Shown here: piece by piece, positions 1 to 54,479 of the stretch
Position numbering within the stretch: position 1 is the stretch's first letter
How the letters are laid out: each line of letters starts with the position of its first letter
DNA from: Rhodoferax sp.
GTDB lineage: Bacteria > Pseudomonadota > Gammaproteobacteria > Burkholderiales > Burkholderiaceae_C
Reading direction: 5' to 3'
Assembly (NCBI GenBank): GCA_031430225.1
Contig: JANPAZ010000052.1
Span: 1-54,479 of the forward strand
Length of the DNA stretch: 54,479 nt
Notes under the pieces: model-generated
The model's input: the letters and a program-made list of their open reading frames with translations, nothing else
Databases searched by the model: none
What the model was told of the DNA's origin: nothing
Position numbers and translations under genes: made by a program

Positions 1-1
1 C

Positions 2-403
2 GCAGCGGGTGCCAATCACCTCACCGAATACAAACAGTTCACGGACAGTATTGCCGCCAACACCAAAGCGTTTGGCAAACCCGTGTTGCTTTTCAATGGT
101 GATTCCCACGTGTACCGCTCGGACAACCCTTTGGTGGCCGGAGCAGCCTGCGTGATTGAACCTACCTCAGGCGCAACGGCAGTCGCCTGTACTGCGAACA
201 ACATGCCTGCTGGCAGCAACAATCCGGCCGATCCTTATTTGAATCAGCCTCACAACTACAACGTTCCCAATTTTCGCCGGGTGGTCGTGCATGGAAGCAC
301 GAGCCCGCTGGAATACCTCAAATTGAAGGTGGATCCTGCTGCCAATGCGATCAACAGCACAGACTCATTCGGGCCATTTAGTTGGAAACGCGTCAAATCC
401 TGA
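2..403 (+). CDS. C-terminal part of a metallophosphoesterase-like protein (5' end outside the window)
   Basis: Frame 2 is open from the window edge to TGA at 401-403. The 'LLFNGDSHVYRSD' block resembles the late GD/GH-x-H motif of calcineurin-like phosphoesterases. No start codon is needed inside the window. Confidence 0.4.
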   Translation, partial: AAGANHLTEYKQFTDSIAANTKAFGKPVLLFNGDSHVYRSDNPLVAGAACVIEPTSGATAVACTANNMPAGSNNPADPYLNQPHNYNVPNFRRVVVHGSTSPLEYLKLKVDPAANAINSTDSFGPFSWKRVKS

Positions 404-425
404 AAATATTGCATTGCACGCTCGA

Positions 426-451
426 GCGGCCGTCAAACCACTGCCGGCCGC
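426..451 (+). terminator. Candidate intrinsic terminator after the partial phosphoesterase gene
   Basis: GCGGCCG (426-432) pairs with CGGCCGC (445-451) around a 12-nt loop. It is followed by ATTTCATAAAA, so the T-tract is weak. Confidence 0.35.
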
Positions 452-676
452 ATTTCATAAAACTTGCTCTGGCATTTCTCCCTTTCAGCCGATGACCGAG
501 GAACGTGCGGAAACTTTCGGCGCGACAGCTATCTGTAGTGAAGGCCGCTTCGCTCCCTTTCGCTGAGATTGGACGTTTAGTTTTATTGACGGGCTGTTCG
601 ATTTAACAAAAGTTTCACATCACCTGTCACGTCAATGCCATCAAACAGATTTAAATTGCGGGAAAGGAGCAACCAC

Positions 677-1288
677 ATGATGTCTGAATTCTTCAAGCAA
701 CTCTCGATTCAACGCTGGGATGACCATCGCTATTACCATCACAGCCGGATCAATCAATCCTTGCATTTCTTGAGCGCCATCAGCTTTCTGGTCGCCTATG
801 CATTTTTGTTCAAAGACCCGGCGGTCGCTGCCTTGATCGCATGGCTGATCTCCATGACGAGTCGCCAGGCGGGACACTTTTTCTTCGAGCCCCTCGGCTA
901 CGACGAAGTCAATCAGGCGACTCAAGAGCACAAGGAAGAGATCAAGGTGGGTTACAACTTGCGCCGCAAGGTGGTTTTGCTGGCAATCTGGGCCGGTGCG
1001 CCGCTGATTTTGTTTATTGACCCAAGTTTTATGGGTATGGTCGAACCCCATCAGTCTCTTGAAGGGTTTGTCCGGCAAACGGGTGAGCTCTGGCTGATCA
1101 TTGGTGCGGGCGGCCTGTTGTTTCGAACCATTCACCTCTTCTTTCTCAAGGACGTGATGTCTGGCCTGGTCTGGATGACCAAGATTTTGACCGACCCCTT
1201 TCACGACATTTACCTCTATCACAAGGCACCCTTGGCCTTGCTGCGCGGCGAATTGATTGAGCCACGCAAGGCGACTGGTCAGCGCTAA
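677..1288 (+). CDS. Integral membrane protein with conserved His motifs (possibly DUF962/Mpo1-like)
   Basis: AAGGAG lies 7 nt upstream of ATG 677, in frame with the 635 ORF. There are several hydrophobic segments, plus the motifs 'HHSRINQSLHF' and 'RQAGHFFFEP'. The family assignment is tentative. Confidence 0.6.
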   Translation: MMSEFFKQLSIQRWDDHRYYHHSRINQSLHFLSAISFLVAYAFLFKDPAVAALIAWLISMTSRQAGHFFFEPLGYDEVNQATQEHKEEIKVGYNLRRKVVLLAIWAGAPLILFIDPSFMGMVEPHQSLEGFVRQTGELWLIIGAGGLLFRTIHLFFLKDVMSGLVWMTKILTDPFHDIYLYHKAPLALLRGELIEPRKATGQR

Positions 1289-1307
1289 AGCGCTGCGCGC
1301 GCTGCGT

Positions 1308-2987
1308 TTATTTCCGCGCTTGTCGCAGCCTGACCAACAACATCTCGCGCATGACGCGGCGCTTGATGGATTTATTGGTCAAGGCCGCGTCAACTCTCCA
1401 CCAGCCATCACTTTGCATTTGAAGCGCGGCGCGAACAAATCGCCGGGCAACATCGTCGAAATCCGACTCGGTGTAGTTCAGGCTGAAAATGATCCGGCCG
1501 GTTCCAACCCAGCTCAATGCAAGGCCTTCCAGACGCAAGTAGTGCTGAAGCAACCAGTTGTAGCAACCTGGCCGGGTATAGAGAACTGTCCAGATCGACG
1601 ACATGTTGGCGACCTGAACCGGCACGCCCGCGTCATCCAGCATTTCGTTGAGCTTGTGCGACCGCCGATGCCACGTTGCGTCCAAGTCCATGTACAGCCC
1701 CTTGATATCGCTGTTGTCCAGGCGATTCAGAAAGACATTCATGGCTCCCATCACATAGGGATGCGAATTAAACGTGCCGCGCGCAAAACAAATGTCTGCG
1801 GGCGCGTCGTCACGGAATCGCTTCATCCATTGTCTTTTGCCACACACAACGCCCACAGGCAAACCACCGCCAAGCGTTTTCCCATAGGTCACCATGTCTG
1901 CTTGAACCCCGAAGTATTCCTGGGCGCCACCGACGGCAAGGCGAAAGCCCACGAATACCTCGTCAAAAATCAGTGCAATTCCCTTTTGATCGCAAATCTT
2001 CCGAAGCGTCTGCAGCCAGGCAGTGTAGGCGGCCCGGTCGAAAGCGGCCTTGCGCGAACTGTCAATCAAAGAGGAATCACCAGGGGCGGCGCTATTGGGG
2101 TGGAGTGCCTGCAGCGGATTGATGAGAACGCACGCGATGTCGTTGCGATTGCGCAGAACGCGCAGCGTACCTTCGCCCATTTCAGCCAGGGTGAAAGTGT
2201 CTCGCGCCGCAACCGGATTGCCGATTCCCGGCTGAACATCACCCCACCAGCCATGGTAAGAGCCACAGAAGCGCACCACTTTGTCGCGCCCGGTGTGGTA
2301 GCGCGCCAGGCGAACGGCTTGCATGACGGCCTCAGTACCAGACATGTGAAACGACACCTCGTCCATGCCAGAGACTTTTTTGAGTCTCGTCACATTGTCG
2401 GAAACCACAGGGTGGTAAGCACCCAAAACCGGTCCGAGATGGCGCACCAGATCCGCGCCCTGGTCGATACAGTTTTTGTAGAAATCATTGCCAAAGAGGT
2501 TGACGCCATACGAGCCGGTCAGGTCGTAGAACTCGTTGCCATCGAGGTCCGTGACCCTCACACCGGAAGTCGACGTCACAAAAGACCCGATCTTCAGGCC
2601 TTTTGCGACCAGCTTCTGGAACTGGAAAGGCACCCTGTAAGCGCTGACAAACTGCAGGTCGGAGACACCTTGGGCCACTTCACCGGTGACGGCCACGCTC
2701 TTGCTGAATCGCTCCCGGAACCTGGCAACCAGCACGTCAAAGGCAGCCTTGCGCCTCGCAACCAGTTCAGGCGGCGCGCCGTCCACACCAAACGCTTCTG
2801 CTTCCTCATAAACATAAGCCGGCAGCTGCGCGGCAATGCGGCGCGCTGTACGCGGATGCCCCGCCAGCGAGCGATGTTTGGCCAGCGAAAGCTCAACCCT
2901 GGACTTCACCTTTTTCAAGCTACTGGCCACGAACACCGCACCTGACGCCAGCAGAACCCACGATGCCGGTCCCAAAGTTTCATTCAT
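1308..2987 (-). CDS. Class III PLP-dependent aminotransferase (glutamate-1-semialdehyde aminomutase-like) with an N-terminal hydrophobic anchor
   Basis: The 'HMSGTEAVMQAVRLARYHTGRDKVVRFCGSYHGWW' block is typical of class III aminotransferases. The N-terminal 'ASWVLLASGAVFVASSL' segment looks transmembrane. AAGGAGA precedes ATG 2987; GTG 2990 is an alternative start. Confidence 0.85.
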   Translation of the reverse strand: MNETLGPASWVLLASGAVFVASSLKKVKSRVELSLAKHRSLAGHPRTARRIAAQLPAYVYEEAEAFGVDGAPPELVARRKAAFDVLVARFRERFSKSVAVTGEVAQGVSDLQFVSAYRVPFQFQKLVAKGLKIGSFVTSTSGVRVTDLDGNEFYDLTGSYGVNLFGNDFYKNCIDQGADLVRHLGPVLGAYHPVVSDNVTRLKKVSGMDEVSFHMSGTEAVMQAVRLARYHTGRDKVVRFCGSYHGWWGDVQPGIGNPVAARDTFTLAEMGEGTLRVLRNRNDIACVLINPLQALHPNSAAPGDSSLIDSSRKAAFDRAAYTAWLQTLRKICDQKGIALIFDEVFVGFRLAVGGAQEYFGVQADMVTYGKTLGGGLPVGVVCGKRQWMKRFRDDAPADICFARGTFNSHPYVMGAMNVFLNRLDNSDIKGLYMDLDATWHRRSHKLNEMLDDAGVPVQVANMSSIWTVLYTRPGCYNWLLQHYLRLEGLALSWVGTGRIIFSLNYTESDFDDVARRFVRAALQMQSDGWWRVDAALTNKSIKRRVMREMLLVRLRQARK

Positions 2988-3031
2988 CACCCAATCTCCT
3001 TCATGACTAAAATTTCCCGAGGCTTAACAAG

Positions 3032-3913
3032 ATGAACTTTCGCCAGACGATCCAGCGTGTTCTGGCCCATGAGGACCTCAACTTTCTTCTGACCAACCGG
3101 ATTCCACGACGCTGGCTCACCCAATTCATGGGCCGGTTTAGCAAGATCGAGACGCCCTGGGTGCGCGACATGTCGATCGGAATCTGGAAGTTCTTCACCG
3201 ACCTTGACTTGGGTGAGGCTAAGAAGCGCAGCTTCAAAAGCATGCATGACTGCTTCACCCGTGAACTCAAGGCAGGAGTGCGTCCTCTGGACATGAACCC
3301 TGCCGTGATGACGAGCCCGGTGGACGCAATCATTGGCGCGGCGGGCCACATAGACGGCACCCGCGTGTTTCAAGCCAAAGGCTTCCCGTATACCCTTGAA
3401 GATCTGATCGGGCCAGACGAAGCGGTGGACGAATGGCGCAACGGTACTTATGTCACCTTGCGGTTGACCTCCAGCATGTACCACCGGTTTCACGCGCCGC
3501 AAGACTGCATGGTGGAAAAGGTACGCTACTTTTCCGGCGACACGTGGAACGTCAACCCCATCGCTCTCAAACGTGTGGAGAAACTGTTTTGCAAAAATGA
3601 ACGCGCCTTCATCCTGACCCGCCTGACTGGCGCTGGTCCCGCTGGCAACCAGCGGTTTGCGATCGTTCCGGTGGCGGCTATTCTGGTGGCCAGCATCCGC
3701 CTGCACTTTCTTGATACCTTGTTTCACCTGACCTATTCCGGCCCCAAAGCACATGCGTGCTCTGCGCCGTTCAACAAGGGACAGGAAATGGGCTGGTTTC
3801 AGCATGGGTCCACCGTCATCGTCCTGGCCCCAGCCGGCTTTATTTTGAGCGAAGGGTTAAGCCAGGGTGCACGGGTGAAGATGGGCCAGGCCCTCATGCG
3901 CTGGAGCGACTGA
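3032..3913 (+). CDS. psd: Phosphatidylserine decarboxylase proenzyme
   Basis: Collinear with E. coli Psd by eye. 'YHRFHAP' and the self-cleavage region 'GQEMGWFQHGSTVIVL' (G-S-T) are present. Confidence 0.85.
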   Translation: MNFRQTIQRVLAHEDLNFLLTNRIPRRWLTQFMGRFSKIETPWVRDMSIGIWKFFTDLDLGEAKKRSFKSMHDCFTRELKAGVRPLDMNPAVMTSPVDAIIGAAGHIDGTRVFQAKGFPYTLEDLIGPDEAVDEWRNGTYVTLRLTSSMYHRFHAPQDCMVEKVRYFSGDTWNVNPIALKRVEKLFCKNERAFILTRLTGAGPAGNQRFAIVPVAAILVASIRLHFLDTLFHLTYSGPKAHACSAPFNKGQEMGWFQHGSTVIVLAPAGFILSEGLSQGARVKMGQALMRWSD

Positions 3914-5144
3914 CCGGCAAGGAAGAAACGGGGTCTGTCAGGGATGCAAACTGGCGGCCATGCTTGTCAAGCACGCCAGATACTGTTTCGATAAAAGCGT
4001 CAAAAACAGATTCCCAGTGCATGTGCGTCACACTCACCGGCGCAAGTTGACGCAGCTCGGAACGCCTGGCGGGATTGAGCGCCAGCGCAACCGCAGCATT
4101 GATGAAATCCAGCTCTTCGCCAGGCTTGATGAGCACGCCATTGTGATTGCTGGTGATCAACTCCAGCGCCGCTGCATTGGCATACGACAACACAGCCAGA
4201 CCACTTGCCAGTGCCTCGGGCACCACATTGCCAAAAGTTTCGGTCAGGCTTGGGAAAAGAAACAAGTCGGCCGAGGCATAGTGGCTTGCCAGATCACCGC
4301 CCTTTCGGGTCCCCGCAAAAATGGCATCCGGGCACGCCTCCTCAAGCTTGGCGCGAAGTGGTCCGTCGCCAACAAAAACAAGCCGGGTACCAGGGCGCTG
4401 GCTCTGGATTGCCCTGAAGGCGGCAATGACCAGACCCACATTTTTTTCCTTGGCCAGCCGCCCCACTAACAAGACCACCAGATCGTCTGGCCCTGCACCC
4501 CAATGGTCACGCAAGGCAGCTGACCGATGGCCGGGCGAGAACTGATCGATGGCCACACCGCGCGACAGCAGGGTCACATTTTGGTAGCCCCGGCTCTGCA
4601 ACTCCTGCACCATCGCGCGCGTTGGGACCATGGTGGCCTGGGTTCGGTTGTGCAGCTTTCGCAGGTAGTGGTCAATGGAAGTCTTGAGCAGGCCAATCCC
4701 GTAATGTTGGGAGTAGCTTTGGAAATTCGTGTGAAATGAACTTGTGATCGGTAAATTCAGCTTGCGGGCAGCGGCAACCGCAGACCACCCCAGCGGACCT
4801 TCAGTCACCACGTGAACGATGTCAGGCCGCTTCTCACCCCAAAGCTCGACCAGCCGCTTTTTGGCGGGCAGACCAAAGCGCAAGTCTCCGTAGGCCGGCA
4901 ATGCCATGCCTTTTGCAAGAACTTCATCCAGCCCAGCACGGGGCGACTGGCTTCCATCGTGCGCTTGTCGTGGCCGAACCATTTGAATGGCATGACCCCG
5001 TTTCAGAAGCCCCTCAACGATGCGCCCCAACGTCATGGCAACACCATTGACTTCAGGTGGAAATGTCTCGGTGACGATAGCGATGCGCAGGCTGGACGGT
5101 CGGACCGCAAACGATTCAATGACGATATCTTCGGTATTGTTCAC
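3894..5144 (-). CDS. GT4-family (GT-B fold) glycosyltransferase, lipid-glycosyltransferase-like
   Basis: The N-terminal 'RIAIVTETFPPEVNGVAMTL' and the C-terminal 'FPSLTETFGNVVPEALASG' (E-x7-E region) are typical of GT4. The start is GTG at 5144 and is uncertain. The 3' end overlaps psd by 20 bp. Confidence 0.8.
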   Translation of the reverse strand: MNNTEDIVIESFAVRPSSLRIAIVTETFPPEVNGVAMTLGRIVEGLLKRGHAIQMVRPRQAHDGSQSPRAGLDEVLAKGMALPAYGDLRFGLPAKKRLVELWGEKRPDIVHVVTEGPLGWSAVAAARKLNLPITSSFHTNFQSYSQHYGIGLLKTSIDHYLRKLHNRTQATMVPTRAMVQELQSRGYQNVTLLSRGVAIDQFSPGHRSAALRDHWGAGPDDLVVLLVGRLAKEKNVGLVIAAFRAIQSQRPGTRLVFVGDGPLRAKLEEACPDAIFAGTRKGGDLASHYASADLFLFPSLTETFGNVVPEALASGLAVLSYANAAALELITSNHNGVLIKPGEELDFINAAVALALNPARRSELRQLAPVSVTHMHWESVFDAFIETVSGVLDKHGRQFASLTDPVSSLPVSRSSA

Positions 5145-5167
5145 GCCTCAGAGCGTAGGCTGGTGAT

Positions 5168-5196
5168 GTAACAAAGCCGTGATGCTTTTTTGACAT
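5168..5196 (-). promoter_or_regulatory. Three Pho-box-like 7-mers with 11-bp phasing upstream of the GT4 gene (speculative)
   Basis: The minus strand reads ATGTCAA-AAAA-GCATCAC-GGCT-TTGTTAC, matching the CTGTCAT-type half-site at 5/7, 4/7 and 5/7 positions. A TACGCT -10-like hexamer lies 10 bp further on. Confidence 0.2.
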
Positions 5197-5288
5197 TTTG
5201 AAGTCAACCGTGCTGAAAACTGGCTGAAACCTTCATTTCAAAATGGCGCTGCACGTTCACAACTTCAAAGGCAACCGATGCCGCTTTC

Positions 5289-5311
5289 GCAATGAGAAAG
5301 GAGTTCATTGC
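5289..5311 (-). terminator. Weak hairpin just downstream of the chemoreceptor stop codon
   Basis: GCAATGA and TCATTGC form a 7-bp stem with a 9-nt loop, 10 nt past the stop at 5321-5323. There is no clear U-tract. Confidence 0.25.
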
Positions 5312-5320
5312 AAGAATAGT

Positions 5321-6922
5321 TCAAACGATTTTTAGGATTGCCGTTTGGGTTGCTTGACGGTCAGGGAGCAAGAATCGGGAGATAAGCAACTCAAGCTCGT
5401 CCGATTGCTGGCGCAAACTCTCCGCGGCAGCGGCTGATTGCTCGACCAACGCTGAGTTTTGTTGGGTCGCCTGATCCAGTTGCATGACTGAGGCATTTAT
5501 CAGGCCAATACCCTCAGTTTGTGAACGGGTTGCAATGGAAATTTCAGTGATGGCGCCAGTAAGCTCCCGCACGGACTGAACCATTTGAGTCATGACCTGC
5601 CCTGCGCGACCCACCAGAAGGGAGCCGGCATCAACCCGTTCCACTGATTTTTTGACGAGACCGTTTATTTCGCGTGCCGCAGAAGCCGAATGAATGGCCA
5701 GCATTCGCACTTCAGACGCGACCACCGAAAATCCACGTCCGAGCTCTCCCGCCCGGGCGGCCTCAACCGCTGCGTTCAAAGCAAGCAGATTCGTCTGAAA
5801 AGCAATGTTGTCGATGACCCCCACAATGTCAGTGATCTTGTGCGATGAAGTCTTGATGTCTTCCATGGTCCCGATCACTTGCGAAACGACAGCGCCGCCA
5901 TCGGCCGCCATGGCAGTTGATTTCAAGGCCATTTGTTCGGCTCGAGCCGCAGCATCCGCGGACGTGCTGACCATAATACTGACGGAGTCCATTGAGGCAG
6001 CAGTTTGCTGCAAGCTTGCCGCGGCTTCCTCCGTCCGCTGGGAGAGATCGGCGTTGCCGCTGGCGATTTCGGTCGATGCTGTCGACACACTTTCGACGGA
6101 CACCCGAACCTGCCGCACCAATCCTCGAAGGGAATCCTGCATGGCCGACAGTGAATTGAGCAGGACACCAGTTTCATCGCGATCGTGCCCTGTGATTTCC
6201 TGACGAAGATCCAAATTGGCCACACGATTTGCTGTCATGTAAGCCAGCCTCAAGGGGCGCGTGATGCTGCGAACCAGCCAAACCGTCAAAGCGGTTCCGA
6301 CCAGCAGTGCGGCCACGCCAAATGCGATAAGAGCGCTACGAGCCGATGCGCTTAATTGCGAGATTTCGTTGGCTGATTCATCGATATCCTTGCGCGTGGA
6401 TTTGGTGAGTTCACCCAGTGAAGCCTGAAGGCTATTGGAGGATGGTACGAAGCGCTCGGAAAAGACTTTTCGGATGCGTTCTGTGACCCCTGAGTCACGC
6501 GCAGCAATGAGTTCAGTGCGGGCCGCCTGAAAAACGCGTCCAGCCAGTTCAATCTGCTCGAGTAGCTTGATGTCCTTCGGGTCGGACACACCTCGATGCA
6601 GATCCTTGATCAATGCGTCGTACTTCTGCTGGGTCGCAACGATATCAGCGCCAAGAATCTCGCCAACTTCCGGCTCTGAGCTCAAAGCGACCGCTTTGTA
6701 ACGTTCGCTGTTGATGGCCTGGAGTCGCAAAGCATCAATGGCAATTCGTTCCGTCTGAAGACTGAGGTTCACCAAATTCCGGGTACTTTGGTCCACCCTG
6801 TAAAGTGACCACACACCAATGCCTGACCCAACCAAAGTCAGAAACAGGACAAGAGCGGGTACCAGGGATAGTCGTCTGCCGAGCGTCTTTCGGCCGACGG
6901 GTTGCTTCAAAGTTTCAATCAT
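5321..6922 (-). CDS. Methyl-accepting chemotaxis protein
   Basis: It has an N-terminal TM segment, a periplasmic region, a second TM segment and a HAMP-like segment. The highly conserved signalling hairpin '[34 protein letters not shown]' is present. Confidence 0.9.
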
Positions 6923-6985
6923 GCAAACGTTAGTTTTGGGAATTGCGGATTAGAGTTAGTTCCGCGCCCATTGAATGGTTTTCGC

Positions 6986-7019
6986 TCGCCAATCCGCACG
7001 CCGCAAACCGGATTGGCGA
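6986..7019. repeat. Perfect 11-bp inverted repeat in the chemoreceptor upstream region
   Basis: TCGCCAATCCG (6986-6996) and CGGATTGGCGA (7009-7019) are separated by 12 nt. The repeat lies 64-97 bp upstream of the MCP start. Confidence 0.6.
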
Positions 7020-7275
7020 AACCGTCTTACGGAACTTGGGCACTTTAACCAGTGGCTCGTCGCATAGCAGGTCTACCGGTTCGCAGCAACGGAAAAGCAT
7101 CACGCCGATCTTGCCACTCACGCGTTACGCTGCAGTGACAGCCGTGAATTACCCGAAAAAACAATGCCTATGCAACGTCGGTGAGACACCAATGGGTCCA
7201 CGAATGGCTCCGCGCGTCTTCATCAATCTGTCGCATATGTAAGGCAGCATGTAATTTTTACGTCGGAAATGAAGG

Positions 7276-7518
7276 ATGCCCATGACGACCAAGCCTGTAC
7301 GCGAGCGCATCAGCGCCGATGGTTTGCGCTATGACAAAAAGAGGACGAACCCGAGTTTCACAACTTTCAAAAACACTCGCTCCTGCTTTGCCTGCTCAGG
7401 CCATCGCTTGCAGTCTGATGGACTCGTTGCGAGCCTACTGGGCCGATTCGAGTTTTTTTGCTCCCTGGCCTGCAAGGAGAAGATCATCAGACCGAAAGCG
7501 ACGCAGCCTGCGGCATGA
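7276..7518 (+). CDS. Small Cys4 zinc-ribbon protein (TRASH/zf-FCS-like spacing)
   Basis: The pattern C-x2-C-x22-C-x3-C is present ('CFAC...FFCSLACKEK'). A purine-rich GAAGGA lies near the start. ATG 7282 is an alternative start. Confidence 0.4.
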   Translation: MPMTTKPVRERISADGLRYDKKRTNPSFTTFKNTRSCFACSGHRLQSDGLVASLLGRFEFFCSLACKEKIIRPKATQPAA

Positions 7519-7525
7519 GATGGCG

Positions 7526-7723
7526 CTAGATCAGCCCGGCGAGTCTGCTGGCAATCTGTCGAACCGGTCTTTGACGGTGGGAGCCCCATCTCAGGCGTTT
7601 GGAAGCTGCCTTTCGCCGTGCATCCAGACTTTCCTGCAATGACACGACCAAATCGTCCTCCCTTCCATACCGGGACTGGTACTTGGCTTTAAGACGTTCC
7701 AGATTTTCAAGATGTTTCTGCAC
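7526..7723 (-). CDS. Small hypothetical protein, N-terminal half predicted helical/charged
   Basis: GTG start with AAGGAG 8 nt upstream. 'MQKHLENLERLKAKYQSRYGREDD' looks like a genuine coding sequence. No family was recognised. Confidence 0.4.
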   Translation of the reverse strand: MQKHLENLERLKAKYQSRYGREDDLVVSLQESLDARRKAASKRLRWGSHRQRPVRQIASRLAGLI

Positions 7724-7840
7724 GGCAATAACTCCTTTGCGCCAATAATAGCGTGGTGGTCACTCCAGTGGGCTCCTCGGGTACCTGCCTGTTGATCTTG
7801 CTCAAACCAATGGCGCACAACGGGAATCCGAAAGCCTTTC

Positions 7841-9361
7841 ATGATAGAGATACGACCAGCCCAGCGCTCGCAGGAGATTGAACTCAAGCTGGCACTGCCA
7901 GGGCAAGATATCCGCGAACTGACCCGACAAGTGAAGAATGCACGGCCAATCGCGAGTCAGAAAACACGCAAGCAGAGCCTGCTAAATACCTATTTCGATA
8001 CGCCCGACCAGAAATTGCATCAAATGCAGATTGCATTGAGGGTTCGTCAGATTGCTTCGGGCAAAGGAAATGCCTGGGTGCAAACCCTCAAGACAAACGG
8101 TGGTGGGGACTCAGCGCTGAGCAAGCGCGGCGAATGGGAAGTGGCGATTGGCAGCAGCGTACTCAGCATCGACGCGCTTGCCAATACGCCCTGGCAGGAT
8201 ATCGATCCGGATGGATCCCTTTTTCTGGAACTCGTCCCCTGTTTCACCACCCGTTTCGAGCGCACCAGTTGGGAGGTTCAAGACGAGAGGGGCAGTGTCA
8301 TTGCTGTGTCCTTTGATGTTGGGCAGATTGAAGCGGGCGAACGACATGCCCCAATTTGTGAATTGGAGCTTGAATTGCTTTCCGGCATTCCGGCTTCGTT
8401 GTTCGATGTGGCGGGCAGCATTTCGCAGACGGTGGCCGTCATACCTGCCAGCCAGAGCAAATCAGAACGCGGGCATGCGCTGGCACTGGGAACTACAGAT
8501 ATGCCCCAGCATTCGCGTCCCCCGAGACTGGCTGCGGTTCAGGCGGCGGACGAGGCGGCGACCCTGGTTCTGCGGGAAGTGTTTTCGCAGTTCACACAGA
8601 ATCTGGAGCTCATTCTGGTCACGGACAATCCGGAGGTTGTGCATCAGGCCCGCGTAGGCTGGCGCCGCCTCAAGACCGCTCTGCGTTTTTTCAGCCCGCT
8701 GTTACAGGCCGCGCCAATGCCTGATTTGTCACCAATGCGGCCGATGCTGAGAGCCATGGGTTATTTGCGGGATCTGGACGTGATGATGGCCGGGACGTTG
8801 CCAACCATTGAACGACCCTACGTCGCTGCTGACGAGGCCCGCCAAATCATCTGGGGCCACTTCGAAGCCGTGCTGGTGAAGGCGGCCCAGGCTGCGCGCA
8901 CTGAAGTGCGCCAGGCGATACGGGACCCTGCGGTGGGTTCTGCCCTGCTCGCCATGACGCGATTTATTGAAGATCGGGCTGAAGCGGACGAAAAAGAGTC
9001 TGGGCGCGAGTCCGCACCCGTCGGCGTGAAACCTTGGGCAGAACGCCGGGTGGAAAAGCTTCGCGAAAAACTGAAGTTGGCCCTGAAAAATTGCGTCGAT
9101 GCAGATGACCGGCATCGCGCACGAATTCTGGCCAAGCGCCTGAGATACAGCATAGAAGCTATGCAAACGGTCTTGCCAAAGCAGCGCGCTCGGCGATGGC
9201 TGAAACGGGCGACATCAATCCAGAATGAAATAGGTACCAGCAGGGACTTGCAGCGGTCCATACGTATTGCCGACGACTTGGGTGCCGACCCCGGTTTGCT
9301 TGAATTTCTGCGGGGCTTTGGCCTGGGCACTGAACAAGGCCAGGACCGGCTGAGATTTTGA
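7841..9361 (+). CDS. CYTH and CHAD domain protein (triphosphatase-like / polyphosphate-granule-associated type)
   Basis: N-terminal ExExK signature ('QEIELKLALP'). The C-terminal half carries CHAD-like helices ('VHQARVGWRRLKTALRFF', 'AKRLRYSIEAM'). Confidence 0.8.
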   Translation: MIEIRPAQRSQEIELKLALPGQDIRELTRQVKNARPIASQKTRKQSLLNTYFDTPDQKLHQMQIALRVRQIASGKGNAWVQTLKTNGGGDSALSKRGEWEVAIGSSVLSIDALANTPWQDIDPDGSLFLELVPCFTTRFERTSWEVQDERGSVIAVSFDVGQIEAGERHAPICELELELLSGIPASLFDVAGSISQTVAVIPASQSKSERGHALALGTTDMPQHSRPPRLAAVQAADEAATLVLREVFSQFTQNLELILVTDNPEVVHQARVGWRRLKTALRFFSPLLQAAPMPDLSPMRPMLRAMGYLRDLDVMMAGTLPTIERPYVAADEARQIIWGHFEAVLVKAAQAARTEVRQAIRDPAVGSALLAMTRFIEDRAEADEKESGRESAPVGVKPWAERRVEKLREKLKLALKNCVDADDRHRARILAKRLRYSIEAMQTVLPKQRARRWLKRATSIQNEIGTSRDLQRSIRIADDLGADPGLLEFLRGFGLGTEQGQDRLRF

Positions 9362-9417
9362 TGGATCTGGTACGGCTGCAAGACTCGTTGCGACCTGCAT
9401 ACTGCGATTCACACCGC

Positions 9418-9435
9418 TGTCATTGAACTTGCCTC
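9418..9435 (+). promoter_or_regulatory. Candidate Pho box upstream of phoD
   Basis: CTGTCAT-TGAA-CTTGCCT. The first half-site is a perfect consensus and the second matches 4/7. It lies 31-48 bp upstream of the phoD ATG. Confidence 0.3.
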
Positions 9436-9465
9436 TAATGGCGCTTTTATCTGGAGCGCCATTCA

Positions 9466-11259
9466 ATGTCAGAAACCCGCAATCGTCGTCACTTCATCGT
9501 CAGCAGTGCTTCAACCGCCGCTGCGCTGGCATCTGCCTCTGCTCTGGTTGCCTGCGGTGGTACGAGCACACCGCCAGCGGAGTTCAAATACGGTGTTGCC
9601 AGTGGCGATCCGCTCGCAGACAGGGTCATTTTGTGGACCCACGCAAAAGTCCCGAATTCAAGCGAAGCGGTTGGGTTGACATGGCAACTTGCCGCCGACG
9701 CCAGCTTTACTGTTGTCTCGAAATCAGGGCGCGTGACCGCTTCGCCAAATGAATCCCATACCGCCAAGGTTGACGTCACCGGCCTGACTGCCGGAACCGC
9801 CTATTTCTACCGCTTCGTTGATGACGCGGGCGTTGTATCCAGTGTGGGCACTACGCGGACGTTGCCTGCGGCCGACGCAGCAAGCGTGAAATTTGCGGTG
9901 TTTTCATGCGCGCTCTTTTCTGAAGGCTACTTCAACACCTACGACGCGGCGTCAAAGTCTGACGCGCAGTTCGCCATCCACCTGGGTGACTACATCTACG
10001 AGTACGGCTCGGATCCGGCCAAATTTGGCAACAAGGATGCCGTAGCGTTAAGCCGCGTCACCAGCCCGGCGAACGACATCGTGAGCCTGGAAGACTACCG
10101 CACCCGATATGCGCTCTATCGGTCTGATCTCAACCTTCAGGCGCTGCACGCAAAGATGCCGTGGATCACCGTATGGGACGACCATGAATTCACCAACAAT
10201 GCCTATGTGGGTGGCGCTGAAAACCACAACGCCGCAACCCAGGGCGACTGGACTACCCGCAAAAACACGGCCGCGCGGGCCTACCACGAGTGGATGCCGA
10301 TCCGCACGCAAGACGCCGCCAACCTGCTGAAGATCTATCGCCGATTTGATTTTGGCAAGCTGTTAACCCTGCACATGCTGGACACCCGCATTGAAGGGCG
10401 AGACCGCCAATATGACAGCTTTGGTGATGCAGATGGCGGCATTGGTCGCTACGTGTCAGGCCTCACTCCGGTCAATGGCGCGCTGCCTGACTCGACCCGC
10501 AAGATGATCAGCACCACACAGCAGGATTGGTTGGTGAGTGGCATGGCCGCTTCAACCGCGACCTGGCAGTTTCTGGGCAACCAGGACATCATGGCCCGCA
10601 TGTGGTTTCCGGGTTCCGTGTTGCAGGCACAGGCTACAGCAACGGCAAGCCCCACAGCCGCCAATGCCCAGGCAGTGCAAACCGCCATCAGCAGATACCT
10701 CACAGCCAAGGCAACCCGTGCCGCTGGCGGTGTGGCCGCATTGTCAGCTGAGCAAAGCGCGTTGCTGAGCCCAACCACCAACCCGCGTTTGCCCTACAAC
10801 CTTGACGCCTGGGACGGCTACCCGACGAATCGCGAGTTGATCTTTCAAACGGCCAAGGCTCAGGGTAAAAAGCTCGTCGCACTGTCGGGCGACTCTCATA
10901 ACGCATGGTTTACCAACCTGACGACACTCGCAGGTGAAAAAGTGGGTGTGGAATTTGCAACATCGTCGGTGACGGCACCCGGCTTTGAGAGCGCCGGTCT
11001 GGGCTCGTTGGCCAGTTCGCTCGACGGCACCGTGCTGATTTCGCAGTTGGGCAATGCAGCGGTGGGTGCCGGTTTGGGGCTGGTGGATGACCTCCACTAC
11101 AGTGACACCATCCGCCGCGGTTACTTGCTGATGACGGTGACCAGCGCGCCTGTCAAAGGCGAGTTTGTCTTTGTCAGCACGGTCAAGTCCAAAACCTACT
11201 CGGCAGCGATCGGTAAAACCATTACGGTTCCATCAGTTGGCGCTCCCATCTATTCATAA
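9466..11259 (+). CDS. phoD: Alkaline phosphatase/phosphodiesterase PhoD, Tat-exported lipoprotein
   Basis: Twin-arginine signal 'NRRHFIVSSASTAAALASASALVACGG' with a lipobox Cys. 'GVASGDPLADRVILWTH' and 'VWDDHEFTNN' are PhoD hallmarks. Confidence 0.85.
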   Translation: MSETRNRRHFIVSSASTAAALASASALVACGGTSTPPAEFKYGVASGDPLADRVILWTHAKVPNSSEAVGLTWQLAADASFTVVSKSGRVTASPNESHTAKVDVTGLTAGTAYFYRFVDDAGVVSSVGTTRTLPAADAASVKFAVFSCALFSEGYFNTYDAASKSDAQFAIHLGDYIYEYGSDPAKFGNKDAVALSRVTSPANDIVSLEDYRTRYALYRSDLNLQALHAKMPWITVWDDHEFTNNAYVGGAENHNAATQGDWTTRKNTAARAYHEWMPIRTQDAANLLKIYRRFDFGKLLTLHMLDTRIEGRDRQYDSFGDADGGIGRYVSGLTPVNGALPDSTRKMISTTQQDWLVSGMAASTATWQFLGNQDIMARMWFPGSVLQAQATATASPTAANAQAVQTAISRYLTAKATRAAGGVAALSAEQSALLSPTTNPRLPYNLDAWDGYPTNRELIFQTAKAQGKKLVALSGDSHNAWFTNLTTLAGEKVGVEFATSSVTAPGFESAGLGSLASSLDGTVLISQLGNAAVGAGLGLVDDLHYSDTIRRGYLLMTVTSAPVKGEFVFVSTVKSKTYSAAIGKTITVPSVGAPIYS

Positions 11260-11317
11260 GCCAACGGCCGATAAGCCGCCTGCTTCTGCAAAACACTTGA
11301 ATACGCTGAAGCTGCGG

Positions 11318-11791
11318 ATGCGGGACCACCTGGCCGGGTTTTTGAGCCGCATTTGTTTGCTGTCTCTCTACCTGGCCTTGCCCGTGATGCCGCTGTTTGC
11401 CAGCATCGTTTTTCTACGCCTGAAATACGTCACGGCCTACTTTGAAACCTTCAGGAAGTGCGTCACGCATGTGCGGGCCCTTGCTGAGGGGCCAGCGAAT
11501 CACTATTTCCGGGACATTGCAGGTCTGGTCAAAGAAGTACCGAACGACATCCAGGGCTCTTGCGTGCAATGTGGCAATTGCTGCATGGACCACCGATGCA
11601 TGTTTCTGGAACCAATTGGCGATCAGAAATTCAACTGCGGCATCTATGGCTCTGTCTGGCGCAACTTCTCAAACTGCAAGTCATTTCCACTGAACCGCAA
11701 CGACATCGAACGGTACAAATGCCCCAGCTACTTCGTTACAGGGGAGGCACCCATCCAGTTCGTGGTGCAACCCTCGGTGCGAGTGGACTGA
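11318..11791 (+). CDS. YkgJ-family (UPF0153) cysteine-cluster protein
   Basis: 'CVQCGNCCMDHRC...NCGIYGSVWRNFSNCKSFP' fits the CxxCxxCC zinc/iron-chelating motif. The internal ATG at 11318 was chosen because the longer ORF would overlap the phoD 3' end. Confidence 0.65.
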   Translation: MRDHLAGFLSRICLLSLYLALPVMPLFASIVFLRLKYVTAYFETFRKCVTHVRALAEGPANHYFRDIAGLVKEVPNDIQGSCVQCGNCCMDHRCMFLEPIGDQKFNCGIYGSVWRNFSNCKSFPLNRNDIERYKCPSYFVTGEAPIQFVVQPSVRVD

Positions 11792-11797
11792 CCTGGA

Positions 11798-13675
11798 TCA
11801 AGGCTTCCATTCATCCCACGCCTTTAGCGCCCGCATCAGGGGGCGCTTTTTCGATTGATGGGCCTGCATGCGTTTCAAGATGTCGTCCAGCGTACGCATG
11901 GCGGCAAGAATATGAGGGCCTTTGTTCAGCATGACGCACTCCGCGCGGGCGCCCATCGCGGCGTCTGTGATCTCGGCCCGTGAGGGCATGCCTGTTTTTG
12001 CCAGCCCCTCCAGAACCTGCGTAGCCCACACCACAGGCGTATGTGCGCTCTCGCAAGCCCACAGGATTTCCTCCTGCACTTCTGCCAGACGTTCAAAACC
12101 GCACTCCACCGCCAGGTCACCCCGGGCAATCATCACTCCGGTTGCCGGACCCGTCATCGCAGCCAGCAACATCTCGGGCATGTGCTCGAACCCAAGCCGG
12201 GTTTCGACCTTGAGGATAATTCCCATGTGCGAGGCGCCCAGTTCGCCCAGCCGCTGGCGCAATGCGCGCACGTCACCCGCCGACTGGGCAAAGGACAGGC
12301 CGACGATGTCAGCGTATTTCGCAACGGTCGCCAAGTCATCCAGGTCTTTCTCTGTCAGCGCGGGCAGATCCAGGCGAGTATCCGGCAGGTTGATGCCCTT
12401 GTCCGCAGCAAGCTTGTCACCGCCGTCACGGGCAACCGTGATCTCAACCTCGATACGCTTTGCCCCCGCCTTTCGCACAACACCGCCAATATGGCCGTCA
12501 TCAAACCAGATGTGTTCGCCCTTTCGGACCCGTTTCAAAACGGAGGGCAAGGTGCACGCAATCGAAGCGGGTTTGGCGCGACGATTCTTGCTGGCTGGCA
12601 CGGCAGCATGTCCAAGCCCCTGTGCCACCACACGCAGAATATCGCCGCATTGCAAGTGCAATTGGCCCGCTGAAACAGGAAGATCGTGCAAATGCGTCTC
12701 CTGCAGTTTTTGCCCTTTGTGCCGCAGCCGCAGGCGTGTGTCTGTCGTGAGGTAGGCGGTGCGCTCGCACTGGGTGATAACACCGGTCGATTCTCGGCTC
12801 ACCACGGTCAGTCGCCGCTCGGCATCGCGTGCGTCGGTCAGGTCAATCGTGTCACCCACCTTGAGCCGCTCAAGCCACGTTGCGTCAACGCCCAGGCTCA
12901 GCACAGCCCCCTCGACAGCGAAGACCGAACCAGCGGCGCGCAAACCCACACGCGTTGGTGCAACCACGCGACCCAATGCATCCCGCTCCGGCTTGATTTT
13001 GACAGCAGCAACGCCGCCTTCAATCGGACCGGTTCGTAATTTGGGGCCCCCCAGGTCCATCAGTATCCGGACTTCCCGCCGGGCCGCAGCGGCTAGCGCG
13101 CGCACTCGGTGCGCCATGGCGATCCACTCTTGGGCGCTGTCATGCGCGCAATTGATGCGCGCGATGTCCATCCCGGCCGTGATGAGACCCGCCACAAGCG
13201 AGTCATCGTGAGCCGCCTCGCCAGGCAAGGTCACCATCATGCGTACCGTGCGCTCCTTGGGCAAACCACCAAACAGGGCGTCAGCATTGCGTGAGAGCAA
13301 TTCACTGCCTCGCGCGAAGCTGTCAGGCACTTCCCTGGATTGCAAAAGCCAATCCTGTCCTGCAAGATCGCATAAGATGCCCAGCACTTTGTGAATACTC
13401 GCCAACACGTGGTTTTCTGCCCGGCCAAGCGACGAGAGCCCCATGCAGGCCAGACGCTCCTGGAGATCCCGCATGTCAATACCCCGCAGCGCCATGTAAT
13501 GGATCAGGTTGATGGCACTGGGAAGGTGCGCCGGCTCGATCATGCGCAGCCAGGGTTCGAACTTCGCCTGCTGGTCCAGAATCACTTTTCGGATCGCAAG
13601 CAGTTCCTTGATCAGGCTTTCGACGGCCTTGACGTCCCACAGGTGAACGGGCGCTGGACTGGATTTCGATTTCAT
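11798..13675 (-). CDS. Pyruvate-kinase-family protein with an atypical architecture
   Basis: PK barrel motifs are present: 'MDIARINCAHD', 'GGPKLRTG', 'KVETRLGFEHMPE', 'MIARGDLAVE', 'ATQVLEGLAKTGMPSRAEITDAA' and 'VMLNKGP'. The ATG at 13675 has GAGG upstream. See the corresponding finding for the architecture. Confidence 0.75.
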   Translation of the reverse strand: MKSKSSPAPVHLWDVKAVESLIKELLAIRKVILDQQAKFEPWLRMIEPAHLPSAINLIHYMALRGIDMRDLQERLACMGLSSLGRAENHVLASIHKVLGILCDLAGQDWLLQSREVPDSFARGSELLSRNADALFGGLPKERTVRMMVTLPGEAAHDDSLVAGLITAGMDIARINCAHDSAQEWIAMAHRVRALAAAARREVRILMDLGGPKLRTGPIEGGVAAVKIKPERDALGRVVAPTRVGLRAAGSVFAVEGAVLSLGVDATWLERLKVGDTIDLTDARDAERRLTVVSRESTGVITQCERTAYLTTDTRLRLRHKGQKLQETHLHDLPVSAGQLHLQCGDILRVVAQGLGHAAVPASKNRRAKPASIACTLPSVLKRVRKGEHIWFDDGHIGGVVRKAGAKRIEVEITVARDGGDKLAADKGINLPDTRLDLPALTEKDLDDLATVAKYADIVGLSFAQSAGDVRALRQRLGELGASHMGIILKVETRLGFEHMPEMLLAAMTGPATGVMIARGDLAVECGFERLAEVQEEILWACESAHTPVVWATQVLEGLAKTGMPSRAEITDAAMGARAECVMLNKGPHILAAMRTLDDILKRMQAHQSKKRPLMRALKAWDEWKP

Positions 13676-13841
13676 GAACTTAACCTCACTAGGTCCGAGT
13701 CTGTTCCAGATCCGTGAAGGCTGGATGACAAAGCGAAAACACCTGTTGCCCGTTATGTGCGACAGGGCACACACGCAGGTGACCCATTCACCTACATTGC
13801 GCAATGCTTAGTCTGTTCACTGCACCTCAAAGGATTTATCC

Positions 13842-14939
13842 ATGTTGATACGCAGACACTTCTTGCTGGCCGCAGCAACGCCCGCCGCAACAACCCTGGC
13901 GCTGACTGCGTGCGAATCAGGCCCAGCCAGGGAGCAAGAAGCGCGACGCATTCGACTCCCCGTGGCCTACAACGATGGGGACGAGGCCGTCCGGATGCGC
14001 GAGCTGGTCCGCTTCGCAACACTCGCCGCAACTAGCCACAATACCCAAAGCTGGAAGTTCCGTTTGGCCACGGAATCAATCAGTCTGGAGGTCGACCCGC
14101 TTCGACGCACCCCGGTGGTAGACCCGGATGACCATCACCTGTATGTGTCGCTAGGCTGCGCCACTGAGAATCTGGTCCATGCCGCGCTTGCGACGGGTCT
14201 GCAGGCCACATCGGACTTCGACCCAGGCGGCTTAGGCGCCATCCGGGTCGCACTGGAAACCACCAAGGCGGTAACTTCGCCGCTGTATCAGGCGATCACA
14301 CAACGCCAGTGCACACGAGGTGACTACGATGGCACGAGCATCGCCGCTGCAGAACTGCAACTGCTTGAGCAGGCAGGGACCGGCCCCGGCGTGCGAGTGA
14401 TGCTGATCACAGATCGCCCTTCGATCGAAAAAACGCTGGAGTTCGTGGTAGCCGCCAACTCAGTGCAGATCAACGACGACGCGTTTGTTGAAGAGCTCAA
14501 AGCCTGGATCCGCTTCAGCCACGATGAAGCCCTGCGCACCGGAGACGGTCTCTTCACTGGTACGACGGGCAACCCTGCCCTGCCACGCTGGTTGGGAAGC
14601 CGGATGTTGGGCGTTTTCATGACACCGAAATCCGACAGTGAACGCTATTCAAGGCAGATCCGGAGCTCATCCGGGCTCGCAGTGTTCGTCGCCGATACCA
14701 GCGACAAGGCCCATTGGGTACAGGTGGGCCGTTGCTACCAACGATTCGCCTTGCAGGCTACAGCCCTTGGCATTCGCAACGCGTTCCTGAATCAACCGGT
14801 GGAGGTCGCAGCCATACGACCCCAATTTGCGGCGGCGTTGGGACTGGGTAGCTTGCGCCCAGACCTGGCGGTGCGCTTTGGACGCGGGGCGACGATGCCC
14901 TGGTCGATGCGCAGACCCGTGCAGGACGTCTTGGTCTGA
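13842..14939 (+). CDS. Acg-family nitroreductase-fold FMN-binding protein with a Tat/lipoprotein-type signal
   Basis: 'MLIRRHFLLAAATPAATTLALTAC' is a signal peptide. The rest looks like a tandem nitroreductase-like fold ('SHNTQSWKF', 'NQPVEV'). The family call is made from memory of Acg-like proteins. Confidence 0.7.
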   Translation: MLIRRHFLLAAATPAATTLALTACESGPAREQEARRIRLPVAYNDGDEAVRMRELVRFATLAATSHNTQSWKFRLATESISLEVDPLRRTPVVDPDDHHLYVSLGCATENLVHAALATGLQATSDFDPGGLGAIRVALETTKAVTSPLYQAITQRQCTRGDYDGTSIAAAELQLLEQAGTGPGVRVMLITDRPSIEKTLEFVVAANSVQINDDAFVEELKAWIRFSHDEALRTGDGLFTGTTGNPALPRWLGSRMLGVFMTPKSDSERYSRQIRSSSGLAVFVADTSDKAHWVQVGRCYQRFALQATALGIRNAFLNQPVEVAAIRPQFAAALGLGSLRPDLAVRFGRGATMPWSMRRPVQDVLV

Positions 14940-14941
14940 CC

Positions 14942-15150
14942 CTGCCTGTGACATTCTTCGCGACGAGCCGCCTTCTGCTTCGGAAAATCGTGAAATCGTG
15001 ACTTGGCAACTATGTAGCCAAATGGGGGCTGCGCTTGCCTGCTACAGGCTATTCTCACTGGCACCACTTTTACTGATCGCGATCTCTCTGACAGGGACTG
15101 TCGGTCGGGAAGTTGCCCAGGAAGGCTATCGGAATCATGCAGAGCGTTGA
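14942..15150 (+). pseudogene. Decayed 5' fragment of a yihY/BrkB-family gene, duplicate of 16959 onward
   Basis: It aligns codon by codon with the intact yihY start (TFFATSRLLLRKIVKS*LGNYV versus TFSSIRLLLRQIVKSWLGDYV). ATG is replaced by CTG at 14942, TGG by TGA at 14999-15001, and there is a 1-nt deletion near 15020. Confidence 0.7.
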
Positions 15151-15373
15151 CGCGGCGGGCCAAATCTACCCCGCAGTGCGCACCTGCATCGACCTGTTCG
15201 AAGCAGCTGCCTGGCCCGCCATCCAACCGGCCCATCCGGGACGCAGCTTTAGCACCGGGCGCACCTTAATCGACAACCGCCCTGAGCAACTTAGGATGGA
15301 CTTCTTCCTGTGGCGTCGAGCTGCCATGGGATAGCTTATTCAGCGGCAGTAAGGCTTCAAACTGCAAGTGGCA

Positions 15374-16423
15374 TCAATGGGAGTGCAAATGGTGGGCGTC
15401 AGGAACATGAGGGTGTGCATGGCGCAGCGGCTCGTGGTGGTGCCCATGGCTGTGCGCACCCTTTGGCATGGGGTCGTGAACATGGTTGTGATGCCCGTCG
15501 TCATGCTGGTGTGCGTGCTCATGGTCCATCGGCTCATGGCGGTGACCATGCGTATGGGTTTCCACCAGATGCAGCACTACGCCCAACAGCATGAGCACGC
15601 CACCGCCTGCCGTCAACACCCCCGCAGATCGCTCTCCCAACGCAAAAGCCAGCAGCGCACCGATGAACGGCGCAAACGCAAACACAGAGCCGGTTCGCGC
15701 AGCACCAAAAGCGCGTTGTGCCAGCAGATAAAACCGCAGGCTCAAACCATATCCGATCGCGCCCACGGCCAGCAGGCCCAAAACCGCTGACAACTTCGGG
15801 ATGGGCTCCTGCACGGCCAGTGCGATCAAGCCTGTAGCGCATGCACCCAAGGTCGATTTGGCCAAAACCACCTGGCCCGGATCGCGATCTGCCACGCGGC
15901 GCGACAGGGTGTTGTCAACGCCCCAGGCTGCCGTGGCAAGCAGCACTGCAGACAGGCCGGCCAGTTGATAGGCACCAAGCCGGCCTTGATCCAGCACCAG
16001 GACAACGCCCCCGCACAGTAGCAGCAGCATGGCCACCCAGACCCGCCGACCCATCGTCTCGCGATACAAACCTCGGGCCAAAATGACCGTAAAAAATGCC
16101 TCCAGGGAAAGCATCAGTGACGCGCTCGTGCCGCTGGTGCGCTGCAGGCCCCAGGCCAGGGCCACCGGCCCAATCACCGCCCCAAAGCTGGCCATGGCCA
16201 GCAGCCGAACCACATCGCCCCGCCTCAGTTGGGCCTCCACTTCGACGGGCCGGCGAAGCAGCGCACCCATGACCGCTGCGCCCGCGTACAGCAATGCTGC
16301 CGTTGTGAACGTGCCCGCGCCCGTGCCAAAGAACTGGACCAGTGGCGTACTAACCCCGAACAGCACGGCGGCCAGCAATGCCAACGCACCACCGCGCCAT
16401 GCGGGACCCAACAATGTAATCAA
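15374..16423 (-). CDS. DMT/EamA-family transporter with a histidine-rich C-terminal tail
   Basis: About 10 hydrophobic segments with EamA-like repeats. The last ~65 residues contain about 25 His by my count ('HTHGHRHEPMDHEHAHQHDDGHHNHVH...HSHGHHHEPLRHAHPHVPDAHHLHSH'). The start is TTG and is uncertain. Confidence 0.8.
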   Translation of the reverse strand: MITLLGPAWRGGALALLAAVLFGVSTPLVQFFGTGAGTFTTAALLYAGAAVMGALLRRPVEVEAQLRRGDVVRLLAMASFGAVIGPVALAWGLQRTSGTSASLMLSLEAFFTVILARGLYRETMGRRVWVAMLLLLCGGVVLVLDQGRLGAYQLAGLSAVLLATAAWGVDNTLSRRVADRDPGQVVLAKSTLGACATGLIALAVQEPIPKLSAVLGLLAVGAIGYGLSLRFYLLAQRAFGAARTGSVFAFAPFIGALLAFALGERSAGVLTAGGGVLMLLGVVLHLVETHTHGHRHEPMDHEHAHQHDDGHHNHVHDPMPKGAHSHGHHHEPLRHAHPHVPDAHHLHSH

Positions 16424-16678
16424 AGCGATTTCCCAAATAGTGAGGTAATTTTAGAGACACGACCGAAAAACGGAAGAGACAACGAGAGTACGGAGGGCTG
16501 AATCTGAATATTTTCATATTTACCCCATGGCGCGGGACGGTCAGATCAAACGGCTGCCTGAGCGTGAGTGCCTGATGGCGGCACAGCCAGCTATGTGGTG
16601 TGGGCCACAGATCGCAACTCGGCTTCAGACTACATTCGCAGGGTCTTGTCCGTCCATTGACCCAACTTGAGATACACC

Positions 16679-16852
16679 ATGCTGCTATGCAGACAACTTG
16701 TTTTGGCCGCAGCCCCTCTGGGTGCATCGACCCCCGCCCTGATCGCTTGCTCAGCGAGTCAGAAGCGTGAGGCTTAGCGCGCGGGCGAAGGACCCTTCAC
16801 GCAAACGACGGACAACCCTATCCTGCCGCGCTCGCCGGGTAGCCAGATATAG
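16679..16852 (+). pseudogene. Remnant of a second Acg-type nitroreductase gene (signal-peptide end, in-frame stop)
   Basis: 'MLLCRQLVLAAAPLGASTPALIACSASQKREA*' parallels 'MLIRRHFLLAAATPAATTLALTACESGPAREQEA' of the intact gene. There is a TAG at 16775-16777. About 50 bp upstream also resembles the intact gene's upstream region. Confidence 0.5.
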
Positions 16853-16958
16853 GGGGCTTTCACGACACCAAAACCAAAAGTTGCTCTAATATTTATAGCT
16901 AACTGTCCAATGGATACGCTGGTCAATCCCCTAAGTTCAATATAACCATGTGCCAACA

Positions 16959-17864
16959 ATGCCTGTGACCTTCTCGTCAATCCGCCTTCTACTGCGCCAG
17001 ATCGTGAAATCGTGGCTTGGCGACTATGTACCCAGCATGGGGGCCGCTTTGGCCTACTACACACTGTTCTCACTGGCACCGCTGTTGCTCATCGTGATCT
17101 CGGTGGCAGGGCTGGTGTTTGGCGAGGACGCGGCGCGCGGCGAGATTCAGGCGCAACTGCGTTCACTAATGGGTGATGGCGGGGCCAGCGCGGTACAAGA
17201 CCTGCTGGCCAGCGTGCACAAGCCGGCCGAAGGTATTGCGGCAACCCTCGTCGGTGTGTTCTTGCTGCTGGTGGGCGCAACAACGGTCTTTGGGGAATTG
17301 CAGGATTCACTGGACCGCATCTGGCGCGTCCCCGCCCATCCACTGGCCAGCGGCTGGCTGGGCCTTCTGCGTGCCCGACTTCTGTCGTTTGGCATGATCC
17401 TAGCCATTGGCTTTTTACTGATGGTTTCGCTGGTCATCAGCGCGGCGCTGGCCATGACAGGGCGTCTGCTGGAGCCCGTTTTCGGTGGCTGGTACCTCGT
17501 CGCCTCAGCCGCCAGCGCACTGGGCGGGCTGGTGATGGTGGCCGTTATGTTTGCACTGATCTACAAGGTGATGCCACGGGTACGGGTGCAGTGGAAAGAC
17601 GTCTGGATTGGTGCGATCGTCACGTCGACCCTCTTCACGCTGGGCAAGTTGTTGATCGGGCTGTACATCGGCCGATCGGGCGTGGTTTCGGGCTTTGGCG
17701 CTGCGGGGTCGCTGGTGGTGATTTTGCTCTGGGTGTATTACTCAGCCCAGATCTTTTTGATTGGGGCGGAATTTACCTGGGTGTATGCCAACATGTTTGG
17801 GTCGCGACGCGTAGGGGTTGTGCCGCCTACCCCAGCGGCACCAACAACGCCAAGAGCGCCATGA
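16959..17864 (+). CDS. yihY: YihY/BrkB-family inner membrane protein
   Basis: 'GAALAYYTLFSLAPLLLIVISVAGLVFG' and 'VILLWVYYSAQIFLIGAEFT' are typical of the family. ATG 16959 is preferred over the GTG at 16950. Confidence 0.85.
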   Translation: MPVTFSSIRLLLRQIVKSWLGDYVPSMGAALAYYTLFSLAPLLLIVISVAGLVFGEDAARGEIQAQLRSLMGDGGASAVQDLLASVHKPAEGIAATLVGVFLLLVGATTVFGELQDSLDRIWRVPAHPLASGWLGLLRARLLSFGMILAIGFLLMVSLVISAALAMTGRLLEPVFGGWYLVASAASALGGLVMVAVMFALIYKVMPRVRVQWKDVWIGAIVTSTLFTLGKLLIGLYIGRSGVVSGFGAAGSLVVILLWVYYSAQIFLIGAEFTWVYANMFGSRRVGVVPPTPAAPTTPRAP

Positions 17865-17875
17865 GCGCCATTAAC

Positions 17876-18964
17876 TCATGGCGATGTGGCGTCTGTGTCC
17901 ACATGGGTTGGCATCATGCCGTAAAGGTGCCAGACCGCAATGAACATGGCTGCGATCAGCGGGCCAATCACAAACCCGTTCAGGCCAAACACCACCATGC
18001 CACCCAGGGTCGAGATCATCACCATGTAATCGGGCATACGGGTTTGCTTGCCTACCAGACGGGGTCGCAGGACATTGTCAACCAGGCCGATCACCAGCAC
18101 GCCATAAGCCGTCAACGCCACGGCTTCAAACAGGGCTCCTGTCATCAAAAAGTAGAGGGCCACAGGCACCCACACCAGCCCGGCGCCAATGGCGGGCAAA
18201 AGAGACAAAAATGCCATGAGCACCGCCCACAGCAGCGGTGCACCCACACCCAGGTACCAAAAAGCCAGACCGCCCAAAGCACCCTGAATGGCAGCCACCA
18301 CCACACTGCCCTTGATGGTCGCCAGGATCACGGTGGTGAACTTGTTGATCAACTGATGCTTGTGGGCAGGTGCCAGTGGAATCGCGCGGCGGATGTCTTT
18401 GCCCAGTTGATCGCCATCGCGGATCAGAAAGAATGTGAGATACAGGGTAATGAAAACACTGGAGACAAATTCGAACGTGTTCTGGCCTAGACTGAAAGCC
18501 TGGGTGGCGAAGTACTCGCTGCCCTTGGACAGGGCTTCGGTCACGCGCCGCTGTAGCGTGCGGAAATTGCCAAGACCAAACTGGTCCAGGAGCTTGGTAC
18601 ACCACTGCGGCAGGTTGTCATACACGTCATGAAGGTAGCGCGTAGGGTCCAGATCACCCGACTGCAACCGCTGGTACAGCTGCGCGGTTTCACTCGCCAG
18701 TGCGGCGGCAACGCCAACCATGGGAAGAACCACCATGAAGAGTGCCAGCAGCAGGGTCAATAGTGCGGCAGGATTTGGCCGTTGGCCCATGCGCGGCAAC
18801 AACTTGCGATACACAGGCCTGAACAGCAGGGTAATGATGACTCCCCACAGGATGACACCAAAGAACGGCCACAAGATCCAGCCCAGCGCCAACGTTACTG
18901 CCACCAGCAGCATGGGAAGGCGGTTTTTGAGCGTCTCCAGTGCCGCATCGGTTGGAACGGTCAT
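17876..18964 (-). CDS. AI-2E family transporter (PerM/UPF0118)
   Basis: Eight-TM pattern. 'LLSLLPAIGAGLVWVPVALYFL' and 'VGLVDNVLRPRLVG' are characteristic motifs. Confidence 0.85.
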   Translation of the reverse strand: MTVPTDAALETLKNRLPMLLVAVTLALGWILWPFFGVILWGVIITLLFRPVYRKLLPRMGQRPNPAALLTLLLALFMVVLPMVGVAAALASETAQLYQRLQSGDLDPTRYLHDVYDNLPQWCTKLLDQFGLGNFRTLQRRVTEALSKGSEYFATQAFSLGQNTFEFVSSVFITLYLTFFLIRDGDQLGKDIRRAIPLAPAHKHQLINKFTTVILATIKGSVVVAAIQGALGGLAFWYLGVGAPLLWAVLMAFLSLLPAIGAGLVWVPVALYFLMTGALFEAVALTAYGVLVIGLVDNVLRPRLVGKQTRMPDYMVMISTLGGMVVFGLNGFVIGPLIAAMFIAVWHLYGMMPTHVDTDATSP

Positions 18965-19041
18965 GGATACAGAGCGCTAGGCAGTGGAAATTGGGCAAGT
19001 GACTTCATGCCGCAAAGCTTGCCCGATTGACGAAATTCTTC

Positions 19042-19057
19042 TGTGCGCTGGCGCACA
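19042..19057. promoter_or_regulatory. 16-bp palindrome upstream of the AI-2E transporter gene
   Basis: TGTGCGC-TG-GCGCACA, 78-93 bp upstream of the start at 18964, inside a 358-bp non-coding gap. Confidence 0.3.
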
Positions 19058-19322
19058 ATAGAACCTCGTTAGTGCGGTAGCCGACGGGTATGGAACCGAG
19101 AACGCTGCAAGGCAAAGAACTCAGAGACGCCCCAGACGACACAGGCACCAATGGCCGTTGCCCGCAATAGAAGTGATCTGTTAGACATGGTGTGGCAGGC
19201 TGCCAGCCCGCTGTAATTGGGTCCAATTTACAGACTGATGATGACGGTTTGATGTCAGTGTGAAATACAGACGCAGCCAGACACAAAGCATGTACACGAA
19301 CCTATGGTGCCGTTAAGCTGAA

Positions 19323-20348
19323 ATGATGTCCGCACCCGAACTCCCCGAATTGATTGCCCTTCAGCGCATCATTGAACTGGGTGCGGGCAAATTGCAAGCC
19401 CGCGTTGTCTGTGAAGCAAAAATCCCGGGGGGTGGGGCCTATCCGGTGTATGCCATCACACTGGGTAACCCCGCCAAATACGTGCCCGCCGTGGGTTACT
19501 TTGGTGGCGTGCACGGGCTGGAGCGCATTGGCGCGGGCGTGGTGATTGCCTACCTGCAAAGCCTGGTGATGCGCCTGCAATGGGATAGCACGCTGCACCA
19601 GCAGCTGGAGTCTGTGCGGATGGTGTTCATGCCCATCGTCAACCCCGGCGGCATGGCTCTGGGGACACGGGCCAACCCTAACGGCGTGGACCTGATGCGC
19701 AATGCGCCTGTTGACGCGCGTGACCAGGTTCCGTTTATGGTGGGTGGCCAGCGTATCAGCGCCGGATTGCCGTGGTTCCGTGGTGCCAAAGATGCCGACA
19801 TGGAGCTTGAGAACCAGGCCGTTTGCGAGGTGGTTACCAGTGAACTCTTGTCGCGTGATTTCAGTCTGAGCGTGGACTGCCATTCGGGCTTTGGCAGCCG
19901 GGACCGCATCTGGTTCCCCTACGCACACACCAGGGCGCCCATCGCCCATCTGGCGGAAATGCACGCCCTGCAAAACATATTTGTGCAGTCGCACAGCCAC
20001 CACCGCTACATCATCGAACCGCAAAGCCTGCAATACCTCGCGCATGGCGATTTGTGGGATCACCTGTACTTGCAGTCCTGCGCGCAGGAGCCGAATAGGC
20101 AGCGGGTTTTTCTGCCACTCACACTGGAGATGGGCTCATGGATCTGGGTGAAAAAGAACCCGCGCCAGCTGTTCTCGCGCCACGGTATTTTTAACCCACT
20201 GATTGAGCACCGCCAGCAGCGTGTACTGCGTCAGCACCAGTTGCTGCTGGACTTTTTATCGCGGGCAGCCTGCGGCCATTCGTTGTGGCTCCCCAGCACC
20301 GAGACCCGTGCCACTCACCACGCGCAAGCTTTGCAGGACTGGTACTGA
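19323..20348 (+). CDS. M14-like zinc carboxypeptidase family protein (DUF2817-like)
   Basis: 'GGVHGLERIG' supplies an HxxE zinc-ligand motif, followed by 'NPNGVDLMRNAP' and a later 'DCHSG' histidine. Confidence 0.6.
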   Translation: MMSAPELPELIALQRIIELGAGKLQARVVCEAKIPGGGAYPVYAITLGNPAKYVPAVGYFGGVHGLERIGAGVVIAYLQSLVMRLQWDSTLHQQLESVRMVFMPIVNPGGMALGTRANPNGVDLMRNAPVDARDQVPFMVGGQRISAGLPWFRGAKDADMELENQAVCEVVTSELLSRDFSLSVDCHSGFGSRDRIWFPYAHTRAPIAHLAEMHALQNIFVQSHSHHRYIIEPQSLQYLAHGDLWDHLYLQSCAQEPNRQRVFLPLTLEMGSWIWVKKNPRQLFSRHGIFNPLIEHRQQRVLRQHQLLLDFLSRAACGHSLWLPSTETRATHHAQALQDWY

Positions 20349-20365
20349 GCCGCCCGCCAGGGGCG

Positions 20366-21193
20366 TCAGCCCTTCGCGCCCAAAACAGGCAAGGGTTTGA
20401 GCGATGTGCCAAATTTTTCTCGCAGGGGTTCATGTCCCAATGGCGGGAATTTGAATTCCGTGTCTGGCACCTTGCGCTCGGGGATGTGGTCCAGCAGATG
20501 CCGAATCAGGGTCAGTCGGCCCCGGCGCTGGTCGTTAAAGTCAACCAGCGTCCAGGGTGATTTGTCGGTGTGGGTGGCCTTCAACATCGCATCCCGTGCC
20601 AGACCATACTCGGCGTATTTTTCGCGCGCCTGCACATCTATCGGGCTGAGCTTCCAACGCTTGAGTGGGTCGGCCAGCCGCTCTGCAAAGCGCTCCTCCT
20701 GCTGCGCCTGGTCAACTGTCAGCCAGTACTTGAACAGCAAAATGCCATCGTCCACCAGCATTTTCTCAAACACCGGTGCCTGCTTCAGGAAGTCTTTGGT
20801 CTGCTGCTCTGTGCAAAAACCCATCACACGCTCAACCCCCGCGCGGTTGTACCAGCTCCGGTCAAACAGCACGATTTCACCCGCAGCGGGCAGATGCGCC
20901 ATGTAGCGCTGAAAGTACCATTGGGACTGCTCACGTTCACTGGGCTTGGACAGCGCCACAACATGGGTCTGGCGTGGGTTGAGCGTGTCGGCAATTGCCG
21001 AGATAACACCGCCCTTACCCGCCGTGTCACGCCCCTCGATCACCAGAACCAGCCGTTTGCCGGTGTGCTGCAGCCAGCGTGCGACATCATTGAGTTCAAA
21101 CTCGAGTTCGGCGAGCTTCTCGTAGTACTCGTCTTTTCCCAGCTTGCCCGGATTGCCGCTTTTTCCGTTTTTGCCAATTTTTGCTTTTGCCAT
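20366..21193 (-). CDS. ppk2: Polyphosphate kinase 2
   Basis: 'EGRDTAGKGGVI' is a Walker A-like motif. 'FDRSWYNRAGVERVMGF' and 'RWKLSPID' are PPK2 signatures. Confidence 0.9.
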   Translation of the reverse strand: MAKAKIGKNGKSGNPGKLGKDEYYEKLAELEFELNDVARWLQHTGKRLVLVIEGRDTAGKGGVISAIADTLNPRQTHVVALSKPSEREQSQWYFQRYMAHLPAAGEIVLFDRSWYNRAGVERVMGFCTEQQTKDFLKQAPVFEKMLVDDGILLFKYWLTVDQAQQEERFAERLADPLKRWKLSPIDVQAREKYAEYGLARDAMLKATHTDKSPWTLVDFNDQRRGRLTLIRHLLDHIPERKVPDTEFKFPPLGHEPLREKFGTSLKPLPVLGAKG

Positions 21194-21283
21194 GCCTGCA
21201 TCCTACCGAACTGACGGCTTAACAGCAACGTCACAACCAACACTTACAGTACAAAATGTGATGGACAACAAAGGGCCTGACCA

Positions 21284-22036
21284 TTGAAAACCTGGGTTTT
21301 TTTACGCGGCCTGGCTCGCGAAAGTCAGCACTGGGGAGGCTTTGTCGCGCAATTTGCGCAGGCCGTTCTGCACAGCCGGGTCATCGCTCTCGACTTGCCA
21401 GGCAACGGAGCGAAACATGCCCGCGCCAGCCCGACGTGCGTGATGGATATGGTTGAAGACTGCCGCACCCAGCTGGCACTGGCGAACGTTGTGCCGCCCT
21501 TCCACCTGCTGGCCATGTCCTTGGGTGGCATGGTCGCCGTAGCCTGGAGCGATGCCCACCCGCAGGAGATTGCCGCTCAGGTGCTCATCAACACCAGCAT
21601 GCGCCCTTTTAGCCCGTTTTATCAGCGGCTCAAACCTGTGAACTATCTGACGCTGTTGGGTCTTGCCTTGGGTGACTCCTCCCTGGAAAAATGGGAAATT
21701 GCCATTTGGCGCATGACCAGCAACCACGCGACGCAATGCGTATTGCCGGCCTGGATCGCAATTCGGCAAAGGCACCCCGTGTCACGCCAGAACGCCCTGA
21801 GGCAACTGGTAGCGGCCAGCCGCTTTCGGGCGCCGGCTTCCCGACCCAGCGCCGCCACCCTCGTGTTGACCAGCGCGCAGGATCATCTGGTGTCACCTGA
21901 GTGTTCCCGCTCGCTGGCCCATCATTGGGCAAGTGATTTGCAAGTGCACCCTACGGCCGGGCATGACCTCACACTAGACGACGGCGCATGGGTCGCGGAG
22001 CAAGTGCAGACCTGGCTTGCTACCACAAAGCCCTGA
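21284..22036 (+). CDS. Alpha/beta-fold hydrolase
   Basis: 'VFLRGLARESQHWG' and a nucleophile-elbow-like 'AMSLGG'. The start is TTG with AAGGG upstream and is uncertain. Confidence 0.65.
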   Translation: MKTWVFLRGLARESQHWGGFVAQFAQAVLHSRVIALDLPGNGAKHARASPTCVMDMVEDCRTQLALANVVPPFHLLAMSLGGMVAVAWSDAHPQEIAAQVLINTSMRPFSPFYQRLKPVNYLTLLGLALGDSSLEKWEIAIWRMTSNHATQCVLPAWIAIRQRHPVSRQNALRQLVAASRFRAPASRPSAATLVLTSAQDHLVSPECSRSLAHHWASDLQVHPTAGHDLTLDDGAWVAEQVQTWLATTKP

Positions 22037-22174
22037 GCCAGCAATCACTTAATGCTATTATTTAAATAGCAAACTATTGAATATCTACGTGGGCAGGGGT
22101 GCTATTTTCTTGTAAATTTCTGGGGAACCGTCCAGTTGGCACGACAATCAAGGGTTCGTTCAACGTATATCCCC

Positions 22175-22855
22175 ATGACTCTGACTACCCTAGAAGCTCC
22201 CGCAACTGCGCCTGCCGAGGCATCCCCACAACCAGCACCTGCCGCTGTGGATACCAAACCGCAACGTAAAGCCGCCCGCCTGCCGACGGCTTTGCCTGTT
22301 CTTGAAAAGCTGTTCGAACTGTATCCAAAGTTGTTTGGCGCCCAGTTTTTGCCGTTGAAACTGGGCATTTTTCAGGAGTTGCTGGCCGCGCATCCGGAGC
22401 ATTTCACGCGCGATGCCCTGAAAGCGGCTCTGGGCGTGCACGCACGGTCAACCCGTTACCTTCAAAGCGTCGCCTCAGGCAATAAACGCCATGACCTGCA
22501 GGGCGCAGCGGTGGAAGATGTGGCACCAGAGCATATTTATCTTGCCATCGTGGAGTTGTTTCGCCGTCGGCAGGGGCGCGCCAGTGAAGACCTGACACCC
22601 AAGCTGCGCAATCAGCTCAAGACTGCCTTCGAGGCCTCGGGCATGACAGCGCCAGCCTATCTGGCTCTGGTCCAAACCCACCACGCCGATGCCCACACGC
22701 TTCTGGACGGGGTGCTGGCAGAGCATGACCAGAAACTGGCCCGGCAGGAAGCGCTGTACACGGCATACCAGGCCAGTGGCAAATCGCCCGAGGAATTTGC
22801 CGACATGTACGGCATGGAACACAGCGACGTGAAGGCGGCGCTCGCCAGTCGCTAA
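22175..22855 (+). CDS. ProQ/FinO-domain RNA-binding protein
   Basis: 'LPVLEKLFELYPKLFGAQFLPLKLGIFQELLAAHPEHFTRDALKAALGVHARSTRYLQSV' matches the ProQ/FinO fold region. It is preceded by an Ala/Pro-rich N-terminus. ATG 22175 was chosen. Confidence 0.75.
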   Translation: MTLTTLEAPATAPAEASPQPAPAAVDTKPQRKAARLPTALPVLEKLFELYPKLFGAQFLPLKLGIFQELLAAHPEHFTRDALKAALGVHARSTRYLQSVASGNKRHDLQGAAVEDVAPEHIYLAIVELFRRRQGRASEDLTPKLRNQLKTAFEASGMTAPAYLALVQTHHADAHTLLDGVLAEHDQKLARQEALYTAYQASGKSPEEFADMYGMEHSDVKAALASR

Positions 22856-22866
22856 AGGCGGCCCGC

Positions 22867-23145
22867 TTACTTCAGCTTCTTGTAGGCACGGTCTGCAACC
22901 GGGCCTCGGTCGGTATCTTGAAGGCCGCGTTGCAAGTCTCGGTAAGCCTGGCGAACCGGTTCGCTCGGGATACCGTCGGTCATGCCAACTGATTCGTCGC
23001 GTTCGTGCGGTAGTGGGGCTTCGGAGGGTGTGTTCCCCACAGCCGGCAGCACTGTGGTGACTGGTCCGGGTTGTGTTGCCGCAGGCCGATGCGCCTTCAA
23101 GTGAAGGGTCTGACTCGTTGTTTTTTTCTTCAGGGGGGTGTCCAT
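22867..23145 (-). CDS. Hypothetical small protein
   Basis: 92-aa ORF, 24 bp downstream of the hydrolase gene on the same strand. Low-complexity Pro/Thr-rich N-terminus. No family was recognised. Confidence 0.3.
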   Translation of the reverse strand: MDTPLKKKTTSQTLHLKAHRPAATQPGPVTTVLPAVGNTPSEAPLPHERDESVGMTDGIPSEPVRQAYRDLQRGLQDTDRGPVADRAYKKLK

Positions 23146-23169
23146 AGTCTGATGCTCTTGTGATGAATC

Positions 23170-23991
23170 TCAAGCCCGCAGGAAATCCAGCAGGTCCTTG
23201 GTCAGGCGATCCTTGTCGGTTGCAAACAGGCCATGGGGCGCGCCGTCATATGCAATGAGCGTGGACCGTGCAATCGCATTTGCCGCTGCACGGCCTGAGT
23301 TATCGAACGGAACCGTCTTGTCAGCCGTGCCGTGAATGATCAGTGTGGGCATCGTGAACGACGGCAGGTCAACGCGAAAATCCGTGCCTGCAAAAGCCTT
23401 CGCACTCTCCAGCGTAGCGCGCAGACTGGCTTGCATAGCCATGGTGTGCGTCCACGTCAGCACCTCATCGCTGACAGGTCTTGAAACCAGCCCAACGCCG
23501 AAAAAGTCCTTGAAGAATCCAGTGAAGAATTTGGCCCGGTCCTGTTGCATGGCCTGTGCCATCTGGTCAAACGCTGATTGATCGATGCCGCCAGGGTTGT
23601 CCTGCGTTTTCAGCATGAACGGAACCACTGAAGAGATCAGGACGGCTTTGGCGATTGAGTTCCCGCCATGACGCGACAGATAGCGAGCCACTTCTCCACC
23701 GCCCATTGAAAAGCCAACCAGAATCGCGTTCTGCGCGCCTGTTTGCGAAATGACGGCGGCCAGGTCGTCGGCAAACGTGTCGTAGTCGTAGCCGCTCCAC
23801 GGTTGCGACGAACGGCCAAACCCCCGGCGGTCATAAGCGATGGTGCGAAAGCCCGACTGGGCCAGTGAGATGGCCTGGTCGTCCCAGGTGTCTGAAGTCA
23901 AAGGCCAGCCATGCATCAGTATCACCGGTTGCCCCGCGCCCCAGTCTTTCACGTAAAGCTCGGTTTTGTCTTGGGTAATAACGGTATTCAT
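23170..23991 (-). CDS. Alpha/beta hydrolase of the non-heme chloroperoxidase / arylesterase type
   Basis: 'LYVKDWGAGQPVILMHGWPL', 'GFSMGGGEVARYL' and 'IIHGTADKTVPF' match this family closely. Confidence 0.85.
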   Translation of the reverse strand: MNTVITQDKTELYVKDWGAGQPVILMHGWPLTSDTWDDQAISLAQSGFRTIAYDRRGFGRSSQPWSGYDYDTFADDLAAVISQTGAQNAILVGFSMGGGEVARYLSRHGGNSIAKAVLISSVVPFMLKTQDNPGGIDQSAFDQMAQAMQQDRAKFFTGFFKDFFGVGLVSRPVSDEVLTWTHTMAMQASLRATLESAKAFAGTDFRVDLPSFTMPTLIIHGTADKTVPFDNSGRAAANAIARSTLIAYDGAPHGLFATDKDRLTKDLLDFLRA

Positions 23992-24118
23992 GTTGCAGTG
24001 ATCCTGATTCAGTGAAGGAGCACCCAGTATTCGCCCCTGCGCTTGCGGTTGCCATCAGTCACGGCGACGAAGTCTTGCAGGTCATTTCCCACACGACGCA
24101 GTTATGCAACGCTAGAAC

Positions 24119-25351
24119 CTAATGGACAGCACGCAAAGCCAGGACCGCATTGGCCCCGCCAAACGCGAACGAGTTCGAAAGCATGGTTCTGGCTGACACA
24201 CCGGTGCGCACCTGGTTGGGAACATAGTCCAGGTCGCAGGCCGGATCGGGCTCAAGAAGATGAACAGTTGGCAGCGCCACCTCGTGCTGCATGGCCAACA
24301 AAGAAAGTACACACTCCAGCGCACCGGTGGCGCCCAGCAAGTGCCCATGCATGGCTTTGGTGGCGCTGATGGGCAGCCGACGCGCTCGCTGACCAAAAAC
24401 AAGTTTGATCGCTTCGGTCTCCACGGAATCATTCGCCAGAGTCCCTGTACCGTGCGCGTTGATGGCGTCCACGTCCGCCGGCGCAATGCCTGCCGATTGA
24501 AGTGCAACCGTCATCGCAGCAGCCTGTCCTTCTGCGCTGGGACGGGTAATATGACTGACATCGGTCGAAAGTCCATACCCGATGACTTCGCCCAGAATGG
24601 TCGCACCGCGCGCAACAGCTTGTGCCCAGGGCTCCAGAACCACCATGGCCGCGCCCTCACCCAGCACCATGCCACTGCGATTTTTTGAAAACGGTTTGCA
24701 TGACGCTGACGGATCGGCTTCGTCAATGGTCGCAAGGGTATGCAGGGCCTCCCAGGCCTTAAGCGATCCAAACGACAGCGGCGCCTCGGCCCCACCGGCC
24801 ACCGCAAGGTCAAGACTGCCACTGGCAATACGCAACCAGGCTTCACCAATCGCGACCGCTGAAGACGAGCATGCCGTCGAATAGGTCAGACTGGGGCCGC
24901 AAAACCGGTGCTCCAGACCAATCCAGGCGGCGGGAGAGTTGTGCATTCCCATCAGCACAGTGAATGGCTTGATGCGGTCGGACGCCTCGCCGTAGAGCGT
25001 CCGGTACCCGTCGTCCATGCTCTGGGATCCGCCCATTCCGATGCCCACAAAAACTCCGGCCCGACTGCGCTCGGTCGGACCCGGGTCACATTCAGACTGG
25101 GCAAGCGCCTGATTCGCCGCGACCACCGCAAACTGGCTCACACGGTCCAGCATGCGCAGCTTCGCAGGTGTGAAGTGTTCCGCGCCGTCAAACCGGGACG
25201 ACGCAACCAGCGGCGCGACAAGCCGGTCTGTGAAAGCGGTTTGAAGGCGGTGAATGGCTGAGCGCCCCGCAAAGGCGTTTCGATAGACCTCATCAGTACC
25301 CGTGCCCAAAGGCGTCACTGCCCCCATCCCCGTGACGGCAACCCGCCTCAT
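24119..25351 (-). CDS. Beta-ketoacyl-ACP synthase (KAS I/II type) of the PKS operon
   Basis: Active-site Cys in 'YSTACSSSAVAIGEA'. His residues in 'NAHGTGTLANDSVE' and 'KAMHGHLLGATG'. The start overlaps the ACP stop (ATGA). Confidence 0.9.
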   Translation of the reverse strand: MRRVAVTGMGAVTPLGTGTDEVYRNAFAGRSAIHRLQTAFTDRLVAPLVASSRFDGAEHFTPAKLRMLDRVSQFAVVAANQALAQSECDPGPTERSRAGVFVGIGMGGSQSMDDGYRTLYGEASDRIKPFTVLMGMHNSPAAWIGLEHRFCGPSLTYSTACSSSAVAIGEAWLRIASGSLDLAVAGGAEAPLSFGSLKAWEALHTLATIDEADPSASCKPFSKNRSGMVLGEGAAMVVLEPWAQAVARGATILGEVIGYGLSTDVSHITRPSAEGQAAAMTVALQSAGIAPADVDAINAHGTGTLANDSVETEAIKLVFGQRARRLPISATKAMHGHLLGATGALECVLSLLAMQHEVALPTVHLLEPDPACDLDYVPNQVRTGVSARTMLSNSFAFGGANAVLALRAVH

Positions 25352-25638
25352 GGCGACAAAGAGACATACACTGTCGCCACTTCGGCCTGGGGGTCAGGCC
25401 CGTGTTGCGCCGCTATCAAGCCATCGATGTACGCCACCACGTCACCCACGGTGGTCAGGTCTACCGGGTCCGGCGGCAAGGTAATCTGAAACGCATCTTC
25501 AACATTGAACAGCAGCTCCGCAACACCCAGAGAATCTATTCCCAATTCATCCAGCGACACATCCGGCGTCAGCGTTTCGGGTGCCGTCCTGTAGTCACTG
25601 ACGAGAATTTTGCTCAAACGCCTGAAAGTGGTCGTCAT
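25348..25638 (-). CDS. Acyl carrier protein
   Basis: 96 aa, with the phosphopantetheine site 'LGIDSLGVAEL'. The internal ATG at 25638 was chosen because the longer ORF would run into the upstream gene. Confidence 0.8.
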   Translation of the reverse strand: MTTTFRRLSKILVSDYRTAPETLTPDVSLDELGIDSLGVAELLFNVEDAFQITLPPDPVDLTTVGDVVAYIDGLIAAQHGPDPQAEVATVYVSLSP

Positions 25639-25652
25639 GCCATACCCCTGTT

Positions 25653-26903
25653 TCAAATCTGGATAGGTTGGGCGGCAAAGGCCGGGAATGCGCCCGTGTC
25701 GACAACGCAATTCGCCTTGCCACTTAACTGGGCGCCCAGCGTCAAAAGGCCAGGCCAGACGTTGGCGCAAGCGATGAATGGCACAGCCAGAGAGGGCCGC
25801 ATGGCAACGTTGGCGAAAATGCTCGCCACGTGCAACCGCAACGCAAACGCACCACGCCATTGCGCCGCGTAGCGCGCTGCCACTTCTCTTTGCCACGATT
25901 TATCAAGGGATGCGCCTGACCGGCCGCAAACCAGCAGCTGTGCACAGAGCATCCAGGCGGACTGCAGGGCCATGCTCATGCCCTCACCGATGATCGGGTG
26001 CGCTTCGCCAGCCGCATTGCCAATACGAAAGAGTTCGTCATCCGCCCGCAGGCGGACCCCAGGATCAATGGGGCCGGCTGCGAGCCATGGCCCGTCTCTG
26101 GCCGCACCTTGCAGCACCAAGCGCACGTCCTCGCATTCTTTCTTGAGCAGGGCTTCGACGACGTCACCCGCGCTTTGCCCGGGCAGTGACCATCGGCTTG
26201 TCTCCAGCCGGTCACGGCGGATGCAGCAAGCGACCGTCGTCACACCGCCACCCGCCATCACCATACCCCCATAGCCACCCTTGAATGACAGCACGGGAAG
26301 CACCCCTGGCTCCAGAGACGCGCCCCGAAAGTTGGCTTTGAAGGCCAGCAGGTCCGCACCGCTGCGGTCCAATCGGCGGTGTGGTCGACCGGATGGCAAT
26401 GTCTCCCAGGAACCATGGGCTGCAATCGCCACACGTGAGCGCAGAGTCAGCCCGGATGGCAAATCATCACGACGGACTTCAACCCGCCAGGCACCGGCAG
26501 AACCATCAATCGACCGAACTGTGCAGGGTTGAAACAGGTGTGCGCCCGCAGCCCTGGCCTGGGCGACCAACAACGTGTCAAGGGTCTCCCGGCCTAAAGC
26601 ACGGCCCCACTGGCTCGCTGGGTTTGGCGCCGCAGGTAGGTTGGCCACAGCCTTACGATGGCCATGCATCAGTGCCACTTTGTGCAGCGCGGGTCCCGCC
26701 GAAGCGACCAGTTCACTGCTGACACCCAAAGCTGCAAGCAATGGCAGGTTGCCAGCCCCGATGCATTCGCCGCAAACCTTTCTGCGCGGGAAAATTTGCT
26801 TCTCAACCAGCGCCACCGACCAGCCCGCTCTGGCCAACAAGATGGCGGCGGCTGATCCCGCAGGACCGGCACCCACAATCACGGCGTCGAAATCGTTTTG
26901 CAT
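25653..26903 (-). CDS. FAD-dependent oxidoreductase (geranylgeranyl-reductase / aromatic-hydroxylase-like)
   Basis: 'DAVIVGAGPAGSAAAILLARAGWSVALVEK' is a Rossmann GxGxxG motif, followed by 'KVCGECI'. The ATG at 26903 overlaps the methyltransferase stop (ATGA). Confidence 0.8.
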   Translation of the reverse strand: MQNDFDAVIVGAGPAGSAAAILLARAGWSVALVEKQIFPRRKVCGECIGAGNLPLLAALGVSSELVASAGPALHKVALMHGHRKAVANLPAAPNPASQWGRALGRETLDTLLVAQARAAGAHLFQPCTVRSIDGSAGAWRVEVRRDDLPSGLTLRSRVAIAAHGSWETLPSGRPHRRLDRSGADLLAFKANFRGASLEPGVLPVLSFKGGYGGMVMAGGGVTTVACCIRRDRLETSRWSLPGQSAGDVVEALLKKECEDVRLVLQGAARDGPWLAAGPIDPGVRLRADDELFRIGNAAGEAHPIIGEGMSMALQSAWMLCAQLLVCGRSGASLDKSWQREVAARYAAQWRGAFALRLHVASIFANVAMRPSLAVPFIACANVWPGLLTLGAQLSGKANCVVDTGAFPAFAAQPIQI

Positions 26904-27646
26904 CAGGTCACCCCTACCCGTTGAGCCTGAAAGCAATGACTGAAAAGGCCAGACGAACACTCGTCGATTCGCCATTCGGCCCCTTCATCGGGCCATAGGT
27001 AGGAGATCTCATTACCCATGAATCCTGCCTGCACACTAAGGACCGCATCTTCACGCGTCACAGCGTTGGCACCGATCGCACCAACCATATAGCTGGCCAA
27101 CAGGGGCAGCCAGGCGCGGCGCGGCTCGCAGGCGATGAATCCGTCAGTGCGCTGGGCTACCGCGCCGAGCAATGTCGCAAGTTCTTGACCTTCAAAGTGG
27201 TGCAAAAAAAGGTTGGTGACAATGAGGTCCCACCGGCCCGCTTTTTGGCCTTTCACCAAGGGATCGACCGGCGCCTTGGCCCAGGCATGCACGTCAACGA
27301 CATGCGCCGCGGCCAACCAGTTCACCCCTGCATAGCTCGTAATCGTGTCACGCGCCACCACCGCCTGGCGGTCCAGCAGGGACAAGTCCGCACGAAAACC
27401 GCTGGGTGCAAGTACCCTCGCAACCTCCAGCATGAGACTGCCATCACCGGCACCCAGTTCAAGCACCCGCAAGGGTCCTATGGCACGACGTGAAGCGGTC
27501 ATGCGCTTCAAGGCGCGCTGCAAAATGCCACGGGTGCCCATGGCCCGGTGAATGCGCTGCAGATCGCGCCGGGAACGCATGGCATCGGGATGATTTTCTG
27601 CAAGGCCGTCCAGTGTCTCATGCATGACGATTCGGGTTTTCATCAT
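26903..27646 (-). CDS. Class I SAM-dependent methyltransferase
   Basis: SAM motif I is 'RVLELGAGDGSLMLEVA'. Both ends overlap the neighbouring genes by 4 bp. Confidence 0.75.
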   Translation of the reverse strand: MMKTRIVMHETLDGLAENHPDAMRSRRDLQRIHRAMGTRGILQRALKRMTASRRAIGPLRVLELGAGDGSLMLEVARVLAPSGFRADLSLLDRQAVVARDTITSYAGVNWLAAAHVVDVHAWAKAPVDPLVKGQKAGRWDLIVTNLFLHHFEGQELATLLGAVAQRTDGFIACEPRRAWLPLLASYMVGAIGANAVTREDAVLSVQAGFMGNEISYLWPDEGAEWRIDECSSGLFSHCFQAQRVGVT

Positions 27647-28701
27647 TGCACCTTCAGCAAAGCACCGTGGCAGCTAAAGCCCGCACCAAACGATGAGAGC
27701 CACCACCAGCCGCCGGGCGCTTCGTCAGTTAGCGCGGCCTCCAGGACAAAGTAGATAAATGCGCTCGACAGGTTGCCGTATTCACGCAACATCGCAGCGC
27801 TGTAGCGAAAGTCCTCGCCTTCCAGCTCGAAGCGCCTTTCAAGCGCCAGCAGCACATCCCGTCCACCCGCATGCATGATCCACGCGCTGACATGGGCTGG
27901 GCGCATGCCTGCACGGGTCAGAACCGTCTCAAGCACACGGTGGGCGTAGTCGGCAGCCAGCGTGGGGACGCCACGGGTCAAAATGTTGCGCAACATTCCC
28001 CCGCGTTGTTCGAACATCAAGGCGCTTCTGTGGGCAGGCTCGGTGAGTGACGCGCTGTCTACCCATTCGATACGACGCGTGGTCTGCCTGGGAAGGCGTG
28101 ACACCACGGCAGCCCCGGCCCCATCTCCAAAGAGGCAAGCGCTGATGAGCACCCCGGGGTCGTTGTCAAGATACATGGCGGCACTGCTCACTTCCACACA
28201 AATGGAAAGCACATGTTCATGCCCTGCGGAAAGCAGCAAGGCGCGCGCAAGCTGCAGGTTGGGCAAAGCCGCCGCACAGCCCTGCCCCACCAGGTCGTAA
28301 GCCTGTACGTCAGCGCGCAGGCCCAATCGCTCTATGACATGGCCCGAAAGGCCAGGACAGACATATCCCGTGCATGTGCTAACCACAATCGCACCAATGT
28401 CTGCACCTTTCAGCCCCGCGCGTTCAAGCGCCCTTTCACCCGCGTTTGCTGCAAGCACGGGGGCATGCGCCAGAAAGCGTTGGGACAGCGTGTCCGGGTC
28501 AATGGTGAACACGTCTGACAGGCAGTCAACCGCCAGTCGCCTCGCCTCAATACCGTTGTCACGCTGCAAAACGGTGCGGGCAATAAAGTGGGACCGGACA
28601 TCGAGCCGGGCAAACCAATCAGAGCGCTGAAACGCGTCAAGGCAATCGGCCTTGGTATAGCGCGCTGGCGGGGTGGAAGTTCCGATTCCGCGAAAATACA
28701 T
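27643..28701 (-). CDS. Type III polyketide synthase (chalcone/stilbene synthase superfamily)
   Basis: The catalytic triad context is visible: Cys in 'VVSTCTGYVCPGL', His in 'WIMHAGGRDVL' and Asn in 'YGNLSSAFIYFVL'. Confidence 0.9.
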   Translation of the reverse strand: MYFRGIGTSTPPARYTKADCLDAFQRSDWFARLDVRSHFIARTVLQRDNGIEARRLAVDCLSDVFTIDPDTLSQRFLAHAPVLAANAGERALERAGLKGADIGAIVVSTCTGYVCPGLSGHVIERLGLRADVQAYDLVGQGCAAALPNLQLARALLLSAGHEHVLSICVEVSSAAMYLDNDPGVLISACLFGDGAGAAVVSRLPRQTTRRIEWVDSASLTEPAHRSALMFEQRGGMLRNILTRGVPTLAADYAHRVLETVLTRAGMRPAHVSAWIMHAGGRDVLLALERRFELEGEDFRYSAAMLREYGNLSSAFIYFVLEAALTDEAPGGWWWLSSFGAGFSCHGALLKVQ

Positions 28702-28735
28702 GGTGGCAAGACTTCCTGATGAAGTGACAACAACG

Positions 28736-29146
28736 CTATTTGGTGCCCGGCATGGGTGTCAGGATCTCCTGAATCATGAAGGTGCCGTAGTGCTGTGCGG
28801 AGACCGCAAAACCTGACCTGGCCACATCCGCTACCTGCTCAGCGGTCTTGTCATCCGGCGCATGGACGATGAGAAAGCTGCAGCCCTCCAGAGCCAATAC
28901 GCGGTTGGCTTTCATCAGGTCGAGTTCATAGCCGAAAGATGCAAGAACGCTCACCGTCTCCAGTTCGGCGTCAATTTGTGCCATCATTTCTTCGGCGCTA
29001 TAGCGGGTAAGCGCGCCGGCGGCAAAACCTTTTGCGGCGAGCGACTCGGCGGCCTGTTGCAGCTCGAGTGCCGTGCGAAAAGTCATGACGGTATGGTCCA
29101 CAGGCTTGAACACACCGAAGGTCTCTGGTGGATTGGATTTGTTCAT
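28736..29146 (-). CDS. Hypothetical protein (136 aa) immediately upstream of the PKS gene
   Basis: ATG 29146 with AAGGAAA upstream. It ends 34 bp before the PKS start. No motif was recognised. Confidence 0.5.
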   Translation of the reverse strand: MNKSNPPETFGVFKPVDHTVMTFRTALELQQAAESLAAKGFAAGALTRYSAEEMMAQIDAELETVSVLASFGYELDLMKANRVLALEGCSFLIVHAPDDKTAEQVADVARSGFAVSAQHYGTFMIQEILTPMPGTK

Positions 29147-29207
29147 GGAATTTCCTTCTGCTACTTTGAATTGGTGCGGAACTGTTTGCGGGTCAGCCTT
29201 CAAGCCG

Positions 29208-29333
29208 CTACGACGTCTCTGTAACCACCGGCGCAGGACGCAATAACATCACGGCACCGATGATGGCAATGGCTTGCAGCGTTTCGTCGCGTTTCGCAAA
29301 AAAACCTGTGCCGTAGTGCCGACGTTCAACCAT
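29208..29333 (-). CDS. Possible 41-aa hydrophobic micro-protein
   Basis: ATG 29333 is preceded by GGAGAA at good spacing. 'LQAIAIIGAVMLL' is a hydrophobic core. The ORF is too short to be sure. Confidence 0.25.
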   Translation of the reverse strand: MVERRHYGTGFFAKRDETLQAIAIIGAVMLLRPAPVVTETS

Positions 29334-29455
29334 TTGATTCTCCAGAAAGTAGCCGTTCTGCACCGCCTGCAGAGGTTTATGGGAAGGATGCCGTTGCAAT
29401 CGGGTCAGGTCTGTTCGATACCGCACACAAGAGGCCAATCCTGCGTGCTGTTTGG

Positions 29456-30535
29456 CTACTTTTGGCGGGGTCGCGTCAGCTTCGGCTGCACAGACTGCAA
29501 CTTGCCGGAACGCAATTCGACAACGGCCTTGGCCACAGCGCGGGCGACATTACGTGTTTCCTCCTGCACGGCTGCATCGCGGTCCAGCGCCTCATGGCTG
29601 GTTGCGTAGGGCTCGTAATACCCGATGTAGCGGTCAAGGTGGGCCTGCACACCCGCATCGATGAATCCCATCCAGTCCAGCCAGTCGCAAAGTGAGCGGC
29701 GCGAACTCTCAACACCAGCCACGTCACCATGGACCATGACGCCATAGGCCCGCCCTGCCAGATGCTGAGGATAGTCCCAGCCCGCCATCTCAAGCGCCTT
29801 TGCTTTATCGGCTTTCTTGCCAGAGGTCGTGGTGGGATCAGGATTTCCGCCGTCAGCACATACCAGCCGATCAATCATGAGCTTCAACGGGCTGGGGCTC
29901 TGGTACCAGTACACCGGCGTCAAAATGATCACGGCATGTGCCAGTGTCCACCGCTCATAGATGTCGGCCATCCAGTCATTGGTTTGATTCAACGCATGGT
30001 TGGGGTAACAACTGCAGGGCCAGTGGCACAGTGGCATCGCCGTTGACGCGCAGCCCTTGCAGGGATAGATGTTTCGCCCATACTCGGAGGTCAAATGGCT
30101 CAGATCAAGAACGTCAGTCTCGATACCGGCCTGTTCAAGCGTTTCGCGGGCCAACTCCAGTAATCTGAATGTCTTGGACTCCTCTCCAGGGCAGGTGCCA
30201 TCGTTGCGGGCGGACCCACAAATCAGCAACACTCTGGACGGAACCTGGGCGTCGGCCCAACGCAGGTGTGCTGCATCAAGTCGGGCACGGGTGGCAATCC
30301 ATTCTGTAGAGAGCTCGTAACCCGCATCTGCATATCCAGGACCGGCTTTGCGGGTCATGGGCGCCTTTCGCCCCTCGGAAAATGCACCCCAGGCGATGTC
30401 TTCGAGACGGGCGATGGATATATCTTCATCACGAAAGGCAGGGTCCATGAAGGCCGCACGAAACCGCACACTAAATTGAGCGCGATCAACGGGGGCAGGC
30501 GCCTGGCCTTTGCGAATTTGAATCACTTGAATCAC
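29456..30535 (-). CDS. Flavodoxin-fold NAD(P)H-dependent FMN reductase-like protein with a Cys cluster
   Basis: 'RVLLICGSARNDGTCPGE' and 'IILTPVYWYQSPSPLKLMIDR' are flavodoxin-like. 'YPCKGCASTAMPLCHWPCSCYP' is Cys-rich, as in iron-sulfur flavoproteins. GTG 30535 has GAAGGGA upstream; the ORF extends to a TTG at 30610. Confidence 0.65.
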   Translation of the reverse strand: MIQVIQIRKGQAPAPVDRAQFSVRFRAAFMDPAFRDEDISIARLEDIAWGAFSEGRKAPMTRKAGPGYADAGYELSTEWIATRARLDAAHLRWADAQVPSRVLLICGSARNDGTCPGEESKTFRLLELARETLEQAGIETDVLDLSHLTSEYGRNIYPCKGCASTAMPLCHWPCSCYPNHALNQTNDWMADIYERWTLAHAVIILTPVYWYQSPSPLKLMIDRLVCADGGNPDPTTTSGKKADKAKALEMAGWDYPQHLAGRAYGVMVHGDVAGVESSRRSLCDWLDWMGFIDAGVQAHLDRYIGYYEPYATSHEALDRDAAVQEETRNVARAVAKAVVELRSGKLQSVQPKLTRPRQK

Positions 30536-30722
30536 GGCGTGTCCCTTCGGGGTTTTGAAAAAGGTTACGGTAGACGTGAGTTGCCTGGTGGTCTGTGCGC
30601 TACCGAACAACGCCTTTAAGGCAGGCAGGCCCGATCAGGAATCGGGGCACGTCATGACTTCACTGAAGGTATGATGAATATTGAAACTCCTGCGACTCCT
30701 ACCCTTCAAGGAAATCATTCCC

Positions 30723-31622
30723 ATGAAACACATTGGATTCATCGGCGCCTCCGGCCTCATGGGCCACGGCATTGCCAAAAACCTGCTGGCCAACGGTTTT
30801 TCGGTTTCATTGACGGTGCATAAAAACCGCGACGGTGTTGCAGACTTGCTGGCGGCCGGTGCGAAATTGGTGGGGTCGGCCGCCGACTTGGGCAGTTGCG
30901 ATGCGGTCATGCTGTGCGTGACGGGTTCGCCACAAGTGGAGTCCGCACTCTCGGGACCACAGGGTATTTTGTCCGCTGCACGTGCCGGGTTGATCGTGAT
31001 CGACACGTCGACCAGCGAGCCCGAGTCCACGCAACGCCTTGTCGCCCTGTGCGCTCAGCACCAGGTAACCCTGGTAGATGCACCACTGGCGCGCACGCCA
31101 GTGGAAGCCGAGCTGGGCAAGCTCAACACCATGGTGGGTGCCACCCCTGAAGTTTTTGCGCAGATCAAACCCGTGCTGAGCGCGTACTGCGAAAACATCT
31201 TTCACGTTGGCGGGTCCGGTGCCGGGCACATCATTAAACTGCTCAACAATTTCGTGGCGCAGGCCATTGCCACGGCAAGCGCAGAAGCATTTGCGGTGGG
31301 CGCCAAGGCGGGCATTGATGTGCAGCAACTCGTGAACGTGGTGTCTGCCGGTGCCGTGAATTCGGGCATTTTTCAGGCGATGGCCAAGACCTTGAACGGT
31401 GACTTTGCCGGACTCAAGTTTGAGTTGGACAACGCCCGCAAAGATCTGCGCTACTACACCCACCTGGCCGAAATGGTGAATGTGCCGTCCAATGTGGGAG
31501 AGGCAGTACATCAGAGCCTGGTGACGGCGTCTGCGTTGGGATTTGGCAAACAGTATGTGCCTGCGCTAGTGTGCGCCCAGGAAGAACTGACCGGTGCGAA
31601 AATCACGCCTGGTCAACCTTAG
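30723..31622 (+). CDS. NAD(P)-dependent beta-hydroxyacid dehydrogenase (3-hydroxyisobutyrate dehydrogenase family)
   Basis: 'MKHIGFIGASGLMGHGIAKNLL' is a dinucleotide-binding N-terminus. 'GSGAGHIIKLLNNF' is a family motif. AAGGAAA precedes ATG 30723. Confidence 0.85.
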   Translation: MKHIGFIGASGLMGHGIAKNLLANGFSVSLTVHKNRDGVADLLAAGAKLVGSAADLGSCDAVMLCVTGSPQVESALSGPQGILSAARAGLIVIDTSTSEPESTQRLVALCAQHQVTLVDAPLARTPVEAELGKLNTMVGATPEVFAQIKPVLSAYCENIFHVGGSGAGHIIKLLNNFVAQAIATASAEAFAVGAKAGIDVQQLVNVVSAGAVNSGIFQAMAKTLNGDFAGLKFELDNARKDLRYYTHLAEMVNVPSNVGEAVHQSLVTASALGFGKQYVPALVCAQEELTGAKITPGQP

Positions 31623-31631
31623 GAATTTTTC

Positions 31632-32423
31632 ATGATCGTCGAGCGTATCTGGACTGGCAATGCGTACCGCAACTTCAATTACCTGATTGCGTGCCCAGAG
31701 ACCGGCGAAGCCCTGGCCATAGACCCGCTGGACCACGAAAAAACGCTGGCGACAGCAAAAGTAAAGGGCTGGCAAATCACACAGATTCTCAATACCCATG
31801 AGCATCACGACCACACCGGCGGCAATGACGCTGTGGTGGCGGCCACCGGCGCCAAGATCGTTGCCCACCACAAGGCGGGAGGCAAGATTGCGGGCATGAG
31901 CCGCGGGGTACAGGCCGGTGACGTGATCAGGGTCGGCAAGTCGGTGGAGCTGGAATGCCTGGACACCCCGGGCCACACCCTGTGCCACATCTGCCTGCGC
32001 TCCCACACCGAACAGCCTGCGCTGTTTTCAGGCGATACGCTCTTCAATGCAGGTGCTGGCAACGTGCACAACGGAGGTGATGTGCATTCCCTGTATGGCA
32101 CGTTCGCCGATCAGTTGGCGAAACTGCCTGACAACACACTGGTCTATCCGGGACATGACTACATTGAGACCAACCTGAGATTTACGCTCGCGCGAGAGCC
32201 TGCCAATGCGTCGGCAGCCGCGATGCTTTCGCGCGTGGCTTCACACGATCCGGCGACGTCCGTCGTCACGACGTTGGCGCAGGAAAAGCAGCACAACACT
32301 TTTTTCCGGTTGACCAACCCTGAGGTCATTGCCAAGTTGCGAGAAAGTTTTCCAGACTTGCCAGCGCAGCCGGATGCAAAAACCGTATTCATGAAATTGC
32401 GTGAGCTTCGCAATACTTGGTGA
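31632..32423 (+). CDS. gloB: Hydroxyacylglutathione hydrolase (glyoxalase II), MBL fold
   Basis: Contains the 'NTHEHHDHTGGN' metal motif, 'TPGHTLCHICL', 'GDTLFNAGAG' and 'VYPGHDY'. Confidence 0.85.
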   Translation: MIVERIWTGNAYRNFNYLIACPETGEALAIDPLDHEKTLATAKVKGWQITQILNTHEHHDHTGGNDAVVAATGAKIVAHHKAGGKIAGMSRGVQAGDVIRVGKSVELECLDTPGHTLCHICLRSHTEQPALFSGDTLFNAGAGNVHNGGDVHSLYGTFADQLAKLPDNTLVYPGHDYIETNLRFTLAREPANASAAAMLSRVASHDPATSVVTTLAQEKQHNTFFRLTNPEVIAKLRESFPDLPAQPDAKTVFMKLRELRNTW

Positions 32424-32432
32424 TGGATCTCC

Positions 32433-33092
32433 ATGCGCCTTGATTCAAAACTGAAGGCGCTCATCCAGCACAACCTGAACCAGTTTCAGGCCACGCCACT
32501 GCGACACGAAGGGCAAAAGGCGGCCGCTGTTGCCATTGCCGTCACCCATGTGGGCCCCGGAGCCAATCTAAAGGGCCTCAAAGAATATGCCGGGTGGAAC
32601 ACCCAAGCGGCTTTGATTCTGACACGCCGTGCGGCCAGCCTGCGACAGCACTCCGGGCAATGGGCGTTACCGGGTGGCCGCATCGACGACGGTGAAAGTG
32701 CTGAGCAGGCCGCCCTGCGGGAACTGGAAGAAGAGGTTGGTCTGAAACTCGGACCCGATGCTGTCATGGGCCGGCTCGACGACTTTGCGACCCGTTCCGG
32801 ATATGTCATCACGCCACTGGTGGTTTGGGCAGGCAGCGCGTGTCACATCACGCCCAACCCCGGTGAGGTACAGAGTATTCATCGAATTCCAATTACCGAG
32901 TTTCAACGTGCAGACGCGCCCATCCTCAACGTCCGGCAAGGCAGCGAGCACCCTGTGCTGCTGATGCCAGTGGGCGACTCCTGGATTGCAGCGCCCACGG
33001 CGGCGTTTTTGTATCAGTTCCGCGAGGTGTGCATCGCCAGCAGGAACACGCGGGTTGGCCACTTTGAGCAGCCGGAGTTTGCCTGGAAATAA
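32433..33092 (+). CDS. NUDIX hydrolase (CoA pyrophosphatase-like)
   Basis: Nudix box 'GGRIDDGESAEQAALRELEEEVGL'. Confidence 0.85.
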   Translation: MRLDSKLKALIQHNLNQFQATPLRHEGQKAAAVAIAVTHVGPGANLKGLKEYAGWNTQAALILTRRAASLRQHSGQWALPGGRIDDGESAEQAALRELEEEVGLKLGPDAVMGRLDDFATRSGYVITPLVVWAGSACHITPNPGEVQSIHRIPITEFQRADAPILNVRQGSEHPVLLMPVGDSWIAAPTAAFLYQFREVCIASRNTRVGHFEQPEFAWK

Positions 33093-33107
33093 AGTTGCAC
33101 TTGCGCC

Positions 33108-34736
33108 TCAACGCTCGGCCAGGTAGTGCTGCATGGTGACCGGCACACCTTCAAGTTGAAAAGCCCGCACGTGCGAATCCAGCTCCTGATCGGCCAGCGT
33201 GGCCCGTGCCCGCTGGTGCAGATAGTCGGCCCATGAGGTCACAATAAAGCGCTCAATGAAGCGTGACGGGTCAGCCAGATCACGGTAGATGCGCCAGAAG
33301 GTGGCGCCGTCACGCCGCCGTGGTGCGCGCATATGGCTAATGGCCTCCAGAAAGGCGGCGGTGTCCTCGATCTGGATGCGGTAACCCATTTCAACGGCCA
33401 CAGGCCCCGCTTCGGGCGCGGGCTCGTTGCTGATGAAAATGTCGTCCCAAGGAATCGCCTGTGTCACGTCCTGAGCGTCACCCATGCGCAAAGGAAAAGG
33501 TCGGACCAGCAACAGTCCGCAAGCCATGCCGAAGGCCGCAGTGCACAAGGCAAAAGGCAGCCCCGCCAGATCTGACAAAGCGCCCCAGAAAGCTGAGCCC
33601 ACCGCAAACGAACCCAACGCACACAAGGTGTGCATGGCCACAGCACGGGCGCGCACCCAGGGCGGCACGCTGGTTTGCGTGGCGGTGTTAAAAGTGGACG
33701 TGACCGACATCCAGGCCGCGCCACCCAGCACAAGGCCTGTGTAGATCAGCAAGTGAGAACGCGTGAGGGCGGTAACGAGCATAACCAGCGCAAACACAAT
33801 GCAGCCACCGGATACCAGGGCCTCCAGACCCACACGAGCCCGGACACGACCAATGACCAGACCCGCACACACCGCACCGGTACCCAGGCACCCCATCAGC
33901 AAACCAAAGCCCGCGGCACCCAGCCCAAGCTGGCGTTGTCCAATCACAGGCAACAGCGCCCACAAGGCCGAGCCTGTGGCCGTGAAAGCCATGGTGCGCA
34001 CCAGTTGCGCCAGCACCGTGTGCGAGTGCCAGGCAAACCGCAGGGCGCTGAGCATGCCACCCCACAGCCGCTCTGGTGGGAGGCGCGAAGGGGGATGTGG
34101 CTTGGGCGGCCAGCGACGGATGGCCTGCATCATGGTGAGCGTGCTGGCGACTGCAATGGCAAAGTTCCACGCACCGCCAACCAGCGAGAACACCAGACCG
34201 GCAAGCGCGGGACCGACGGCGCGGGCACCGTTATAGGCAATGGACACCACTGTGATGGCTTGAGGCAATTCTTCGCGGGGGATCGAATCGGCAATGGTCG
34301 AGTTCCAGGCTGGTGACAACAGCGCCGTGCAGCTGCCCGCGACGAAGATGAGAATCAGCACCGTCGCAGGGCCAGCCACTCCTGCCAGCAGAAGGCCGGT
34401 CAGCAATACACCCGAGCTGGTCTGCACGATCAGCGCGGCTGTGATCAGTTGACGCCGGTCAGCAATGTCGGCCCACACCCCGGCAGGCAACGACAAAATG
34501 AACATGGGCAGGAAGACGGCCGTCTGGACCAGTGCCGCCAGAAAGGACGAGCCGCTGAGCTCCACCATCATCCATGATGCCGCCATGGTTTGCATGGCGT
34601 TGCCAATGAAGTAAATTCCGCCACTGCCCCACAGCCCCCGGAACTGCCGGTGGCGCAAGGTGTGCCAGATGGAAACCCCTTGCGCTGACTTGGGCGCGGG
34701 AGTGGGGCCGGGCGATGAAGGTGCTTCCACGCTCAT
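33108..34736 (-). CDS. MFS transporter (MFS_3-like, with a soluble C-terminal extension)
   Basis: About 12 hydrophobic segments followed by ~140 hydrophilic residues. ATG 34736 has AAGGGGA upstream and avoids overlap with the GNAT gene. Confidence 0.8.
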   Translation of the reverse strand: MSVEAPSSPGPTPAPKSAQGVSIWHTLRHRQFRGLWGSGGIYFIGNAMQTMAASWMMVELSGSSFLAALVQTAVFLPMFILSLPAGVWADIADRRQLITAALIVQTSSGVLLTGLLLAGVAGPATVLILIFVAGSCTALLSPAWNSTIADSIPREELPQAITVVSIAYNGARAVGPALAGLVFSLVGGAWNFAIAVASTLTMMQAIRRWPPKPHPPSRLPPERLWGGMLSALRFAWHSHTVLAQLVRTMAFTATGSALWALLPVIGQRQLGLGAAGFGLLMGCLGTGAVCAGLVIGRVRARVGLEALVSGGCIVFALVMLVTALTRSHLLIYTGLVLGGAAWMSVTSTFNTATQTSVPPWVRARAVAMHTLCALGSFAVGSAFWGALSDLAGLPFALCTAAFGMACGLLLVRPFPLRMGDAQDVTQAIPWDDIFISNEPAPEAGPVAVEMGYRIQIEDTAAFLEAISHMRAPRRRDGATFWRIYRDLADPSRFIERFIVTSWADYLHQRARATLADQELDSHVRAFQLEGVPVTMQHYLAER

Positions 34737-34749
34737 GGGCCGCGTCCCC

Positions 34750-35268
34750 TTATTCCAGCCACTTTTGCATAAAGCGCGCCTGTCCCATGGCAGGGTCCAG
34801 CTGATAGCCGGCAAAGCCCAGTCTTTCATACAGGCGCACGGCAGACGCATTGCCGTGTAAAACTTCAAGCGTCATCTTGCAGGCACCGCGCTCCTGTGCA
34901 ATCACTTGTGCGAGCGTCAGCATTTTTTCAGCCACGCCCTGCCCCCGATGTTCTCGCAGAACTGCCACGTCATGCACATTAATCAGTGGCAAGCAGGCAA
35001 AAGTAGAGAAACCTTCAATGCAGTTGACCAGTCCCACGGCTTTGTCGCCCAGCGCCGGATCATTCATAAAGGCAAGAACGCTGTAGGCTTGCGCACGTGC
35101 AGCCAGTGCGCCGACAAGGTTGGCCTTTGCAAAATCACTCAAGGCATGGCCACCTCCCATGGGGTCCTGCGCATAAGCGTCCAGCAAGGAGACCAACGCT
35201 GCGGCATGCACGGGATTGGCATAGTCCGCCCGACACACCGTTATTGGCGACGCCAGTGGCTGTGTCAT
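34750..35268 (-). CDS. GNAT-family N-acetyltransferase
   Basis: The 'VLREHRGQGVAEKMLTLA' acetyl-CoA binding motif (R/Q-x-x-G-x-G/A) is present. Confidence 0.8.
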   Translation of the reverse strand: MTQPLASPITVCRADYANPVHAAALVSLLDAYAQDPMGGGHALSDFAKANLVGALAARAQAYSVLAFMNDPALGDKAVGLVNCIEGFSTFACLPLINVHDVAVLREHRGQGVAEKMLTLAQVIAQERGACKMTLEVLHGNASAVRLYERLGFAGYQLDPAMGQARFMQKWLE

Positions 35269-35281
35269 GGCAGCGGGCCCG

Positions 35282-36640
35282 TCAAACCGTCAGACAATCT
35301 GCGATGCGCTGTGCACAGGCACGCGCCTGTTCTGCATCGCGGGCTTCCACCATCACACGCACGAGAGGCTCGGTACCGCTGGCGCGAATCAGGACACGGC
35401 CTGAGTCGGCCAATTCGGCTTCGACCACTTTTGTTTCAGACTCAAGTCTGGTGTTGGCTTTCCAGTCCTGGCCGGGCCGCAGGCGCACATTGATGAGGAT
35501 TTGCGGAAACAGCGTGACATCGGCCAGTAGCTCTGCCAGCGTCTGGCCACTGCGAATACACGCCTGCAGTACTTGCAACGCAGACACCAAGCCGTCGCCG
35601 GTGGTGTGCTTGTCCAGGGCCAGCAAATGGCCCGAGCCCTCGCCCCCCAGCAGCCAGCCGCGCCGCTCAAGCTCTTCAAGCACATAGCGGTCGCCCACCT
35701 TGGCGCGAACCAGCTCGACGCCCTTGGCTTTCAGTGCCAGTTCCACCGCCATGTTGGTCATCAGTGTGCCAACCACGCCGGGAACGGCGTCGCTGACGCG
35801 CTTGGCCGGGATTTTGCCGCCACGGGAGAGGCGTTCTTTGACCATCAAATACAAGATCTCGTCACCGTTGAACAAGCGGCCATGGGCGTCAACCACCTGC
35901 AAGCGATCCGCGTCGCCATCCAGCGCAATACCGTAGTGGGCGCCGTGCTCCTTCACGGCCGCCACGAGCGCTTGCGGATGCGTCGCACCGACCTCATGAT
36001 TGATGTTGAGGCCATCTGGCGTACAACCTATCGCAATCACTTCCGCACCCAGCTCATGAAAAACCTTGGGGGCGACCTGGTAGGCCGCGCCATGTGCCCC
36101 ATCCACGACAATCTTCATGCCCCTGAGGGTCAGGTCATTGGCGAAGGTGCTTTTGCAAAACTCAATGTAGCGACCCGGGGCATCGTCCAGACGGCGGGTT
36201 CTGCCCAATGTGGCTGAGTCGGCCCAGACCGGCGCGTTTTCAAGCCCGGCTTCGACCTCGATCTCCCATGCGTCGGGCAACTTGGTGCCTTGGGCGCTGA
36301 AAAACTTGATGCCGTTGTCTTCAAACGGGTTGTGACTTGCGCTGATGACGACACCCAGCGAAGCACGTTGCGCCCGGGTGAGGTAAGCCACACCTGGCGT
36401 GGGCAAGGGGCCAAGCAGCACCACATCCACACCCGCAGAATTGAAGCCACTCTCCAGCGCGCTCTCAAGCATGTAGCCCGAAATACGCGTGTCTTTGCCG
36501 ATCAGCACCACCGGGCGCGATTCCGTTTGCTTGAGAACGTGGCCCACCGCGTGCGCCAGACGCAACACAAAGTCCGGGGTAATCGGCCCCTGGCCCACTG
36601 TGCCGCGAATACCGTCTGTTCCAAAATATTTTCTTGTCAT
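35282..36640 (-). CDS. glmM: Phosphoglucosamine mutase
   Basis: 'YFGTDGIRG' N-terminus, the phosphoserine loop '[16 protein letters not shown]', 'ALDGDADR' and 'GGEGSGH'. Confidence 0.95.
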
Positions 36641-36681
36641 CTAGATCCCTTTGCCCACGTATTATCTGATTTCTTAGCTAC

Positions 36682-37557
36682 TTATTTTATAGCATTCAAC
36701 ACCTTGAGTGCCTGCACGGTTTCTCGTACATCGTGCACACGGACGATACTGGCCCCGCGCTCAACGGCCAGCAAGGCGGCGGCCACACTCGGCACCAGGC
36801 GATCGCGGACATCCAGCGTGGCAATTGTCGCCAGCGAGGCACTGGTGGCGCCTGCCAGCGACGATTTTCTGGACCAGCCCACCAGCAGGGGGTAGCCGGC
36901 CGTCAGCAGTTCACTTTGTCGACCCAGCAACTCAAAGTTCTGCCTGAGTGTCTTTCCAAAGCCAATGCCAGGGTCCAGCACAATACGTGACTTGTCCAGG
37001 CCCTCGCCCTGCAACTGCCTGGCAATTTGTTCCCAAAAATGGAGCACTTGCACGATGACATCACCCTCCATGGGCGTGGCCTGCATGGTTTGAGGATCAC
37101 GGTGCATATGCATCACGCAAACACCGCAACTTGGGTGGCTGCCCACAATTTGGACGCCCTGCGGCAAGGCATCGGCGTCATCACCCTCATCGCGCCATTG
37201 CAAAGCCCGAATGTCATTGATGATGTCGGCACCCAGGTCAAGCACAGCGCGCATGACTTCAGGTTTGTAGGTGTCTACAGAAATGGGTACACCGAGTTTG
37301 ACGGCCTCCGCAACGACCGGTGTCACGCGCGCAAGCTCATCTTCCAGCGGCAAAGGCAATGCGCCTGGTCGAGACGACTCACCCCCAATGTCGAGAATGT
37401 CAGCGCCCGCCTTAAGCAACATGTCGCAATGTCGCAGGGCGGCGGACGTCGAGGCGTGCTGGCCGCCATCAGAAAATGAATCCGGGGTGACGTTGACGAT
37501 GCCCATGACTTTGGGGCTGTCCAGATCAATCAAGAAACGAGTGGTTTGCCAGTTCAT
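36682..37557 (-). CDS. folP: Dihydropteroate synthase
   Basis: 'VMGIVNVTPDSFSDGG', 'DILDIGGESSRPG' and 'DPGIGFGKT' are present. Confidence 0.95.
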   Translation of the reverse strand: MNWQTTRFLIDLDSPKVMGIVNVTPDSFSDGGQHASTSAALRHCDMLLKAGADILDIGGESSRPGALPLPLEDELARVTPVVAEAVKLGVPISVDTYKPEVMRAVLDLGADIINDIRALQWRDEGDDADALPQGVQIVGSHPSCGVCVMHMHRDPQTMQATPMEGDVIVQVLHFWEQIARQLQGEGLDKSRIVLDPGIGFGKTLRQNFELLGRQSELLTAGYPLLVGWSRKSSLAGATSASLATIATLDVRDRLVPSVAAALLAVERGASIVRVHDVRETVQALKVLNAIK

Positions 37558-37618
37558 ATGTCTAATCTGTGAGCCCTGCGGTCGACTCCAAATGAAGAGT
37601 TATCCCACATCTGAACGG

Positions 37619-37643
37619 GAAATGGGGCACAAGGCCCCATTTC
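37619..37643 (-). terminator. Perfect 10-bp hairpin between ftsH and folP (possible attenuator or processing site)
   Basis: GAAATGGGGC-ACAAG-GCCCCATTTC, about 19 nt past the ftsH stop. There is no U-run after the stem, so it is not a canonical terminator. Confidence 0.3.
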
Positions 37644-37661
37644 AGTTGACTATTCACGTTT

Positions 37662-39578
37662 TCAGGCCGCTGTCGGCGCTGGGTCGGGTGCCACGACGGG
37701 CGGCCCACCCGAGGCGCCGCCGCCTGACGATGGCGTGCGGGGCGCCCAATCCTTGGGCGGACGAGGCTCCTTGCCGGCCATGATATCGTCGATCTGATCG
37801 GTATCGATGGTTTCCCATTCCAATAGCGCTTTGGCCATGGCGTGCATTTTGTCGCTGTTGTCTTCAATGAGCTTGCGCGCCAATGCATACTGCTGGTCGA
37901 TGATGCGTCGCACTTCACCGTCGACCTTTTGCATGGTTTGCTCGCTCATGTTGGTCGTCTTTGTGACCGAGCGGCCCAGAAAAACTTCCCCTTCATTTTC
38001 AGCGTACACCATGGGTCCCAGGGCATCGGTCATGCCGTAGCGTGTGACCATGTCGCGGGCGATTTGCGTGGCGCGCTCAAAGTCGTTGCTGGCGCCCGTG
38101 GTCATCTGTTTCATGAACACTTCTTCAGCGATGCGGCCACCAAACAACATGCTGATCTGGCTGAGCATGTATTCGCTGTCGTAACTGTAGCGGTCCTGGG
38201 CGGGCAGGCTCATGGTTACACCCAGCGCGCGGCCACGGGGGATCACAGTGACTTTGTGCACTGGGTCGCACTTGGGCAGCAGTTTGCCGATGAGGGCATG
38301 GCCCGACTCGTGGTAAGCGGTGTTGCGGCGCTCTTCCTCGGGCATGACCATGCTTTTGCGCTCAGGGCCCATCAGGATCTTGTCTTTGGCTTTTTCGAAG
38401 TCCACCATTTCCACCACGCGGGCACTGCGCCGCGCAGCCATTAAAGCGGCTTCATTGCACAGGTTGGCCAAGTCAGCACCCGACATGCCGGGCGTGCCGC
38501 GTGCAATCACGTTGGCGCTGACATCCTGACCCAAAGGCACCTTGCGCATGTGCACACCAAGGATCTGCTCGCGGCCACGGATGTCTGGCAGCGTCACATA
38601 AACCTGGCGGTCAAAACGGCCGGGGCGCAACAAAGCGGCATCCAGAATGTCAGGGCGATTCGTGGCAGCCACCACAATCACGCCGACATTGGTCTCAAAG
38701 CCGTCCATTTCGACCAGCATCTGGTTGAGGGTTTGTTCACGCTCGTCGTTGCCACCGCCCAGGCCTGCGCCACGCTGACGGCCTACCGCATCAATTTCGT
38801 CAATGAAAATGATACACGGGGCGTTTTTCTTGGCGTTGTCAAACATGTCGCGAACGCGGGAAGCGCCCACGCCCACGAACATTTCAACGAAATCGGAGCC
38901 TGAAATGCTGAAGAAAGGCACTTTGGCCTCACCCGCAATGGACTTGGCCAAGAGGGTTTTACCTGTGCCGGGGGGGCCAACCAGCAGCAATCCACGCGGG
39001 ATGCGGCCACCCAATTTCTGGAACTTGCTGGGGTCTTTCAGGAAGTCAACCACTTCCTTCACTTCTTCTTTGGCTTCATCGCAACCGGCCACGTCAGCAA
39101 ACGTCACCGTATTGGTATTTTCATCGAGCAGGCGCGCTTTGCTTTTGCCAAAGCTGAAGGCACCGCCTTTGCCGCCACCCTGCATTTGCCGCATGAAGTA
39201 AACCCACACGCCAATCAGCAACAACATGGGACCCCAGCTCACCAGCAGGGTCATCAGCAAAGAACCCTCTTCGCGGGCTTTCACATCAAACTTCACACCA
39301 TTCGCGATGAGGTCACCGACCAGACCGCGGTCGAGATAGGTGGCCGTGGTGCGGACTTTGCGGTCATCGGTCGTGACGGCGATGATTTCAGTGCCGCCCT
39401 GCCCCTCTTGAATAATGGCGCTTTTGATCCGCTTGCCACGGACTTCCTCCAGGAAATCTGAGTAACCCAGATTACCCGCGCCGGACGCTTGACGCGTATC
39501 GAATTGTTTAAAAACGGTGAAAAGCACAAGTGCTATCACCATCCAGACGGCAATTTTAGAAAACCACTGATTGTTCAA
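37662..39578 (-). CDS. ftsH: ATP-dependent zinc metalloprotease FtsH
   Basis: Walker A 'GPPGTGKT', Walker B 'IIFIDEIDA', the SRH region and the zinc motif 'HESGHAL'. Confidence 0.97.
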
Positions 39579-39749
39579 ACGGGGCTCCAGTGCGGGGCAG
39601 TAAAAGAAGACTACGGATAGTTGAGCCCCATTTTAGGCGTTTCAAGGTGTGTGCCGCGGGATTTTCAAGGTTTCAGCCACAGGGCGGACGGGGGATTTCA
39701 GGTGATATGTGGCAATTCACCCATTTGTAACAATTGTCCTGAGGTGCCT

Positions 39750-40451
39750 TCAGGCCGCTTTAGCCGGTGCTTTGAGCCCCAATCCGACCAGAAACGTCTC
39801 GGACGACTTGTCGCGCGACGCCTTGGGTTTGACTGGTTTCACAACCAAAAAACTGGCTTTGAACATTTTCACCAGTTCGTTGTAGCCGCTGCCATGAAAC
39901 ACCTTGGCGACCAAGGCACCCTGAGGCTTCATGTGTGATTTGGTGAAATCAATGGCCAGTTCAATGAGATGCTCCACCCGGGCTGCGTCGGCAGAATCAA
40001 TGCCAGACAGATTGGGTGCCATGTCCGACACAACAATGTCTGCGAGTCGACCAGCCATGGCACCGCTCAACCGGTCCAGCACGTCTTGCTCGCGGATATC
40101 GCCCAACAAAAATGTCACGCCCTCCACCGGATCCATGGGAAGAATGTCCAGTGCAATGATGGTGCCATTGAGTTCCCCTGGCTTGGTTTGCATCTTGCGC
40201 CGCAGATACTGACTCCAGGCACCGGGTGTCGAACCCAGGTCTACGACCAATTGGCCCGGTTTGATCAGCTTGAAGGTTTCGTCAATTTCCTTGAGTTTGT
40301 AGGCGGCGCGGGCCCGATACCCTTCGTGCTTGGCCAGTTTCACATAGGGGTCGTTAACGTGGTCGTTGATCCAGGCCCGGTTGACCTTGCTGCCCTTGGT
40401 TTTGGGCTGTCCCTTGACCTGCTCTTTTGCGTTTGTGTCGGTGTTTGCCAT
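39750..40451 (-). CDS. rlmE: 23S rRNA (uridine2552-2'-O)-methyltransferase
   Basis: Collinear with E. coli RlmE ('[10 protein letters not shown]', '[14 protein letters not shown]', '[11 protein letters not shown]', 'LVAKVFHG'). ATG 40451 was chosen over the longer ORF. Confidence 0.9.
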
Positions 40452-40470
40452 CGTCACCGATAATACAGGT

Positions 40471-40947
40471 ATGCCCCTTATACAACTGACCCCAGCCCAG
40501 CGCAAAGAGCATCGCGCTGAAGCCCATCACCTTGACCCTGTTGTCATGGTGGGTGGCGACGGCCTCACTGAAGCCGTAAAAAAAGAAACACATCTGGCGC
40601 TGAACGCCCATGGGCTCATCAAAGTGCGCGTTTTTTCAGACGACCGCGCCGCCCGAGAAACCATGTTTCAAGCGCTCGCCAACGAACTGGACGCCGCCCC
40701 CATACAGCACATCGGCAAATTGCTGGTGCTGTGGCGCCCCAAACCAGAAAAAGAGCGTGCCGCACCGGATGAAGACCGCATGCCGGGGCCGCGCGATTTC
40801 AAGGTGTTGAAATACAGCAAACGCGGTGGTCAGCGGCCAGAGGTGAAAACCTTGCGGGTGCTGGGCAACCAGCGCCTGACGCAGGGCGGTGAAGTCAAAC
40901 GCGCCAAGCCCAAACAAACCAGCATCAAAAAACGCAGCCAGACTTGA
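40471..40947 (+). CDS. yhbY: YhbY/CRS1-type RNA-binding protein (ribosome assembly)
   Basis: The CRM domain '[49 protein letters not shown]' is present. A basic C-terminal tail follows. Confidence 0.85.
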
Positions 40948-40965
40948 TCTCCGGTCCCGAGGGCT

Positions 40966-41376
40966 TCACAGCTTTCGGGCTGTGAGTTTCCAGAGCGTCG
41001 CGCTGGCACACAGCCATTGCAGAAGGTACATCGCACTGCCAACGCCGTGCCAAAGCTTCAGGTTCTCGCGAGCGATGATTCTTGGCGCCACCGCAAACTC
41101 AACCAGAAAAGCCAGCAACAGCCCACCTGCTATAAAAATAATAGCTGAGTCTGCACTGTCTTTGTGGGCCATTTGCTCTTTTTGCCGTGAACTCATGAGC
41201 AAAAGAAGGCCACAGGCGCCTGAAAGCCAGGTTTGTGCCGTGAATAGCCTGGCCGCCATGCCCCCTGCCATGGCGGGTGTTGGCAGGTGAGCGAAAAGCA
41301 ATGGCACCACCAGAAAACCAAGGCTGGTCAAACTGCCCCACCAAAGGGCGGCCACCCAGAGCGAAAGCCGTGGCAT
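40966..41376 (-). CDS. DUF4149-like membrane protein
   Basis: Four hydrophobic segments. 'LWWGSLTSLGFLVVPLLFAHL...AGGMAARLFTAQ' resembles DUF4149 proteins, which are commonly found next to greA in betaproteobacteria (from memory). Confidence 0.65.
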   Translation of the reverse strand: MPRLSLWVAALWWGSLTSLGFLVVPLLFAHLPTPAMAGGMAARLFTAQTWLSGACGLLLLMSSRQKEQMAHKDSADSAIIFIAGGLLLAFLVEFAVAPRIIARENLKLWHGVGSAMYLLQWLCASATLWKLTARKL

Positions 41377-41383
41377 CAGGTAT

Positions 41384-41860
41384 TCAAACGTAGCTTACTG
41401 CGATCACTTCATAGTGCCGGATACCGCCAGGGGCCTGCACTTCGGCCGTATCGCCTTCTGACCGTCCAATCAGGGCTCGGGCAATTGGAGAACCAATATT
41501 GATCAGGCCCAGTTTCAGGTCTGCTTCATCCTCACCCACGATCTGGTAAGTCACTTTTTTGCCCGAATCTTCGTCTTCCAGTTCCACCGTCGACCCAAAC
41601 ACCACTTTGCCGCCGGCATTCAGTTCGCTGGGGTCAATGATCTGGCAGACCGACAACTTGCCTTCTATCTCCTGAATGCGGCCTTCAATGAAGCCCTGCC
41701 GGTCTTTGGCCGCTTCGTACTCGGCGTTTTCACTCAGGTCGCCTTGCGCGCGGGCCTCCGCAATGGCACCAATCACCCAGGGGCGTTCAACGGTCTTGAG
41801 CTTGTGCAACTCGGCTTTGAGTTTTTCAGCACCGCGCTTGGTAATGGGAATGGTGGCCAT
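41384..41860 (-). CDS. greA: Transcription elongation factor GreA
   Basis: Full-length similarity to E. coli GreA ('[15 protein letters not shown]', '[23 protein letters not shown]', '[13 protein letters not shown]'). Confidence 0.95.
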
Positions 41861-41884
41861 AAGGAAAAGAGAGATTCGGACTTC

Positions 41885-41928
41885 TAAAATAGTGGGGACA
41901 GAGCAGCGCTTGGCGCCGGTCTGTCCCC
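41885..41928 (-). terminator. GC-rich hairpin plus U-tract: opp-operon terminator and/or greA leader attenuator
   Basis: On the minus strand, GGGGACAG(ACC)GGCGC-CAA-GCGCU(GCU)CUGUCCCC is followed by ACUAUUUUAG. It lies about 25 nt upstream of the greA ATG. Confidence 0.5.
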
Positions 41929-41940
41929 GGGGAAGTGTGG

Positions 41941-41968
41941 ATTATGCCAAGAGTTGCACACGGTTCAA
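41941..41968 (-). promoter_or_regulatory. Candidate sigma70 promoter for greA
   Basis: On the minus strand: TTGAAC (-35, 41968-41963), a 16-nt spacer, then CATAAT (-10, 41946-41941). It sits just after the oppF stop and upstream of the hairpin. Confidence 0.3.
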
Positions 41969-41993
41969 AGGGGCATACCCCAACCCAATGGGC

Positions 41994-42977
41994 TCAGGCC
42001 AGTAAACAGGCCACTTGCGTTTGAGGTGTCACCCGTCGGAGCAAGGGCGACTCCTGAGCGCAGCCTTCTTGCGCAATGGGGCAACGAGTTCGAAAGGTAC
42101 ACCCCGAGGGGGGATTCACCGGCGAAGGCAAGTCCCCCTGCAAAAGCTGCACCGTTTTGCTTCGTTCGATACGCGGATCAGGCACGGGAATGGCTGACAG
42201 CAGCGCCCCAGTGTAGGGGTGCCGCGGATCTGCATAGAGTGCCTGCTTGTTGGCCATTTCCACAGCTCGCCCCAGGTACATCACCATGATGCGCTGGCTG
42301 ATGTGCTTCACCACCGCAAGGTCGTGGGCAATGAAAACCAGTGCCAGACCCATTTGGGCCTGCAGGTCTTTGAGCAGGTTGATGATCTGCGCCTGGATCG
42401 ACACATCCAGGGCCGAAACGGGTTCATCGCATATCACAAGCTTGGGTTCCAGAACCAGCGCCCGCGCAATGCCAATGCGTTGGCACTGCCCACCCGAGAA
42501 CTCATGCGGATATCGATTGAATTGTTGCCCGGTCAAGCCCACGCGTGCCATCATGGCGCGAACCTTTTCCATTTTCTCCGCTTGCCGCATGGCCGGGAAA
42601 TGCGTACGAAGCGGCTCGGCGATCAGTTGGCCCACAGTCATGCGCGGATTCAGGGATGCCAGAGGGTCCTGAAAGATCATCTGCACGTTTTTGCGAACCT
42701 GCTGCCAGGCTACTTTGTCCTGGCTCTGCAAGGCAATTCCTTGAAATGTGATCGTGCCCGACGTGGCCGGGATGAGATTTAACAGCGCCCGTGCCAATGT
42801 CGATTTCCCGCAACCCGACTCGCCCACGATGCCCAGCGTTTCACCGGCAAAAATATCCAGCGACACGCCATCGACCGCCTTGAGAACGCGTGGTGCGGCC
42901 CAGGGCCAAGGTGAATCACCTTGAAGCTTGAAGTGAACCTTCAGGTCGCTGACCGACATGAGCGGTGCCGCGTTCAT
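41994..42977 (-). CDS. oppF: Oligopeptide/dipeptide ABC transporter ATP-binding protein (OppF/DppF type)
   Basis: Walker A 'GESGCGKST', signature 'FSGGQCQR', Walker B 'LVICDEP' and the C-terminal oligopeptide-type extension. ATG 42977 overlaps the oppD stop (ATGA). Confidence 0.85.
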   Translation of the reverse strand: MNAAPLMSVSDLKVHFKLQGDSPWPWAAPRVLKAVDGVSLDIFAGETLGIVGESGCGKSTLARALLNLIPATSGTITFQGIALQSQDKVAWQQVRKNVQMIFQDPLASLNPRMTVGQLIAEPLRTHFPAMRQAEKMEKVRAMMARVGLTGQQFNRYPHEFSGGQCQRIGIARALVLEPKLVICDEPVSALDVSIQAQIINLLKDLQAQMGLALVFIAHDLAVVKHISQRIMVMYLGRAVEMANKQALYADPRHPYTGALLSAIPVPDPRIERSKTVQLLQGDLPSPVNPPSGCTFRTRCPIAQEGCAQESPLLRRVTPQTQVACLLA

Positions 42978-43972
42978 AGGGCTACCACCGCAAGGCCCCG
43001 GGACACTTCGTCCGGGCTGAGGTGACATGCGCGCAAGACGTCTGGCTGCGCAAAAACGGGAAGCAAGGCCGGCCTGACCGTCTTACATTGAGGCTGCGCC
43101 ACCGTGCATCGCTCACTGAAGGGACACCCCGCCGGCAAGCGGGCCATGTTGGGAGGGGCACCAGGAATGGCCACCAGGGCACGGTCTCCATCGTCCAGGC
43201 GGGGAACTGCTCCCAATAACCCGACTGTATAGGGATGGGTCGGCTGATAAAAAATGGCCTCAGCGCTGCCCTGCTCCATCACACGCCCGCCGTACAGCAC
43301 CATCACGTTGTCGCACAAACCTGCCACCACACCAAGATCGTGGCTGATCATCACAATGGCGGTGCCGTGGTCGCGCTGCAACTCGCGCAAGAGCGTAATG
43401 ATTTGCGCCTGCACCGTGACGTCCAGCGCAGTCGTGGGCTCATCGGCAATCAAGATATCAGGCTCGCACAGCAATGCCATGGCAATCATCACACGCTGGC
43501 GCATACCGCCAGAAAATTCATGGGGGTACATGTTGATGCGTCGCGCTGCCTCGGGTATCTTGACGGCATCCAGCGCCTTGATCGCACCCTCACGCGCTTG
43601 TCGGCGAGTCATGCCTTTGTGAAACTCGAGCACCTCGGTCATCTGCCGTTCAACCGTCAGATACGGATTCAGCGACGTCATAGGGTCCTGAAAAATCATG
43701 GCGATGCGATTGCCACGAATCTGGTTGAGCTGACTGGGCGGAAGGCTCAGAAGATCTTGCCCGTTAAATTTTGCTTCGCCACTGGACTGCCCGTTGCTGG
43801 CCAGAAGTCCCATCATCGCCAAAACCGCCTGACTTTTGCCCGAGCCGCTCTCGCCCACAATGCCCAGGGTCTGGCCCCGTTCCAGACTGAAACTGACGCC
43901 GTTGACCGCAGTTACCAGTCCATCGGGGGTATGAAACTGCACACCCAGGTTATTGACTTCAATCAGCGACAT
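42974..43972 (-). CDS. oppD: Oligopeptide/dipeptide ABC transporter ATP-binding protein (OppD/DppD type)
   Basis: Walker A 'GESGSGKSQ', signature 'FSGGMRQR' and Walker B 'ILIADEPTTALD'. Confidence 0.85.
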   Translation of the reverse strand: MSLIEVNNLGVQFHTPDGLVTAVNGVSFSLERGQTLGIVGESGSGKSQAVLAMMGLLASNGQSSGEAKFNGQDLLSLPPSQLNQIRGNRIAMIFQDPMTSLNPYLTVERQMTEVLEFHKGMTRRQAREGAIKALDAVKIPEAARRINMYPHEFSGGMRQRVMIAMALLCEPDILIADEPTTALDVTVQAQIITLLRELQRDHGTAIVMISHDLGVVAGLCDNVMVLYGGRVMEQGSAEAIFYQPTHPYTVGLLGAVPRLDDGDRALVAIPGAPPNMARLPAGCPFSERCTVAQPQCKTVRPALLPVFAQPDVLRACHLSPDEVSRGLAVVAL

Positions 43973-43977
43973 GGCGC

Positions 43978-44895
43978 TTACCGGTCTTTGGGGTCGAGCG
44001 CATCTCGCATGCCGTCCCCAATGAAATTAAAACAATACAAGGTGACAGAGAGCAAGGCCCCCGGGAATAGCAGAATCCATGGCGAGACCTCCATCACCTT
44101 GGTGCCATCCTCAATCAACACGCCCCAACTTGTCATGGGCTCCTGAATGCCCAACCCGAGAAACGACAAGACCGATTCGGTCAAAATCACGCCCGGCACC
44201 GTGATGGTGGTGTAAATCATCACAATTCCCAGCAGATTGGGCACGATGTGCGCAAAAATAATGCGGCTGGTTGATACGCCCATGGCACGGGCCGCCTCAA
44301 CGTACTCCATTGACCGCAACGACAGGGTTTGCCCGCGCACCACCCGCGCCATGTCCATCCAGGAAAACACAGTGATGGTCAGCACCACCAGATAGAACTC
44401 ACGCCCCAAAATGGTGACCATCAAAATCGCGATCAGAAGGTACGGTATGGCATACATCATGTCCACGATGCGCATCATGATGGCGTCCACCTTGCCGCCC
44501 AGAAACCCGGCTGTCGCTCCCCAAACGATGCCAATAGACACCGAAGCCAATGTTCCCAGCAGTCCCACGGCGAGTGAAATACGCCCCCCAATCAGGCAGC
44601 GCACCAGCAAGTCGCGACCGGCATCGTCAGTCCCCCAGAAGTGGCCATTCTTTGCAGTCGGCGGATGATTCATCAAATCCCAGTCTGCGCTGTCAAATGC
44701 ATGAGGCAAAACCCACGGGCCAACCACGCACGCTGTGGCAATCAGCACCAGCATCACCAGACTCACAACCGCTGCGCGGTTGCGCATAAATCTCAACCGG
44801 GCGTCCGCCCACAGACTACGCCCGGTCAGTGCATCGGCACCCACAACGTCCGTCAGCGCGACCACCAGGGCATCGTTTTTTTTGGGTAGAAACAT
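43978..44895 (-). CDS. oppC: Oligopeptide ABC transporter permease (OppC type)
   Basis: The BPD-transporter EAA-region 'MEYVEAARAMGVSTSRIIFAHIVPN' is present. ATG 44895 lies 7 nt after the oppB stop. Confidence 0.85.
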   Translation of the reverse strand: MFLPKKNDALVVALTDVVGADALTGRSLWADARLRFMRNRAAVVSLVMLVLIATACVVGPWVLPHAFDSADWDLMNHPPTAKNGHFWGTDDAGRDLLVRCLIGGRISLAVGLLGTLASVSIGIVWGATAGFLGGKVDAIMMRIVDMMYAIPYLLIAILMVTILGREFYLVVLTITVFSWMDMARVVRGQTLSLRSMEYVEAARAMGVSTSRIIFAHIVPNLLGIVMIYTTITVPGVILTESVLSFLGLGIQEPMTSWGVLIEDGTKVMEVSPWILLFPGALLSVTLYCFNFIGDGMRDALDPKDR

Positions 44896-44902
44896 GGCGT
44901 GG

Positions 44903-45823
44903 TCAGTACCGGATTTTTGGATCCAGCCACGCATAGGCCAGGTCAACCAGCAGGTTGAGAAGCACGGCAAAAACGGTGATCAATACGACCAGACCCAACA
45001 CCAGTGTGTAATCCCGGTTGGCAGCGCCGTTAACAATAAGTTTGCCCAGACCCGGCAGAGAAAAAACGGTCTCGGTCACCAATGCGGCGGTAATGGACGA
45101 GATGGCCAGCGGCCCGACCACGGACACGACCGGCAGCAATGCAGGCTTGAGAGCATGTCGCAATACAACGACACTCGTCGGCAGTCCTTTGGCGCGGGCC
45201 GTACGAATGAAATTGCTGTGCATGATTTCAATCAGACTGCCCCGCATAACGCGCCCAATCGTGGCAACGTTGATGAACGTCAGCAGAGCGACAGGCAGCA
45301 CCATGAACCGCAACTGGAAATCATTCCACCCCCCTGCTGGCAACCACTTCAGCCAGATGGCAAACACCATGATCAGTACCGGCCCGATCACAAAACTCGG
45401 AAAGGCACTTCCGATGTTCGCCATGACCATCACCACGTGATCAACCAGGCTGTTTTGCCGCAGGGCGGCCACAATGCCCAGTGTGACGCCAATGATCAGC
45501 GAAAGCAGCATTGAGAGGCCACCAATGGCCAGCGACACCGGCAGGGCCTTGCCGACCAGGTCATTCACGGACCAGTCGGCATAGCGAAACGAAGCGCCCA
45601 GGTCTCCTTGCAGCAGTCCCTTGAAGTACAACAGGTACTGCTGCCAAAGCGGCAGGTCAAGGTGGTATTTCGCCTGCAGGTTGGCCAGCACGGCAGCAGC
45701 TACCTTGCGGTCAGAATCAAACGGACCACCCGGTGTGGCGTGCATCAGAAAATAGCAAACCGAGATCACCACCACCAGAGTGGGAAGCGCCGCCAGAACA
45801 CGGCGCAAGGTATACGACCACAT
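44903..45823 (-). CDS. oppB: Oligopeptide ABC transporter permease (OppB type)
   Basis: 'MWSYTLRRVLAALPTL' N-terminus and 'FIRTARAKGLPTSVVVLRHALK' EAA loop. Confidence 0.85.
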   Translation of the reverse strand: MWSYTLRRVLAALPTLVVVISVCYFLMHATPGGPFDSDRKVAAAVLANLQAKYHLDLPLWQQYLLYFKGLLQGDLGASFRYADWSVNDLVGKALPVSLAIGGLSMLLSLIIGVTLGIVAALRQNSLVDHVVMVMANIGSAFPSFVIGPVLIMVFAIWLKWLPAGGWNDFQLRFMVLPVALLTFINVATIGRVMRGSLIEIMHSNFIRTARAKGLPTSVVVLRHALKPALLPVVSVVGPLAISSITAALVTETVFSLPGLGKLIVNGAANRDYTLVLGLVVLITVFAVLLNLLVDLAYAWLDPKIRY

Positions 45824-45835
45824 GGTGGCTGACGC

Positions 45836-47446
45836 CTAGTGCTTGATGATGTAGAAGTCTTTACTGCGGTAATGGTCCTGGGTGTTTGCCTCGGAATAGC
45901 CACCCACATAGGACTTGATCAGCCGTGGCAGTGAATATTGCACCATGGGGATGATCGGATAGGCGTCCATGATCATTTTGGAGGCCTGGGTGAGCAGCGC
46001 CTTGCGTTTGGCGGGATCCGGATTTTGGGTGCCCTGCTTGATCAGGTCTTCTGCTTTTCGGTCGCAGTAAAAATTGGTATTCTGGTCTGAATCGCAGCGC
46101 ACCAATGCAAGAAAACTGGTGGCATCGTTGTAGTCAGCCAGCCATCCGTTGCGGGCGATCTGATAGGCACCGTCATGACGCTTCTTGGCGAGCACCTTGA
46201 ACTCCATGCTTTCGGTTTCCATGTTGATGCCAAGCTTGGTCTTCCACTCGGAGGCCACAAAAATCGCCATCTTCTTGTGGTACTCACTGGTGTTGTAAGA
46301 AAAGGTGTACTTGGTGCCCGGCTTCACGCCGGCTTGCTCCAGCAGCTTCTTGGCTTCAGCGACACGCTTGTCCATAGGCCAGGTCGCCCAGTCGTAGGGT
46401 GTGGGGTCGGCTCCCACCACGCCGGCAACGATCAGGCTGTAGGCCGGCGGCTGGCCATCGGCCGTCACGCGTTTGGACAAAATGTCGCGGTCAATCACCA
46501 TGGACAAGGCCTTGCGCACTCGCACGTCCTTGAAGACATCACGGGTCTGAAAGTCGTAATAGCGAATGCCGATGATGGCCTGGTTGCGCAATTCCTTGGG
46601 GTATTGCGCTTTGTACTTGTCAAAAACACCAGGGGGCATCTGGTAGACATAGTCAGTCTCGCCAGACTCCCACAGCTTGATGTCAGCAAACTGATCTTCA
46701 ATCGGCAAATAGGTCACCTTGGTGAGCTGAACATTGGCCGCGTCCCAATAGTTCGGATTTTTTTCAACCACGATGCGGTTGTTGACCTGCCAATCCTTGA
46801 GCACGAAGGCCCCATTGCCGACCATGTTGCCTGGCTTGACCCAGTCCTTTCCAAATTTCTCCACCGTGGCCTTGTGAACCGGGCCCAACTGCGTGTTGGC
46901 CACCAGCTCGGGCATGTAGTTGATCGGGTCAACCGTCTTGAGCTCCAGCGTGAGCTTCTCAATGGCTTTGACGCCGATCTCGCTGGTGGGTTTCTTGCCC
47001 TGGGCGACTTCCAGTCCATTGAGCAGGAAGTTGCCAAATGTGACTGCATAGGGCGATGCCGTCTTGGGGTCTACGAAACGGCGGATGCCATAGACAAAGT
47101 CGTCGGCGGTAACCGGGTCGCCATTTGAGAATTTCGCATTGGCGCGCAGCTTGAAGACCCAGGTCGTGGGACTGGTCTGCTTCCAGCTTTCAGCCACACC
47201 GGGAACAGTTTTACCCGTTGTGTCAGTGGCTGTAAGTCCCTCAAACAAATCACGCAGAATTTGATTGGACGGCACAGTTTCAGCCACCGCCGGGTCCATG
47301 CTTTCAGGCTCTGACCCATTGCTGCGAACCAGAGTCTGGGTCGAATGCAGTTGCGTACCAGGCGGAACCACCGCTGCGAATCCAGCGGTCGACAACAGTG
47401 CAGAACAAGCTGCAATGACAAGGGGTTTAGTGATTTTTGCGGGCAT
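45836..47446 (-). CDS. oppA: Periplasmic oligopeptide-binding protein (family 5 SBP, OppA/MppA-like)
   Basis: It has a signal peptide. 'LVRSNGSEPESMDPAVAETVPSNQILRDLFEGL...PGVAESW' parallels E. coli OppA closely. Confidence 0.85.
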   Translation of the reverse strand: MPAKITKPLVIAACSALLSTAGFAAVVPPGTQLHSTQTLVRSNGSEPESMDPAVAETVPSNQILRDLFEGLTATDTTGKTVPGVAESWKQTSPTTWVFKLRANAKFSNGDPVTADDFVYGIRRFVDPKTASPYAVTFGNFLLNGLEVAQGKKPTSEIGVKAIEKLTLELKTVDPINYMPELVANTQLGPVHKATVEKFGKDWVKPGNMVGNGAFVLKDWQVNNRIVVEKNPNYWDAANVQLTKVTYLPIEDQFADIKLWESGETDYVYQMPPGVFDKYKAQYPKELRNQAIIGIRYYDFQTRDVFKDVRVRKALSMVIDRDILSKRVTADGQPPAYSLIVAGVVGADPTPYDWATWPMDKRVAEAKKLLEQAGVKPGTKYTFSYNTSEYHKKMAIFVASEWKTKLGINMETESMEFKVLAKKRHDGAYQIARNGWLADYNDATSFLALVRCDSDQNTNFYCDRKAEDLIKQGTQNPDPAKRKALLTQASKMIMDAYPIIPMVQYSLPRLIKSYVGGYSEANTQDHYRSKDFYIIKH

Positions 47447-47460
47447 GGTTTTCTCCGGTT

Positions 47461-49287
47461 TCAGGGGCTGGGCAGCTTGCTTGTGTCAATGTCAACATAT
47501 TTCCAGAACCCACGCGACATGGGGTGTTTGCGATAGCCCATAAGCCAGGGCTGCATCATGTCAGTGCGCACGCGGTGGCTGGAAAATTTCACAGGCATGT
47601 ACGCCACCATGATCTTGACCAATTGCTGCAACATGGCAAACCGCTCGGGCCCGTCAGGCAACAGCTGCTGCTGTTGGTACAGCCGGTCAAACTCCGCATT
47701 TTGAAAGCGGGACAGGTTGCCCTCACCTTTTGCCGGGCCATACCCCATGCTGATGGCGTCTGCCCCGTCGGGAACAGATGCACTCTGCCCGAGTCCCCAC
47801 ATCATCAATTTGCCAGCGCGCGCAGCCTTCAGGTTCTCAGGCCACTTGGCAGTTTTGAACTCAATCTTGATGCCGGCCGCATTCATGCTCTTTTTCCAGA
47901 TTTCATTACGTTCACGCGAGGCCGCATCCGGCTGGGTTGCATATTCCAGCACCAACGGTTTTCCGTCGGGCAGGTCCCGCCAGCCGTCACCATTGCGGTC
48001 GATGTAGCCATACATATCCAGCAACGCAGACGCCCGTGCAACGCTGTACTCGCTCATCTCGGTCTTGAATTTGGGGTCATAGCCATACGTGCTGGGCTGC
48101 ATGGGTCCCTGAGCGGGAATGGCCTGATTGCGGCGAGGCAGGCGGATCTCTTCTTCACTGTTATAGGCCAGGGAAATAGCACGGCGCAGGGCGACCTTGT
48201 CGGGCGTGTAACCACCGAGCATCGGATGCTCCATGTTCATGTAGTGGATGACCACATCAGGAATGGCAACCCGGTCGAACTGCATCTTCCGTTTGGCCAG
48301 ATTGGGGGCGAGCTGATTGTTGGGAATCGCCTGTGTCGAAAAAGCCTCTGGCAACAGGAACAGAAAGTCGTGATCGTTACCCAGGAACGAGAGCCAGCGG
48401 GGTTGCACTTCTTCAATGATGGAAACCTCGACCCGGTCCACCATGGGCAGCCGCTTGCCCTTCAGTTGCTGATAAATGGCCTGCGACCGGGCATCGTTGA
48501 CCGGCGGTTCGGCGGCATAAAACTCTTCCCTGAAATTTGGGTTTTTGACGAACGTCATCTTTGATGAGCGCGTCCACTGGTCGAGCTTGAAGGGGCCAGT
48601 GCCCACCGGGTGCTCCATGATTTTGTCGCCGTACTTCTCAACCACTTCACGCGCTACAGCACCAAACAGGCCCGCATCGGCAAGCCGGTAAATAAACCTG
48701 GGTCGCGTCTCCTGCAACTTGAACTGAATGGTGTAGCGGTCCAGTGCACGAATGCCATCCACCTCTTTGTCGTAATTGAAACTGGCGCCGGGCTTTTCGG
48801 CGTCGCGGCGCAGCTCTTCCAACCCGAGCAACTTCTCTTCCTCAAGGTCGGAGTAGGTTGGGCTTTTGGTCTTGGGGTCAAAAAACCGTTTGTAGCTGTA
48901 GACAAAATCGGCCGCCACCAACTCACGCTTCTTGCCACCGAAAGCCGCATCATCGGCAAAGTAGACACCCGGCTTGATCTTGATCGTGTAGGTGCGGAAT
49001 TCGTCGGAGATGACCGGCATACCAAGGGCGACGTTGGGCTTGACCTTCACCGGACGCGCCAAAAAGTCGTAGTCATACAGCGAATCAAACATATTGGAGG
49101 TGGCAATGCGCGAGTAAAGGTCTGAAATTTGCGCTGGGTCAAACCCGGTCTCGGCGATCTCAAACGCGTAGCGCAGCACCTTGTCAGTCGGGCGAGTCTG
49201 GGCGTGCAACGAACCCGTGAAAGCCAGCAGGAGACAAAAGGCCCAGAGGCTTTTTATAAAACGCAACTCGAATCCCTTATTTTTCAT
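47461..49287 (-). CDS. Second family 5 substrate-binding protein, YejA-size (~608 aa)
   Basis: Signal peptide 'SLWAFCLLLAFTGSLHAQ' and family-5 SBP blocks ('FDPAQISDLYS', 'GTGPFKL'). First gene of the opp-like operon. ATG 49287 was chosen. Confidence 0.75.
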   Translation of the reverse strand: MKNKGFELRFIKSLWAFCLLLAFTGSLHAQTRPTDKVLRYAFEIAETGFDPAQISDLYSRIATSNMFDSLYDYDFLARPVKVKPNVALGMPVISDEFRTYTIKIKPGVYFADDAAFGGKKRELVAADFVYSYKRFFDPKTKSPTYSDLEEEKLLGLEELRRDAEKPGASFNYDKEVDGIRALDRYTIQFKLQETRPRFIYRLADAGLFGAVAREVVEKYGDKIMEHPVGTGPFKLDQWTRSSKMTFVKNPNFREEFYAAEPPVNDARSQAIYQQLKGKRLPMVDRVEVSIIEEVQPRWLSFLGNDHDFLFLLPEAFSTQAIPNNQLAPNLAKRKMQFDRVAIPDVVIHYMNMEHPMLGGYTPDKVALRRAISLAYNSEEEIRLPRRNQAIPAQGPMQPSTYGYDPKFKTEMSEYSVARASALLDMYGYIDRNGDGWRDLPDGKPLVLEYATQPDAASRERNEIWKKSMNAAGIKIEFKTAKWPENLKAARAGKLMMWGLGQSASVPDGADAISMGYGPAKGEGNLSRFQNAEFDRLYQQQQLLPDGPERFAMLQQLVKIMVAYMPVKFSSHRVRTDMMQPWLMGYRKHPMSRGFWKYVDIDTSKLPSP

Positions 49288-49377
49288 AGCCACAAACACC
49301 AATGCTTTATCGTATGGCCACAAGCATAATCGCCCCGGTCAGCAATTTCTTGGGCGTTTCCCCTAGCCAGACACTTT

Positions 49378-50316
49378 ATGTTTTCCTATATTCTGCGGCG
49401 CCTCTGGCAAATGATTCCCACCCTGGCAGGGGTCATTCTGCTCATTTTCTTCCTGTTCAAGTTCTTCGGCGGAGACCCGGTCGAGATCATGGCAGGGATG
49501 AAGTCGTCGCCAGAGCGCATAGCCTCGCTGCGCGCACAGCTCGGGCTGGACAAGCCCGTGTGGGAGCAACTCTGGATCTTCGTCCAGCAGATTTTTACCT
49601 TCAACTGGGGAAAGAGCTGGACCACCAACGAGTCCATCGCAAACATTTTCTCGACCCGCCTTCCCGCCACGCTGACCATCATGATCCCTATTCTGGTACT
49701 GGAAGTGGCACTGGCCATTGTGGCTGGGCTGGCCGTGGCCTACGTGCGGGGCAGTCTGACGGACCGCGCCATCATGATCACCACCACGGTGGCGCTGTCC
49801 ATCAGTTTTCTGGTCTACATCATCGTCGGCCAGTATCTCTTTGGCTTTGTCCTGGGCTGGTTCCCGGTACAAGGCTGGAGCGACAGTGTCTGGAAAAATC
49901 TGGTGACTTACGCGCCCCTGCCTGTCTTTCTGGCTGTTTTGGTCAGTCTGGCGCCGCAAACGCGGCTTTACCGAAGCTTTTTTCTGGATGAGATTGGTCA
50001 GGACTATGTGCGCACTGCACGCGCCAAGGGCGTCTCCGAAAACACCATCATGTTCAAGCACGTGCTACGCAACGCCATGATTCCGATCCTGACCAATGTC
50101 GCCACCAATTTACCGGGGGTGTTCATCGGCTCTTTCCTGATCGAAGTTTTTTTCTCGATTCCCGGTCTGGGCCGGGAGATTCTGGTCGCTGTCAATCGCA
50201 GCGACTACCCTGTGATACAGGCCGCCACGGTCTATCTTGCCGGCCTGACGATGCTCATTAACCTCGTCACAGACGTGCTATACAAGTTTGTAGACCCCAG
50301 GGTGACGCTCAAATGA
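49378..50316 (+). CDS. Peptide-type ABC transporter permease (YejB/DppB-like)
   Basis: 'MFSYILRRLWQMIPTL' N-terminus and 'YVRTARAKGVSENTIMFKHVLRNA' EAA loop. Confidence 0.8.
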   Translation: MFSYILRRLWQMIPTLAGVILLIFFLFKFFGGDPVEIMAGMKSSPERIASLRAQLGLDKPVWEQLWIFVQQIFTFNWGKSWTTNESIANIFSTRLPATLTIMIPILVLEVALAIVAGLAVAYVRGSLTDRAIMITTTVALSISFLVYIIVGQYLFGFVLGWFPVQGWSDSVWKNLVTYAPLPVFLAVLVSLAPQTRLYRSFFLDEIGQDYVRTARAKGVSENTIMFKHVLRNAMIPILTNVATNLPGVFIGSFLIEVFFSIPGLGREILVAVNRSDYPVIQAATVYLAGLTMLINLVTDVLYKFVDPRVTLK

Positions 50317-51380
50317 CCCGCCCCGCTCTGCCCGAATTGTCCCGGCTACCCCGATCAGACGGCGTTTGGGTCCAAGCCTGGACGCGTCTCAAAACCGATC
50401 GCGTCGGCATGACCTCACTTTGCATTACGCTGCTCTTCATGGGTGTGGTGGTGCTGGCTCAAATAGGCCTGGTCGGCAAAAACTGGCAAAGGGAGGTCGG
50501 CACACCTTTTGCCCCTCCACACCTTGTCGGCAAAATTTTGGACAGCTCGCAAACAGCCGTGGTGGACCGCATTGAAGGACCAGCCGTTGACATGAGTGAT
50601 GTGGACCCTCTGGCGCCACGTTACAAAGAGTGGAACGAGCGCGCTGCAAAATTCAAAACTACCAACACGGTGAAGTCAGACACCTTGCCGCTTGGCGGTG
50701 ACCAACTGGGCCGGGATGTTCTCAGCAAGGTCATCAAGGGCGCGCAGGTGTCCATCACGGTTGGCCTGGCGGCAGCGCTGTTTGCAACCTTGATTGGTAC
50801 CGTTCTGGGCGCCATTGGTGGCTACTTTGGTGGCCCGGTTGGCGACTTTCTGGAGTGGGTTTACAACGTATTCACTGCGATTCCCTACATCCTGCTGGTG
50901 TTCGCCCTGGCGGCCGTTCTGAAATCTGGGCCACTGGCAGGCACGCTGGGAAGTGGCGTATGGACCGTCGTCATCATTTTGAGTCTGGTCGGCTGGACAG
51001 GCATTTACCGCCTGGTGCGCGCCGAGTATATGAAGCATCGGGCCCGAGAGTACGTGCTGGCGGCTGAAGCCATAGGTGCCAGCCATGCCTCTCGCATGTT
51101 TACGCATATCCTGCCCAACATCAGCCATGTGGTGCTGGTACAGCTCAGTCTGCACGTGGTGAGTTTTATCAAGGCCGAAGTCATTCTTTCCTATTTGGGC
51201 TTAGGCGTGCCGCTAGACATGGTGAGCTGGGGCACCATGCTGGCAGAGGCGCAAACAGAACTCGTGCAGGGGAAGTGGTGGCAACTGGTGGCAGCGACAA
51301 CATTCATGGCCACCTTTGTGACAGCCTTTGCCTTGCTCACCGATGCATTGCGTGACGCTCTGGACCCCAAACTCCGTTGA
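50313..51380 (+). CDS. Peptide-type ABC transporter permease with a long N-terminal periplasmic region (YejE-like)
   Basis: 4-bp overlap with the preceding permease gene. The 'EYVLAAEAIGASHASRMFTHILPN' EAA loop is present. Confidence 0.8.
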   Translation: MTRPALPELSRLPRSDGVWVQAWTRLKTDRVGMTSLCITLLFMGVVVLAQIGLVGKNWQREVGTPFAPPHLVGKILDSSQTAVVDRIEGPAVDMSDVDPLAPRYKEWNERAAKFKTTNTVKSDTLPLGGDQLGRDVLSKVIKGAQVSITVGLAAALFATLIGTVLGAIGGYFGGPVGDFLEWVYNVFTAIPYILLVFALAAVLKSGPLAGTLGSGVWTVVIILSLVGWTGIYRLVRAEYMKHRAREYVLAAEAIGASHASRMFTHILPNISHVVLVQLSLHVVSFIKAEVILSYLGLGVPLDMVSWGTMLAEAQTELVQGKWWQLVAATTFMATFVTAFALLTDALRDALDPKLR

Positions 51381-51396
51381 TGCCGCAACAGTCAAC

Positions 51397-53103
51397 ATGA
51401 ATCCTATGACTTCAGCCAACCCCTTGATCAGCGTTCGCGATCTGAGCGTGTCGTTTCGCATGGGAAAGACCGACTCCGCGCAAGCTGTAAATGCTGTGAA
51501 CTTTGACGTACCTGCCAACAGTACCGTGGCGCTGGTGGGCGAATCGGGTAGCGGAAAGAGCGTGACCGCCATGAGCATCGTGCGCCTGCTGCCCGACAAC
51601 GCCATCATCTCGCCCAGTAGCCAGGTTTTGTACAACGGTATTGACTTGCTGAGCGCACCCATTGCAACCATGCGCGCCATGCGGGGCAAAGACATTTCAG
51701 TGGTGTTCCAGGAGCCCATGAGCTCGCTCAACCCGGTCTTCACCGTGGGTGAGCAGATTGCCGAGGTCCTGCGCATCCACATGAAACTGGGCGCCAGACA
51801 GGCCCTTGACCGGACCCTGGAACTCATGACCGAGGTTGGCATTCCCAACCCCAGGGAACGCCTCAAATCCTACCCCCATGAAATGTCTGGCGGACAACAG
51901 CAACGTGTGATGATTGCCATGGCCGTGGCATGCGAACCCAAATTGCTGATTGCCGACGAACCCACGACAGCGCTGGACGTGACAGTACAGCGCCAGATCA
52001 TGGACCTGCTGGCGCGCCTGCAGCAACGCCAGAAGATGAGCATTCTGTTCATCAGCCATGACCTGGGCCTGGTGGGTGAAATTTCCAGACAGGTGATCGT
52101 GATGCGCAACGGCGCCGTGCGCGAGGCAGGTGACGTTGCCAGCATTTTCAGCGCGCCGAAAGACGCCTACACCCAGGCACTACTGGCTTGCCGCCCCCGG
52201 CTGGACAGCCGGCCTCGTCGCCTCGCCGTGATTGACGACATCATGAACCGGTCGGCCAGCAGTACGCCCATCGGCACCGAACAACGTGTCTGCAAACCGG
52301 TCAGTGGGCCTGCACTGATTGAAGTCAGGGGCCTGCGCAAAGACTACACACTCAAAACCGGTCTGTTCAAACGCCATGTATTCAGCGCCGTCAAAAATGC
52401 TGATTTTTCCCTGCACAAGGGCCGTACCCTGGGCGTGGTGGGCGAGTCGGGCTCGGGCAAGACAACAGTGGGCATGATGCTGACCCGCCTGACGGCCGCC
52501 ACGTCCGGCAGCATCATGTTCGAAGACATTGACCTGGCCACCCTGAATGCCACACAAATGCGGGCGTATCGGCGCCGCATCCAGATCATTTTTCAAAATC
52601 CTTACGCCAGTCTCAACCCGCGCTTTACGGTCGGGCAGATTCTGATGGAACCCATGCGCATTCATGGCATTGGCAAGGACGATGACGAACGCACCCGTCA
52701 GGCCCTGTCATGGATCATGCGGGTTGGGTTGCCTGAGGCGTCTTTTGGCAAGTACCCTCATGAGTTCTCGGGTGGACAGCGCCAGCGCATTGCCATTGCG
52801 CGGTGCCTGACCCTTCAACCAGAGATCATCGTCTGCGATGAAAGTGTCAGCGCTCTTGATGTCAGCGTGCAGGCCACCGTGCTCAACCTCCTGCTGGACT
52901 TGCAGGAAGAGTTCGGCCTCACCTACGTCTTCATCAGCCATGACCTGGCGGTTGTGAAATACATGGCCGACGATATTTTGGTTATGAGTCAGGGCGAGAT
53001 TGTGGAACGCGGCAGCTCCGAAGATATTTATGCGCGGCCACAGCATGCTTACACCCGGCAGCTTCTGGGGGCGGTACCCAAGGGTTTGGCAGCCCTCGCT
53101 TAG
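51397..53103 (+). CDS. Fused double-ATPase ABC protein (YejF/GsiA type)
   Basis: Two complete cassettes: 'GESGSGKS'...'MSGGQQQR'...'LLIADEPTTALD', then 'GESGSGKT'...'FSGGQRQR'...'IIVCDESVSALD'. ATG 51397 lies 17 nt after the permease stop. Confidence 0.85.
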   Translation: MNPMTSANPLISVRDLSVSFRMGKTDSAQAVNAVNFDVPANSTVALVGESGSGKSVTAMSIVRLLPDNAIISPSSQVLYNGIDLLSAPIATMRAMRGKDISVVFQEPMSSLNPVFTVGEQIAEVLRIHMKLGARQALDRTLELMTEVGIPNPRERLKSYPHEMSGGQQQRVMIAMAVACEPKLLIADEPTTALDVTVQRQIMDLLARLQQRQKMSILFISHDLGLVGEISRQVIVMRNGAVREAGDVASIFSAPKDAYTQALLACRPRLDSRPRRLAVIDDIMNRSASSTPIGTEQRVCKPVSGPALIEVRGLRKDYTLKTGLFKRHVFSAVKNADFSLHKGRTLGVVGESGSGKTTVGMMLTRLTAATSGSIMFEDIDLATLNATQMRAYRRRIQIIFQNPYASLNPRFTVGQILMEPMRIHGIGKDDDERTRQALSWIMRVGLPEASFGKYPHEFSGGQRQRIAIARCLTLQPEIIVCDESVSALDVSVQATVLNLLLDLQEEFGLTYVFISHDLAVVKYMADDILVMSQGEIVERGSSEDIYARPQHAYTRQLLGAVPKGLAALA

Positions 53104-53104
53104 T

Positions 53105-53902
53105 CTACTGGTGCCTGAAGACGTGGGAAAAGCTGCGGCTGACTTCAAGTATTTCAGGGCGGTTTTTCAGGCTGACCTTCTGTCGGCCAAGATCATCCCG
53201 CTGCACTGAAGAAATCGCGCCCACTGCGACAATCGTGGCGCGATGGATCTGCCAAAACTGTTGCGGATCCAGTTGCACAATGAGTTCGCGGATTGGCGTG
53301 CGCACAAAGGCTTCCTGGTCCAGCAACTGAACCCGCGTGTATTTTTCGTCCGACCGGAAAAAGATCACGTCTGACACGTTGATGAGCCGGGTGGTAGTGC
53401 CTACGCTGCATTGCAGCCAGCGCAGCACGGGGGTGGCCTTGTCTGCGGTCAAGCGCAGCTGCAACTGTGCCAGCGTCTGAAGCAATGCATCTGGAGACCC
53501 GGATGGCGCATGCTGGGTCAATCGCTCCCGCAACCGCCCTACGGTCTTGTCAAGCCGCGTGCGCTCCACTGGTTTGAGCAAGTAGTCCACAGCCCCGTGC
53601 TCAAACGCCGTCACCGCGTATTCATCGTAGGCTGTCACAAACACCAGCTCACCAGACCAACCCTCCAGAGCAAAAATATCCTGCGCCGCTTCAATACCGG
53701 TGAGCCCGGGCATACGGATGTCGAGGAACACCACATCCGGGCGCAACTCGTCTGCCATGCGCACAGCTTCCAGGCCGTCCCGTGCAATGCCGCAAATTTG
53801 AAGCTCCGGCCAGCTTTCTGCAAGCCGAGCCTGTAACTGCTCGCGCAGTAGACGCTCATCGTCGGCAATCAACGCCCGAATGGGTCTCAGATCAGACTGC
53901 AT
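53105..53902 (-). CDS. LytTR/AlgR-family response regulator
   Basis: Receiver domain ('ALIADDERLLRE', 'VVFLDIRMPGLTG') and a C-terminal LytTR DNA-binding domain ('FFRSDEKYTRV', 'FWQIHRATIV'). Confidence 0.9.
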   Translation of the reverse strand: MQSDLRPIRALIADDERLLREQLQARLAESWPELQICGIARDGLEAVRMADELRPDVVFLDIRMPGLTGIEAAQDIFALEGWSGELVFVTAYDEYAVTAFEHGAVDYLLKPVERTRLDKTVGRLRERLTQHAPSGSPDALLQTLAQLQLRLTADKATPVLRWLQCSVGTTTRLINVSDVIFFRSDEKYTRVQLLDQEAFVRTPIRELIVQLDPQQFWQIHRATIVAVGAISSVQRDDLGRQKVSLKNRPEILEVSRSFSHVFRHQ

Positions 53903-54479
53903 TTGTCTTTGAGGCAGTGGTTTCCGCCTGGTACGGAATCGTCAGGCGCACCAGTGTCCCGCCTTCATAGCCAGAGCGCATTTCCATGCGACTGGCACCC
54001 GGGTACAGCATGGCCAGGCGGTTGCGGATGTTGTCAAGCCCCAGCCCGGCTTCATCGGTACTGCTTGCAAAAATATCGCCATCCGGCAGGCCCACGCCGG
54101 TGTCCACCACGTCAACCCGCAGCTTGCCGTCCACCACGTCAGCCAGCACGCTGACCCGTCCGCCATCGGGTTTGGGTTCGATACCATGTTTGATGGCGTT
54201 TTCGACCAGGGTTTGCAACACCATGGGGGGGAAAACGGCAGACTCAAGTTGCGCGGGCACCTTGATGTCGAATTCAAGGCGCTCTTCAATTCGCAGCTTC
54301 AGCAGCTCCAGATAGGCGCGAATAAGTTTGACTTCGCGCCCCAGCGTTGACGACTCCTGGCGCATCTGCGGCAAAGCGGCGCGCAAGTAGGCAATCAGCG
54401 TCTTTTGCATGACCGATGCACGCTTGGGGTCCGTCTCAATGAGATAGTCCACCGCCGCCAGCGTGTTGAACAGGAAATG
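53892..54479 (-). CDS. LytS/YehU-type sensor histidine kinase, C-terminal part (5' end outside the window)
   Basis: The frame is open to the window edge. The first codons read 'HFLFNTLAAV' (the His_kinase phospho-acceptor box), followed by a HATPase domain ('ENAIKHG', 'DTGVGL', 'GLGLDNIRNRL'). It overlaps the response regulator start by 11 bp. Confidence 0.85.
   Translation of the reverse strand, partial: HFLFNTLAAVDYLIETDPKRASVMQKTLIAYLRAALPQMRQESSTLGREVKLIRAYLELLKLRIEERLEFDIKVPAQLESAVFPPMVLQTLVENAIKHGIEPKPDGGRVSVLADVVDGKLRVDVVDTGVGLPDGDIFASSTDEAGLGLDNIRNRLAMLYPGASRMEMRSGYEGGTLVRLTIPYQAETTASKTNAV

Follow-up and report, generated by a model that had tools for sequence, protein, structure and literature searches.

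A divergent type III polyketide synthase (PKS), a methyltransferase and a flavoenzyme encoded in a Rhodoferax genome have gained a carrier protein and a chain-extending enzyme of their own. The five genes, encoding the PKS, a class I SAM methyltransferase (MT), an FAD enzyme, an acyl carrier protein (ACP) and a ketoacyl synthase (KAS), are one selected unit conserved in order, found at 43 of the 80 related genome loci compared. At a probability of roughly 0.55, they form one operon in which the ACP and the KAS, together with the housekeeping type II fatty acid synthase (FAS II), build the dedicated acyl-ACP with which synthesis of an alkyl-phenolic or pyrone lipid starts. No paper that describes the five-gene set was found in the literature.

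Gene layout and conservation

Within the window, that is, the whole stretch of 54,479 nt that was analysed, five minus-strand genes run from 28701 to 24119, and all five open reading frames are present where the earlier sequence-only reading had placed them: the PKS gene (28701–27643; 352 aa), the MT gene (27646–26903; 247 aa, or 246 aa from the second ATG), the FAD enzyme gene (26903–25653; 416 aa), the ACP gene (25638–25348; 96 aa), and the KAS gene (25351–24119; 410 aa). The identity proposed for each product is backed by both Pfam and NCBIfam, and the same five genes are predicted by an independent gene caller on further contigs from this organism. The ATGA overlaps proposed for the PKS/MT and ACP/KAS junctions were found at 27646–27643 and 25351–25348, respectively, whereas the MT/FAD junction, also proposed as ATGA, is actually a TGATG with a 1-nt overlap, the stop codon lying at 26905–26903 and the start codon at 26903–26901. 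The FAD and ACP genes are separated by 14 nt, as had been claimed, and no terminator-like signal was seen between them in the window. Each of the five genes thus overlaps the next or is no more than 14 nt away from it, which agrees with the tight operon layout first described and suggests a single transcript for all five.

A hypothetical open reading frame of 136 aa (28736..29146, minus strand) lies 34 nt upstream of the PKS gene on the same strand and may be co-transcribed with it in the window. Pfam and NCBIfam give no match for it, a gene is also predicted there on sister contigs, and its homologues, at only 2 of the 80 loci, do not adjoin the PKS; it is outside the conserved five-gene unit.

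The 43 five-gene loci span Comamonadaceae-type genera, Rhodocyclales, and Methylophilaceae, their hosts being Rhodoferax, Polaromonas, Rubrivivax, Accumulibacter, Propionivibrio, and Methylophilaceae. There is no sixth conserved flanking gene; no other gene is found in more than 5 of these 43 loci. The MT gene follows the PKS gene at 75 of the 80 loci. The view that the ACP and KAS genes are part of the PKS cluster is upheld by their adjacency to it, which is kept in several orders of Betaproteobacteria although the remaining neighbours are not conserved. The active sites are intact, and the catalytic residues are all invariant across the family (PKS, n = 81; KAS, n = 41).

The condensing enzymes and the carrier protein

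The PKS exceeds the cut-off of 27 bits for three Pfam models, FAE1_CUT1_RppA (69.5 bits), Chal_sti_synt_C (53.5 bits), and Chal_sti_synt_N (45.2 bits), and the best Foldseek match of its AF2 model (pLDDT 93) is PKS11 of Mycobacterium tuberculosis (TM 0.89, 26 % identity), the best 50 matches all being type III PKSs (TM up to 0.90) with FabH absent from among them. Its triad, C142/H277/N310, aligns to C169/H308/N341 of 2-pyrone synthase (2-PS). All motifs quoted by the sequence-only reading are present in the sequences, and its placement of the catalytic His in MHAGGRD (H277) and of the Asn in YGNLSSA (N310) stands; the Cys, however, is not the one in STCTGYVCPG, as the alignment sets Cys169 of 2-PS opposite C142 in VGQGCAAAL, and STCTGYVCPG aligns to the CTTAGVDMPG loop of 2-PS. 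The hallmark motifs of the clade are TCTGYxCPG, GQGCAAALP, LFGDGAGA, GMLRNIL, HAGGRD, GNLSS, and SFGAGFS. The equivalent of Phe215 in CHS is the invariant F191, whereas the position of the CHS gatekeeper Phe265 is taken by an invariant Asn239 in the family, and Asn or Gln at this position has been reported in the CylI clade (PMC8086630).

The Pfam scores and a modelled fold nearest to PKS11 and PKS18 point to a true type III PKS of the long-chain type. Among solved structures, these two alkylpyrone synthases of M. tuberculosis come nearest in fold (TM 0.89), with a similar length (353 aa) and a full-length alignment, but their identity to the window PKS is only 24–26 % and their genomic context is unlike that of the window operon. 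With 2-PS included, the range is 24–27 %, and identity does not exceed ~27 % for any solved, planctomycete, or characterised enzyme compared; ring type and starter length are therefore not predictable from homology. The enzyme belongs to a divergent type III PKS clade.

The ACP matches Pfam PP-binding (PF00550; 47 bits), with the phosphopantetheine Ser36 in GIDSLG, where the Ser of DSL is invariant, and carries a C-terminal extension relative to AcpP. It scores 40.3 bits against the AcpP equivalog TIGR00517 (cut-off 70.45) and stays under the cut-offs of all 11 NCBIfam ACP models, while in the PDB it is matched best by AcpM, the specialised ACP 2kw2, and NodF, which all outrank Escherichia coli AcpP. 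In the KAS, the N and C domains of Pfam ketoacyl-synt are both matched, and the score against NCBIfam NF005589 (403 bits) exceeds the cut-off of 387, whereas the score against the housekeeping fabF equivalog TIGR03150 is 410.7 bits, under the cut-off of 493.75. The full-length match to FabF of T. thermophilus (313 bits) exceeds those to the enzymes of E. coli (266), Neisseria (266), and Burkholderia (248), and the T. thermophilus enzyme has counterparts of C161/H300/H337, K332, and F395/F397; the KAS is FabF-like, of the KAS II type. The ACP and KAS are specialised paralogues and not the housekeeping pair, because the KAS falls under the fabF equivalog cut-off and is nearer to Thermus and Firmicutes than to proteobacterial FabF, and because the ACP lies below all AcpP cut-offs and has long-chain carriers (AcpM, 2kw2, and NodF) as its best matches.

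A stand-alone ACP adjoining a FabF paralogue, as in the window, is also the arrangement of NodF/NodE and AcpXL/FabF-XL, which borrow the housekeeping FabD/G/Z/I to produce an unusual acyl chain, and NodF and 2kw2 are, as noted, among the best PDB matches of the window ACP. These systems differ from the window in that the enzymes they supply are acyltransferases (Nod factor, lipid A) and not polyketide synthases. No acyl-AMP ligase or acyltransferase is present in the 54-kb window, as had been stated before, and neither are genes for a PPTase, AcpS, FabD, or reductive FAS. The ACP–KAS pair may act as a starter module for the PKS, relatives of which at 55–61 % identity occur without it.

It is unlikely that the product is instead a small aromatic of the phloroglucinol or dihydroxyphenylacetate type, for which the ACP–KAS pair would give a short beta-ketoacyl or acetoacetyl-type starter. 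The best curated NCBIfam model for the PKS is indeed DpgA, aligned over its full length at 147 bits, the best PDB sequence match is 2-PS, a short-starter enzyme, and the PKS is short; yet the DpgA score is far under its cut-off of 425, partners of the DpgB/C/D type are absent, the nearest fold is that of the long-chain enzyme PKS11, the ACP resembles long-chain carriers, and the planctomycete homologue of the FAD enzyme, with a putative one of the MT, accompanies C15/C17 alkylresorcinol synthases (PMC10896814).

A hybrid type II/III system, in which the PKS-like enzyme primes the dedicated ACP in the manner of FabH/KSIII, the KAS then extends there without reduction or with partial reduction, and the polyketide is assembled on the carrier protein and not on CoA, would as a whole be quite improbable. 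FabH has the same thiolase fold and Cys-His-Asn triad as the PKS, which also matches Pfam ACP_syn_III and ACP_syn_III_C and the NCBIfam FabH models (93 bits), the ACP and KAS genes are translationally coupled, and one KS to initiate, another to elongate, and an ACP make up a complete minimal condensing set. Against this, the motifs QGC, HxGG, GNxSS, and LFGDGA are those of a type III PKS, and FabH is missing from the best 50 structural matches. In addition, no active-site residue of the PKS is lost in the relatives at 55–61 % identity or in a nested subclade, all of which are without ACP–KAS, so that this ACP is dispensable for the PKS.

Tailoring enzymes, known systems, and a proposed pathway

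The MT matches Pfam Methyltransf_23 at 27.3 bits (cut-off 27) and NCBIfam PRK06202 at 53.6 bits, which is under the cut-off; its SAM motif I is VLELGAGDGS, and it has no sequence relative in the PDB. The FAD enzyme matches Pfam FAD_binding_3, NCBIfam GG-red-SF (geranylgeranyl reductase, GGR; TIGR02032) at 93 bits, under the cut-off of 158.8, and QhpG at 78 bits. Its invariant or near-invariant segments are GAGPAG, FPRRKVCGEC (CxxC), GGYGGMV, and GNAAGEAHPIIGEGMSMA, and the invariant KVCGEC retains the Cys of the xCGG motif of GGR. The best Foldseek matches of its AF2 model (pLDDT 82) are ChlB4, FasV, RadH, CndH, and GGR 3oz2, the last at rank four, all at 15–23 % identity, and a GGR/flavin-halogenase/group-A monooxygenase fold is predicted. 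Flavin-dependent halogenases carry WxWxIP and a catalytic Lys downstream of GE(S/A); in the window enzyme an invariant GGYGGMV stands in place of WxWxIP and Pro54 in place of the Lys, and an assignment as halogenase was rejected. SrsC, by contrast with the GGR/halogenase fold of the window enzyme, is presumably a UbiH-type hydroxylase. The flavoenzyme, which had been said to look as much like a reductase as like a hydroxylase, has the GGR/halogenase fold without halogenase motifs and may be either; nor was activity demonstrable for its planctomycete homologue (PMC10896814).

The order of PKS, MT, and flavoenzyme, which had been likened to srsABC, matches srsABC of Streptomyces griseus and pkqABC of Mycobacterium smegmatis as well as a hidC>hidA>hidB variant (PMC9927152, PMC8086630). 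The chemistry proposed for srsABC/pkqABC leads from a resorcinol through methylation and hydroxylation to a quinone (PMC9927152), but these operons are without an ACP or KAS, and their flavoenzyme would differ from that of the window, which has the GGR/halogenase fold. Similarly, the trio of PKS, SAM methyltransferase, and FAD oxidoreductase is shared with hidABC (cyanobacterial hierridin; order hidC>hidA>hidB, PMC8086630) and planctomycete mtr–fdo–t3pks, which also differ from the window in that neither an ACP nor a KAS is dedicated to them. Expressed by itself in C. glutamicum, the G. maris T3PKS yielded C15/C17 alkylresorcinols, and one C-methylation followed when Mtr and Fdo were added (PMC10896814). 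Compared with a G. maris sequence that was OCR-recovered from the supplement and is frameshifted, the family HMM of the window FAD enzyme matches Fdo in colinear pieces that include the FPRxKVCGxC motif (E 6e-11), as expected of a clear but distant relative, whereas that of the MT matches Mtr weakly, if colinearly, over the N-terminal region and SAM motif only (E 0.002, noisy sequence).

The planctomycete and cyanobacterial members of the HidC clade are 48–55 % identical among themselves, and membership of the window PKS was rejected: it is ~26 % identical to the R. baltica enzyme, no nearer than to plant enzymes, and 22–32 % identical to the G. maris enzyme over fragments. Of the phenolic-lipid or alkylquinone product put forward by the sequence-only reading, the mirrored triad order stands, but the PKS is not close to any characterised alkylresorcinol synthase compared, and such a product is therefore best regarded as an analogy and not as a homology-based prediction.

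ACP-delivered starters have been reported for Ars, CylI, Gcs, and HidC, and the type III PKSs of Azotobacter arsABCD, Myxococcus ftp, and the cyanobacterial cyl system receive their acyl starter from a dedicated carrier (PMC8086630). Ars and Cyl rely on multidomain type I FAS/PKS proteins, in contrast to the discrete type II pair of ACP and FabF-like KAS in the window. Cyl uses an acyl-AMP ligase (PMC8086630), as does Ftp in the description of the earlier reading, whereas the 54-kb window is without ligase, AT, or reductive domains. Starter delivery of the ftp type was rejected, no fatty acyl-AMP ligase or other AMP-binding protein being present in the 54-kb window or the sister contig, and so was delivery of the ars type, no multidomain synthase (type I FAS such as ArsA/ArsD) being present near the PKS.

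In the favoured reading, in which the ACP and KAS supply the starter, the ACP would be phosphopantetheinylated and malonylated by the housekeeping AcpS and FabD, and the FabF-like KAS would condense an acyl primer with malonyl-ACP. The host FabG/FabZ/FabI, whose recruitment is assumed, would then work with the KAS to give a dedicated, probably long-chain, acyl-ACP, comparable to NodF/NodE and AcpXL/FabF-XL. On the inferred direction of flow, with the ACP and KAS acting before the PKS, the type III PKS would use C142/H277/N310 to take the ACP-built acyl group as starter, add a few malonyl-CoA units, and cyclise the chain to an alkyl-resorcinol or alkyl-pyrone head group. The SAM methyltransferase would methylate the ring, and the flavoenzyme would oxidise (or reduce) the product, so that the membrane would receive either an alkyl-(hydro)quinone or a phenolic lipid that is methylated. 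The product is probably a modified phenolic or pyrone lipid, for which the chain length, ring type, and flavoenzyme reaction given here are those that we infer.

Evolution of the cluster

Sister clades with 55–61 % PKS identity (Verrucomicrobia and other Burkholderiales) carry PKS>MT>FAD only, and the ACP–KAS pair was therefore appended once to this older, widespread triad, which is a recurring tailoring module; the pair was later lost in a nested Caldimonas/Rhizobacter subclade (neighbour-joining trees, without bootstrap support). The PKS sequence is hardly altered where the pair has been lost, and only 3 of 352 alignment columns separate five-gene from three-gene loci, which argues against an obligatory, co-adapted hand-off between ACP and PKS. 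That the ACP–KAS pair has a lipid function of its own, such as making a special fatty acid, and lies beside the triad only by inherited synteny is nevertheless very improbable: the triad does occur alone in many lineages, the FAD–ACP spacing is looser at other loci (median ~98 nt, up to ~500 nt), and the PKS is nearly unchanged with or without the pair, but adjacency and order persist over several orders while all other flanks differ, the window has a 14-nt gap free of terminator-like signals, and the pair is never inverted or parted from the triad in the 43 loci.

The flavoenzymes of the sister clades measure 340–346 aa, and that of the window is longer by a C-terminal extension of ~70 aa. 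The five-gene operon occurs in many freshwater and soil Betaproteobacteria.

The five-gene block and its enzymes

Five consecutive genes on the minus strand encode a type III PKS (28701–27643, 352 aa), a methyltransferase (MT; 27646–26903, 247 aa), an FAD enzyme (26903–25653, 416 aa), an ACP (25638–25348, 96 aa), and a KAS (25351–24119, 410 aa), as given by the ORF listing and by direct reading of the sequence. The sequence-only reading had proposed both this arrangement and the family of each gene; the former is borne out by an independent gene caller, which called this set on four further contigs that share the identical PKS (one of them from NCBI assembly GCA_031411475.1), and the latter by Pfam and NCBIfam, which back every gene identity. 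Its account of the junctions holds for the ATGA overlaps at PKS/MT and ACP/KAS and for the 14 nt between the FAD-enzyme stop and the ACP start, but not for MT/FAD, where the genes overlap by 1 nt in TGATG and not in a further ATGA. A promoter/terminator scan returned no promoter-like sites and fewer terminator-like matches than the shuffle expectation, and was uninformative on transcript boundaries. Scanning species-representative genomes yielded 359 PKS relatives, of which the best 80 (72–83% identity) belong nearly all to Betaproteobacteria, chiefly Burkholderiales, and include Rhodoferax, Polaromonas, Curvibacter, Rubrivivax, Roseateles, Ca. Accumulibacter, Propionivibrio, and Methylophilaceae. 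The five genes occur in the same order at 43 of these 80 loci, many of the other 37 being truncated contigs, and the PKS, KAS, and ACP keep every catalytic residue unchanged throughout the family. The locus is a conserved, tightly spaced gene block of five intact enzymes.

The PKS matches FAE1_CUT1_RppA and both chalcone/stilbene synthase domains of Pfam with scores above the cut-offs. When it is aligned with Gerbera 2-pyrone synthase, its catalytic residues fall at C142 (VGQGCAAAL), H277 (MHAGGRD), and N310 (YGNLSSA), and STCTGYVCPG proves to be a separate conserved loop; the His and Asn contexts first read from the sequence therefore stand, while the Cys context, which had been put in STCTGYVCPG, was mis-assigned. 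With this and the MT/FAD junction as its two small errors, the original finding is real and well described. The AlphaFold model of the PKS (pLDDT 93) is nearest to M. tuberculosis PKS11 (TM 0.89, 26% identity), 2-PS, and PKS18, with no FabH among its top 50 structural matches, and the protein is a genuine type III PKS.

The MT is a class I SAM enzyme for which no solved relative was found. The flavoenzyme has its highest NCBIfam scores with the GGR superfamily and QhpG models, both below cut-off, and its predicted structure (pLDDT 82) is nearest in Foldseek to phenol/pyrrole flavin halogenases and the GGR 3oz2, at 15–23% identity; its invariant motifs are FPRRKVCGEC (a CxxC) and GGYGGMV. Two hallmarks of flavin-dependent halogenases, WxWxIP and a catalytic Lys, are absent. 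A halogenase function, weighed because of these top Foldseek matches and because the chlorination of hierridin C has no explanation yet (PMC8086630), was rejected on the absence of both. Across the flavoenzyme family (25653–26903, minus strand, in the window), the invariant CxxC, C44/C47 of KVCGEC, lies beside the FAD-binding fold, and a Cys-Cys pair, C226/C227 of ACCIRRD, is also invariant; the planctomycete G. maris Fdo has KVCGCC at the site of KVCGEC.

The KAS aligns end to end with FabF, retaining the Cys-His-His, Lys, and gating Phe, and scores above the cut-off of the NCBIfam KAS II subfamily model and below that of the housekeeping fabF equivalog. Its scores against Thermus and Firmicutes FabF exceed those against proteobacterial FabF, which makes it an old paralogue rather than a recent duplicate of the host's own gene. 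The ACP carries the DSL serine, falls below every AcpP-type cut-off in NCBIfam, and has AcpM, a "specialised ACP" (2kw2), and NodF as its best solved relatives. Both proteins are specialised paralogues.

Known relatives and the history of the ACP–KAS pair

The srsABC and pkqABC operons have the gene order PKS–MT–oxidoreductase and make an alkylresorcinol and then a methylated alkylquinone (PMC9927152). Similarly, type III PKS/methyltransferase/flavoenzyme operons occur in cyanobacteria as hidABC and hidC>hidA>hidB (PMC8086630), and in the planctomycete mtr–fdo–t3pks operon the PKS alone yields C15/C17 alkylresorcinols in C. glutamicum and Mtr plus Fdo add one C-methyl, the role of Fdo being left unsettled (PMC10896814). 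The planctomycete sequences available for comparison are synthetic genes in a supplement PDF with OCR damage, so that identities are approximate (PMC10896814): from this damaged DNA, the window flavoenzyme family is colinear with G. maris Fdo (E 6e-11) and shares FPRxKVCGxC, the window MT gives a weak, ambiguous match to G. maris Mtr (E 0.002), and the window PKS is ~26% identical to the R. baltica hid-like enzyme over a long alignment. On these comparisons, the PKS–MT–FAD triad looks like a remote relative of the hid-type operons, with a type III PKS of another clade at its centre. The cluster, which is widespread in environmental Betaproteobacteria, is a variation on the known type III PKS operons for phenolic lipids, a concept that it extends and does not break.

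The basal branch of an outgroup-rooted NJ tree, formed by Methylophilaceae, carries the full five-gene set. Among loci with sufficient downstream sequence, 16 have only the triad; 15 of these fall in one 20-leaf clade (Caldimonas, Rhizobacter, and Piscinibacter) nested deep within five-gene lineages, and the sixteenth, L047, stands apart. The PKS family recovered by a whole-library search is modest (195 representatives at 50% clustering, E ≤ 1e-30), and identity to the window PKS grades from 67% down to ~35%. All five members looked up at 55–61% identity (Verrucomicrobia, another Burkholderiales lineage, and others) have PKS>MT>FAD without ACP–KAS, a deltaproteobacterial member at 36% identity has the PKS plus an MT, and a member at 41% stands alone. 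The simplest history is an old and widespread triad to which ACP–KAS was added once, in the ancestor of the ≥72% betaproteobacterial clade, and from which it was later lost in one subclade and sporadically elsewhere (L047 and a second related locus, L014). The pair is thus an evolutionary add-on. An ACP-docking signature was sought in the PKS residues of five-gene versus three-gene loci, and only 3 of 352 alignment columns differ, all of them unremarkable. That ACP–KAS is a mere syntenic neighbour of the triad is nevertheless the less likely reading, since the adjacency and order hold in several bacterial orders whereas all other flanking sequence varies.

Two further observations concern PKS copy number. 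The MAG MFD04967.bin.2.106 has two separate PKS–MT–FAD triads on different contigs (L071 and L076), with PKSs 77–78% identical to that of the window, and reflects either a duplication or a mixed bin. In addition, the whole-library search returned, from outside the window, a 4818-aa predicted protein (P0241) with 12 separate stretches matching the window PKS (28% identity, 702 bits), which would be a giant protein of about a dozen type III PKS-like repeats.

Proposed starter supply and predicted product

Type III PKSs are classically free-standing and CoA-dependent, and the exceptions known to us take starters from type I synthases or ligase-loaded ACPs. ACP-bound starters are documented for Ars, CylI, and Gcs and predicted for HidC (PMC8086630); they come from type I synthases, ligase-loaded ACPs, or the primary FAS. 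Within the 54-kb window, no acyl-AMP ligase, acyltransferase, PPTase, or reductive FAS/PKS gene was found, which agrees with the earlier remark that the first two were missing. In the searchable literature, no paper describes a type III PKS operon that includes a stand-alone ACP together with a FabF-like KAS; such a conserved pairing would add a third means of supplying these synthases with starters.

We infer a pathway running from ACP priming to ring tailoring, with its product chemistry predicted by analogy. The ACP would be primed by the host AcpS and malonylated by the host FabD, and the KAS, together with the host FabG/Z/I, would build a dedicated acyl-ACP in the manner of NodF/NodE and AcpXL/FabF-XL. 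The chain is probably long, because the ACP resembles AcpM-type carriers, and a small aromatic compound made from a short starter is a less likely product. The PKS would take the acyl group as its starter and add malonyl-CoA units, giving an alkyl-resorcinol or alkyl-pyrone, the ring of which would then be tailored by the MT and the flavoenzyme. A type II-like system, in which the PKS itself primes on the ACP, is less probable than this route.

A true hybrid type II/III pathway, with the ACP and FabF-like KAS functionally fused to the type III PKS, a new lipid class, and a novel ring oxidation by the flavoenzyme, is unlikely, though not remote. In that case, the PKS would be able to use ACP-tethered starters that are specially elongated or of beta-keto type; the pathway would yield a phenolic lipid or methylated alkyl-(hydro)quinone of a new class, which might act as an alternative membrane electron carrier or a dormancy/stress lipid in abundant environmental genera (Rhodoferax, Polaromonas, and Accumulibacter); and the CxxC-bearing flavoenzyme of GGR/halogenase fold would perform a ring oxidation so far not assigned to that fold.

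For the inferred acyl-ACP-fed route, the triad-only sisters, the majority of the clade with triad plus ACP–KAS, and the nested loss form a natural experiment of gain and loss that could reveal the contribution of the starter module, the prediction being that the alkyl chain of five-gene organisms differs from that of three-gene relatives and is likely longer. Cultured carriers of all five genes include Polaromonas sp. CG9_12 (L080), Roseateles albus (L058), and Curvibacter sp. APW13 (L074), and Piscinibacter koreensis (L069) is a three-gene strain. The cluster is present in ecologically important freshwater, glacier, soil, and wastewater Betaproteobacteria. It is also frequent in metagenomic data: among the 8,000 candidate sequences listed in the PKS search, more than 7,600 matched at E ≤ 0.001, mostly from metagenomic sources. 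Its product may be a membrane lipid or quinone that is widespread and has so far escaped recognition.

Limits of the unit and neighbouring genes

When all flanking ORFs were clustered, no sixth gene recurred at more than 5 of the 43 loci that have the full set. Two candidate members were therefore rejected and lie outside the unit, namely an alpha/beta hydrolase downstream (23170–23991) and a 136-aa ORF upstream (28736–29146, minus strand), neither of them conserved beside the cluster. The 136-aa ORF has no family match, is separated at its end from the PKS start by 34 nt on the same strand, with AGGAAG in the spacer, and may be co-transcribed with the operon in the window; its homologues, at 2 of the 80 related loci, do not adjoin the PKS there. 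An FMN_red/flavodoxin-like protein (29456–30610, minus strand; 359–384 aa) with the Cys-rich insert YPCKGCASTAMPLCHWPCSCYPNH has homologues (69–83% identity) within 8 kb of the PKS cluster at 5 of the 43 five-gene loci (L002, L023, L033, L041, and L064), in varying positions and orientations, which could reflect shared synteny or a loose link, for example as a quinone reductase.

The genes that flank the cluster in the window are ordinary chromosomal ones (ftsH–folP–glmM, transporters, ProQ, and PPK2), and Rfam detected no RNA families in the window. A 668-aa ORF (11798–13804, minus strand) matches the pyruvate-kinase barrel only at residues 405–627, its N-terminal 400 residues giving no match, and may have an over-extended start or a novel N-terminal region. 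Several phosphate/polyphosphate genes share the window, namely those for a CYTH–CHAD protein (7841–9361, plus strand), a PhoD-like phosphatase (9466–11259, plus strand), and a PPK2 polyphosphate kinase (20366–21193, minus strand), the last assigned from the annotation of a sister contig.
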